Part shown: positions 1 to 64,000 of the stretch, piece after piece | How the letters are laid out: the number at the start of each line of letters is the position of its first letter | How positions within the stretch are numbered: position 1 is the first letter of the stretch | From: Eledone cirrhosa | Taxonomy: Eukaryota | Length of the DNA: 64,000 nucleotides | Direction of reading: 5' to 3' | NCBI GenBank assembly: GCA_964016885.1 | Contig: OZ024741.1 | Span: 252,960,001 to 253,024,000 of the forward strand | The notes under the pieces: model-generated | The model's database searches: none | Seen by the model: only the letters and a program-made list of their open reading frames with translations | Told to the model about the DNA's origin: nothing | Program-made: the position numbers and the translations under genes

Positions 1-59
1 GATGCACATGTATTGTGTGGGTGTGGGTGTGCTACTGTTGACAAACTTTATGTTACATT

Positions 60-590
60 CTCTGACCTGGCCAACAAAAACACCCCTTCCCTTCCTTAAA
101 CTGACAATTAAACCCCATCCCTCTCCTCAACACCCTCGTCCTCTTTTAATGCTCTTATTTTTTCTTTATCCCACCCTCTCCCAAATTCTTTCCTCCCTTC
201 TCTGCCTATCTCTCTTTATCTCTAATCGCTCTTCCTTGCTCTCTTTATCTCTCCTTTATCACTTTTATTCTCCCTCCACCTCACCTTCTACCAACTTTTC
301 TTCCTCTCTCCTTTCCTCTATTATATTCTCTCCAGCCGCTTCCCTCCTATACATATGCAACTACTAACTCTGTGTCTCTAACTGTCATGCGACTAAACAC
401 ATCATAGACTATGGGCAAAGGATATCTCTCTCTCTCTCTTTCTCTGTCTGAAGAAGGACTTCGTCCAAAACATCAAAACCTCGTCTGACAACAATAGAGA
501 AACTCAGGAAACTTCTAAACTTCTCCGCCAATAAATACCATATTCTATCAACGCAGACCACCATTAACTTCCCCTAAATTGTGTCATTAT
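60..590 (+). mobile_element. Decayed Penelope-like pLTR remnant with degenerate minimal hammerhead (448-474)
   Basis: Pyrimidine-rich tract, then ctgaaga-a-ggac-ttc-gtcc-aaaa-catc. This equals the minimal hammerhead CTGAAGA/stem II/GAAA-CG-TC after two CpG-type G>A changes. AATAAA at ~530. Boundaries approximate. Confidence 0.45.
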
Positions 591-769
591 CTTCATCATC
601 GTCAATATTTAACGCTAGCAAGAGTTGGGTTGAATAAGACTTCACAGACCGCGTTAGTACTCAGGTAGGGCTACTGGTCTCGTACATACACACACACAAC
701 TATATATATACACACACACACACATATATAAGAACAGAACAAAGGAAAGACACAAAATAAAATATTATT

Positions 770-893
770 CACTGAGGTCACAAACATTCGGTTATTGAAC
801 CAACAAACCGGAAATTTATAATAAATTGAAGAGAAAACCCACAGGTGCGTGTGTTTTTAGTGGTAGCATGACCCTTCCAAAGTATAACAATAC
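770..893 (+). mobile_element. 3' fragment of hammerhead-bearing repeat family also at 36866-37085 (-) and 15461-15517 (+)
   Basis: Shared tail ggtgcgtgtgttt...catgaccc(t/c)tcc(c)aaagtataacaatac. ctgaggtcaca at 772 resembles the ctgaagaggtcaca core of the 37 kb copy with a deletion. Confidence 0.6.
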
Positions 894-915
894 ACATACA
901 AACACACACACACAC

Positions 916-951
<36 letters not shown>

Positions 952-955
<4 letters not shown>

Positions 956-1280
956 GTGCGCCGGTATTCGCGGGATTTACGTTCCTAGAGCACCCGCGAA
1001 GAGTGGATAACCACGAATATTGGACGTGGCCTATAAACGTCAAAATATAACGTAAAATATAATACAGAAAGAGGCAGCTTCTTATGCGAAGCTGCATCCA
1101 ATAGACCGGCAAATACGGTATATTGTTATTAATAATTTAGCATTAAAAATATATATTGCCACGAAAAAAAGCCATAAAAAATTTGCAGACGATATTTACG
1201 ATTCCGCGAATATACGGTGGTTTCCACGAACAATTATTAGTTAGGTTCTAAGGAAAATTAAGAATGCCTGGGGTTTACTG
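952..1280. mobile_element. Tc1/mariner (pogo/Tigger-like) MITE
   Basis: Ends in ggggtttactg|TA; internal ggtattcgcggg...cccgcgaa and ccgcgaata sub-terminal repeats; inserted in (TA)n. Left TIR decayed. Confidence 0.5.
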
Positions 1281-1335
<55 letters not shown>

Positions 1336-1839
1336 CACATATTAAGGTAATGTTATATACCATTTCCACCTTCGCTTGGCTAATAACATCAGAGATACGA
1401 TTAGCTAGCCGACAGCGATTGACACTTGGTCACTTACCTTGTCATCTGGTCGCCTGGTCAACAGAAAACGACATTGTCACCGGTCAATAAACACAGACAC
1501 TTAAGACAATAAAACTGTTAAAACAATGGATTAAAAAAAACACTTTACACCAGTAAACTGGTTTGTTTATTGTACATATATATCTTTTCTAAGTGTCTTT
1601 ATCCAATCGATAGAGACACTTAAGGCAATAGATACTTGAAACAAATAATTCGGAAACACAGTCAGTTAGATATGTTTGATATCTGTCATTAGTACAACAC
1701 AACAAAGGTTAGCATTATCGAACATAAATTTTCTACTCGACCGATTGTTGTTCTAGCGAACCGGAAACAAACTTGTGAGGCAAAATCAACAATGAAAAGT
1801 GAAAACACATGTCCTAAACACATACAGACACACACACAC

Positions 1840-1900
<61 letters not shown>

Positions 1901-2004
1901 TATACCCGTATACATAAATATTCACAGACACATTGACAATAAGTAGTTTTAAGTAAACAGCAATATATACGTAACTACTAACAGAAACAGAACGGCATAG
2001 CTAC

Positions 2005-2036
<32 letters not shown>

Positions 2037-2039
2037 AAA

Positions 2040-2081
<42 letters not shown>

Positions 2082-2639
2082 GGGGGAGACCTTTATAGCT
2101 TTATATACACCTCTTATATATATATTTATAATAGACACCTTTATAGCTTTATATACAACTCATATATATATATATATATGCGTATGTGTATGTATGTATG
2201 TATATATGTATGTATGTATGTATGTACACGCAGACAATTTCTTTCATAAAACTTCGACTAATTGTACTTGAATTGCTTACAACAAACGATCAAAACACCA
2301 ATTTTCGCTTTAGGAATAAGCTGAACCATCAAGTTAGACTATAAAACAGCTCTTGTTGCACCGTTCTCTCTTTCTCTCTCTCTCTCCATATTTGTGTAAT
2401 TCACCTGAAGGCGTAACTTATCTCTACCTGATTTGTTGTATCCCAATGTGCTCTGGTGTCAACCAAAATGAACCAAAACCATAATGATTTCCAGAGGCTG
2501 ACTGAGGACATGGGACTATCCATTTTTTCGTTGTTTTTTCCATTTCCTTTATCCTGTGTGCCTCTGATTTTTGAATATATATATATGAACTGCAGGCATG
2601 GGTGTGTTGTTATGAAGTTCATTTAAGTCTTATTGGGAT

Positions 2640-2752
2640 TTGAGCTCTATTCCAGTTTATGGCTATACCTTGGTCAAGTGTCTTCTACTATAGCCAGCGA
2701 CCAATCAAAGCTTTATGAGTGAAATTTAGCTGATGGAAATTGCCTAGAAACC
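2640..2752 (+). mobile_element. Old SINE fragment
   Basis: ccttggtcaagtgtcttctactatagcc...aaagctttatgagtgaaattt; the reverse-complement family surrounds 3245-3665. Confidence 0.45.
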
Positions 2753-3274
2753 TAACTAAAAAAAGAATCTACCATTTTTGTTTTGGAGTGGTAGAGAAGG
2801 CCACTCACAAGTCTTTGGTATTAGGTGGAGTTGGGGAGGAAGGGGAAGGGGCTGGGGTAGGGTCATCAGAATATTCTGGATGGGCACTTTAATTCACAAT
2901 AATTCTAAGGTGGGGTTTTTGAATAAGCATATCACTGTAAATTTTTCTAAATCTGAGGGTGCTCCATTGAAAAGTTGGTGATGAAGGGAGCAGGGGGCAG
3001 AGTTATGTAGTGACTACCACCCTCCATCCCTTGTGACATCCCAGACCCATGATAAACCTAATCCATCACCCTGTTTAGCAGAATCACCTGGACTTTGTGA
3101 ATGTATTCAGCAGAGCCCTTTCTGTTGCTAGGACCCCAACTAGATATCCAGTTTGAGCATAACTAATAGATTCAGGATGACATAATGTGTGATAAGGCTG
3201 GCCCTTTGAATTTCACAAAAAGACCATCTGATTGGCTTTCAAACAGTTTCTCTCTAACCAATTTCATTCAAAAG

Positions 3275-3567
3275 CAGGGCCCGATTTAGACCTTGGAGGG
3301 TTCGGGGGCACTTCAGGTTGGGCTCATACAGAAAAATTTAGAATACCCAGCAAACCCCCAATTTTAAATATCAAAGTCACCTTGGTGCAAGTAATTGGAA
3401 TTGAAAAGTTATACATACAGGTATTAAGTAAAAAAAATCTAACCATCCTAAAACTAAAAAGCTCAGCAGAGGGCACAGATAAATTGCCACAGCCGTCGCT
3501 GGTGGTATCCCCTACTACAGAGGACCCAAGGCAATTGCTCCCTTTGCTCCGATTAAATCTGACTCTG
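3275..3567. mobile_element. hAT-like MITE inserted into a SINE
   Basis: Imperfect TIRs cagggcccgatttag / ttaaatctgactctg; 8-bp TSD ttcaaaag / ctcacaag (2 mismatches); flanks rejoin as the reverse complement of the SINE at 2640-2752. Confidence 0.55.
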
Positions 3568-5339
3568 CTCACAAGGCTTGGATTATCTTCAAAGCTATGG
3601 TAAAAGATGCTTGCCTAAGAGGCTACACAGCTGGACCAAATCCTAAACTTTATGATTGTGAAAAGAACATAGCTATTCAGCTGTGCTGCTCTAGAAATAG
3701 GTTAAGGTTTATATATTGTTACTTATGCCAGAGAGAGACAACAACCAGAATGACATCAACAATAGCCATCACCACTATCACCCCCCATCACCACCACCTC
3801 CATCACCACCATCACCACTATCACCACTACCACCCCCACCCCCACCACCAACACTATCATCACCATCATCACAACTACTACTACAACAACAATAACCACA
3901 GCAACAACAACAACATCAACAAATCATCTACTAAAACAGAATAAAGAGATATTGTTGTAGGTATAGAAATATCAGGTGAGAAACTAACAGGTGAAAAAGG
4001 TGATTGGCTTAATACAGCACTTTAGTGTCTTGTAAGGTGGTAAATTGACAGTCATTAGAATGTAGAATGCTTTGCGGTATTAGTTCTGACTCTCTGCTCT
4101 TTGAGTTCAAATTCTTCCAAGATCAACTTTGTCTCTTATCCTTTTGAGTTTGATAAAAATCTATCAGTCTAGTGCTGGGCGATTCTTCCTCTATATCTCT
4201 TTCTCAATTCTTCTCTCTCATTCTTTCTCCCATTCTTTGGAAAAAATAGGTTGTGTTCAGACATGGAAGATGGATGAGCTCTGCCTGGTTTTAAATGCCT
4301 ATGTATGTCACTATGATATCCGTATAACTCCATCATGAGTTAAGGGTTCATATATATATATATATATACATTCTTACATATTTATGTCAGCGTAGTACAC
4401 ACCCTATGAGACAACTATTATATATCACTGGATAAATGTTTCCCTCTTTCCACCAGTCTTTGAGGATCTGAAAGATTCATGGGTTCTGCCTTTTTTCTCA
4501 CTATCTTCTGTAAATTAAATAAATTCAACTACTAAAAAATCCTTCCACTCATCCCCAGATGGCCGATAGAATCTAATTTTCAATAACTATTCTCTTATTA
4601 AATAATCTAAGCTTGTGTCATGCCTGTTTATTCCTCCTACACCAACCTTCTCAAACTTCTACAATGGTTTACTAACAAGCTGAAGGAGTCCTAACCAGAA
4701 CTAATGTGGTTGGACCTTCATCAGGAAAAACAACAAAAAAATATTGAATATTTAGGCTGTAAATTTTAAAAAAATAATTTTTTTTCCATCTTTCTCCAAA
4801 TTTTTTCCCAGAGCCCCTTTGAAGTTAATTCTCAGTAACGCCTTGTGTTAATTATGCAGGGAATATTTGCAAGATTTGCAGAAGCTTGTTATCGCATTGT
4901 GTTCAACGGACAAGAGATGTCACAGGCAGTGGCAAGCCGAAGAAGCTGGAAGGCCAATACGAAAAGGCCAGATTCATAAACATGGTGGTGATAGCAGTAG
5001 AGATGATGTTGTTGTTATTTGAGTTGGTAGAAGTGGTGATTAGATTTCGTTTGTGTTGTGGTTGGTGAAGGTGTTGGGAGTGACGGTAGTTCTGTAAACC
5101 TAATCAAAGATTGCAATCCTTCAGGAGTTTTCATCAATTAATGCATGAGTTAATATCTGACGGTGTTTGGTGCGCTAGGAATTAGTAAACTGCAGTGAAA
5201 TTTCTGGCTGCTGCACGCCAGGCAACAAGGGTAAAAGATGGAGGCAGATGGTGGCAGGGAGAGATGCCCTATTCATGCCAGTATTTCAGCAACTCAGTGT
5301 CCGTGGCTGTCAAACGAACAAGTTTACAGATTGGAACCA

Positions 5340-6108
5340 GAGATTAGTGTTGCTGTTGGTGTTGTTTATAGTTGTGTTGGTGTTGGTAGTAGTGTTGGTG
5401 GTGGGGACTACTGCTGCTAGTGTGCTTGTGTGTGTGGTTGGTGTATTGTAGTAGTATTAGTATTGTTAGATTGTGGAGTTGGTGACAGAGAGAGTGGTGA
5501 CAGAGGTGGTGGTGGTAGAGTTGGTGTGGTGTAAACTTGCTGTTGGTGCTCTCTATAGTTGAGGTGGTGGTGGGGATAGTGTGGGGTTGGTGTGGTTAGT
5601 AGGCTGTAGAAGCATTGGTATTGATGGGGATTTGGGAGTAGTAATACTATTGGTATTGGTACAATGTGTTTTTGGAGGTGGTGGTGATGGAGGTGGTGAT
5701 GGAGGTGATGGAGGTGGTGGTAATTTTGGAGTAGTAATGCTATAGGTATTGGTACACCATATTGATGGCAGTAGTGGTGGTAAGGGGTTGGTTGGGTTGG
5801 TGGTGGTAGTTTTGGAGTAGTAATGCTGTTGGTATTGGTAAAATGTGTTGTTAGTGGTGGTGTTAGTGTTGGGAGGGATGGTGGTAGTGGTGATTGTTGT
5901 AGTGGTGATGATGGTGGTGGTAGTGGTCATAATAGTGCTGGTTGTGGTGGTGGTGGTGGTGGTGGTGGTGATAATGGTGGTGGTGTTGGGTTGGTAAGAG
6001 TTGCTTAATAGTTACATGTTTGTTTTGGTTGAGGTAGTGCATGGTATGATGACATGGTGGTGTGGTGTATGGTAGTGTTGTAGTGTGTGATGGTCTGTAG
6101 TAGTAGTA

Positions 6109-6162
<54 letters not shown>

Positions 6163-6170
6163 TAGTAGTG

Positions 6171-6212
<42 letters not shown>

Positions 6213-6225
6213 CTAGTAGTAGGAT

Positions 6226-6272
<47 letters not shown>

Positions 6273-6288
6273 GGACTAGTAGTAGGAC

Positions 6289-6320
<32 letters not shown>

Positions 6321-6620
6321 ATGTGTGGAGTAGTAGTAGTAGTAATGTGTGGGGTAGTAGTAGTAGTAATGTGTGGAGGAGTGTGGTGTGGTGTGGTGGT
6401 GTATGGGACACAGTAGTGTTGTAGTTTGTGACAGTGTGTGTTGGTGTTAGGGAGTGAGATGTGTAGTTGGGTGCTGATGTGTAGGTGAGTTGTGTGTGGG
6501 TGGTAGTATGTGGTATGTGGTGTAGTGTGGTATGATGCAGTGAGATAAAGCAGTAAGGAGCGGTGTGGTGGTGGTTGTGAGTACTATTGGTGTTGGGCAG
6601 GAGTGTATAGTTGTGACTAT
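5340..6620. repeat. Degenerate (GGT)n/(GTA)n/(GTGTG)n low-complexity tract
   Basis: Direct reading. Confidence 0.85.
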
Positions 6621-6675
6621 AATAATAAGAGGTGTGGGGTTGTTATGGGGAGGTGTGTTAAGGTGGAATCAGTGA

Positions 6676-7040
6676 AGTGTGTGTGTGTGTGTATATGTGT
6701 GTGCATTTGCATGTTTGTGTATATGTATGTGTTTACATGTGTGTTTGTGTATATGTGTGTGCATTTGCATGTTTGTGTATAGAGTATGTGTTTACATGTG
6801 TGTTTGTGTATATGTGTGTGCATTTGCATGTTTGTGTATATGTATGTGTTTACATGCGTGTTTGTGTATATGTGTGTGCATTTGCATGTGTGTTTGTGTT
6901 TGCATGTTTGTGTATGTATATATGTGTGTGTGTGTTTGCATATTTGTGTGCGTGTGTGTATGTGTGTGTGTATGTGTGTATCTGTTGTATCTGTTTGTGT
7001 ATGTGTATGTGTTTGCATGTGTGTGTGTGTGTGTGTGTGA
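6676..7040. repeat. (GT)-derived minisatellite, ~54-bp unit
   Basis: Repeated gtgtgtgcatttgcatgtttgtgtata...gtgtttacatg. Confidence 0.85.
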
Positions 7041-7099
7041 GAAGTGGATGGTGTGACACTACCAATGACCACCAAGAACATGATTGTCACCATCACAGT

Positions 7100-7135
<36 letters not shown>

Positions 7136-7184
7136 CATTGCAGTAGCAGTTATGGCAGCAAATCAATATTGGTGAGCTCTTAGT

Positions 7185-7380
7185 ATCACTGTCATCATCA
7201 TCATCAACATCAACACTGTCACCATCATCATCATCACTGTCAACATCATCATCATAATTGACACATCATCATCATCATCATCACTGTCAACATCATCATC
7301 ATAATTGACACATCATCATCATCATCATTATCATCATAATTGTCACATCATCATCATCATCATTATCATCATAATTGTCA

Positions 7381-7415
<35 letters not shown>

Positions 7416-10400
7416 CTGGCATCATCATCATCATAATTGTCACATCCTCATCATCATCATCACTGTCATCACTGTCACCAACATCATCATAATTGTCACA
7501 TCTTTGTCATCGTTTCTGTCATCTTCATCATCATGTCATCATCAGTAACGGCAGCATTGTTATTGTCATCATCATCATCTTCGTCACTGTCACCACCACC
7601 ACCACCCTCATCACCATCACCATCATCACCAGCAGCAGTTCTATCCTTGTAATCTTGCCACATCACCTGAACTAGTAAAGACACCACTACCAACCAGTAG
7701 CAGTAGCACCACTGCTAACTACAACAACAATACTAGCATCACCATCACCACCACCACCACCACCATCACCACCACCACCATCACCATCACCATCACCACC
7801 ACCACCATCACTATCACTATCACCATCACCACCACCACCATCACTATCACTATCACCATCACCATCACCACCACCATCAACATCACCATCACCATCACCA
7901 TCACCACCACCACCATCACTATCACTATCACCATCACCATCACCACCACCACCACCATCACCATCACCACCACTATCACCATCACCATCACCACCACCAC
8001 CACCATCACTATCACTATCACCATCACCATCACCATCACCACCACCATCACCATCACCATCACCACCACCACCATCACTATCACTATCACCATCACCATC
8101 ACCACCACCATCAACATCACCATCACCATCACCACCACCACCATCACTATCACTATCACCATCACCATCACCACCACCACCACCATCACCATCACCACCA
8201 CTATCACCATCACCACCACCACCACCATCACTATCACTATCACCATCACCATCACCACCACCACCACCACCATCACTATCACTATCACCATCACCATCAC
8301 CACCACCACCAACATCACCATCACCACCACCACCATCACTATCACTATCACCATCACCATCACCACCACCACCACCATCACCATCACCACCACTATCACC
8401 ATCACCATCACCACCACCACCATCACTATCACTATCACCATCACCATCACCACCACCACCGTCACCATCACCATCACCACCACCACCATCACTATCACTA
8501 TTACTATCACCATCACCACCACCACCACCATCACCATCACCACCACTATCACCATCACCATCACCACCACCATCACCATCACCATCACTATCACCATCAC
8601 CACCACCATCACCATCACTATCACCATCACCATCATCATCACCACCATGACCACCACCACAGCCATCATCACCACCACCACCACCACCATGACCACCACC
8701 ACAGCCATCATCACCACCATCACCATCACCACCACCATCACCATCACCACCATCACCATCACCATCATCATCACCACCACCACCATCACCATCACCACCA
8801 TCACCATCATCGTCATTGTCATTTCCTTCATTATCATCAATCTGGCATTGAGGACGAATAGCAAAGAGATGTCAAAGATATTATCCTTTGAATAACATCA
8901 TCATCATCATAGTTGTCGTGATCATTGTTATCATCTTTATCATCATCATCACCATCATCATTATCATTGTCATTATCATTCCTAACATTATCACCATTTT
9001 CGCTTAATATTACAGCCACCACCACCACCACCATCACCATCACCATTATCATCATCACCACCACCACCACCACCACCACCAACATCATCACCACCACCAC
9101 CACCACCACCACCAACATCATTATCATCATCACCACCACCACCACCATCATCATCACCATCACCACCACCACCACCACCACCAACATCATCATCACCACC
9201 ACCACCACCAACATCATTATCATTATCATCATCACCACCACCACCACCACCACCACCATCATTATCACCATCACCATCACCACCACCAACATCATCATCA
9301 CCACCACCACCACCATCATTATCATCATCATCACCACCATCATTATCATCATCATCACCACCACCACCACCAACATCATTATCATTATCACCACCATCAT
9401 TATCATCATCATCACCACCACCACCACCACCATCACCACCACCATCATCATCACCACCACAATCATCATCATCACTATCATCATCATGCTGTCCAGCCCT
9501 GCAATCCCGCTGATAACAAGGCAAACAACATTAACCCATACTACTAACATAAACAACACCACATTCACTGCTACCTATAACATTAATACCACTACTACCA
9601 TTACAACCATCACCACCACCACTACCACTACCACAACAACCATCACAACCATCACCACCACCACTACCACTACCACAACAACCATCACAACCATCACCAC
9701 CACCACTACCACTACCACAACAACCTTCAAAACCACCACCATCACCACTGTCACCACCACCACCACCACCAGCATCACAATAATACCATTACAACCATCA
9801 CCACCACCACCACTACCACTACCACAACAACCATCAAAACCACCACCATCACCACCACCACCACCATCACCAGCATCACAATAATACCATTACAACCATC
9901 ACCACCACCACCACTACCACTACCACAACAACCATCAAAACCACCACCATTACCACTGTCACCACCATCACCAGCATCACAATAATACCATTACAACCAT
10001 CACCACCACCACCACTACCACTACCACAACAACCATCAAAACCACCACCATTACCACTGTCACCACCATCACCAGCATCACAATAATACCATTACAACCA
10101 TCACCACCACCACCACTACCACTACCACAACAACTATCAAAACCACCACCATTACCACTGTCACCACCACCAGCATCACAATAATACCATTAAAACCATC
10201 ACCACCACCACCACTACCACTACCACAACAACCATCAAAACCACCACCATTACCACTGTCACCACCACCAGCATCACAATAATACCATTAAAACCATCAC
10301 CACCACCACCACTACCACTACCACAACAACTATCAAAACCACCACCATCACCACTGTCACCACCACCAGCATCACAATAATACCATTAAAACCATCACCA

Positions 10401-10615
10401 CCACCACCACCACCACCACTACCACAACAACTATCAAAACCACCACCATTACCACTGTCACCACCACTGCCATCACAATAATACCATCACAACCATCACC
10501 ATCACTACCACCACCACTACCACAACAACCATCAAAACCACCACCATCACCACTGTCACCACCACCATCACAATAATACCATCACAACCATCACTATCAC
10601 CACCACCACCACCAC
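7185..10615. repeat. Compound (CAT)n/(CAC)n microsatellite field ending in a ~95-100 bp higher-order tandem repeat (9770-10600)
   Basis: Repeated unit cagcatcacaataataccattacaaccatcaccacc...caaccatcaaaaccaccacc. Confidence 0.9.
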
Positions 10616-10625
10616 TGACTATATA

Positions 10626-11170
10626 TCTAGTCAACATCTACACATGGTTATTCTATTTTGTCAACATCTACACACAGTGTCATTCAATTTTGTCAACATC
10701 TACACACAGTGTCATTCAATTTTGTCAACATCTACACACAGTGTCATTCAATTTTGTCAACATCTACACACAGTGTCTTTCTATTTTGTCAACATCTACA
10801 CACAGTGTCATTCTATTTTGTCAACATCGACACACAGTGTCATTGTATTTTGTCAACATCTACACACTGTCATTCTATTTTGTCAACATCTACACAGTGT
10901 CTTTCTATTTTGTCAACTTCTACACATAGTGTCATTCTATTTTGTCAACATCTACACACTGTCATTCTATTTTGTCAACATCTACACAGTGTCATTCTAT
11001 TTTGTCAACATCTACACACAGTGTCATTCTATTTTGTCAACATCTACACACTGTGTCTATCTTTCTTGTCAACATCTATTTTTCATGTCTGTCAACATCT
11101 GCACACTGTGTTTATCTTGTCAACATCTACACATTCTGTCTATGTATCTAGTCAACATCTACCTATGTAC
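10626..11170. repeat. 28-30 bp minisatellite
   Basis: Unit tgtcaacatctacacacagtgtcattctattt repeated, decaying to the right. Confidence 0.9.
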
Positions 11171-11381
11171 TGAATCAACATATAAACATTGGGTCTATTC
11201 TGTCAAAACCTACACTGTGTGTCTATCTATCCAGTCAATATCTGCACCCTGTATCATGATACATCTACACAGTGTATGTCTATTCAGTCAAAATCTACTC
11301 TGTGTGTCTATCTGTGCAGTCAACATCTACGTAATGCATATATCTATACATTGTGATTGTCTATCTTCAAATATCTACACA

Positions 11382-11541
11382 GTGTCTATGTTATACATCA
11401 GTGCACTATGTCTATAATATATATATATATATATATATCATTATCATCATCATCATCATCATTTAACGTCCATGATGATGATGATGATGATAATGATATA
11501 TATATATTATAGACATAGTACACTGATGTATAACATAGACA
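11382..11541. repeat. Fold-back palindrome centred on a LINE/SINE 3' tail stub
   Basis: tgtctatgttatacatcagtgcactatgtctataat(at)n(cat)n | ttaacgtcc | (atg)n(at)n attatagacatagtacactgatgtataacatagaca. Confidence 0.85.
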
Positions 11542-11588
11542 TAGTGTGTAAATGTATCAAGATAGACAATCACAATGTGTAGATATTG

Positions 11589-11632
<44 letters not shown>

Positions 11633-11857
11633 TTGTCTAGTTTGTGTATATGCAAATCTTTATATTTAATAATCTTCCATAAGGTTGAGATGCAATTTGG
11701 GCAATATTGGGCTGTGCTTTCTAGCAACCAGCCCACTCGCCGTAAGCAACCAATCACATTCTTTCTGACTTGACCACTGCCACGTCACAGTTCTTAGCCA
11801 TTTTGAATTCGTTTCTGGCGGGGATCACTTAAGAAAATTCTTTGTCCAAATGAGTTT

Positions 11858-11937
11858 GTTTCCTGATGAGTTCGAAGATCGAGATTTTATCCTTAATAGG
11901 ATATTTCCGAAAGCGAACGAAACCCTAGGGTAGAAAC
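11858..11937 (+). ncRNA. Type I hammerhead ribozyme motif, intact core
   Basis: Stem I gtttc/gaaac; CTGATGA (11863-69); stem II gttcg/cgaac with inner tatcct/aggata hairpin; GAAA; palindromic stem III ccctaggg; GTA cleavage triplet. Confidence 0.8.
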
Positions 11938-12268
11938 GTAATCCTGGTATGTGTATATGCATTTTTTCTTCTAACTTTAATTTTATACCTAATTCTGTAT
12001 GGTTGACGGTATATTTAATCGATTTCCACGTGGTATTGAAATGTTGGGTAAATATTCTATAGCGGTTGGTCGCGAATAGATTGCTGTTGTTTATTTATCT
12101 ACTATTTCTTCATAGGTGCCTTTTAATCTTATAGCCTGGTCTAATTGATTTTTTGTGTGGTTAATTATGCTAATTGGGAGAGGAAATGGTGTATATATAT
12201 TATCAAATGATTCTATGGACATACTTTATAGTATATATATATATATATATATACAATATATATATATA

Positions 12269-12365
12269 TATTTAATATAGAAATGGCTTCTACAGGACTA
12301 GAACTGTTTCATTCGGGAGAAATGAAACAGTTCTAGTCTTGTAGAAGCCATTTATATATTAAATA
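12269..12365. repeat. Palindrome formed from the 3' half of a hammerhead element (family of 27840-27985 and 42377-42535)
   Basis: aatatagaaatggcttctacaggactagaactgtttcatt-cgggaga-aatgaaacagttctagtcttgtagaagccatttatatatt. Confidence 0.85.
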
Positions 12366-12532
12366 TTTATATATATATATATATAAAGTTAGTCCTTCAT
12401 CAGTGATCTTCCAACCTTCATTGGTATTTCATCGCTTTAAATACCAATGACTAACTTTATTCATATGTAACCCATTTGCAACCACGCAGCACGTTAGTTT
12501 ATATATATATATCTCTCTCTCTATATATATAT

Positions 12533-12643
12533 AGTAATAATAATAAATGTGAAGACTAAAATCCAAAGAGGGCTCGATAAGAATAAATATATATATTGGT
12601 GACACTTATTATACACACAGCACACTGATGTATAAATTATATA
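12533..12643 (-). mobile_element. 3' tail of repeat family shared with 58126-58185
   Basis: gaagactaaaatccaaagagggctcgataagaataaata is the near reverse complement of 58126-58170. Confidence 0.65.
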
Positions 12644-13555
12644 TCTATATATATAAAACTGAGGATGTCTGTCTGTGTGTGTGTGAGTTTGAATCCTTAA
12701 AACTAGAGAAGCACCCAACCGACTGTTTTCAAACTTTACACATGTACTACTTATGTTTCAGGGAGTGTTCTGAGCAAAATAAATTTCAAATTTTCAAATT
12801 TTCAATGCCCTAGGGACCACATTAGGCAATTTAGCGATCTCTCTCTATAATTCTTAGTCTTTCTCTTTTTAGATAGATACATACATATAACGTCACGCCC
12901 TTATAATATGTCTGTATGTGTGACTGTCTGCATTACGTCACTTCCCTTAGGATGTCTGTCTGTGTGTGTGTGTGTGTGAGTTTGAATACCTAAAACTCGA
13001 GAAGTACCCAATCGACTTTTTTCAAACTTTACATGTGTATTACTTATGTTTCAGGGAGTGTTATGCACATAAGAAAATTCAACTTTTTGATCCCCTAGGT
13101 GAAAAACTGCATTTTTTCAGGTTTTTAGGGGTTTTTTGAGGCGTTATGTTAAACCAATTTCCTTGAAATTGTAACTATGTATTAGTCAGTTTCTTCTTCA
13201 TACCGTGAGCAAAGAAAATCCAACTTTGTTATGGCCTAGGGCTCGCATTCAGTGAAAAACTTCATTTTTTCAGCTTTTTAGGGCTTTTTTGAGGCGTTAC
13301 GACTAGCCGATTCTCCCGAAATTTCAAGGCACATAAAAGAAATTCATTTTCTTGATCCCCTAGGGCCCGCATTAGGTGAAAACCTGCATTTTTCCTGTTT
13401 CATCGAGAAAAATCTTAAAGATTATCCAGCCATCAGAGTATTCGATTTATTTTCTTTACATATTGTCTAGGCATGCAGTTTTTCCACGATTAGGTCTGTT
13501 GGCGGCCTGCGTTCCAAAATACCTTATCCCATGCAATGCCGGGTACCACTGTTAG
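12644..13555 (+). mobile_element. Non-autonomous Helitron-type element
   Basis: 5' TCtatatatataaaa; 3' GC hairpin cccatgcaatgccggg then TTAG (CTAG variant); inserted A|T with no TSD. Empty site present as an inverted copy at 15544-15631. Internal duplication 12661-12815 / 12949-13100. Confidence 0.75.
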
Positions 13556-13608
13556 TATATAATAATACTGATATTAATATAATATAGTTATAATTAATAT
13601 ATATATAT

Positions 13609-13952
13609 TCATTCATTCATTCATTTCATTTTATTTCAGCTTTTTCCATGCTTGCAAGGGTGAGACGGGAACTGATTCTGGCTTGATTTCTACAGCTGGA
13701 TGCCCTTCCTAACACCAACCTCATTTACAGTGAGTGATGTGTGATTTTTTACAATGGGACCTCCACGACCACTTTGCAGTGGAATGATAGGGACCCCAGT
13801 CCCTACCATCTCATTTCTACAGCTGAGTAAACTGGAGCAATGTGAAATAAAGTGTCTTGCTCAAGGAAACAACACATCACCCAGTCTGAGAATTGAACTC
13901 ACAACCTTTCGATTGCAAGGCCAATGCTCTAACCACTAAGCCATGTGCCTCC
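13609..13952 (-). mobile_element. tRNA-derived SINE family A (Meta-like central domain, RTE-derived tail)
   Basis: On the minus strand: box A tggcttagtgg, box B gagttcaatt, central cttgagcaagacactttatttcacattgctccagtttactcagctg, tail ggttggtgttaggaagggcatcca. Confidence 0.85.
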
Positions 13953-14295
13953 ATATATTTATATATATACATGCATGATGGTTGCCCCCACGTTATCGAG
14001 TATGGCCATTGCATGATATACCATTATTAATAATTATTAATTAATTCTATTATGCAAAGCCTGTGCATGAAGATATTTTTTAAAGTGTGGAAAGACTGTG
14101 CACTGAGCAACAGTAGTTATAACCCCGAAAAGAAGAAAAGATCAACATCATTGGTAATTACTGAGCCGCAGGTTTTATTAAGGCGTTATCCCAGTTTCCT
14201 GAGTTGGCTTCTCCTAGAAGTATACCCTGACAAAGTCTAGGGTGCCTTCACTCCCAGTGGTTTAACCACGTGGTACATGTGTATATACATATTTA

Positions 14296-14495
14296 AACAC
14301 TTTTGGATGGCTGTTGACTCTTATGAGTCCTTCTGCCCTTTGTCAGGTTTTTTTTTTGTCCTGCAGGGTGTCCAAAATCACCCTCCTCACCAAGTAAACT
14401 TGGTGGCGTTGCCAGTTTAGTCGCCGACGACCCAACCATGCAACAGGTTGTACTGGGTTATATGTTACCAGTAGCACTCAAGAGTGACCCGACAT
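14296..14495 (-). mobile_element. Probable LINE 5' UTR fragment
   Basis: GC-balanced insert between TA tracts (gggtcactcttgagtgctactggtaac...ggtgaggagggtgattttggacaccctgcagg on the minus strand); resembles RTE-type 5' UTRs from memory only. Confidence 0.3.
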
Positions 14496-14724
14496 AGATA
14501 TATATATACCTACATACATATATGCATACATACATTCATATATATATATATATATATATAGAATATTTAAGTATCGTGAAAGAGAAGAAGAGGTTTAAAG
14601 GGATAAGCGATACATATAGTTAGTTGCCAAAAGGTTGTGCATTTGTGCTCAATACTTGTGCCTACAGGGTTAAATATTGGGAGCATTAATATTTAGTGGG
14701 CGAGAAAATAAGCAGAGCGGTTAC

Positions 14725-14944
14725 AAATGAAAGGATTACAAAGGAGAATATGTACTGTTAGAACATGTTTATATAAAAGCACCTACGTACGTTTTGCCCG
14801 AAGAGGGCTTCTCAAGGGCATAGAAAACTAACACTCTTTAGTTTTCTATGCCCTTGAGAAGCCCTCTTTGGGCGAAACGTACGTAGGTGCTTTTATATAA
14901 ACATGTTCTAACAGTATATATTCTCCTTTGTAATCCTTTCATTT
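14725..14944. repeat. ~105-bp-arm fold-back palindrome carrying variant hammerhead motifs in both arms
   Basis: Near-perfect arms, axis ~14835. Right arm gcc-cttgagaa-gccc-tcttt-gggc-GAAA-cgtacg-TA-ggt; left arm has GAAA>AAAA. The element continues leftward to ~14560 with gtgctcaa (TTGAG motif, minus strand). Confidence 0.85.
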
Positions 14945-14984
<40 letters not shown>

Positions 14985-15082
14985 ACGTTTAACGTCCGTG
15001 TTCCACGCTTGCATGGGTTTGGACGGGGGTTTTCCCACTTGAGGCAAGAGTGATTGTCTTGCTCGCATAGGACTGTCTGGCA
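14945..15082 (-). mobile_element. Extremely 5'-truncated copy of the RTE LINE (3' end only)
   Basis: Near-identical to 59667-59783, including the (cat)n tail. Confidence 0.9.
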
Positions 15083-15107
15083 TTTATATATATATATATA
15101 TATATAT

Positions 15108-15170
15108 ACTCTGCTATATATTGAGTACCCTACTTACTACGGTTACCCCTGATTAAACCCAGGATAAACA
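15108..15170 (+). mobile_element. 3' tail fragment of hammerhead element family (cf. 27921-27983)
   Basis: actct...attgagtacc...tacccctga.tt...caggat shared with 27921-27983. Confidence 0.6.
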
Positions 15171-15245
15171 TATATATATATATATATAATGGTTGCATTC
15201 TTTAAGGGTATGTCAATATTTATTTATAAAACTGCTCTATATTAT

Positions 15246-15308
15246 ATTTCATCTGATGAAAGCACACCATAATTTAACTTGGTGTCCTTGAAATATGTAT
15301 AATGAAAT
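15246..15308 (+). ncRNA. Type I minimal hammerhead motif, intact core, within element 15188-15440
   Basis: Stem I atttcat/atgaaat; CTGATGA; stem II aagcacacca/tggtgtcctt; GAAA; short stem III tatgta; ATA triplet; TTGAGTGC at 15371. Confidence 0.75.
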
Positions 15309-15754
15309 GAATATGGTTTTATAAATATAGTTTCCATTTGTTAATATCGTATTTTTACTCCAATTATTTGTTGAGTGCTTTATATCAGTTGTAAAAATAT
15401 TTGCTTGTTGCACCCCAACAATTTAAATAGAACTTCTACATACATAAATATATATATATAAAGCAACTGGTGCTTGTGTTTCTTATTGGCAACATGACCC
15501 TCCCAAAGCATAACAATATATATATAAATATATATATATAATGATTATAACTATATTATATTAATATCAGTATTATTATATATATATAATTTATACATCA
15601 GTGTGCTGTGTGTATAATAAGTGTCACCAATGAGTCTAAAAATATTCATTGATACCAATCGGTTCTTATTAACCAAGTTGTTATAGTTATATTCCTTCAA
15701 TTTTTATTTCCATCTCTGTCATTACCAGCACTATCTCACCCCATCACTCTCTCT

Positions 15755-18700
15755 CACACACATATATACACACGCACTCACACACACATATATACACACA
15801 TACTTACACACACATCCACACACACTCACACACACACATATATATACCACATACATACACACTCACACACACATATATATATACTCACATACATACACAC
15901 ACTTATACACACATACATACACACACATATGCACATACATACACACACATATTCACAGGCATACATATATATACACACATACGCATACATTAACACACAC
16001 ACACACACATACACACACACATACATTCACACAAACACACACACATACTGTCACACACACACACATACATGCATACACACATACACACAAACACACACAA
16101 ACCCACACACATACACATACAGTCACGCACACATACACACATACACACACACATATACACAGCACACACTCCATCTCACTTGGGAGGAAATCCATAAAAA
16201 TAAAGCCATCTGGAGAAGACAACATAAACCCTATGTAATGACTCTTGGTGGAGGCTTCCCAATCGTTCAGTAACAGTCATCACCACCACCACCACCACCA
16301 CCACCACCACCACCATCACTGCCAACACCCCCCACCACCACCACCATCACTGCCAACACCCCCCACCACCACCACCACCATCACTGCCAACACCCCCCAC
16401 CACCACCATCACTGCCAACACCCCCACCACCACCACTGCCAACACCACCACCACCACCATCACCACCACCACCATCACTGCCAACACCCCCCACCACCAC
16501 CATCACCACCACCGCCATCACTGCCAACACCATCACCACCACCGCCATCACTGCCAACACCACCACCGCCATCACTGCCAACACCACCACCACCGCCATC
16601 ACTGCCCCCCCCATCACCACCACCGCCATCACTGCCACCACCACCACCATCACCACCACCGCCATCACTGCCAACATCACCACCACCACCATCACCACCA
16701 CCACCATCACTGCCAACATCACCACCACCGCCATCACTGCCAACACCCCCACCCCCAACACCACCATCACTGCCAACATCACCACCACCATCACCACCAC
16801 CGCCATCACGGCCAACACCCCCACCATCGCCATCACCACCACCACCACCACCATTGTCACTATCACCATCACTGCCCCACTATCACTATTGCTACCACCA
16901 CTACTAGTAGTACCACTGTCACACCATCATTATCAGCGGCACCACCACCACTAACATTACACAATCATCATCCCCACCACCACCATCAACACCACCACCA
17001 CCACTGCTATCATCATCGCTATTCTACCACCACCTCCATCACCACCACCAGCATCATCATCACTATCACCACCACCACCACCACCATCACACCATCATTG
17101 TCACCACAACCTCCATGACCTCCACCACCACCACTACCATCACACCATCTTTATCACCACCACCATCATCATCACTATCCCACCATCGCAATCATTATCA
17201 GCACCACCACCACCATTACACCATCTTTAACCCCACCACCATCATCATCACTATCCCACCATCACAATCATTATCACCACCACCACCACCATCTCCACCA
17301 CCACCACCTCCACCTTCACCAACACCACCACCACCACCATCTCCACCACCACCACCTCCACCTTCACCAACACCACCACCACCACCAGCATCATCATCAC
17401 TATCCAACCATCACTATTGTCAACACTACTACCATCACCATCACACCATCATTTTCATCATCACCACCAACACCTATCATCATCATCATCATCATCATCA
17501 TCATTATCAGCCCCACCACTGTCACCATCGCTACCCCACCATCATTCTCCTCATCACCATCAACACTGTCATCACCATCATCATACTACACAATACGATA
17601 ATTCATTCCACTCCACTTCACTACACATTATGCTGTACCATGCTTCTCTACTACACTATACTACACCACATTACACTACACTATACTACACCACACTACA
17701 CTATACTACACCACACTACACTACACTGCTCCACACTACATTACACTGCACTACATCATACTACACGATACAACACCACAACATACTAGAGTAGACCACA
17801 CTATACTACACCACACTACACTACACTATACTACACTACACCACATTACACAACACTACACCACACTACCCTACACCACATTATACTACACTACACTACA
17901 CAACATTACACAACACTATGCTACACCACACTACACGACACTACCCTATACTACATTATACTACACTACACCACATGACACTACACCACACTACACAACA
18001 CTACCCTACACAACACTACCCTACACCACATTATACAACATTACACTACACAACACTACCCTATACTACATTATACTACACTACACCACACTACACTACA
18101 CCACACTACACAACACTACCCTACACCACATTATACTACACTACACCACACTACACTACACCACACTACACAACACTACACCACACTACACGACACTACC
18201 CTATACTACATTACACTACACCACACTACACTACACCACACTACACAACACTACCTTACACCACATTATACTACACTACACTACACTACACAACACTACC
18301 CTATACTACATTATACTACACTACACGACACTACACTACCCTACACAACACTACCCTACACCACATTATACTACACTACACCGCACTACACTACACCACA
18401 CTACACAACACTACGCTACACCACACTACACGACACTAACCTACACCACATTATACTACACAACACTACACAACACAACACTAACCTACACCACATTATA
18501 CTCCACTACACCACACTACACAAACTACCCTACACCGCACTTCACCACACTACACAACACTAAACAACACTACCTTACACCACACTACACTACACAACAC
18601 TACCCTACACCACACTACACAACACTACCCTACACAACACTAGACAACACTACCTTACACCACACTACACAACACTGCCCTACACCACACTACACAACAC

Positions 18701-18850
18701 TACCCTACACCACATTACACAACACTACCCTACACCACACTACACCACACTACCCTACACCACACTACACCACACTACACAACACTACCCTACACCACAC
18801 TACACAACACTACCCTACACCACACTACACAACACTAATCTACAACACAT
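15755..18850. repeat. (CA)n, (CAC/ACC)n and (CACTA)n-type microsatellite fields
   Basis: Direct reading; pentamer array 17650-18850. Confidence 0.9.
16180..16230 (-). CDS. Possible micro-exon of an unidentified host gene (VYVVFSRWLYFYGFPP)
   Basis: Unique island between microsatellites; minus-strand tag acceptor and gtgaga donor; 51 nt, frame-preserving. No homology recognised. Confidence 0.2.
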
Positions 18851-18877
18851 TACATGACTTTTTTTTCTTAACAATTT

Positions 18878-19107
18878 ACAAGGTCACAGACCTCGTTTGC
18901 TTAACGATTGGGGGGTGGAATTCGTCAGATTTGACCAAGGAAACAATGTTTCCATTAATCTTTCCATTGCTGATACTATCTATTGGTTGTGACTCTTGGC
19001 AGGAAGAGCAATGTAAAATAAAGTGTCTTGCTCAAGGACAAAGGAATTGAACTTGCAACCTCATGATTTTGAATGCAATTTTCAACCACTAAGCCACATG
19101 CCTTTGC
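18878..19107 (-). mobile_element. SINE family C (also at 48626-48853)
   Basis: Shared ggaaacaatgtttccatt...ctttcca.ttgct.atactatcta and a tRNA-like head. Confidence 0.65.
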
Positions 19108-20055
19108 ACATTACTAAGCTGTACTATATCACACTACACTACATTACAATAAACCACACTATACCAAATTACATTACACTACACAGCACTACATTACACA
19201 ACACAACACTATATACACTACACTACATTACACTACACAACACAACACTACACTACACAACACAACACTACACTACAATACCACACTACACTACACAATG
19301 CCACACTACACAACATCACACTACACAACACAACACCACATTAAACTACACTACACAACACCACACTACTCTACACAACACAACGCCACATTAAACTACA
19401 CTAGACACCACTACACTACACTACACCACATTATACTGTATATGAAACCTAACAAAAACTAGTATTTAAACTCTAAACTCAGTAAAAGTAAAACTGATAG
19501 TTCAAACTATTTTTACTAAAGTATTACCTGACATATGGAGAGTATACTGTGACACTGACACATCAGGTAATGTTACATAGATAAATAAACAAACAAACAA
19601 ACAAATAAATAAATAAATAAATAAGTAAAAAAATAAACAAATAAATAAATAAATAAATAAATAAGTAAAAAAATAAACAAATAAATAATAATAATTAATA
19701 AACACAAACCAATAAATAAAAATATAATTAATTGATTTATGGAAAATAAATGAAAATGATATTAATTGATAAATGTATGTAAAATAAAGCAAATATCTGA
19801 ATCTATTATATAAATATATAAATATTGGGTGTGTGAGTGTATGTAGGGTTATGAGCTACATATACTTGATATCAGGGATAGCTTTGATTTGTTCTAGATG
19901 TTATTTATGTTCAGGTTTGGGTAACAGAGTCTTATTTACAAAAAACACACACACACACATATATATGTAAATCTCTCTCTCTCTCCCCTCTCTTGCTCTC
20001 TCTCCCCTCTCTTGCTCTCTCTCCCTCTCTCTCTATATATATATATATTTATATA

Positions 20056-20088
<33 letters not shown>

Positions 20089-20090
<2 letters not shown>

Positions 20091-20431
20091 TCATCATCAT
20101 CATCATCATTTTACAGCCGCTTTTCCCTGCTTGCAAGGGTGGGACGGGAACTGATTCTGGCTTGATTTCTACAGCTGGATGCCCTTCCTAACACCAACCT
20201 CATTTACAGTGAGTGCTGGGTGCTTTTATGCCGTGGCACCTCCGCGACCACTTTGCAGTGGAATGATAGGGACCCCAGTCCCTATCATCTCATTTCTACA
20301 GCTGAGTAAACTGGAGCAATGTGAAATAAAGTGTCTTGCTCAAGGAAACAACACATCACCTGGGCTGAGAATTGAACTCACAATCTTTCGATTGCAAAGC
20401 CAATGCTCTAACCACTAAGCCATATGCCTCC
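20089..20431 (-). mobile_element. SINE family A
   Basis: Full-length copy with (cat)n tail, in (TA)n. Confidence 0.9.
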
Positions 20432-20451
20432 ATATACACATATATATATAT

Positions 20452-20514
<63 letters not shown>

Positions 20515-20858
20515 CATTTCATCATCATCATTTCATTTTACGTCCGCTTTTCCCTGCTTGCAAGGGTGGGACGGGAACTGATTCTGGCTTGATTTCTACA
20601 GCTGGATGCCCTTCCTAACACCAACCTCATTTACAGTGAGTGCTGGGTGCTTTTTTGCCGTGGCACCTACACGACCACTTTGCAGTGGAATGATAGGGAC
20701 CCCAGTCCCTATCATCTCATTTCTACAGCTGAGTAAACTGGAGCAATTTGAAATAAAGTGTCTTGCTCAAGGAAACAACACACCACCCGGTCTGAGAATT
20801 GAACTCACAACCTTTCGATTGCAAGGCCAATGCTCTAACCACTAAGCCATGTGCCTCC
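20515..20858 (-). mobile_element. SINE family A
   Basis: Full-length copy next to the previous one. Confidence 0.9.
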
Positions 20859-20877
20859 ATTTACCTCCATGTACCTC

Positions 20878-21276
<399 letters not shown>

Positions 21277-21289
21277 ATATATATATATA

Positions 21290-21494
21290 CAAATAATTGG
21301 AGTAAAAATACGATATTAACAAATGGAGACTATATTTATAAAACCATATTTATTTCATTATACATATTTCAAGGACACCAAGTTAAATTATGGTGTGCTT
21401 TCATCAGATAAAATATAATATAGAGCAGTTTTATAAATAAATATTGACATACCCTTAAAGAATGCAACCATTACTGTTGGAAGCTCCCGGATAG
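21290..21494 (-). mobile_element. Second copy of the 15188-15370 hammerhead element (motif at 21352-21414)
   Basis: Reverse complement of 15188-15370 with few substitutions; core intact, one stem I mismatch. Confidence 0.85.
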
Positions 21495-21548
21495 TATATA
21501 TATATATAATTATATACATATGATATTATTAATTCATATATATATATA

Positions 21549-21605
<57 letters not shown>

Positions 21606-21616
21606 GATATTATTAA

Positions 21617-21826
<210 letters not shown>

Positions 21827-22090
21827 AATTAATAATATCATGGAAAAAAAGGAATAAAAGTAAATGAATAAATAAATAGATATGAAAAATAAATAAAAAT
21901 CTATATGAAAAATAAATAAAAAACAAATGAATTCATAAATATATGATAAATGAATAAAAACAATAGAATAACTAAAAAGATATATGAAAAAATGTGTCTT
22001 CAGTTCTTTCAGTCATGTCCACTACACAACCTCTTTCACCTTAACAAATACAGGAAAACTGCTTGGTCTTCTCAGCCAAGGTGGTGTATA

Positions 22091-23038
22091 ATAACTGTTT
22101 CCACTTTTGGCACAAGGCCAGGAATTACCCAGTACATTACTGGTACTTTATTTTATCAACCCGGTAAGGATGAAAGGCAAAGTTGACCTCGGCGCGATTT
22201 GAACTCAGAATAGAATGGGCCGCAACTCTATGCGTCATAGCATGGCGTCTGACCCTCTACCGATACTGCCAATCCACCGTAATAATACTGGTTTCTGATT
22301 CAGGCAGAAGGCCAGCAATTTGAGGGAGATGAATTTGATTAAATCGACCTCAGTGCATTACTGGTACTTTATTTTATCAACCCCGTAAATATGAAAGGCA
22401 AAGCTAACCTCGGCAGGATTGGAACAAAGAGTGTAAAGGGACGTAACTCTATGCTACAAAACGTGTTTTCCGATGCTCTACCGATTCTGCCAATCCACCG
22501 CCCTCAAATAATGGTTTCTGATTTAGACAGAATGCCAACAATTTAGAGGAGGGGAAAGTTCATTAAATCAACCCAGTACATTACTGGTACTTTATATTTT
22601 ATCGACTCCGCAAGGGTGAAAGGCAAAGCTAATCTAGGCGGGATTTGAACTCAGAACATAAAAGCCTGTAACTATATGCTACAAAGCATGCTGTTCGACA
22701 CTCTACTGATTCTGCCAATCCACTGCCTTCAAATAATTGTTTCTACTATTAGCACAAGGCCAGCAATTATCCAGTACATTACTGGTACTTTATTTTATCG
22801 ACCCCGTAAGGATGAAAGGAAAAGTTAACCTCGGCGGCATTTGAACTCAGAATGGCAAGGGCCATAGCTCTATGTGTCAAAGCAAGGCGTCCGACCCACT
22901 GCTTTCAAATAATGGTTTCTGATTTAGACACAAAGCCAACAATTTAGGGGGAGGGGAGGTCATTTAAATTGTCCCCAGTGCCTTAATAGTACTTTACTTT
23001 TAACAAAGCTAACCTCAGCAGGATTTGAACTCAGAATG
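22091..23038 (-). mobile_element. Head-to-tail array of ~5 SINE family B copies (Deu/Nin-like domain)
   Basis: Repeated ggtactttattttatcgaccccgtaaggatgaaaggcaaagttaacctcggc..gatttgaactcagaa (box B on minus strand), with (aat)n tails. Confidence 0.8.
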
Positions 23039-23629
23039 AATATGAAAAGTAATAAATATAAATATATAAATAAACAATATTATAATATTGTAATTCACTA
23101 TGGTTGCATTTGGCTAAAATGATTCATAACATTGATCACAGTCAAACACTACAAATTCTTTGTAGCCTTCCCTGTCCTCTAGTTTTCTTTCTTTACTGAT
23201 TCTTTACCAGATCTTCTCAACTGATATTTATAGTTATTGCCTATTATTATTGTCATTTGTGTTAGGACACACACATTTCAAATTCTTTCAATACTTTTGA
23301 AGTTCACTGCTTTCTTTACACTACAAATATAATATTAAAGAAAATGGTGATTTGAGAAAAAGGTAAGAAAAGAAATTGAAATATGGAATATATTTACCTA
23401 AATGTATATTCCATTCATCAAAAAGAAAGAGTAAAGGCTAAAAAAAGAATGTTACTTCATAGAAATGCTAAAAGCATTCGGTCTTCATTCAAAAGTTCCT
23501 ATATTAATAAAATATATTAAACAGCTAACATCCCTTTCTTGTTATTTAAATCTCTGAGAATATTTTTGGCACTCCCAGGAAGACAAACAGAGAAAATATA
23601 TTAAACATTATACTGGGACATTATATATA

Positions 23630-23978
23630 GACATCAAACACTCCTTCCAGTAGGTCCTGTCAGAAACAAATGTCTCCAACTGGTCCAGCTGGATCCCCAA
23701 ATAAGACCAACCCATCTCATGGATGTTATCCAACCATCTTGCTCGGAGTCTACTCCTGGGTCTCCTGCTAGTTGGATTTGCCTGTGAAACCTGTCCAGCG
23801 ATTCTTTCCTGAGACATTCTAACCACATGTCCATAATATCGTACCTGTGATCTCTCAATTTGGAGAAGTAACAGTTCTACCTGGAGTGACTCGCTGATCT
23901 CCGAATTACACTCTTTATCGAGTAACGTTACTCCAAAGACCCTTTAGAGGAATCCCATTTCAGCCACTTGTATTCGCA
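23630..23978 (-). pseudogene. Decayed RTE LINE ORF C-terminal fragment
   Basis: Translates to RIQVAEMGFL...GHVVRMSQERI...RPRSRLRARWLD; homologous to 39745-40200. Confidence 0.75.
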
Positions 23979-24123
23979 CACACTAACTTGGCTGGATTTA
24001 AGCTCAGAAATGTAAAGAGCAAGAACAAATACCATCAAGCATTTTATGTGATGCTCTATCAATTCTACCTATCTACCAACTGTTCCACTGAACATTATAT
24101 AAATATATCTTCTATGTTGTAAC

Positions 24124-24335
24124 AGCATGGTTTAGTGGTTAGGGTGTTCAGCTCACAATCATGAGGTCATGAGTTTGATTCCTGGTGGTCTATTGTGTTC
24201 TTGAGCAAGGCACTATATTTTATGTTGCTCCAGTTCATTCAGCTGACAAAAAATGAGTTGTACCTCTAATTCAAAAGACCAAACTTATCACATACTGAAT
24301 TACGCTGAATCTCCCTGAGAATTTCATTAAGGGAA
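24124..24335 (+). mobile_element. Older tRNA-derived SINE (Meta-like domain)
   Basis: tggtttagtgg box A, gagtttgattcc box B, cttgagcaaggcact...gctccagttcattcagctg. Confidence 0.7.
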
Positions 24336-24450
24336 CAGTAAGTTCCATTTCCTTTCCATTTCATTCCACTATACTATAACACACTATCAGGATCATTATC
24401 ATCACCATCATCATCATAATCAACATCATCATCATCATCATCACCATCAA

Positions 24451-24494
<44 letters not shown>

Positions 24495-25565
24495 CCCAAA
24501 CCAAGGAAACCAATCCTTAGCAGATGTCTTGATCAATCATCATTTTTCATATTTCTGAGACAGTAATCCATGGAACTTATGAGCTATTTCCACAACGGTT
24601 ATGTCACCCAAGTGTAGGCAGACATTACATTAGATTTGAGTGTATGGGGGGGGGGGGGTATCTTACAGCTGCCTGCCAATCATAGTCTCTATGTGTATCT
24701 AATATATGTGTGTGTGTGTGTACATATATGTGTGTGTATGTGTGTACATGATTATGTATGTGTGCATGTGTGTGTGTGTGCATGTATGTAACAGCATGTT
24801 TGCATCATATATGTGTGTGTGTGCATATATGTGCATGTATGTTTGTCTGTGATAATAATAATAATGACGTTAATAGTAATAATTGTTTCTACTTTTGGCA
24901 CAAGGCCAGTAATTATTTCAGTGCTACAGGTTTGACAACAAATCTATCAGAGAGTAACTGATATTTCAATAGTTTGCCCTTTTCTGTCTGACAATAACTA
25001 CATTTACCTCCTCACTAAAACATAAACACTCAGCAGTGAGCTTCTACACTGTCTAAGTAATTTCACTCTCGAAGCATTGATCAACTGCGATACTTGCTCA
25101 AGGTGCCACATGATTGGATTGTATCTAAAAACTTATGGCATAATAATGAAGAGAACCTCGTTCTTGGGCATCCATATGTCTCATGAAACTGGATCTACAC
25201 CTAGAAAGTTTCTTTCAAATATACGAAACATCACCAAGTTTTTTAGTGTAAAATGTTGGTAGTCACCTATAATGTAAGTCTCTCTCTCTCCCCATGCCTC
25301 TGATATTGTCAAAGGGATAGATAAGCATACAAGGACTGACACAATGTGACACCAATGATATTGCTGGCAAACTCAGAATGAAAAGGGACTGAAAGAGATG
25401 CCACAAGGTATGACATTAGACAACATCTTCATCACCAATAATTCTGTCCATTCACTACTCTGAACTTATACTTTATTTATTGGCTCTAAATAGATGCAGA
25501 GCTGACCTGAGCAAGAATTGAATTCAGAACACAACGATCTAAAACAAATATCCTGAAGCATTTAA

Positions 25566-25789
25566 CCCTTTAGCATTTAAACCAGCCATATTCTGGCCAG
25601 AATTCTCTCACTTCTTTCTGTTCAAAGTTGCTGTAACTGGCCACTCATACAAATATTATGGTATTGTTCTCAAAATAAATAATATCAAAATCTCATAGAT
25701 TCGATATTATGGGCAATAATTATGTGAGGTAAAAACTTTATCATGAAAATATAATAGTATATATATAGAGTAATGTAAATAGTAAAGGG
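25566..25789. mobile_element. piggyBac-like (TTAA) MITE
   Basis: TTAA|ccctttagcattta ... taaatagtaaaggg|TTAA. Confidence 0.6.
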
Positions 25790-25939
25790 TTAAACTAATT
25801 GCTCTAATGTCTTTGCCAATTTTTCTACCTATTGACCAGATGGCTATTCCATTGCACAGAAGAAGGGAAGGGTCCCCTTCAATCATGAGTGACCATAAGT
25901 TTGCACATAGAAACTTTTATTTGGAGAACCAGCAGCCAC

Positions 25940-26135
25940 CCATGATTGCCAGTCTCTCCTCTCCATGTCACCAATGTTGCCTAAGAGAAAGAAAAGCTTG
26001 GCATTAGTGATATCACAACTTTTCCTGTTGAGTGAACTGGAGCAATGTGAAATAAAGTGTTTCTCTCATTTGGTCCAGGAATCAAACTGACAACTTTATA
26101 ATTGATATACAAACACTATAACCACTAAGCTTCCA
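25940..26135 (-). mobile_element. Decayed SINE
   Basis: gagtgaactggagcaatgtgaaataaagtg...taaccactaagc, as in family A. Confidence 0.6.
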
Positions 26136-26420
26136 TTGCACATAAGGTACCAGCTAGAAACCAGTAAGAGGTCTACATAAAACTTGGGTTTAACTCACAC
26201 AAGTCTGAATTTTACACATAGGCTTCATATATATGTCATCATGATCATGATCATCAACATTGTTTTTACATTCATTTTTCCATGCTTGCATGGGTTGGAC
26301 GGATGTATATATATATATATATATATACATATGTATTTATTTTTTATGTATATATGTATGCATATATATATATACATATATATATATATGTATATATACA
26401 CACATACATACATATATGTA

Positions 26421-26468
<48 letters not shown>

Positions 26469-27610
26469 TACATAAAATAATAAGAACATCACTGAGTGAA
26501 CGAAAGAACTCCTATGGGATCGCATGATTTGTTAGAAACTGCAGTGAAATATTCCTCAAATCATATACCCAACAGTGATTTAAAAATAACCCATCAGTTA
26601 ATGTGACCCTAGGTGACAACTAGAACAGGAATATCTTTTGATGAGAGCTGGCCTTGGGCTAAAACATCAAAAAAAATATCTATCTGCTGAAACTGCAAAA
26701 CTATTTTTACAAAACATCTGTAGAAAATTCTATATAAAACAGCAGAGAAAATGTATTGCCTAAAGTGTATGCAAAATTATGTGCAGAATTTATATAGAAA
26801 GAGGGAAAATTTTATAAAATTCTCCCACCCCCTAAAACACACTTTTCTATGGGAAAAAAAAAAAAAAAAGAATTGCAACTCCAAAATTGACATAAATTTA
26901 GCACAATTTATACAAATTTTACATAATTTTTACTCATTATGAACAAATATCAACACCATTCTATACATAAACAAATCTAGATATTATAATAATTCCACAC
27001 AAAAATTATTACAATTTCAACAAGAAGATTATTTAAGTATCTCAAACATTATTCAAAATTTCAAGAGAACATTATATAAATAAATTATAATAAATACCCC
27101 ACAGAAATTATGGAAAATCTCTATCTTACATCTACAACATTTTTACACTCTAAACCACACTAACCAACAAAAATATCTACAATAAACTCAACATACCTAC
27201 AAATAACTGTAAATAATTACTAAAACTTCCCACAATATATTCACTAATATCTACTCTAAAATCCACACAATCCACACTAAACTTTACACACTAACTCCAG
27301 AAACTTCCACGCCATAACTAGACTAACCTCCACATCATACCACCACAAATTTCCACACTTACACTAAAATACACTAAATACCACACCATACCTCCATAAA
27401 ACTTGGAATAATAACTATAATAAACTTTAAACAATGCTTCCACTAAACTTACATAACTACACAGGGCTGGACTTTCACCTGCTCAGGCCCCAACTTATAT
27501 GAAATTCAAGGGTCTTTTCTTAAAAAATTTGGTTAAAATATTTTTAGATGCATGATTATTATTTGTTGTAATTATATATATATATAAACCATAAAGAGAG
27601 ACGAACACAG

Positions 27611-27641
<31 letters not shown>

Positions 27642-27761
27642 TTTAAATCACAAGGGACAAAAACCGCCAGAGACTAATTTGAGTTTTTAACTCAATATAT
27701 ACTTTTGATATATATATATGTATATATATATGTGTGTATATATATCATCATTTTACGTCTG

Positions 27762-27839
<78 letters not shown>

Positions 27840-27840
<1 letters not shown>

Positions 27841-27985
27841 TTCATCAGGAATGATTTCATATGAATGAAACAGTTCTAGTCCTGTAGAAGCCATTTCTAT
27901 ATTAAATTTTTGATGTTTTCACTCTACTAATGTATTGAGTACCTTATTCACTGTGGGTACCCCTGAATTAACTCAGGATCTACTT
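27840..27985 (+). mobile_element. Hammerhead element with its 5' core inverted
   Basis: tcatcaggaa (reverse complement of ttcCTGATGA) joined to atgatttcatatgaatGAAAcagtTCtagtcct; TTGAGTAC at 27935; compare the collinear 42377-42421. Confidence 0.6.
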
Positions 27986-27999
27986 ATATATATATATAT

Positions 28000-28197
28000 A
28001 AGAAAAGGTTCAGGACCCTGATGGCAGAGCTCAAGCCATTTCAACGGCTATTTCTGCGTCCAGAAATAGCTGCCAAAACGGCTTGAGCTCTGCCGTCGGG
28101 GTCCTGAACCTTTTCCTATTACCCACTCTACTACCCAAAGTATCGAGTACTCTGGTACGTTATGGTCCACCTGGTTCCTTACCACACTTCCTTCATT
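28000..28197 (+). mobile_element. Palindromic half-hammerhead element, family H
   Basis: Hairpin 28000-28117 plus tail attacccactctactacc...tcgagtac...ggtccacctggttccttacc; copies at 37438 and 48906. Confidence 0.8.
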
Positions 28198-28339
28198 ATA
28201 TATATATATGTATAAGTTTTGAGGATTTAGTGTTAAAGAATAAAATCTAATGATAAAATAAAAATATATTTTGAAAAAGAGTCCCCTGAAGATGTGTGAC
28301 TCAAATCTATAGATTATTTAGCTCACAGGTAAATCTACC

Positions 28340-28720
28340 ACTGTATCTACACTAAACTCTACATCATGCCATCACAAACTTCCACACAATATCTACACTA
28401 AACTCTACATCAAGCCATCACAAACTTCCACACAATATCTACACTATACTCTATATCAGGCCACCACAAACTTCCACACAATAGCAACACTAAACTCCAT
28501 ATCAGGCCACCACAAACTTCCACATGATAGCTAAATTCCACAACATTCTCCCACAAATTTCCAAACAATAACAACACTAAACTCCATATCAGACCACTAC
28601 AAACTTCCACATGATAGCTACTCTAAATTCCACATCATTCTCCCACAAACTTCCACACAATAGCTACACTAAACTGTAAACAATGTTTCCACTAAACTCC
28701 ACACAACAATAACTCCACAA
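28340..28720. repeat. Degenerate ~37-bp minisatellite
   Basis: ccatcacaaacttccacacaatatctacactaaactctacatca variants. Confidence 0.75.
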
Positions 28721-29085
28721 AAATCCACACAATAATTACAATATACTCAGCAAAATATTTCACTGAAAAAAAAAAAAACTTAAAAAAACACATAGAATGT
28801 TGGAAAACCTTTAAGTAAAACTTTGTGTAAAATTACAAAACCTGAGCAAAGTGTGGCAAGGGGCCAGAAAATGTAACGTCCTTCAGTAGGTTTCCTGTTG
28901 TCACTGCTCCTATAATATCTTGTGCTCTCCTCTGTGTGCCCACACCCTAACTCTTGTGTATCCTATATCTCTTCTATTTAATTTTTTTTTCTTTTCAGAT
29001 TTCCAAATTTCTCTTGATACAGTTTTTCTCCTGTCCTTATTCTTTATCAACTGTTCTAGGTAGATTATCATAGAGACAACAGAAA

Positions 29086-29800
29086 GTGTGTTGTGAGTGT
29101 TCTGTTGTGTATTGTATGAGTGTCTGTTTTGTGTTGTGTTGTGTGTGTTGTGTGAGTGTGTATGTGTTTTGTGTTGTGTGTGTGTGTGTGTCTGTTTTGT
29201 GTTGTGTCGTGTGTGTGTGTCTATTTTGTGTTGTGTTGTGTGTGAGTGTCTGTTTTGTGTTGTGTTGTGTGTGTGTCTGTTTTGTGTTGTGTCGTGTGTG
29301 TGTGTCTATTTTGTATTGTGTTGTGTGTGAGTGTCTGTTTTGTGTTGTGTTGTGTGTGTGTCTGTTTTGTGTTGTCTTGTGTGTGTGTGTCTGTTTTGTG
29401 TTGTGTTGTGTGTGTGTCTGTTTTGTGTTGTGTTGTGTGTGTGTCTGTTTTGTGTTGTGTTGTGTGTGTGTGTGTCTGTTTTGTGTTGTGTTGTGTGTGT
29501 GTGTCTGTTTTGTGTTGTGTTGTGTGTGTGTGTGTGTGTGTCTGTTTTGTGTTGTGTTGTGTGTGTGTGTGTGTCTGTTTTGTGTTGTGTTGTGTGTGTG
29601 TCTGTGTCTGTTTTGTGTTGTGTGTGTGTGTGTCTGTTTTGTGTTGTGTGTGTTGTGTATGTTGTGTTGTATGTGTTGTGTGAATGTGTATGTGTTTTAT
29701 GTTGTGTTGTGTGTGTGTATGTTGTGTGTGTGTTGTGTATGTTGCGTGTGTGTGTGTGTATGTGTGTGTTCTGTGTATGTATGTGATGTGTGTGTATGTT
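29086..29800. repeat. (TGTGT)/(GT)-derived minisatellite
   Basis: Unit gtgtctgttttgtgttgtgttgtgtgt. Confidence 0.9.
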
Positions 29801-29885
29801 ATGTAAGGGGGTATGTATCTGAGTGGGAGAGAGGTGTGGGGAGATAATTTTCTGTTACAAAAATGTTCTTTTCATTATAGTTGTA

Positions 29886-29985
29886 CCGAGGTTAACTTTG
29901 CCTTTCATCCTTACAGGGTCCATAAAATAAAGTACCAGTAATACACTGGGTTTTGCTGGCCTTGTGCCAAAAGTAGAAATAATTA
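29886..29985 (+). mobile_element. SINE family B 3' part
   Basis: ccgaggttaactttgcctttcatccttac.gggtc.ataaaataaagtaccag. Confidence 0.75.
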
Positions 29986-29994
29986 TAGTTTTGA

Positions 29995-32900
29995 TGATTG
30001 TTGTTGTTGTAGTTGCTGTTGTTGTGGTTTTTGTTGTTGTAGTTGTTGTTGTTGTGGTTATTGTTGTTGTTGTAGTTGCTGTTGTTGTGGTTATTGTTGT
30101 TGTTGTAGTTGCTGTTGTTGTGGTTATTGTTGTTGTTGCTGTTGTTGTTGTAGTTGTTGTTGTTGTGGTTATTGTTGTTGTAGTAGTTGTTGTTGTGGTT
30201 ATTGTTGTTGTTGTAGTTGCTGTTGTTGTGGTTATTGTTGTTGTTGTAGTTGCTGTTGTTGTGGTTGTTGTTGCTGTTGTTGTGGTTATTGTTGTTGTTG
30301 TAGTTGCTGTTGTTGTGGTTATTGTTGTTGTTGTAGTTGCTGTTGTTGTGGTTATTGTTGTTGTGGTTATTGTTGTTGTTGTTGTTGTTGTTGTAGTTGT
30401 TGTTGTTGTGGTTATTGTTGTTGTAGTAGTTGTTGTTGTGGTTATTGTTGTTGTTGTAGTTGCTGTGGTTATTGTTGTTGTTGTAGTTGCTGTTGTTGTG
30501 GTTGTTGTTGTTGTTGTAGTTGTTGTTGTTGTGGTGGTTGTTGTTGTTGCTGTTGTTGTGGTTATTGTTGTTGTTGTTGTGATGGTGGTTGTCGTTGCTG
30601 TTGGTATGATTGTTGTTGTTGTTGCTGTTGGTGTGGTTATTGTTGTTGTTGTTGTGATGGTGGTTGTTGGTGTTGCTATTGCTGTTGCTGTTGTTGTTGT
30701 TGTTATATATATATACGCCTCACTAAAGTGTTGTTGTAGCTGTATATATTTTTGTTGTTGAGATTTAGTAGTAATACTAGTGGTAGAGGTGGTATTAGTG
30801 GTAGTGGTAGTGGTGGTGGTGGTGGTGGTGGTGGTGGTGATGGTGGTAGTGGTGGTGGTGATGGTATTAGTGGTAGTGGTAGTGGTGGTGGTGGTGGTGG
30901 TAGTGGTGGTGGTGGTGGTGATGGTGGTAGTGGTGGTGGTGATGGTATTAGTGGTAGTGGTAGTGGTGGTGGTGGTGGTGGTGGTGGTAGTGGTGGTGGT
31001 AGTGGTGGTGGTGATGGTGGTGGTGGTGGTGGTAGTGGTAGTGGTAGTGGTGGTGGTATTAGTGGTAGTGGTAGTGGTGGTGGTGGTGGTGGTGGTAGTG
31101 GTAGTGGTGGTGGTATTAGTGGTAGTGGTAGTGGTGGTGGTGGTGGTGGTAGTGGTGGTGGTGGTGGTGGTATTAGTGGTAGAGGTGGTATTAGTGGTAG
31201 TGGTAGTGGTGGTGGTGGTGGTGATGGTGGTGGTGGTGGTGGTGATGGTGGTGGTGGTGGTGGTGGTGATGGTATTAGTGGTAGTGGTAGTGGTGGTGGT
31301 GGTGGTATTAGTGGTAGTGGTAGTGGTGGTGGTGGTGGTATTAGTGGTAGTGGTAGTGGTGGTGGTGGTGGTATTAGTGGTAGAGGTGGTATTAGTTGTA
31401 GTGGTAGTATTAGTGGTAGTGGTGGTGGTGGTGGTATTAGTGGTAGACGTGGTATTAGTTGTAATGGTAGTATTAGTGGTAGTGGTGGTGGTATTAGTGG
31501 TAGAGGTGGTATTAGTGGTGGTGGTGGTGGTATTAGTGGTAGAGGTGGTATTAGTGGTGGTGGTATTAGTGGTAGTGGTGGTGGTATTAGTTGTAGTGGT
31601 AGTATTAGTGGTGGTGGTGATGGTGTTAGTGGTAGAGGTGGTATTAGTTGTAGTGGTAGTGGTAGTGGTGGTGGTGGTGGTATTAGTGGTAGAGGTGGTA
31701 TTAGTTGTAGTGGTAGTGGTAGTGGTGGTGGTGGTGGTATTAGTGGTAGAGGTGGTATTAGTTGTAGTGGTAGTGGTAGTGGTGGTGGTAGTATTAGTGG
31801 TAGAGGTGGTATTAGTTGTAGTGGTAGTGGTAGTGGTGGTGGTGGTGGTATTAGTGGTAGAGGTGGTATTAGTTGTAGTGGTAGTATTAGTGGTAGTGGT
31901 AGTATTAGTGGTAGTGGTGGTGGTGATGGTATTAGTGGTAGAGGTGGTATTAGTTGTAGTGGTAGTATTAGTGGTGGTGGTGGTAGTATTAGTGGTAGAG
32001 GTGGTATTAGTTGTAGTGGTAGTATTAGTGGTAGTGGTAGTATTAGTGGTAGTGGTGGTGGTGATGGTATTAGTGGTAAAGGTGGTATTAGTTGTAGTGG
32101 TAGTATTAGTGGTAGTGGTAGTATTAGTGGTAGTGGTGATGGTATTAGTGGTAAAGGTGGTATTAGTGGTAGAGGTGGTATTAGTTGTAGTGGTAGTATT
32201 AGTGGTGGTGGTGATGGTATTAGTGGTAAAGGTGGTATTAGTGGTAGTGGTAGTATTAGTGGTAGTGGTGGTGGTGGTAGTATTAGTGGTAGTGGTGGTG
32301 GTGATGCTTTGTAGCTGCTGTCCAATGTTATTGTGATAGTGCTGGGGGTGTTGTTGTTGTTGTTATTGTTGTTGGTGGTGATGATAGTGGTGGTGATGGT
32401 TGTGGTGAGGGTGATGATATTGGTGTTGGGGGTGTTGGTGGTAATGATGATGATGGTGGTATTGGTTGGTTGGGTGGGGAGGATTATGATGATGATGATG
32501 ATGGCATTGGTTGGTTGTGGTGAGGGTGTTGATAGTGGCTGCAATGGTGGTGGTTGTGGTGTTGTTGTTATTAGTGGTATTGATGGTGGTGGTATTGGTG
32601 GTGGTGGTGGTATTGGTGGTGGTGGTGGTATTGGTGGTGGTATTGGTGGTGGTGGTGGTATTGGTGGTGGTGGTGGTATTGGTGGTGGTATTGGTGGTGG
32701 TGGGGGTGGTGTTGTTGTTATTAGTGGTATTGATGGTGGTGGTATTGGTGGTGTTATTGGTGGTGGTGGGGGTGGTGTTGTTGTTATTAGTGGTATTGAT
32801 GGTGGTGGTATTGGTGGTGTTATTGGTGGTGGTGGGGGTGGTGTTGTTGTTATTAGTGGTATTGATGGTGGTGGTATTGGTGGTGTTATTGGTGGTGGTA

Positions 32901-33331
32901 TTGGTGATGGGGGGGTATTGGTGGTGGTGGTGGTATTGGTGGTGGTGTGGGTGGTATTGGTGGTGTTATTGGTGGTGGTGGGGGTGGTATTGGTGGTGGT
33001 ATTGGTGATGGTGGGCGGGGGGGGGTATTGGTGGTGGTATTGGTGGTGGTATTGGTGGTGTTATTGGTGGTGGTATTGGTGGTGGTGGTGGTGGTATTGG
33101 TGGTGGTATTGGTGGTGGTGGTGGTGGTGGTATTGGTGGTGGTATTGGTGGTGGTATTGGTGGTTGCAATGGTGGTGGTAGTGGTAGTTGCAGTGGTGGT
33201 ATGTTATTGTTGTGGTCAGTCACCTCTGACAGTAGTGGTGCTGGTGGTGGAAGAGGTGTTGTTTTATAAAATATTCTTCTTCTTGTTATTAATATTGTTG
33301 TTGACACATAGAAGTAGTAGTAGTAGTAGTA

Positions 33332-33375
<44 letters not shown>

Positions 33376-33397
33376 TGTAGTAGTAGTAGTAGTAGTT

Positions 33398-33442
<45 letters not shown>

Positions 33443-33443
33443 T

Positions 33444-33477
<34 letters not shown>

Positions 33478-34011
33478 TGTTGTTGTAGTAGTAGTAGTAG
33501 TTGTTGTTGTTGTAGTAGTAGTAGTTGTTGTTGTTGTTGTTGTTGTTGTTGTCGTTGTAGTAGTAGTAGTGTTAGTAGTAGTAGTAGTAGTAGTAGTAGT
33601 GTTAGTAATAGTAGTAGTATAGTAGTAGTAGTAGTAGTTGTACTGTTAGTGTTAGTAGTAGTATCGTCGTCGTAGTAGTAGTAGTAGTAGCAGTAGTGTT
33701 AGTATTAGTAGTAGTAGTAGTAGTAGTTGGGTAGTAGTTATTGTTGTAGTTGTTATTGTTGTGCTGGTCACAGTAATAGTTGTTGTAGTAGTGGTGAGGA
33801 TTCTCGTAGTTGGGGTAGTAGTTGTTGTAGTTACTGTTGCTGTTGTCGTTGTGTTAGTCGCAGTAGTAGTTGTTGTTGTGGTACTAATAGTAGGGGTAGC
33901 TGTTTTTACACATGGCTGCCTGCCTGCCTGTTCTTGTTGATGTTGTTGTCATATTGTTGTTATTGTTGTTTTAAAACTTGTTGTGGTTGTTGTTGTTGTT
34001 CTTACCACAGC

Positions 34012-34051
<40 letters not shown>

Positions 34052-34125
34052 ATCCCTGTTGTTGTTGTGATGGTGTTTGCTATTGTTTTTTTGCAGTTGT
34101 TATTGTTGATGCTTGTTGTTGTTGA
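29995..34125. repeat. Compound (GTT)n/(GGT)n/(AGT)n trinucleotide field
   Basis: Direct reading. Confidence 0.9.
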
Positions 34126-34418
34126 TATTTAATCCCAAGTCAACTCTGACCAAGTAGACTTATTATATGGCTGATCAGAAGCTTTACATCCGTGCCCACC
34201 CCAACATTTCTTATTAGGCATAACATATTACCAAACGTGTCCTTGATTAACTTAGAAAGGTAGGCAAGTCTTGATTTGAGCTTCTATTTCTCACAGATCA
34301 AAGTATATTTGTTTCTATCTGTATATATATATATATATATATATACTTACATACATACACACACATATATATATATACATAAACACACACACATAAATAT
34401 ATACATAAACACACACAC

Positions 34419-34479
<61 letters not shown>

Positions 34480-34719
34480 TGTGTATGTTTGATTTTGAGT
34501 TTGATCTGGTTTGATTTGAGGTAGATTTGACTGGTATTTCTTGCAGATCAAGTATAGTAGTTGATATTTATGTATGTGTGTATATGTGTGTATATATGTG
34601 TGTGTGTGTGTGTATTTATACATGTGTATTTATGTATGTATAGAAATATATATATATAGAAATAATTAAATATATATATATATTATATATATAAAGGAGA
34701 GGTGTAAAGTTGCACCTAC

Positions 34720-34776
34720 CTGCAGGCTAGCTGTTCCATCTCTGTTCAGTTCCTTCTTCCAGTGTTGTAGTTTCAT
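34720..34776 (-). CDS. Possible 57-nt exon of an unidentified host gene (MKLQHWKKELNRDGTASLQ)
   Basis: Minus strand tgtgtag|ATG...CAG|gtaggt; open, phase 0-0; unique island among microsatellites. Confidence 0.3.
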
Positions 34777-35129
34777 CTACACACACACACAGACACACAC
34801 ACTGTCAAAAACAGAGAGCGACACACACACATATGCAAAGAGACACCACTCTATATCTCACTCTCTCTCTCTGTAGCTGCTGCTTCTTACAGTGATGGAA
34901 TCAAACTGGTGCTGTCACCGCGTTTCTCTGTGATGTCTGTGTGTGTGTGCTTGTGTATGTGTTGTGTGTGTGTTCGTTGTGTGTGTGTGTATGTTGTGTG
35001 CTGGTTGTATGTGTTGTGTGTTCGTTGTGTGTGTGTGTGTATGTTGTGTGTTTGTTGTGTGTTTGTTGTTGTGTGTATTCTTGCGATTATATATATATAT
35101 ATATATACGTGTGTGTGCGCGTGTGTGTG

Positions 35130-35400
35130 TGTATGTTGTTATGCCTGTGTGTGTATGTATTGCTGTGACAGTGTGTGTGTATGTTGTTATGCCTGTGTGT
35201 GTATATATTGCTGTGACAGTGTGTGTGTATGTTGTTATGCCTGTGTGTGTATATATTGCTGTGACAGTGTGTGTGTATGTTGTTATGCCTGTGTGTGTAT
35301 GTATTGCTGTGACAGTGTGTGTGTATGTTGTTATGCCTGTGTGTGTATATATTGCTGTGACAGTGTGTGTATGTTGTTATGCCTGTGTGTGTATGTATTG
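35130..35400. repeat. ~46-bp minisatellite
   Basis: gtatgttgttatgcctgtgtgtgtatatattgctgtgacagtgtgt repeated 5-6 times. Confidence 0.9.
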
Positions 35401-35808
35401 TTGGTGTAGTGTGTATGTATGTGTATTCATCGTGGATGGCGTGTGCATGTGTAGTGATGTTGCTACGTGTTATGATAGTGTGTGTGTTGTTGGGATAGAG
35501 TATGTGTGTATACGTAGTGTATATATAGTGTATAAGTGTATAAGTAAGTGGGTGAGTGTATATGAAAAAGTGTGTATATATGCCTAGGAGTTGTGATGGT
35601 GTATGCGTTGTGGTGGTGGTGTTTGAATAAGTATATGTCTGTATGTGTTTATATGTGTGTGTAGTACAAAAGTATGTGTATGGATGTATATTTAAGAGTA
35701 TATAAGTGTTGTAAATGTTGTGTGGTATGTATATGAATGTAAGTATGTATGTATAAAAGTAATATTTAGTGTGTGTTTGTGTGAATGTATGTATGCACAT
35801 ATATATAA

Positions 35809-35840
<32 letters not shown>

Positions 35841-36242
35841 ATATTTATTTATATGTATATGTGTGTGTGGGTTTGTGTGTGTGTATATATATCTGTAGGT
35901 ATGGATGGATGTAAGTATATATATATATAGATATAAATATGTGTGTAAGTATATGTCGGACTGTATATATGTATATATATATATGCATGTATATATATGT
36001 ATGTATGTGTGAGTTTAAGACAGATCCAGGTAAACTGCAGACAGCAGTTTTGAAAGTGTCATTTAACAACAATGACAACACCAAGAGTGTGCTGCTCCTT
36101 ATACTGCACAGATGTGCATCTATTGCAGTCTAAGAACAGAACTGGTAACTCACTGGTGGCTTGCATGTTCAAACACTTCTCTCTCTATATATAAATTTGT
36201 GTGTGTATTTGTGTATTTATATATATATATATACATACATAC

Positions 36243-36316
<74 letters not shown>

Positions 36317-36409
36317 TTATGTGTGTGTATTTATATATATACATACATACATACATACATATGTATGTATATATATATATATATTATATATATATATATA
36401 TTATATATT

Positions 36410-36627
<218 letters not shown>

Positions 36628-36634
36628 GTATATA

Positions 36635-36682
<48 letters not shown>

Positions 36683-36865
36683 GTGTGTGTGTATGTGTGT
36701 ATATATATAAATATATGTATTAATATATATATATATAAATATATATATATATACATATATATATATATGTATATATACATACATACATACATATGTATAT
36801 ATATATATATATATGTGCGTGTGTGTGTGTATGTGTGTGTATATATATATTTATATATATATATA

Positions 36866-37085
36866 TGTATTGTTATACTTTGGGAGGGTCATGTTGCCAA
36901 TAAGAAACACACGCACCAGTTGCTTTCACTTCAATTTATTATAATAAATTTATAAATTTAGGAATTTATAAATTTCCGGTTGGTTGGTCGGTTCCACAAC
37001 CAGATGGTTGTTTATATATTGTCAAAGTTCTTTCGTCACACATTCTGTGACCTCTTCAGTGACTGGGGATTCTTTTCTTTGTTTT
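36866..37085 (-). mobile_element. Hammerhead-bearing pLTR-like element (motif 37021-37063)
   Basis: Minus strand gtca-CTGAAGA-g-gtcaca-gaatg-tgtgac-GAAA-gaac-TT-tgac; tail shared with 830-893 and 15461-15517. Confidence 0.7.
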
Positions 37086-37086
37086 T

Positions 37087-37422
37087 TGCAAGGCCAATGC
37101 TCTAACCATTAAGCCATGTGCCTCCATATATATATATATATATATGACCGGGTGATGTGTTGTTTCCTTGAGCAAGACACTTTAATTCACATTCATTGCT
37201 GCAGTTTACTCAGCTGTAGAAATGAGATGATAGGGACTGGGTTCCCTATCATTCCACTGCAAAGTAGACATGTACGTGCCACGGCAAAAAAGCACCCAGC
37301 ACTCACTGTAAATGAGGTTGGTGTTAGGAAGGGCAACCAGCTGTAGAAATCAAGCCAGAATCAGTTCCCGTCCCACCCTTGCAAGCAGGGAAAAGCGGAC
37401 GTAAAATGAAATGATGATGATG
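37087..37422 (+). mobile_element. SINE family A with its head (37087-37125) inverted relative to the body (37146-37422)
   Basis: Body reads + from gaccgggtgatgtg to (gat)n; the head fragment reads on the minus strand. Confidence 0.8.
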
Positions 37423-37437
37423 ATATATATATATATA

Positions 37438-37628
37438 TAACGAAGGAAATATGGTAAGGAACCAGGTGGACCATAACGCACCAAAGTACTCAATACTTAG
37501 GGTAGTAGAGTGGGTAATAGGAAGGAGTAGGACCCCGACAGCTGAGCTCAAGCCGTTTCGACGGCTAATTCTAGACAGAATTAGCTGTCGAAATGGCTTG
37601 AGCTCAGCCGTCGGGGTCCTACTCATTC

Positions 37629-37632
<4 letters not shown>
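37438..37632 (-). mobile_element. Palindromic half-hammerhead element, family H
   Basis: Tail on the left, hairpin 37517-37632. Confidence 0.8.
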
Positions 37633-37664
<32 letters not shown>

Positions 37665-38106
37665 TTATATATGTATATGTATATACATATAAATAAATAT
37701 ATACATATATATAAATATATATATATGCATATATATATACATATATACATATTTATATATAATATATATATATAATATATATAATATATATGCATATATC
37801 AAGTATATAAATATATAAATGTATATATATAATTCAAGTGTATGTATATATAACATAGTTACTGGGATATGCATTATATGTATACTTACTTATATGTGAT
37901 TATACATTTGTAAGTATGTATGAATGTATAGTACTATATTAGCAGGGTGTTTAATGTTTATGTGTATATAGTGTATATAGAAAGAGGGACAGACAGACAG
38001 ATTTAGCTTTATGTGTACATATGCGGGGCATAGATTCAAGTGCAGGTATGTCTATCTCCCTGTATGTGTATATTCATATATATTCACACACATATATATA
38101 TATATG

Positions 38107-38180
<74 letters not shown>

Positions 38181-38202
38181 TATATATATAAATATGTATA
38201 TA

Positions 38203-38300
<98 letters not shown>

Positions 38301-38305
38301 AATAT

Positions 38306-38349
<44 letters not shown>

Positions 38350-38732
38350 TATATCTAATGTATGTGTGTATTTATATAATAGTATAGTGTGTGTAATATT
38401 AGAGTCCAGTGCCAGTAAGGGCTGCCAGTTGTGTCCCTTAATTGATGGATGAGCTCCATATAGCTGAGATTGATGGGGTTCCTTAACTGTTCACACACAA
38501 ACATCACACACACATATACACAAACACACACACATACATATATATACACATCAGCTACATACAGACAAAGTTAAGATTAATGGAGTACTTTGGCTGGACA
38601 TGTACAGATATATACAATTATATATATACTTTATATATATATACATATATATAAATATATATACATCTACATACATATATATATACATATATATACACAT
38701 ATATGTATATATATGTATATAGATGTATATAT

Positions 38733-38779
<47 letters not shown>

Positions 38780-38875
38780 GATGCATATATATATATGTAT
38801 ACGTATGTATGTATATATATATATGCACATATTTATGTATATATCTATATCTATCTATCTATCTATCTATCTGTA

Positions 38876-38910
<35 letters not shown>

Positions 38911-38914
<4 letters not shown>

Positions 38915-39262
38915 TATTCAAAATGTTAACAAATGAAAAATATTCTCATAGTCAAAATATATACTTTATTATATATATTTCAAAGGTACTGTGCTGTCTT
39001 TTCAGTACGTCCTCATCAGACAAAATATATGATTTGATATATGACATACCGATACAGTCTTGATTATTCAATTCCCTTATCAGCACAGTACCTTTGAAAT
39101 ATATATAATAAAGTATATATTTTGATTATGTGAATATTTTTAATTTGTTAACATTTTGAATAATATTAAAAACTCCAGGAAAACCCTCTTGTTGAGTGCT
39201 TCTAATCTATTGTAAAACTGCATTCGTTGAGTAATCAACAAACTATATTAATCTTTGGTCAT
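38911..39262 (+). mobile_element. Fold-back element (arms 38911-38996 / 39082-39167) with a hammerhead-core remnant in the spacer
   Basis: Inverted arms atattattcaaaatgttaacaaat...ggtactgtgctg; minus strand CTGATGA-ggacgtact-GAAA at ~38999-39019; TTGAGTGC at 39192. Confidence 0.65.
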
Positions 39263-39744
39263 ATAATATATATATATATTCATACACACACATATATGCA
39301 TACATATGCATATATATATGTATATATATATATGTATATATATACATATATATATATGTACATGTACATATTTATATATATATACATATGTATACACACA
39401 CATATATACATGCTTATATACATACAAACACAAATATATCAACAAACACCCATATACATTGTCTGTTGAAAAAGTATCCAACACTATTTTTTCCTATGAA
39501 ATATAATGGTATTTGGGAGACAAAATTATGTGGAGTGGAACTGCTGAAATTCTGCCCATAGATGGTCTTTGGCAAGATTCTGGATACATCAGTTGAAGTC
39601 AGGCATTTTCATTCAGATAGCAATGTTCCTGAGTTCCTGAATTACTGACTTGAAAAAATTTCCTTTTCATAAGCATATATTTACAGAAAATTTAATATAA
39701 TAAAATATATATGTACAATGTCCAATTTGATTTCTTCTTCGTCC

Positions 39745-40200
39745 ACTTATCCACTTATTCCTGAGAGGTTCATGGGGACAGAGTCCTCAAACATTCCTTC
39801 CAGCATGTCCTATTAGAAGCAACTGTCTCCAACTGATCTGGTTGGATCCCAAAGCATGACCAGCCAAGCTCATTGATGTTAGCCAACCATCTTATTTGGG
39901 ATCTACCCTGGGTCTCTTGCCAAGTGATTTTTTGCCAGTAAAATCTGTCTAGCAATTCTTTCCTGAGATATTCGAACTACATGCCCGTGATATCGGAGCT
40001 GTGATCTCTCAATTCAGTGATGTAGGGGCTATATCTGGAGTGACTCGCTGATATCTGAGTTACGCACTTTATTGAGTAATGTTACACCAAAGACCCTTCG
40101 GAGGAATCCTATTTCAGCTGCTTGTATTCAAGGTTGTAGTCTTTCAGTCATTACCTAAGATTCATGACAGGCCATTATCAAGATTTTAAATAAGCTCATC
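39745..40200 (-). pseudogene. Decayed RTE LINE 3' fragment
   Basis: IQAAEIGFLRRVFGVTLL...YHGHVVRISQE...GRSQIRWL. Confidence 0.75.
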
Positions 40201-40439
40201 ACTTTCAGAGGAAAACCCTTGTGATACTGACTATTTTCTTTGACAACTAAAACATTCTACATCATGAATATGCACCAAAAGGAAAATAATTACAAAGGAT
40301 TGTTATCAGAAAGACTTTCAATGTCTTTATGATGCAGTTGATTGTAAGAGACCAACTCTATGAGACTTTCAAAAGTGGCAACTGCATCATGACTTAGAAG
40401 CTCCTGCATCTTGAGACACACGAGGCATCCAAAGTATAC

Positions 40440-40765
40440 CAGTGACTACGGTCAGTTGCATCTATCAATACATCGGTACAACTTTTTTTGACAGGTTTCA
40501 GGTCTCTGAGGATTGTCTGTTGCCAGTTCATCTTGGGATCTCTTCTTCATCTCTTTCCATAGGGGCACTGATGCAGGACCTGGTTAGCATGTCTCTCATT
40601 TGGGAGTTGTGTGACGTGTCCCAACCAGCCATGTCGACACATGCACATGAGGTTAAACATACATTGTTATTAGGTTCATTGACACAGTTTGTTGTTGCTG
40701 ATCAAATCATCCCACATAATGCTAAGGATTTTCTGTAGGCTTTCAGTGTCAAAAGCATCAAATTG
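40440..40765 (-). pseudogene. Decayed RTE LINE 3' fragment, different family
   Basis: Minus-strand translation FDTESLQKILSIMWDDLISN...GWLGHV...PKMNW. Confidence 0.55.
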
Positions 40766-41699
40766 CATATCTTCATCATCACCTTAACTCACATATATAC
40801 ATTCATACATATATAAACATACTCACATTATAATACATTCACATCTTATATAGCTACATGCACTCTCTTGTGTGTGTATAATGATAAATAACCAATAGCA
40901 TGGAAAAAGCTGTAAAAACACACTTAATTCAGATAAATAACAAAACAAAAGGGTCTTCCACACCAGAGAACATTTCCCTACATTATCCAGGCTTATATCA
41001 TTCGGGTAGCAAAGTTTGAGTCCACACCACACCATATAAACATTAACCCTTTTTGCTACCAGTCCGGCCAAAACTGGCTCTGGCTCTATGAAACAAAACC
41101 ACCCATATTAAATGTTTCCAATTTATAGTAAAAACTTCCAACAATATTTCGTAAGAACCTCACATTAAGTTATTATCTTAGTAATAAAATAATTAATCAT
41201 TTTAGTAAACCCCTCAAAATTCTTCATTAATAAATTAGAAATGTTGTCATGAAAGGCTTAATATGCCACATATTACTTTGATACCTCCCCTAGTTTAGCA
41301 GACAAAACAATACATTTACCTCCCTTAGAATTTACTAACCAATGGAATCAAATTATTCTTGAAGTTTTTAATTTTTTTTATTTAAGAAACTATTTATGAA
41401 AAAATATTTACTGAAAATTATTTGTTGTGAAATAGATTTGCTATAGTCAAACATACAGAAAAAGAAAGCAGTATTGGAAAGGATTATAAATGCCATAAAT
41501 GAGAGGAAAAGGAGAGAAGCAATGGAAGAAAGAAAGGAGGAAGAGGGGGGGGGGGGGGCGACACTACACCCAGGTCAAAGAGGTGTTTTAGCTGTGCCCC
41601 ACGGACAAAATGGCACAGAGGCAAACCAATAGAATCAATTAATGAAAAGATCACACCAACAAAGATGGATATAAAAGAAGAGATACACTAAGCAATATC

Positions 41700-42540
41700 A
41701 CTTCTCATTTGAAGATTGCAATGACATGAAATTCAAGTAATGAGAGAGAAAATACAGTTTATATTATATATTTCTACCTTCTCTCCTAATAATCTATTGA
41801 GTACTTTTTTCAAACATGGTTTCTTTTCTTTTTTTTCCATTCCCTTTCAGGAAACCATTCTTAGCAGTGAAGACGTCTGGTGTCCTTGGCGTTAGGGCCA
41901 CATCCCTACTCACCACCATCAGCACAGAGTTGGCTACCCTCAAGTGTGAGCATTGCAAGCTGGAATAGCTCTTCCAGCACTTCTCCTGCACTATTCTCCA
42001 GGGAAACGCCTTCCCTATTCTGTTTGCTGGAGCCATGGGGCAGCCACCACATATGCCCACATTTACTCATAATAGTGAGAGATGGGAAGAGTAGGACAAA
42101 CGGAGGTAGTGGCAGTGACAGTGGGAGTTTGGAACTGGGTGTATATGTAATATTTCTCAGACATTACCTATGTAAAAGAATCCAGGAAAGAGATTCTTCT
42201 TTGAAGAGGTTGAAAGATTGACTGATATGTGAAGAAAGTCTTTCTAGAGAAAATAAAAAGAAAATATAGAAGAATCATTTTTCTCTTCAAACAAGCCTCA
42301 CCTAACTACAGTTCCACCATGATGACTAAACAGAGTATTGATACATTTATGAACATATTGCAACACCACTAAAAGGAGGACTTTCCTGATGATTTCAAAT
42401 CAATGGAACAGTTCAAGTCCTGTAGAAGTTATTCCTATGAAAAAAATACATTTGTATCTTCTCTACTAATGTATTGAGTACTGTATTTAACTGTGGGACT
42501 TATTTCTCATTATTCCCCAGAAACCCATTCTTAACAATAC
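41700..42540 (+). mobile_element. Decayed element with two pLTR-like units (degenerate hammerheads at 41704-41744 and 42377-42421)
   Basis: ctcat-TTGAAGA..GAAA-ttcaag-TA-atgag and ggactt-tc-CTGATGA..GGAA-cagt-TC-aagtcc; both followed by cttctct.ctaat..attgagtac..ccattctta. Confidence 0.5.
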
Positions 42541-43064
42541 TTATATATACACGCACACGGATACATAATATTCTTGGTGACAGTATTCTTTTAAATTCAG
42601 TTCATTGTCTCTATATCTATCTGTAGACAAATATGTATGTGGGTCTAAGTGTGAGTGCAAATCTGTATTCAGTATGTACAGGGTTAAATATTTGCGTGAG
42701 CCTTCTTGTTGTGTATATAGATGTGTGTGTATATATTTTTATGCAGCATGTAAAGATGTGAGTATGTGAAGGTGTGTGTACTAGAATGACATATAATTGA
42801 ATTCTCTCAGAGAAAATAAAATCTTCATTTCGAAATTTTCTTACAGAACACAGAAGCATATATAGACACATAAAGATACATATGCACATACATATGCATA
42901 TACACACACACATACATATGCATATTCACACACACACATATATATATATATATACATATACACCTATAATGTGTGTGTCTATGGGTATAGATATATAGAT
43001 CTATTCAGAATACAAGAAATATATAAAGAATTTTTTATATTTGAGTGAATATATGCGATACAAA

Positions 43065-43099
43065 TTTATGTGCATTCACACACTCATATACATATTTTT

Positions 43100-43150
<51 letters not shown>

Positions 43151-43197
43151 TATGTATACATATATATATACATTCACACACTCATATAGCTATTTTT

Positions 43198-43242
<45 letters not shown>

Positions 43243-43292
43243 TATATATGTATACATATATATATATATTCACACACTCATATACATATTTT

Positions 43293-43360
<68 letters not shown>

Positions 43361-43405
43361 TGTATACATATATATATATATACATTCACACACGCATATT
43401 TTGGC
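43065..43405. repeat. Higher-order TA/CA tandem repeat (~100 bp, 4 units)
   Basis: cattcacacactcatatacatattttta repeated. Confidence 0.75.
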
Positions 43406-43881
43406 TTTAATGTCTATTATATAACAATATAAAATAAAATAATATACATATATATATACATACACACATCAATATATGTGTGTGTGTATATATATATATA
43501 TATATACCTATATATATTTATGTATATGTGTGTGTGTGTGTGTGTGATGAATATAAAGAAATGAGAGAAAGAGGGGGAAGAGATAGAGAGAGATATATAG
43601 TGGGAAAGAGAGAGGAAGAGGAGAGAGAGATAGATTCCCTTTGTAGTCAGGCTTGCCTCCATTACACATTTTTTCCCCCTTTTGCTATTGACAGCTTTGA
43701 AAAAAGAGAAAAATCTCTCAAAAAATTCAGGGGACATGTCACTCCGTCCCCACACCCTGTCCTCTTTCAATAGGTAGAAAATATTTCACTGATAAAGCTA
43801 GCTAATATATTCTTTGGTTCATCTCTGTGTATGTATGTATTCTGTGTGTGTGTGTGCAGCATGTGTAGTGTTGAGTATGTA

Positions 43882-43926
<45 letters not shown>

Positions 43927-43927
43927 A

Positions 43928-46612
43928 GAGACACTGTTGCTAACTACCTCCCAAATATCTGACAGTGACTATATAATTATTGCAGGCGACCTAAATGGTC
44001 ACGTTGGACAACATTGTGACGGCTATGACGAAATCCATGGAGGCTATGGGTTTGGTACTAGAAATGAGGAAGGCTCCAGAATTCTGGAATACTGTGATGC
44101 AAATAACCTAACTATCTGTAACACTAACTTCAAAAAACGTGACAATCACCTGATTACCTATAGATCCGGGGAACACACAAGCCAGGTAGATTATATCCTT
44201 ACCAGAAGACGTGACAGAGTGTCTGTTGTAAACACTAAATCCCTCCCCCATGAAGAATGCACCTCCCAACATAGACTGATAATTAGCGACCTCATAGTCA
44301 GGACGAGACGCACCCGACAGCAGAAGAGGACTATCCTCAGGAGGAAAATATGGAAACTAAAAGACCCCACAGCCAGAAATAAATTTCAAAGCATATTACT
44401 TGATGCTTTCGACAGTAAGGAAGAGCATCTAGAATCGGACAATATAGAGGGACAGTGGAAATTTCTGAAAGCTAACCTGCTGTTGGCGACAGACGAAGTC
44501 TGTGGCTGGAGCAGGCCTGTAGGCAGGAGGAGAGTAACATGGTGGTGGAACAGTAAGGTGGAGGGGTCAATTAAGGCCAAAAAGCAGGCTTGGAAAGTAT
44601 GGCGGGATGGGGGAAGTAGAGTAGACTATCAAGTGGCCAGGAGGGAAGCTAGGAGAGAAGTGTACTTAGCAAGAAGGGAAGCTGAGGAAAGAAAGTTCAA
44701 GCATGTTCTACAACGCGATGACCAAAAACGTGAGGTGTTCAGGATTGCCAGGCAATGCGTCAAGGAAAACCGTGATATTGTCGGGGAGAAGTGTGTACTT
44801 AACGATGATGGCATACTTGCCATCACCGACACTGATAAGAAGGTAGCTTGGAAGTGTCACTATGAAAGGCTACTAAATGAGGAGAATAAATGGGAGAAAG
44901 ACAGTCTCCCCCATATCGACCCGATAGAGGGACCAGCAGTGTTAGTCGAGGGGAGTATAATAAGTAAGGCAATCAAGGATATGAAGAATGGTAAGGCGGC
45001 TGGGCCTTCGGAAATAGTTGCTGAGATGCTGAAGGCATCTGGCACGGTGGGACACACCATGGTCACCCGCATAGTTAACCAAGTCGTACAGAATGGGGTT
45101 GTTCCGAAGGACTGGCATAGCAGCATCATCGTTAACTGTTATAAGGGTAAAGGAGACGCCCTAGATAGGAGTAACTATAGAGGCATTAAATTAATCGACC
45201 AGGTCATGAAGGTCACGGAAAAAGTAATAGCGCAACTAATCAGAGAGAGAATTGATCTAGATGAAATGCAGTTCGGGTTTGTGTCAGGCAAAAGCACCAC
45301 AGACGCTCTTTTCATAGTACGACAACTACAGGAGAAGTACCTAGCTAAAGGTAAACCCCTCTACTTAGCTTTTGTCGACCTGGAGAAAGCCTTCGACAGA
45401 GTCCCCCGCTCCATTATCTGGTGGGCTCTTAGAAAACTAGGCGTTGACGAATGGCTTGTGAGGGCTATACAAGCCATGTATAAAGAAACAGTCAGCAAGG
45501 TTAGAATTAACAACGAATATAGTGAAGAGTTTAGCGTAAAAGTTGGCGTCCATCAGGGCTCTGTTCTCAGCCCCCTACTATTTATTATTGCCCTTCAGGC
45601 TATAACAGAGGAGTTCAAGACAGGCTGCCCATGGGAACTCCTATACGCAGACGACCTGACACTCATAGCGGAATCAATGGCCGAGCTAGAGAAGAAATTC
45701 CAAACATGGAAGCACGGCCTAGAGTCAAAAGGACTTAAAATTAACCTGGCTAAGACCAAAGTTCTAGTTTGTAGGAAAGAAAACAAGGCGGCGGTCCCTT
45801 CTGGGAAATGGTCGTGCTCGGTATGTAGGAAAGGCGTAGGTAGAAACTCCATCTTATGTCCTAAATGCAAAGTATGGGTGCATAAAAGATGTAGTGGGAT
45901 CACAGGTAAGCTAACTAAGAACATAGACTTTACATGTGGCCGGTGTTCTGGTGCAATAAGTAGCAGCAAGTGCCCACAAAATACTAGCTCTTTCAATTGC
46001 GCAGAGGGTTTTATAGAAATAGTGGACAGCTTCCGTTACCTGGGCGATAAAATCAGCAGTGGGGGAGGGTGCTCTGAAAGTACTGTAGCTAGAGTCAGAA
46101 CTGGTTGGAAAAAGTTCAGAGAGCTTATACCACTATTAGCTGCTAAAGGGTTCTCCCTAAAAATGAAAGGCAGGTTGTACGATGCCTGCATACGAACAGC
46201 AATGTTGCATGGTAGTGAGACCTGGGCATTGTGTGCAGAGGATATACGCAGACTAGAGAGGAACGAAGCTTGCATGCTCCGCTGGATGTGTAACAGTAAT
46301 ATACGTGAACGGCAAAGCATAAACGAACTAAGGAAAAAATTAGAGATAAGAGGGATCAGATGTTGTTTACTCGAGAGAAGGCTGCGTTGGTATGGACACG
46401 TGATGCGCATGAAAGTCGATAGCTGTATTACAAAGTGCAGGGCAATAAAGATAGACGGTAGCCACGGAATAGGCAGACCTAGAAAAACATGGGATGAGCT
46501 GATAAACTCCGACCTCACACACTTACACCTCTCCAAGACAATGTCACTGGACCGTGACCTTTGGCGGTACTCAGTAACAGAGAAGACCCGCCTTGCCAGT
46601 AGGCATCTCTAA
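43928..46612 (+). CDS. APE endonuclease (partial) - reverse transcriptase - PHD finger polyprotein
   Basis: GDLNGH, QVDYIL, SQHRL (APE); NYRGIKL, QFGF, FVDLEKAFD, GVHQGSVLSPLLF, YADD, FRYLG (RT); C4HC3 finger; RLRWYGHV...GRPRKTW. The ORF track start at 43814 is microsatellite read-through. Confidence 0.93.
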   Translation, partial: ETLLLTTSQISDSDYIIIAGDLNGHVGQHCDGYDEIHGGYGFGTRNEEGSRILEYCDANNLTICNTNFKKRDNHLITYRSGEHTSQVDYILTRRRDRVSVVNTKSLPHEECTSQHRLIISDLIVRTRRTRQQKRTILRRKIWKLKDPTARNKFQSILLDAFDSKEEHLESDNIEGQWKFLKANLLLATDEVCGWSRPVGRRRVTWWWNSKVEGSIKAKKQAWKVWRDGGSRVDYQVARREARREVYLARREAEERKFKHVLQRDDQKREVFRIARQCVKENRDIVGEKCVLNDDGILAITDTDKKVAWKCHYERLLNEENKWEKDSLPHIDPIEGPAVLVEGSIISKAIKDMKNGKAAGPSEIVAEMLKASGTVGHTMVTRIVNQVVQNGVVPKDWHSSIIVNCYKGKGDALDRSNYRGIKLIDQVMKVTEKVIAQLIRERIDLDEMQFGFVSGKSTTDALFIVRQLQEKYLAKGKPLYLAFVDLEKAFDRVPRSIIWWALRKLGVDEWLVRAIQAMYKETVSKVRINNEYSEEFSVKVGVHQGSVLSPLLFIIALQAITEEFKTGCPWELLYADDLTLIAESMAELEKKFQTWKHGLESKGLKINLAKTKVLVCRKENKAAVPSGKWSCSVCRKGVGRNSILCPKCKVWVHKRCSGITGKLTKNIDFTCGRCSGAISSSKCPQNTSSFNCAEGFIEIVDSFRYLGDKISSGGGCSESTVARVRTGWKKFRELIPLLAAKGFSLKMKGRLYDACIRTAMLHGSETWALCAEDIRRLERNEACMLRWMCNSNIRERQSINELRKKLEIRGIRCCLLERRLRWYGHVMRMKVDSCITKCRAIKIDGSHGIGRPRKTWDELINSDLTHLHLSKTMSLDRDLWRYSVTEKTRLASRHL

Positions 46613-46967
46613 CAAAATACACCCCTCCCGCCGCCACCCCCACCCCATCCACACCACCCCGTTCTATGTAAAGTTATGTTGGTGCCGCGCCATCCAGGCC
46701 GAAACAAATGAGATCGTGTAGGTGTCACGACAAAAAAACACACAGTCCACGCTGTAATGTGGCCGTGTAGGCAACACGGTAAAAACCTCCCAGACCCACA
46801 CTGTAAATGTGGTTGGTGTTAGGAAGGGCATCCAACTGTAGAAAACCTGCCAGACAGTCCTATGCGAGCAAGACAATCACTCTTGCCTCAAGTGGGACTA
46901 CCCCCGTCCAAACCCATGCAAGCGTGGAACACGGACGTTAAACGTTGATGATGATGATGATGATGAT
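43928..46967 (+). mobile_element. RTE-clade LINE, 5'-truncated
   Basis: Begins mid-endonuclease directly after (TA)n; 3' UTR 46613-46945 with (gat)n tail; near-identical to the 59667-63470 copy. Confidence 0.95.
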
Positions 46968-46993
46968 ATATATATATTGTACATATACTGTAC

Positions 46994-47100
<107 letters not shown>

Positions 47101-47134
47101 ATTATATATATATATATATATTATATATTATATA

Positions 47135-47174
<40 letters not shown>

Positions 47175-47300
47175 CATATCTTATATATATTTATATATAT
47201 ATATATTAGACATATATATGTGTGTGTGTATTTATGTCTAAAGAAAAAATACAATATTTTTTTGTTACTAGGATGTGTGTAAATCATTATGTATATAGAA

Positions 47301-47364
<64 letters not shown>

Positions 47365-47374
47365 ATACATACAT

Positions 47375-47429
<55 letters not shown>

Positions 47430-47796
47430 CTGTTTATATGTACTTTTAAGTGTGCATGTTTGTGAGTGAGTGTCTTGGTATGTCCATATATCAATATTTT
47501 TTAGCACATGGAATTGATCCTGTTATGTGTGACAGTTTTATAGATGTGCCTGTACTAGTAATATGTGTGCTGTGTGCCTTATGGCCTGTGTACCTAGTTG
47601 TATGTACATAGTTATGTGTATGTGTGAGTGTGAGTGTGTGTGTGATTTTGTGTGTGTGTATGATTTTGTATGTGTGTGTTTGTGTGTGTATGTGTGAGAG
47701 TGTGTGTATATGTGTGTGTGTATGTGTGAGTGTGTGTGTGTGTATGATTTTGTATGTGTGTATATGTGTGTGTGTGTATGTCTGCATTTGTGTGAT

Positions 47797-47831
<35 letters not shown>

Positions 47832-48068
47832 AAGGTCCAATATTTTATCATCTCTCAGCAACAAGGGGTTAGTGAGCAAATGCTGATTATTGCTTTAACA
47901 AAAGTCAATTCATCCTCACTCTCAAGCTAGTGATTATCTTTGCAAGTACATAACCCATTGTTTTATGGAGGAAATAAGTAATATTCAGTTTCTTTATCCA
48001 ATTTTAACAAAGCTATGTTAGAAGATTATATATATCTATATATACACACACACACACACATATATGTA

Positions 48069-48420
48069 CATCATCATCATCATCATTATCATCATCATTT
48101 TACGTCCACTTTTCCCTGCTTGCAAGGGTGGGACGGGAACTGATGCTGGCTTGATTTCTACAGCTGGATGCCCTTCCTAACACCAACCTCATTTACAGTG
48201 AGTGCTGGGTGCTTTTTTGCCGTGGCACCTCCACGACCACTTTGCAGTGGAATGATAGGGACCCCAGTCCCTATCATTTCATTTCTACAGCTGAGTAAAC
48301 TGGAGCAATGTGAAATAAAGTATCTTGCTCAAGGAAACAACACATCACCCAGTCTGAGAATTGAACTCACAACCTTTCGATTGCAAGCCCAATGCTCTAA
48401 CCACTAAGCCATGTGCCTCC
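48069..48420 (-). mobile_element. SINE family A
   Basis: Full-length copy. Confidence 0.9.
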
Positions 48421-48485
48421 ATATATATATATATACACACACAGACACACACACCCTCACATATATATATATATATATATGTGTG

Positions 48486-48517
<32 letters not shown>

Positions 48518-48523
48518 CATATA

Positions 48524-48905
<382 letters not shown>

Positions 48906-48907
<2 letters not shown>

Positions 48908-49100
48908 GGAACGAGTAGGACCCCGACGGCTGAGCTCAAGCTGTTTCGACGGCTAATTCTGGACTCCAGAATTAGCCGTCGAAACGGCTTGAGCTCAGCC
49001 GTCGGGGTCCTACTCGTTCCTATTACCCACTCTACTACCCTAAGTATTGAGTACTTTGGTGCATTATGGTTCACCTGGTTCAGTACCTCATTTCCTTCGT

Positions 49101-49102
<2 letters not shown>
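48906..49102 (+). mobile_element. Palindromic half-hammerhead element, family H
   Basis: Near-perfect hairpin 48906-49022; right arm GAAA-cggct-tgagctc-agccg-TC-ggggtcct; TTGAGTAC at 49047. Confidence 0.85.
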
Positions 49103-49131
<29 letters not shown>

Positions 49132-49139
49132 ATAATAAT

Positions 49140-49295
49140 ATTAATGATTTCTACTATAAGCACAAGGCCAACAATTTTTTGGGGAACGGAAAGTTGATTA
49201 AATCGACCCCAGTGCATGATGCTACTTTATTTATCGACTCCGTAAGATGTAAAGCAAAGCTAGCCTTTGTAGGATTTGAAATCAGAATGTAAAGG
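49140..49295 (-). mobile_element. SINE family B
   Basis: tactttatttatcgactccgtaagatg...ggatttgaaatcagaatgtaaagg. Confidence 0.65.
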
Positions 49296-49856
49296 AGAGT
49301 TATGTGCTATCAATACTGATTGTATCGTGAGTTGAACATTCATGAAATGTCATCACACCTGAATAAACATAGCAATAATATTTTGACACCTCATTTCTAC
49401 TGATTATTATTATTAACAATTTGCTTATGAAGGGGACCAATCACAGTATAACAACACATAGTAAACCAGACCCACTTATGTTAATTATTAATTTGATTAA
49501 AACTACAGGAGGCTGGACTGCTAATGTTCCTTTAAAGTTTTATTGTTGCAAAAACATTAAATATATTTCAATGGCCTGGTTACGTTAGATCCTGCTGACA
49601 TCATCAGGTGCAGATTGTATGATTAGTTGATCAATAAAGGAATTATGGCAAACACAAACAGAGAACAGAGAAAATATAGAAAATATTTGATTCAGAGATG
49701 GACAGCAAAATAGGTCTTATTGTTGCTGCAGATCATCTCTGAATAACAAGCTAGTCAACACAAAGCATTATCAGTTTGGTAGGCAAGACCAAGATGGGTT
49801 TGTGTCTTGTGTGTTAGTGACATACATCCTGCTGTTATAGATACTGCTATGTCATT

Positions 49857-49992
49857 AATTGTTTCTACTTTAGGCACAAGGCCAGCAATTACCCAGTGCA
49901 TTACAGGTACTTTATTTTATCCACCCCATAAGGATGAAAGGCAAAGTCAACCTCGGCGGGATTTGAAATCAGATCGTAAAGGGACGTAACTA
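49857..49992 (-). mobile_element. SINE family B
   Basis: ggtactttattttatccaccccataaggatgaaaggcaaagtcaacctcggcgggatttgaa. Confidence 0.8.
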
Positions 49993-50241
49993 TGTCATTA
50001 ATGATAGCTGCCAGGACCACAGCCACAGAGATGAGGGGCAATAAATTCTGTGTGATTATATGCTGGTCAAAACCGATATGTTTATCTATTTGTTCTGTAA
50101 GATTCTTGATGTGAAATCATGTGTTGAAACCGATATTGTTATATTTGGGGATGGTGATGTTGCTAATATTGCCAATAGAAAGAAAGACATGCACCATATA
50201 ATTTTCACTTTGTCTTTATTGTTTGTTATTCATTTGTTTAT

Positions 50242-50280
50242 TAAAGTTCTTTCCTCACAAATACTGTGACCTCCTCTATG
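50242..50280 (-). other. Degenerate hammerhead of the 37021-37063 family
   Basis: aaagttctttcctcacaaatactgtgacctcctc versus aaagttctttcgtcacacattctgtgacctcttc. Confidence 0.5.
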
Positions 50281-50596
50281 ATTATCTCTTTTGAGGTCCC
50301 TCTTTTTCCTGGTCTTAAACTTCTACTGCATGTTGTCTATGTTTGTTTTCATTGCAGAAGAAGTAACCAAACGGTTAACGGAGTCAAGTCTTTGGTTGCT
50401 TCCTCTACAATGACTACTTATGCTCTGTGCTTTTACCTGTCTTCAACTACCAACATCTTATCCCACGGATTACACTAATTTTGTGGCTTGCAACATTTGA
50501 TGTGAATAACACATCAAGCTTTATCCCACCTTAATAAAAACAAGAGTAAATATATCCTCTTTCAATTGTTCTCCTACTATTTATATATATATATAT

Positions 50597-51079
50597 ATTA
50601 ATAAAAACAATGAATAAAAATAAAGAACAAGTTTCTTATATTAAAAAATTCATCATTTTACGATCGTTTCTAGGATATATATGTGTGTTGGTATGTATAT
50701 CATATAGATCTATGTAAAAATATTACAAACTATCAGAGAAAATATACATACCTTCACATATATATGCTGTCTTCTTTTTTTTCTGAAGACAGCATATATA
50801 TATTTCCTCTGACAGTTTGTAATATTTTTACATAGATCTATATGATATACATACCAACACACATATATATCCTAGAAACGATCGTAAAATGATGAATTTT
50901 TTAATATAAGGAACTTGTTCTTTATTTTTATTCATTGTTTTTATTAATTTATCTTGACTCTGTTTTTCCTGAGATTTTCATCGAAAATTTTTGAATGCAT
51001 CTTCTCTTTTCATGATATTTGGATTACATTGAGTTCTTCATACGGATTGGACACTACCGTATATTTTGGTAGATTTATC

Positions 51080-51082
<3 letters not shown>
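50597..51082 (+). mobile_element. Fold-back element, ~150-bp arms (50597-50948), with hammerhead 3' half
   Basis: Near-perfect inverted arms; GAAA-cgatcg-TA at ~50875-50886; ttgagttc at 51029. Confidence 0.75.
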
Positions 51083-51160
<78 letters not shown>

Positions 51161-51164
<4 letters not shown>

Positions 51165-51234
51165 CACATCTTCAGCAGATGGCCCAAGTCATAAGATAGG
51201 TCTATGCAATATACGATAGCCATTACTACGGGAT
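51161..51234 (-). mobile_element. Inverted partial copy of 53779-53852
   Basis: attacacatcttcagcag.tggcccaagtcataagataggtctatgcaat...gatagccattactac. Confidence 0.85.
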
Positions 51235-51248
51235 ATATATATATATAT

Positions 51249-51583
51249 CATCATTTCATTTCATTTTACGTCCGCTTTTCCCTGCTTGCAAGGGTGGGAC
51301 GGGAACTGATTCTGGCTTGATTTCTACAGCTGGATGCCCTTCCTAACACCAACCTCATCTACAGTGAGTGCTGGGTACTTTTTTGCCGTGGCACCTACAC
51401 GTCCACTTTGCAGTGGAATGATAGGGACCTCAGTCCCTATCATGTCATTTCTACAGCTGAGTAAAATGGAGCAATGTGAAATAAAGTGTCTTGCTCAAGG
51501 AAACAACACATCACCCGGTCTGAGAATTGAACTCACAACCTTTCGATTGCAAGGCCAATGCTCTAAACACTAAGCCATGTACC
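51249..51583 (-). mobile_element. SINE family A
   Basis: Full-length copy. Confidence 0.9.
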
Positions 51584-51601
51584 TGTGTGTGTGTGTGTGT
51601 G

Positions 51602-51638
<37 letters not shown>

Positions 51639-51747
51639 CACATATATATATATATATATATATACATACATATTATATATAAATATATATATAGTAAAAC
51701 AATTGAATGAGGATATATATATATATATATATACATATATATACATA

Positions 51748-52857
51748 CTAGCATTAAAGCCCGGCGTTGCTCTGGGTCAGTAAGTTACCAAAGTTAGGTT
51801 GCACCACCCATTTTATGGCAGCACTTTTTTGTCTGCCAGGCACTGGGTGAATGAATTGCAGACCTGGAAGCAGGAGCTGCGCCAGCAGTGACAATTGTAG
51901 TTTCGCCTATGGATATTATCTCTGTGCAAAGAGGTGTTGAAATTTATTGTTTCACAGTACTTGCACAACACGCGCGTAGACGATGCCAGCCGAACAACAG
52001 AGCTACGATGGAGTTGTTCTGCATGGTTGTCTAATGAGTTTTCAAAATTTAAGACAGTAGGGAGGGATGTGATATGGGGGAGAGTTAGCTGCTGTTTCTA
52101 GCAGGTTTAGTGACCTCATGGAGGATATGTTTTCTAAATTTAAGACAGTAGGGAGTGATGTGATATGGGGGAGAGTTAGCTGCTGTTTCTAGCAGGTTTA
52201 GTGACCTCATAGAGGATATGTTTTCTAAATTTAAGACTGTAGGGAGTGGTGTGATATGGGGGAGAGTTAGCTACTGTTTCTAGCAGGTTTAGTGACCTCA
52301 TGGAGGATATATTTTCTAAATTTAAGACAGTAGGGAGTGGTGTGATATGGGGGAGAGTTAGCTGCTGTTTCTAGCAGGTTTAGTGACCTCATAGAGGATA
52401 TTATTGTGTATAGTAAATAAACTGATACTTCTTTCTTCCACCTTCGTTGAGAGGTTTTAAAAAAGATTTATCGCAATTTTTTTTGTTGTTGAATAAATTT
52501 ATCTGTTGCTTTTGAATAATTGTTGTTTCGTATGAAATGTAATAAGGTCTCTTTGTCATTGAAGTAAATACATGTTTGACCGTTCCACACTCCATGTATG
52601 TAGTTTTATCGAATTTTAAGGGGTGTAGAGAGAGAGGTAATCAGATTGTATTAGAGGGGTAGGCGTCATGTATTTAGTTTTATCGATTATTTCCGTAATT
52701 GTGGGTGAGTTTGAATGAAATAATTAGTCGTTGACCTATGTTAGACCATTTACAACATTCTTACAGACTTTGATTCTAATCGGTTTGAAATTGTGCAAGT
52801 GCATAAACATGGAACATGCACACACAACAACAACAATCTGCCTTTTATAGATAATGA
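51748..52857 (-). mobile_element. Non-autonomous Helitron-type element
   Basis: Minus strand 5' TCattatctataaaagg; 3' cccagagcaacgccggg hairpin then gCTAG; A|T target. Confidence 0.75.
52038..52401. repeat. 91-bp tandem repeat x4 inside the Helitron
   Basis: ttttctaaatttaagacagtagggagtg.tgtgatatgggggagagttagctgctgtttctagcaggtttagtgacctcat.gaggatat. Confidence 0.95.
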
Positions 52858-52885
52858 TATATATATAATATGTATATATGTATAT

Positions 52886-53780
<895 letters not shown>

Positions 53781-53835
53781 CCAGTAGTAATGGCTATCGC
53801 ACATTGCATAGACCTATCTTATGACTTGGGCCACC

Positions 53836-53962
53836 TGCTGAAGATGTGTAATAGCCCAGTTACATAAATATCTGCTGATATTATGTGACTTTCTGAACAT
53901 TGCAGATGTAATATCTGCATTTATAAAGTTATGTGGCACAGAAACGATTTCGTCCATGAGTT
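53836..53962 (+). ncRNA. Type I hammerhead motif with multibranched stem II
   Basis: CTGAAGA; tgtgt/gcaca enclosing two hairpins; GAAA; cga-tt-tcg; GTC triplet; proximal stem I only tg/ca. Confidence 0.5.
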
Positions 53963-54159
53963 GAAATTTTTACTTTTATCTCTACCAAAACACACCCACC
54001 ATATCTGCTATTAACTAAATGTGTGCACTCTGAACAGGAGATTGCAGCTGCATTACTGCAATTCCGCAGATTTATTGAGTGAGCTAAACTTTGGCTGGAG
54101 AAAGTCGACTTAATACCAGTGATCTTCATTACTTTTATATTATATATATATGTATATAC

Positions 54160-54221
<62 letters not shown>

Positions 54222-54473
54222 GGAGGCTTAGTAAAATCGAATGTTTGGCGGTGTGCAAGCAAACTCGACCTACTATACGAATGAGTTAGCAAAGCACTCA
54301 ACAAGGTAGGTCCTTAGAGTAATAACATACGTTTAAATAGCTTGACAAATTGAACATTGTGGTAGGCAAAATCTAACACACAATACCAAAGTAACGAAAG
54401 AACTAACACATATATATATAAACATTTATATATATATATATATATATATAAACATTTATATATATATATATAG

Positions 54474-54562
<89 letters not shown>

Positions 54563-54819
54563 AGTTGGTTTATGGACAAGGTACACTTCTACTATATATA
54601 TATTGTCTTGAATTGTTCCAAATGACTTGATTCAGCCAAGGCTATAGGTCTTCTCTCTCTTGCTTACTTTCCATCACCAGAATAACCACAAAACGTTATT
54701 TTAATCTTGAAATTTCAAAAATAGTTTCTGTTGTTTGAAACTTTTGCCCAATGCCCTTAGGCAGTTTTGTCTAATCATTTCCTTATACACATGCATACAC
54801 TCACTTACCCATACACACA

Positions 54820-54878
<59 letters not shown>

Positions 54879-54956
54879 ATGTGTGTGTGTATGTATATAT
54901 AATTGTCTATCTATAATTGGGTTCTGTTTTTTTGCCTTCCATAACACTAATCAACC

Positions 54957-55017
<61 letters not shown>

Positions 55018-55809
55018 TATACATGTGTCTGTAAAATAAGGATATAAAAAGCAAAGTTACAGTTATATCATTTAATTAATCCTACACTTGTTTCTCTGAT
55101 TTTGTTTGCTGACTATGTTTTTTCTTAAACACCATGCAGGGTTGCCTAATTGTGATTATGACACAATAGATCATGTGACTCAAAGCATGTTAACTTCCAC
55201 AGTCTGATTTTATAAATGGTTATGATCATAACAACTTTGTCCTTCTCTAGACTGGATTGTGCTCAAACTTTGCAAATCTCACCTCAGAATTCAGATAAGG
55301 TGTTCTTTATAACCTTTATTCCTTAATATACTTATATCAGTTTAACACTAAGCTGTAATGTTCCCAGTTTATAGGAATAAACTATCATCCTCTAATGTAG
55401 TGATATTATACTGAAAGAACATCTTATGAATAAGAGAAAAACAAAATCACAGCCATGGAATTAATCCATTTGCATTACACATGAGGCAAGGACTTTGGAA
55501 AGGATTATATTTGACCTGTGTATGTCATGTGGCCTGGATCCCTGTAAAGTTCCCTAAGCAATGACAATTGTGAGTGATAATCACAATTTTCATAAAGGGA
55601 TGCAAGAGAAATTGCTCTAATTATGGAGGAATCTCCTTGTTAGATCTCCCTGGTAAGGTCTATGCTATATGTCTGGGAAACATGGAATAAGGGCTGTATC
55701 CTTTTTTTCTCAAAAAAAAAAAAAAAAAAAAAGGAAATCTTGACTACAGTGGAATAAGCCTTGTGGCAATAGCTGCATAAATTTATAACTCTCTGCTGAT
55801 TAGCCACAT

Positions 55810-56490
55810 TCATCCAGAAATTAAAAAATGTATTGAGAAAATTCAAAATGGCTTTCAAAGAGGAGAATCAAATGCCAGTCAAATCTTCACCATTCACAGA
55901 ATTCTTGGAGGTGTGAAAGCTAAAAATCTAAATGCTGTTATGTTATTCGTTGATTTCTCCAAAGCATTTGATTTGATTCATTTAAGTAAAATGAAAGAAA
56001 TACTGCTAACTATAGTATACCAAATGAAACAGCAGAAGCCATGATGTTCTACAAAAACACATATTCAATGGTTTGATCTCCATATGGTGATACAGATGTT
56101 TTTGAAATTGTTGCAGGAGTGATACAAGGTGACGCTATAACACCCTATATCTTCATCATTTGCTTGGATTACATTCTCAGAAGTAATATATATCCTGCCA
56201 CAATAGTTACAGGTGCAGATTACACTAATGGTTTAGTGTTACTCTCCGATCTAATAAGCCAAGCAGAAACCTTTTTCCATAGTCTTGAACATTCTTTCAA
56301 AGGTATTAGTCTCCAACTCAGACAATACTGAATACACAAACTTAAATCAAAATGGATCAATGAAATCAGTATCCGGCACACATCTCAACTGCGTAGAATT
56401 TACTTATCTGGGAAGCAAAATCTCTAGCAGTGAAAGTGAAGTAAACATACATATTGGTAAGGCCTGGGATGCCATCAACCATCAACTATT
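55810..56490 (+). pseudogene. Decayed RTE-type reverse transcriptase fragment
   Basis: IQNGFQRGE..SQIFTIHRIL..LFVDFSKAFD..VAGVIQGD..PYIFIICLDYIL..FTYLGS..IGKAW, with stops and frameshifts. Confidence 0.85.
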
Positions 56491-56993
56491 GATTGAAGTG
56501 TCTGGCAAAAAGAAGTAGCATCTTTATATAAATAATAATTTGTCACCCACATCTTTCCAAAGAACTTAGTATTTACTTTTCTTTTTAACCGTCTTTACAT
56601 TTGATTGTAAGCACTAATCTTATAATAATCTTAAATCTATTGTTCTTTTGTTCCAGACATTGTTATCTACTGATAAAGAAGTGGTCAAGGTAGTAAATCT
56701 TTTGATATAATAACTGCCAGCTGTACATCCTTGTGATGGAGGATCTGATGTTTCATGAGGAGGCAAGCTGATAGCCCCTCCTTAAAATGTTGTTAGTTAA
56801 CAAATACCTGAGCCATAGTTATGCAGTGTGCATACTGTTAACACAACTCTGTCTCTTGCACTCATATTTTAAAACATATTTTTTGTTTCTCTCACATTTT
56901 TTAGACTTATGTTCTTATATTTTTATATATTTGTATAAATATTGTTTTCATGTATTCTTGATTATATTGTTTTATGATCATTATTGTTCATTA

Positions 56994-57285
56994 GAGTTCA
57001 AATCCCGCCGAGGTTAACTTTGCCTTTCATCCTTACGGGGTCGATAAAATAAAGTACCAGTAATGTACTGGGTAATTTTCTGGCCTTGTGCCAATAGTAG
57101 AAACAATTATTGTTCATTATTGTTCTCTGGCTTTGACGCATAGAGTTACAGCCCTTGCCATTCTGAGTTCAAATCCAGCCGAGGTTAACTTTGCCTTTCA
57201 TCCTTACGGGGTCGATAAAATAAAGTACCAGTTATGCACTGGGATAATTGCTGGCCTTGTGCCAAACGTAGAAACAATTATTGTT
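56994..57285 (+). mobile_element. Two tandem SINE family B copies
   Basis: gagttcaaatcc.gccgaggttaactttgcctttcatccttacggggtcgataaaataaagtaccag twice. Confidence 0.85.
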
Positions 57286-57914
57286 CTCTGGCATTTTAGA
57301 GTTTTTTTATTTATATTTATTTTTATTGTTTTCTCATCTTATACTGTATTTCTTATACTGTATTTCATTTTCACCTGAGTTATTCCTCATATAGATATGT
57401 TTTGCCAGTGTTCATTAGATTGCATTGTCTATATAACAACCAGGTTGCTATGATCATAAACATTTGTGAAATCTCCCTGAGAATGTCCTCATATTTTGTG
57501 ACACATGCTGTATTGTATGAAATTGCAATTATGCAATCCCACAAAATTCCTATAAAAAACACACACAGAGTGAGCAAGCAGAATCACTGAAACAAATGTA
57601 GGTATAATAAAATGGTGTATCTTCATCTTTGTTTTGTATATCATTGTTATTGTATTCTGTACCCCTACATTTATATCTCATATTCTGTTACATGTCCATG
57701 AAAATTGATATTCCACCCAAACGAATGGAGTATATTACTGTTGTTCTTAAGGAGAGTGTGGAAATACATTAAGTTCTAAAATTCCAGCAAGACATCATTT
57801 CCCTAGAGCATTTTTTCTTGCACATATATATTATGCATCAAGTACTAGCCTGATTTGTGCTCGTCTCAGTTTCCACACCACAGACAATATATATATATAT
57901 ATATATATATGTAA

Positions 57915-57976
<62 letters not shown>

Positions 57977-57984
<8 letters not shown>

Positions 57985-58185
57985 TAAAATAACAGATTAA
58001 AGTTTAAGCAAAGAATCACTGCTTTCACCCTTAATAACGTTAAGGGTGACAGCAGCGATTCTTTGCTTAAACTTTAATCTGTTATTTTAATAAATATTTA
58101 CTCTACGGTTCATATATATTTGATATATATTTATCCTTATCGAACCCTCTTTGGATTTTAGTCTTCAAACTTATTATTATTACTA
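57977..58185 (+). mobile_element. Fold-back element (hairpin 57977-58097) with a tail shared with 12533-12595
   Basis: atttattaaaataacagattaaagtttaagcaaagaatc...cacccttaa-taacg-ttaagggtg...gattctttgcttaaactttaatctgttattttaataaat. Confidence 0.8.
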
Positions 58186-58424
58186 TATATATATATATAT
58201 ATAATCATCATCGTTTAACATCCATCTTCCACTCTAGCATGGGTTAGACGGTTTTGTTCCATTTGATGCGGGAATGGTCAGAAGACCATGTCTCGCTTGC
58301 ACAGAAGGGTCTCTGGCAGGTTTTTTACAGCTGGATGCCCTTCCCAACACCAACCACATATATATATAAACGGAAAAAATGAAACGAAATTTCATTTCTC
58401 ACTCTTAGTACGGCTGTTACTTAA

Positions 58425-58967
58425 ATATAAGTATGTATACATACATATATGTATACAGACATACAGTAGTATGTATACATATATATACATACATGCACAC
58501 ATATATATATGTACGTATGGATTCACCAAACATTTATTATAATGCTTGGTGTGTTTGTAAACAAACATCCAAATTAAGCCGTACAGTGTCTAGCAACCAT
58601 TGTTGCTCTTTTGTTCAACACTGACAAAGGAACGCTGTACTAGTTTCAAGCTTATTAGCTATCGTCAGCAACGTATACCTTCCTGCCAGATGATTGAACG
58701 TCTAAAAGGTATACGTTGCTGACGATAGCTAATAAGCTTGAAACTAGTGCAGCGTTCCTTTGTCAGTGTTGAACAAATGAGCAACGATGGTTGCTAGACA
58801 CTGTACGGCTTAATTCGGGATGTTTGTTTACAAACACACCAAGCATTATAATAAATGTTCGGTGAATCCATACGTACATATATATATGTGTGTGCATGTA
58901 TGTATGTCTATATACATACTACTGTACGTCTGTATACATATATGTATGTACGTATACATACTTATAT
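58425..58967. repeat. ~255-bp-arm fold-back palindrome with a hammerhead in each arm
   Basis: Arms 58425-58681 / 58706-58967, 24-bp spacer. Confidence 0.92.
58632..58674 (-). ncRNA. Minimal type I hammerhead motif, intact core
   Basis: acgttg-CTGACGA-t-agct-aata-agct-t-GAAA-ctag-TA-cagcgt; the mirror copy at 58713-58755 (+) has GTG at the cleavage site. Confidence 0.8.
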
Positions 58968-59349
58968 ATATATATACATACATAATCATTATCATTTAAC
59001 ATCCATTTTCCTTGCTAGCATAGGTTATATGAGCTGTCCCATTGTGGTGAGACAAGCCAGGTCATAGGACCGTGTTTTGCTCACGCAGAACTGGTTTTGG
59101 CTTGGTTTTATATGGCTGGATGCCCTTCCTAACACCAACCACATTTATAGTGTGTATATATATATATCCCGATTTTTCACTACTATATATATATATATAG
59201 TAGTGAAAAATCGGGAGACTATATCCAAAGTTGGTAGAGCACTTGTCACGGAAGCAAATACTGACCTCGGCTGTACAGAATCCATCCAGCTCATAAATAC
59301 TTCCTTTTTCGCTATATCAATACATGAATTGAATAATCCTTTTTAGGTG

Positions 59350-59660
59350 AACCATGTGTACTCAAGTATGGGGAATTGCTAGGGAATTAACCCTCTCTCT
59401 CTCTCTCTCTCTAAATATATATACAAAAAGTAAACAGAAATAACAAAACAAATGACACAGAATTCAGAAGAAATATATTAGTTTAATTCTTGATATAGTA
59501 GGAAAAAGTCTTAAAATTTCGCACACTAGTTCTTCATCGAGAGATAGAATGAGAAATAAAGGCTGAAATAGAAAGATATAAAGAGAGAAGAGGAAGGAAT
59601 GGAAAAATGTTTTTGAGAAAAAACAATGTGTATTCAGTCAGCCATTTTGAAGAAAAATAG
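59350..59660 (-). mobile_element. Decayed pLTR-like element (degenerate hammerhead 59509-59545)
   Basis: Minus strand tct-ctcgatga-agaactagtgtgc-GAAA-ttt-TA-aga, pyrimidine-rich upstream, TTGAGTAC downstream at 59358-65. Confidence 0.4.
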
Positions 59661-59666
59661 TCATAT

Positions 59667-62600
59667 ATCATCATCATCATCATCAACGTTTAACGTCCGT
59701 GTTCCACGCTTGCATGGGTTTGGACGGGGGTAGTCCCACTTGAGGCAAGAGTGATTGTCTTGCTCGCATAGGACTGTCTGGCAGGTTTTCTACAGTTGGA
59801 TGCCCTTCCTAACACCAACCACATTTACAGTGTGGGTCTGGGAGGTTTTTACCGTGTTGCCTACACGGCCACATTACAGCGTGGACTGTGTGTTTTTTTG
59901 TCGTGACACCTACACGATCTCATTTGTTTCGGCCTGGATGGCGCGGCACCAACATAACTTTACATAGGACGGGGTGGTGTGGATGGGTGGGGGTGGTGGC
60001 GGGACGGGGTGTATTTTGTTAGAGATGCCTACTGGCAAGGCGGGTCTTCTCTGTTACTGAGTACCGCCAAAGGTCTCGGTCCAGTGACATTGTCTTGGAG
60101 AGGTGTAAGTGTGTGAGGTCGGAGTTTATCAGCTCGTCCCAGGTTTTTCTAGGTCTGCCTATTCCGTGGCTACCGTCTATCTTTATTGCCCTGCACTTTG
60201 TTATACAGCTATCGACTTTCATGCGCATCACGTGTCCATACCAACGTAGCCTTCTCTCGAGTAAACAACATCTGATCCCTCTTATCTCTAATTTTTTCCT
60301 TAGTTCGTTTATGCTTTGCCGTTCACGTATATTACTGTTACACATCCAGCGGAGCATGCAAGCTTCGTTCCTCTCTAGTCTGCGTATATCCTCTGCACAC
60401 AATGCCCAGGTCTCACTGCCATGCAACATTGCTGTTCGTATGCAGGCATCGTACAACCTGCCTTTCATTTTTAGGGAGAACCCTTTAGCAGCTAATAGTG
60501 GTATAAGCTCTCTGAACTTTTTCCAACCAGTTCTGACTCTAGCTACAGTACTTTCAGAGCACCCTCCCCCACTGCTGATTTTATCGCCCAGGTAACGGAA
60601 GCTGTCCACTATTTCTATAGAACCCTCTGCGCAATTGAAAGAGCTAGTATTTTGTGGGCACTTGCTGCTACTTATTGCACCAGAACACCGGCCACATGTA
60701 AAATCTATGTTCTTAGTTAGCTTACCTGTGATCCCACTACATCTTTTATGCACCCATACTTTGCATTTAGGACATAAAATGGAGTTTCTACCTACGCCTT
60801 TCCTACACACCGAGCACGACCATTTCCCAGAAGGGACCGCCGCCTTGTTTTCTTTCCTACAAACTAGAACTTTGGTCTTAGCCAGGTTAATTTTAAGTCC
60901 TTTTGACTCTAGGCCGTGTTTTCATGTTTGGAATTTCTTCTCTAGCTCGGCCATTGATTCCGCTATGAGTGTCAGGTCGTCTGCGTATAGGAGTTCCCAT
61001 GGGCAGCCTGTCTTGAACTCCTCTGTTATAGCCTGAAGGGCAATAATAAATAGTAGGGGGCTGAGAACAGAGCCCTGATGGACGCCAACTTTTACACTAA
61101 ACTCTTCACTATATTCGTTGTTAATTCTAACCTTGCTGACTGTTTCTTTATACATGGCTTGTATAGCCCTCACAAGCCATTCGTCAACGCCTAGTTTTCT
61201 AAGAGCCCACCAGATAATGGAGCGGGGGACTCTGTCGAAGGCTTTCTCCAAGTCGACAAAAGCTAAGTAGAGGGGTTTACCTTTAGCTAGGAACTTCTCC
61301 TGTAGTTGTCGTACTATGAAAAGAGCGTCTGTGGTACTTTTGCCTGACACAAACCCGAACTGCATTTCATCTAGGTCAATTCTCTCTCTGATTAGTTGCG
61401 CTATTACTTTTTCCGTGACCTTCATGACCTGGTCGATTAATTTAATGCCTCTATAGTTACTCCTATCTAGGGCGTCTCCTTTACCCTTATAACAGTTAAC
61501 GATGATGCTGCTATGCCAGTCCTTCGGAACAACCCCATTCTGTACGACTTGGTTAACTATGCGGGTGACCATGGTGTGTCCCACCGTGCCAGATGCCTTC
61601 AGCATCTCAGCAACTATTTCCGAAGGCCCAGCCACCTTACCTGTCTTCATATCCTTGATTGCCTTACTTATTATACTCCCCTCGACTAACACTGCTGGTC
61701 CCTCTATTGGGTCGACATGGGGGAGACTGTCTTTCTCCCATTTATTCTCCTCATTTAGTAGCCTTTCATAGTGACACTTCCAAGCTACCTTCTTATCAGT
61801 GTCGGTGATGGCAAGTATGCCATCATCGTTAAGTAGACACTTCTCCCCGACAATATCACGGTTTTCCTTGACGCATTGCCTAGCAATCCTGAACACCTCA
61901 CGTTTTTGGTCATCGCGTTGTAGGACATGCTTGAACTTTCTTTCCTCAGCTTCCCTTCTTGCTAAGTACACTTCTCTCCTAGCTTCCCTCCTGGCCACTT
62001 GATAGTCTACTCTACTTCCCCCATCCCGCCATACTTTCCAAGCCTGCTTTTTGGCCTTAATTGACCCCTCCACCTTACTGTTCCACCACCATGTTACTCT
62101 CCTCCTGCCTACAGGCCTGCTCCAGCCACAGACTTCGTCTGTCGCCAACAGCAGGTTTGCTTTCAGAAATTCCCACTGTCCCTCTATATTGTCCGACTCT
62201 AAATGTTCTTCCTTACTGTCGAAAGCATCAAGTAATATGTTTTGAAATTTATTTTTGGCTGTGGGGTCCTTTAGCTTCCATATTTTTCTCCTGAGGATAG
62301 TCCTCTTCTGCTGTCGAGTACGTCTCGTCCTGACTATGAGGTCGCTAATTATCAGTCTATGTTGGGAGGTGCATTCTTCATGGGGGAGGGATTTAGTGTT
62401 TACAACAGACACTCTGTCACGTCTTCTGGTAAGGATATAATCTACCTGGCTTGTGTGTTCCCCGGATCTATAGGTGATCAGGTGATTGTCACGTTTTTTG
62501 AAGTTAGTGTTACAGATAGTTAGGTTATTTGCATCACAGAATTCCAGGATTCTGGAGCCTTCCTCATTTCTAGTACCAAACCCATAGCCTCCATGGATTT

Positions 62601-63470
62601 CGTCGTAGCCGTCACAATGTTGCCCAACGTGACCATTTAGGTCGCCTGCAATAATTATATAGTCACTGTCAGATATTTGGGAGGTAGTGAGCATCAGTGT
62701 TTCATAGAATCTGTCTTTTATAGTGCCGGGCAGTCCGGATTGGGGTGCGTACGCAGATATTACTGTCACCGTAGTTCTATTGAGGACAAGTCGTATTTTA
62801 ATTATTCTGTCGTTCACTCTATTTACGTCTATTATCTTATCTGCCCACTTTTCTGCTACCATGATTCCTACTCCACCCAGCCCATCGTCGTTTCCCACCC
62901 AGAAAAGCTTATAACATCGTTTTTTACCCTCAATGAATCTAGCAGACCCACCCCTCCACCTGGTCTCTTGAATACAACAAACATCGACCTCCTTACGTTC
63001 AAGCATTTCTACAACCTCGTTAGCGCGACCCTTTAGGGTGCCTACATTTATGGTACCAACTCTGGGGTTTTGGATCGCGTTTGGAGGGCGGGGGGTGGTG
63101 GGGGGCGGGGGGAGATGGGGTTATGTTAGCCATCCGCGGGCGAAACAAAGAAGAGTGCTCGCATTCTCGTCCACGAGGTGAATTTGACTTTAACATTGGC
63201 ATTTTCGCTCTGAGCGTCCAGATTTTTCTCTCCCTTCCACTCTCCAGGATTCCGCAGTCCGTCCATCCATCCATCTATCCATCATATATCGAAGGCAACC
63301 GTGCAAGCGATAGTATAGGCCTCTGGCTTATGATTGGTCCGCGTAATAATAATAATGGTGATGCGTGGGGGGGGGGGGTCTCTGGCTTATAATAATAATG
63401 GTGATACGTGTGGGGGGGGTCTCTGGCTTATGATTGGTCCACGTATTAAGAATGGTGGTGTGTGGGGTAG
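59667..63470 (-). mobile_element. RTE-clade LINE, near full-length
   Basis: (gat)n tail, 3' UTR, complete APE-RT region, GC-rich 5' UTR with short tandem repeats; 5' boundary approximate. Confidence 0.93.
60019..63133 (-). pseudogene. RTE APE-RT-PHD ORF interrupted by a premature stop
   Basis: RVGTINVGTL, CIQETRW, SAYAPQ, GDLN (APE) and full RT motifs. TGA at 60922-24 where the other copy has TGG. The candidate ATG at 63133 is out of frame across a C-rich run. Confidence 0.88.
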
Positions 63471-63757
63471 CTAACTGGAAGGTTATGAATGTTTAACAGC
63501 GAGTAACAAAAAGCAAAACTGCAAGATTTGTTCTGTTCAATACGACAAAAACACCTTAATAAATAACCTTAATAAATAACAAAAAATACAGATTTCGGAT
63601 TTTGCGAGATTGGATGTTTGGACTATGTACGAAATTGTGGTGTGTGGAGTAGATAGGAAAAACGTGAACGTTACGATTACATGGTTACACCGTAGTAGGG
63701 ATAGTTGAAGCAGCAATTGTTTGGCGAAAGTGAATAAACATGAACGGGAATTTATCT

Positions 63758-63790
<33 letters not shown>

Positions 63791-63823
63791 AGCTAAGAGA
63801 GAGAGAGAGAGAGAGTGGGAAGG

Positions 63824-63860
<37 letters not shown>

Positions 63861-64000
63861 TGACCGCAACCCCTCGTGAAGAAGATGGTGGGTGAAGGGT
63901 GTATGAGCGGGATTTTTTGACTTTCGAGGTAGCATGGTATATATATTTAAAGTAAATTATAAGAAGTAGAATGGGAAGGATTTTGTTTTTTTGTTTTTTT

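What the first reader, a model, noticed from the sequence alone, without database searches (positions are those of the whole stretch)
48906..49102. Family H: a hammerhead converted to a perfect palindrome, with arms covarying between copies
Seen: three copies (28000, 37438, 48906). The right arm reads stem II-GAAA-cggct/agccg-TC-stem I', but where CUGANGA should be there is the reverse complement of GAAA-stem III-TC. Copy-specific differences appear in both arms (aaaggttcagg/cctgaacctttt versus acgagtagg/cctactcgt; ggcagag/ctctgcc versus ggctgag/ctcagcc; ctatttct/agaaatag versus ctaattct/agaattag). The left arm ends at the same point in all three. Inference: either the cDNA folds back at ribozyme stem II and copies itself at each insertion, or a ribozyme-dead hairpin is itself the mobile unit.
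Basis: partly seen in the sequence, partly recalled or inferred. Interest (0 to 1): 0.8.

Follow-up and report, generated by a model that had tools for sequence, protein, structure and literature searches.

The report
Twin-primed Penelope retroelement mini-hairpins
These hairpins are the shortest insertions of a very abundant Penelope-like jumping gene, likely made when two separate DNA copies of its RNA, started on opposite strands of the target, each ran off the RNA's probable capped start and were joined head to head, rather than by one copy folding back at the ribozyme.

Summary
The three hairpins are real. They are minimal insertions of a Hydra-clade Penelope-like retroelement (PLE). A natural parent (L066) has an RT plus GIY-YIG frame and a variant hammerhead in its pseudo-LTR. 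At least 17,544 arms exist genome-wide, inserted in (TA)n. Head-to-head arms with a one-sided tail are a published PLE layout.

- None of 30 centres keeps the parent's loop II and 5' stem-II strand, which fold-back at stem II requires.
- 29 of 30 centres differ, so the hairpin is not the mobile unit.
- The covarying letters are subfamily markers.

Both arms instead stop independently at one wall, the A of TTT-AGTCC inside loop II (65 of 96 tail-less arms end at 53-64 nt). Arms often carry an extra non-parental G there: 127 palindromes have it at both ends. A second PLE family shows the same wall motif and extra G. The best reading is twin target-primed reverse transcription from the two known internal start sites, run-off at the capped RNA 5' end, then end-joining. 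No RNA data could test the start site. The layout is known; I did not find this mechanism in print.

The parts
48906..48965 (-). Tail-less arm of copy C: 60 nt of the PLE pseudo-LTR end, from the putative +1 (A of AGTCC, at 48965 on the minus strand) to the tail-less reverse-transcription start site
   Evidence: matches the 3' end of parent L066 (7681-7740)
48965..49022 (+). Tail arm of copy C up to the tail-less site: 3' half of the hammerhead only. The junction shares T (or TC) with the left arm, so an extra C cannot be read independently in this copy
48981..49008 (+). Hammerhead 3' half: GAAAC (48981-48985), stem III with near-palindromic loop, GTC cleavage triplet (49001-49003), stem I 3' strand GGGGT
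   Evidence: sequence; parent; no Rfam hammerhead match
49023..49102 (+). 80-nt one-sided tail. In internal pseudo-LTRs it runs on into the ORF leader (L040, L066)
48893..48905 (.). (TA)n target, left flank; no target-site duplication can be read
49103..49128 (.). (TA)n target, right flank
37438..37631 (-). Copy B, subfamily B: same two-arm plus tail layout, different centre (TTCTGTCTAGAA)
28000..28198 (+). Copy A, subfamily A: same layout, centre TTCTGCGTCCAG, more diverged

Best explanation
Each hairpin is a minimal insertion of a Hydra-clade Penelope-like retroelement, likely built from two separate cDNAs primed on opposite strands of a nicked (TA)n target, each of which probably ran off the capped 5' end of the element's RNA before the two were end-joined head to head. 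Shown here: the parent, the fixed outer ends 80 nt apart, the independent inner ends, the wall at TTT|AGTCC, the extra G and the filler at the joins. Inferred from the published lizard PLE: both strands are nicked and extended, and RT starts internally at two sites that define the tail. Inferred here: the wall is the transcription start, which lies in hammerhead loop II, so the RNA's 5' end carries only the 3' half of the ribozyme, and that is why the hairpins lack the 5' core. The products are probably dead on arrival.
For: Parent: L066 has an inverted pseudo-LTR with tail, a direct pseudo-LTR running into a 790-codon open frame, and a tail-less 3' pseudo-LTR. It has DKT, RWR, YHDD (YRDD in other copies), AYIG, CNLC and CKH motifs. 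Wall: 65 of 96 position-ordered tail-less arms end at 53-64 nt and 10 exceed 80; 46 of 83 tail arms end in the same window although they started 80 nt further out, so the wall is a sequence position, not a length. Genome-wide, 4,017 of 17,544 arms that reach AGTCC continue with the parental 7 nt, and 2,929 are preceded by G. Both ends with extra C: 127 palindromes, 49 of the 50 listed with a spacer of 2 nt or less, against 47 for four G/T combinations together, 7 with such spacers. Subfamily A: 11 C, 3 G, 1 T, 19 A among 34 arms. Second family J: three of 30 arms stop exactly at GTT|AGTTTC and a fourth reads the same; among non-T neighbours G is 56, A 23, C 21 of the first 100 of 2,734 (p = 2.7e-6 against 1/3). 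Independence of arms: tail-less arm longer in 22, tail arm longer in 19 of 74 pairs; at one segregating site (column 68) 10 of 14 arm pairs differ, against a background of 3.4%. Contigs of public runs show the same left-arm end (48965) joined to varied right-arm positions (one study, possibly the same sample). An untemplated G is attributed to the cap in L1/SVA (PMC3287187). The start site lies in the pseudo-LTR in D. virilis Penelope and Chlamys-3 (PMC8557442).
Against: No RNA run was available, so the start site and cap are untested. In the position-ordered subfamily-B sample the base after GGACT was A 59, C 8, G 7, T 4 of 78 arms: no excess of C over G there, and many joins carry A/T runs. 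The G-selected hits are enriched in one sub-lineage. The wall spans columns 60-64, not one base. In family J 17 of 30 arms run past the wall; in family K the wall is only eyeballed and sits at another motif. Other lineage markers agree between arms (column 8: 107 of 110; column 13: 105 of 108; column 85: 11 of 11), so both cDNAs come from one source lineage and perhaps one RNA molecule. Column 68 lies in a quasi-palindrome with three alleles and could be a mutation hotspot. RTs can add C at any template end, capped or not (own knowledge).
Confidence: 0.7

Rival explanations
1. Two separate cDNAs as above, but the wall is not a capped start: it is a strong RT stop, a processed RNA end, or an endonuclease or repair cut in the AT-rich loop II.
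For: A/T-run filler dominates the main B lineage. The site is AT-rich, and PLE endonuclease prefers AT-rich DNA (PMC11167929). Both walls sit beside AG pairs that look like splice acceptors (sequence).
Against: The extra G at both ends (127 vs 7 with short spacers) and the same TT|AGT context with extra G in family J are not expected from a cut or pause. The arms keep the AG, which a spliced product would lose.
Confidence: 0.17
2. One cDNA folds back on itself (at stem II, or on short inverted matches or an antisense template as proposed in PMC3846280) and copies itself to make the second arm.
For: Arms share lineage markers almost fully, with no cross-subfamily chimera among 136 pairs: 21 A/A, 113 B/B, and two apparent A/B that have matching arms of further subfamilies. 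30 of 74 pairs are symmetric within 4 nt. A minority join inside stems I or III (gaps below -10). Three private variants at columns 24-60 are shared by both arms (2.9% against 0.5% on permutation, maximum 3.6%).
Against: 0 of 30 centres keep the parental loop and 5' stem-II strand. The tail-less arm is often the longer one, up to kilobases, and a tail-less cDNA cannot template the tail. Column 68 differs in 10 of 14 pairs. Both ends carry an added C. The wall lies outside the stem in family J.
Confidence: 0.1
3. The ribozyme-dead hairpin is itself a mobile unit (MITE-like or SINE-like).
For: Very high copy number; short, fixed outer ends.
Against: 29 distinct centres in 30. A continuum of arm lengths up to full-length RT-encoding copies. 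Ends are asymmetric, not terminal inverted repeats. No transposase link.
Confidence: 0.03

Closest known systems
Hydra clade of C-terminal EN+ Penelope-like elements (Craig et al. 2021, PMC8557442; includes Hydra-1_Obim)
   Same: DKT, RW(R/K), CxCx5C linker, CxxC and CxH around the endonuclease E/N, single ORF of about 740 aa, (TA)n targets, hammerhead near the 3' end. Published Hydra proteins show the same sequence blocks by eye.
   Different: A different family: a 12-nt and a 6-aa motif of it are absent from the paper's supplement. Its hammerhead is non-canonical (U3-A8 or mismatched C3-A8 core, loop II of about 33 nt, long stem III). Body about 3.7 kb, tail 80 nt rather than 30-40.
Canonical PLE insertion unit: pseudo-LTR, adjacent inverted 5'-truncated copy, one-sided tail (PMC3846280, PMC8557442, PMC2377424)
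   Same: Head-to-head arms with fixed outer ends and a tail on one side; L002 and L066 are textbook examples.
   Different: Here the minimal form dominates, with a sharp inner wall and an extra G. PMC3846280 explained the inversion by self-priming on an antisense template, which the present counts do not favour.
Poseidon PAc in vitro mechanism (Frangieh et al. 2024, PMC11167929)
   Same: Both target strands are cleaved and extended; two internal RT start sites define the tail; uncleaved RNA is the main template; a dimer is predicted.
   Different: A term search of its main text found no treatment of inverted junctions, cap copying or template jumps. Different clade.
Minimal and variant PLE hammerheads (Cervera and De la Pena 2014, PMC4209133) and animal retrozymes (bioRxiv 10.64898/2026.07.22.740005)
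   Same: Type I hammerhead in the pseudo-LTR, U3-A8 variant, palindromic loop III; motif pairs on opposite strands 100-700 bp apart were noted.
   Different: The hairpins hold only the 3' half of the motif and are not tandem arrays, so they are not retrozymes.
L1 twin priming and cap-derived 5' G (cap G: PMC3287187; twin priming recalled)
   Same: Two priming events on opposite target strands give an inversion; an extra G marks copying to the RNA cap.
   Different: L1 primes at the poly(A) end and internally at variable sites, giving non-overlapping inverted parts (recalled). Here both starts are fixed and both cDNAs copy the same stretch, giving a palindrome.

Membership tests
EN+ Penelope-like elements | Single ORF with RT and GIY-YIG endonuclease linked to the repeat | tested here: met
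   L066 frame 4189-6558 between pseudo-LTRs; motifs read; 965 homologs; same blocks as published Hydra proteins by eye. Pfam and PDB gave no hit, so domain names rest on motifs.
EN+ Penelope-like elements | Pseudo-LTRs in partial tandem with adjacent inverted copy and one-sided tail | tested here: met
   L066, L061/L040, L002
EN+ Penelope-like elements | Hammerhead motif in the pseudo-LTR | tested here: inconclusive
   Both core halves, stems I-III and GTC are present by eye. No Rfam match; the fold of the parent is not better than shuffles (z = -0.7).
Hydra clade | DKT, RWK-like motif, CxCx5C linker, CxxC and CxH, C-terminal endonuclease | tested here: met
   DKT, RWR, CNLC, CKH in L066. CxCx5C is intact in L037, L041, L060, L061 and mutated in L066.
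Hydra clade | (TA)n insertion preference | tested here: met
Hydra clade | Phylogenetic placement with named Hydra families | not tested
Hydra clade | Canonical hammerhead core (CUGANGA) | tested here: not met
   Cores are CTGAGAA 38, TTGAGAA 21 (B) and TTGAAGA/TTGAAAA (A). The paper reports canonical cores in the clade but defines the clade by protein features.
Active hammerhead ribozyme | Self-cleavage at GUC | not testable with these tools
   The hairpins lack the 5' core. The U3-A8 parent could be active; the C3-A8 parent is predicted impaired.
MITE | Terminal inverted repeats, fixed internal sequence, matching transposase | tested here: not met
   Tail lies outside the arms; 29 of 30 centres differ; parent encodes RT.
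Non-LTR retrozymes | Tandem units each with a complete type I hammerhead | tested here: not met
   Dispersed inverted half-motifs

The most novel reading that the evidence does not exclude
PLE head-to-head inverted repeats are made in general by twin priming of two cDNAs, and the commonest product is a pair of strong-stop-like run-off cDNAs from the capped 5' end of the element mRNA. The hairpin centres would then map each family's transcription start directly from genomic DNA. Long copies and partial tandems would arise when a run-off cDNA jumps to a 3' pseudo-LTR, as in LTR-element strand transfer, and placing the start inside the hammerhead would keep the mRNA 5' end from self-cleaving.
Probability: 0.4. 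Interest if true: 0.75.

Novelty: new member of a known kind. Interest (0 to 1): 0.5.

Why it matters
How Penelope-like elements form their tandem and inverted insertions is named as an open task in PMC8557442, and the older proposal was self-priming on an antisense RNA (PMC3846280). Thousands of natural minimal insertions here give a countable record that favours two priming events and run-off at the RNA 5' end. This yields a sharp prediction (a capped start at TTT|AGTCC) and a simple in vitro test with the existing lizard PLE system. The element itself is a new, very abundant Hydra-clade family whose commonest sampled lineage carries a probably impaired hammerhead core.

Tried and rejected
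Rfam: no hammerhead match among the 150 listed of 210 window hits or in the parent. Pfam and PDB: no hit for the ORF. RNA: no RNA holder listed. The four runs are contigs of one study and cannot show RNA starts.

Run-off at the hammerhead cleavage site: 3 or 4 of 83 tail arms begin within 1 nt of GTC^GGGG, but microhomology explains them; inconclusive. Column 68 alleles do not sort by terminal versus internal context or by core type (only 2 internal copies). The subfamily-A site counts were out of register and were discarded; only the family-level pair counts were kept. The context part returned nothing and was redone. In one search three tail arms (L150, L175, L196) were wrongly set to 0; I removed them from the 25, giving 22. 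The 96 ends come from about the first 94 of 7,569 places, all on contig C1, and a few may be counted twice where loci overlap. Core counts are biased by loci chosen for likeness to a CTGAGAA copy. Considered and rejected: splice-acceptor origin of the wall (arms keep the AG), a length limit (arms of 60 and 140 nt end at one site), ongoing arm homogenisation (arm-arm mismatch 3.44% against 3.62% for permuted pairs), assembly artefact (varied joins also in run contigs).

Literature searches for the mechanism; none listed a paper on twin priming or cap run-off in PLEs. Subscription papers are not covered, and bioRxiv supplements were closed.

Full report
Observation. The window holds three related elements in (TA)n: 48906-49102 (+), 37438-37631 (-) and about 28000-28198 (+). 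Each is a hairpin of two arms of about 58 nt followed by an 80-nt unpaired tail. Copy 48906 folds at -120 kcal/mol, z = -21. The right arm reads like the 3' half of a type I hammerhead. Rfam lists no hammerhead match.

Parent. A search of the own genome (3.0 Gb) with the tail gave 1,835 candidates. In 30 loci the hairpin centre varied, and two copies ran on upstream through ACCCC-CTGAGAAG. A search with that upstream part led to copies with a coding frame. L066 is a natural near-complete element: an inverted pseudo-LTR with tail from 3643, a direct pseudo-LTR (4040-4248) whose tail runs on to an ATG at 4339, an open frame to 6558, and a 3' pseudo-LTR ending without tail at 7740. The protein has RWR, DKT, YHDD (YRDD in other copies), AYIG, CNLC and CKH, and other copies keep the CxCx5C linker. 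These are the Hydra-clade features listed in PMC8557442 (section 11 read whole). It has 965 homologs, the best 120 at 36-52% identity, and no Pfam or PDB hit. Parent cores are CTGAGAA (38) and TTGAGAA (21) in subfamily B, and TTGAAGA or TTGAAAA in subfamily A. TTGANAA is the U3-A8 variant of PMC4209133. CTGAGAA breaks the 3-8 pair and is predicted impaired.

Known layout. Head-to-head inverted arms with a one-sided tail are described for PLEs in PMC3846280 (passages), PMC8557442 (passages) and PMC2377424 (passages). PMC11167929 (parts 1-2 of 4 read) shows in vitro that both target strands are cut and extended and that RT starts at two internal sites that define the tail.

Testing the covariation. 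In 110 pairs, arm-to-arm mismatch at columns 24-60 is 3.44%, against 3.62% for permuted pairs; 99 variants are in one arm and 3 in both. Lineage markers agree between arms (column 8: 107 of 110; column 13: 105 of 108), and no cross-subfamily chimera was found in 136 pairs. So both arms come from one source lineage, then decay separately.

Testing fold-back at stem II. The parent's stem II is imperfect (GCTCGGCTATTC, a loop of about 33 nt, GAATTAGCCGTC). Fold-back there would leave that 5' strand and loop in the centre. None of 30 centres has it, and 29 of 30 are distinct. In 74 position-ordered pairs the tail-less arm is longer by 5 nt or more in 22 (25 before removing three anchor failures), the tail arm in 19, and 30 are within 4 nt. 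In L066 the tail-less arm is the 3.7-kb one. A copy-back of the tail arm cannot be longer than its template, and a tail-less cDNA cannot supply the tail. At column 68, 10 of 14 pairs differ between arms, though this site may be a hotspot.

The wall. Of 96 tail-less arms, 65 end at 53-64 nt and 10 exceed 80; 46 of 83 tail arms end in the same window. Column 60 is the A of TTT|AGTCC in loop II. Genome-wide, 17,544 arms reach it, 4,017 continue with the parental 7 nt, and 2,929 are preceded by G where the parent has T. Palindromes with the extra base at both ends number 127 (49 of 50 listed have spacers of 2 nt or less). The control with G or T at both ends gives 47 over four combinations, 7 with short spacers and nearly all others with a GAAT-like piece copied from the arm. 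Against this, the position-ordered B sample shows A 59, C 8, G 7, T 4 after GGACT, with many A/T runs. Subfamily A shows 11 C, 3 G, 1 T, 19 A. An untemplated G is attributed to copying of the cap in L1 and SVA (PMC3287187, passages). TTAGT as an initiator form is recalled, not from a call.

Generality. Two other families in the window have the same layout, and some of their long arms lie next to coding pieces related to the L066 protein. In family J (window 57977; 12,937 exact ends) three of 30 arms stop exactly at GTT|AGTTTC, upstream of its hairpin stem, while 17 run further. Among 2,734 arms with a non-T neighbour there, the first 100 show G 56, A 23, C 21. In family K (759 ends) many arms stop a few bases upstream of an intact CTGATGA core (by eye). 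The wall therefore sits at a different place relative to the ribozyme in each family.

Mechanism. Step 1 (inferred, as in PMC11167929): the RNP nicks both strands of (TA)n. Step 2 (outer ends shown; start sites inferred): RT starts at two internal sites 80 nt apart, one per strand. Step 3 (wall and extra base shown; cap inferred): each cDNA runs to the RNA 5' end, 60 or 140 nt away, and gains C or A. Step 4 (filler and microhomology shown; pathway inferred): the ends are trimmed and joined. Longer arms come from the 3' pseudo-LTR of the transcript or from a template jump (untested). The hammerhead appears converted only because the RNA would begin in loop II.

Novelty. The element is a new family of a known clade and the layout is known. 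Eight earlier AI notes on other genomes reached the same PLE reading (unchecked). Six paper searches listed nothing on twin priming or cap run-off in PLEs; subscription papers were not covered. Of the retrozyme preprint I read part 1 of 5, of PMC4209133 parts 1-2 of 4, and of the PMC8557442 supplement three look-ups. [quoted passage not shown]

Verdict. Observation confirmed; interpretation partly supported. PLE origin about 0.97, two separate cDNAs about 0.87, capped-start run-off about 0.7. Interest 0.5.

Noticed in passing
window 57977-58180: Family J mini-hairpin with tail, about 12,900 exact ends genome-wide; wall at GTT|AGTTTC with extra G; linked to PLE-like coding pieces.
   Followed up: partly
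window 12256-12378 and about 27830-27985: Family K: hairpin and a tailed arm directly beside copy A. Long copies have a canonical CTGATGA core and arms that stop just upstream of it.
   Followed up: partly
window 14725-14944: Hairpin with 107-nt arms carrying a whole U3-A8 minimal hammerhead (TTGAGAA..GAAAC) in both arms.
   Followed up: no
window 50593-50952 and 58572-58815: Further head-to-head inserts in (TA)n; the second has CTGACGA..GAAAC cores in both arms.
   Followed up: no
window 15253 (+), 21407 (-), 39019 (-), 42386 (+): Dispersed CTGATGA..GAAA motifs beside (TA)n, probably ends of other PLE families.
   Followed up: no
window 43928-46964 and 59667-62703: Two 98% identical, oppositely oriented copies of a non-LTR retrotransposon with an RT frame of up to 936 codons and a cysteine-rich insert; class not tested.
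   Followed up: no
window 48350-48413 (-): Rfam tRNA match at 33 bits (gathering 29), possibly a tRNA-derived SINE head.
   Followed up: no
L066 about 7660-7675 and homologous sites: The stretch 8-12 nt upstream of the putative start has three common alleles (AAAAATTTT 21, AAAAATGTT 21, AAACATTTT 8) that do not follow lineage markers and often differ between arms; unexplained.
   Followed up: partly
parent copies L031-L080, L231-L260: The commonest sampled core (CTGAGAA) breaks the 3-8 pair, suggesting that a lineage amplified with an impaired ribozyme (sample biased).
   Followed up: partly
L024/L025/L069: A compound insertion in which both arms carry the tail and one runs on into the ORF leader.
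   Followed up: no
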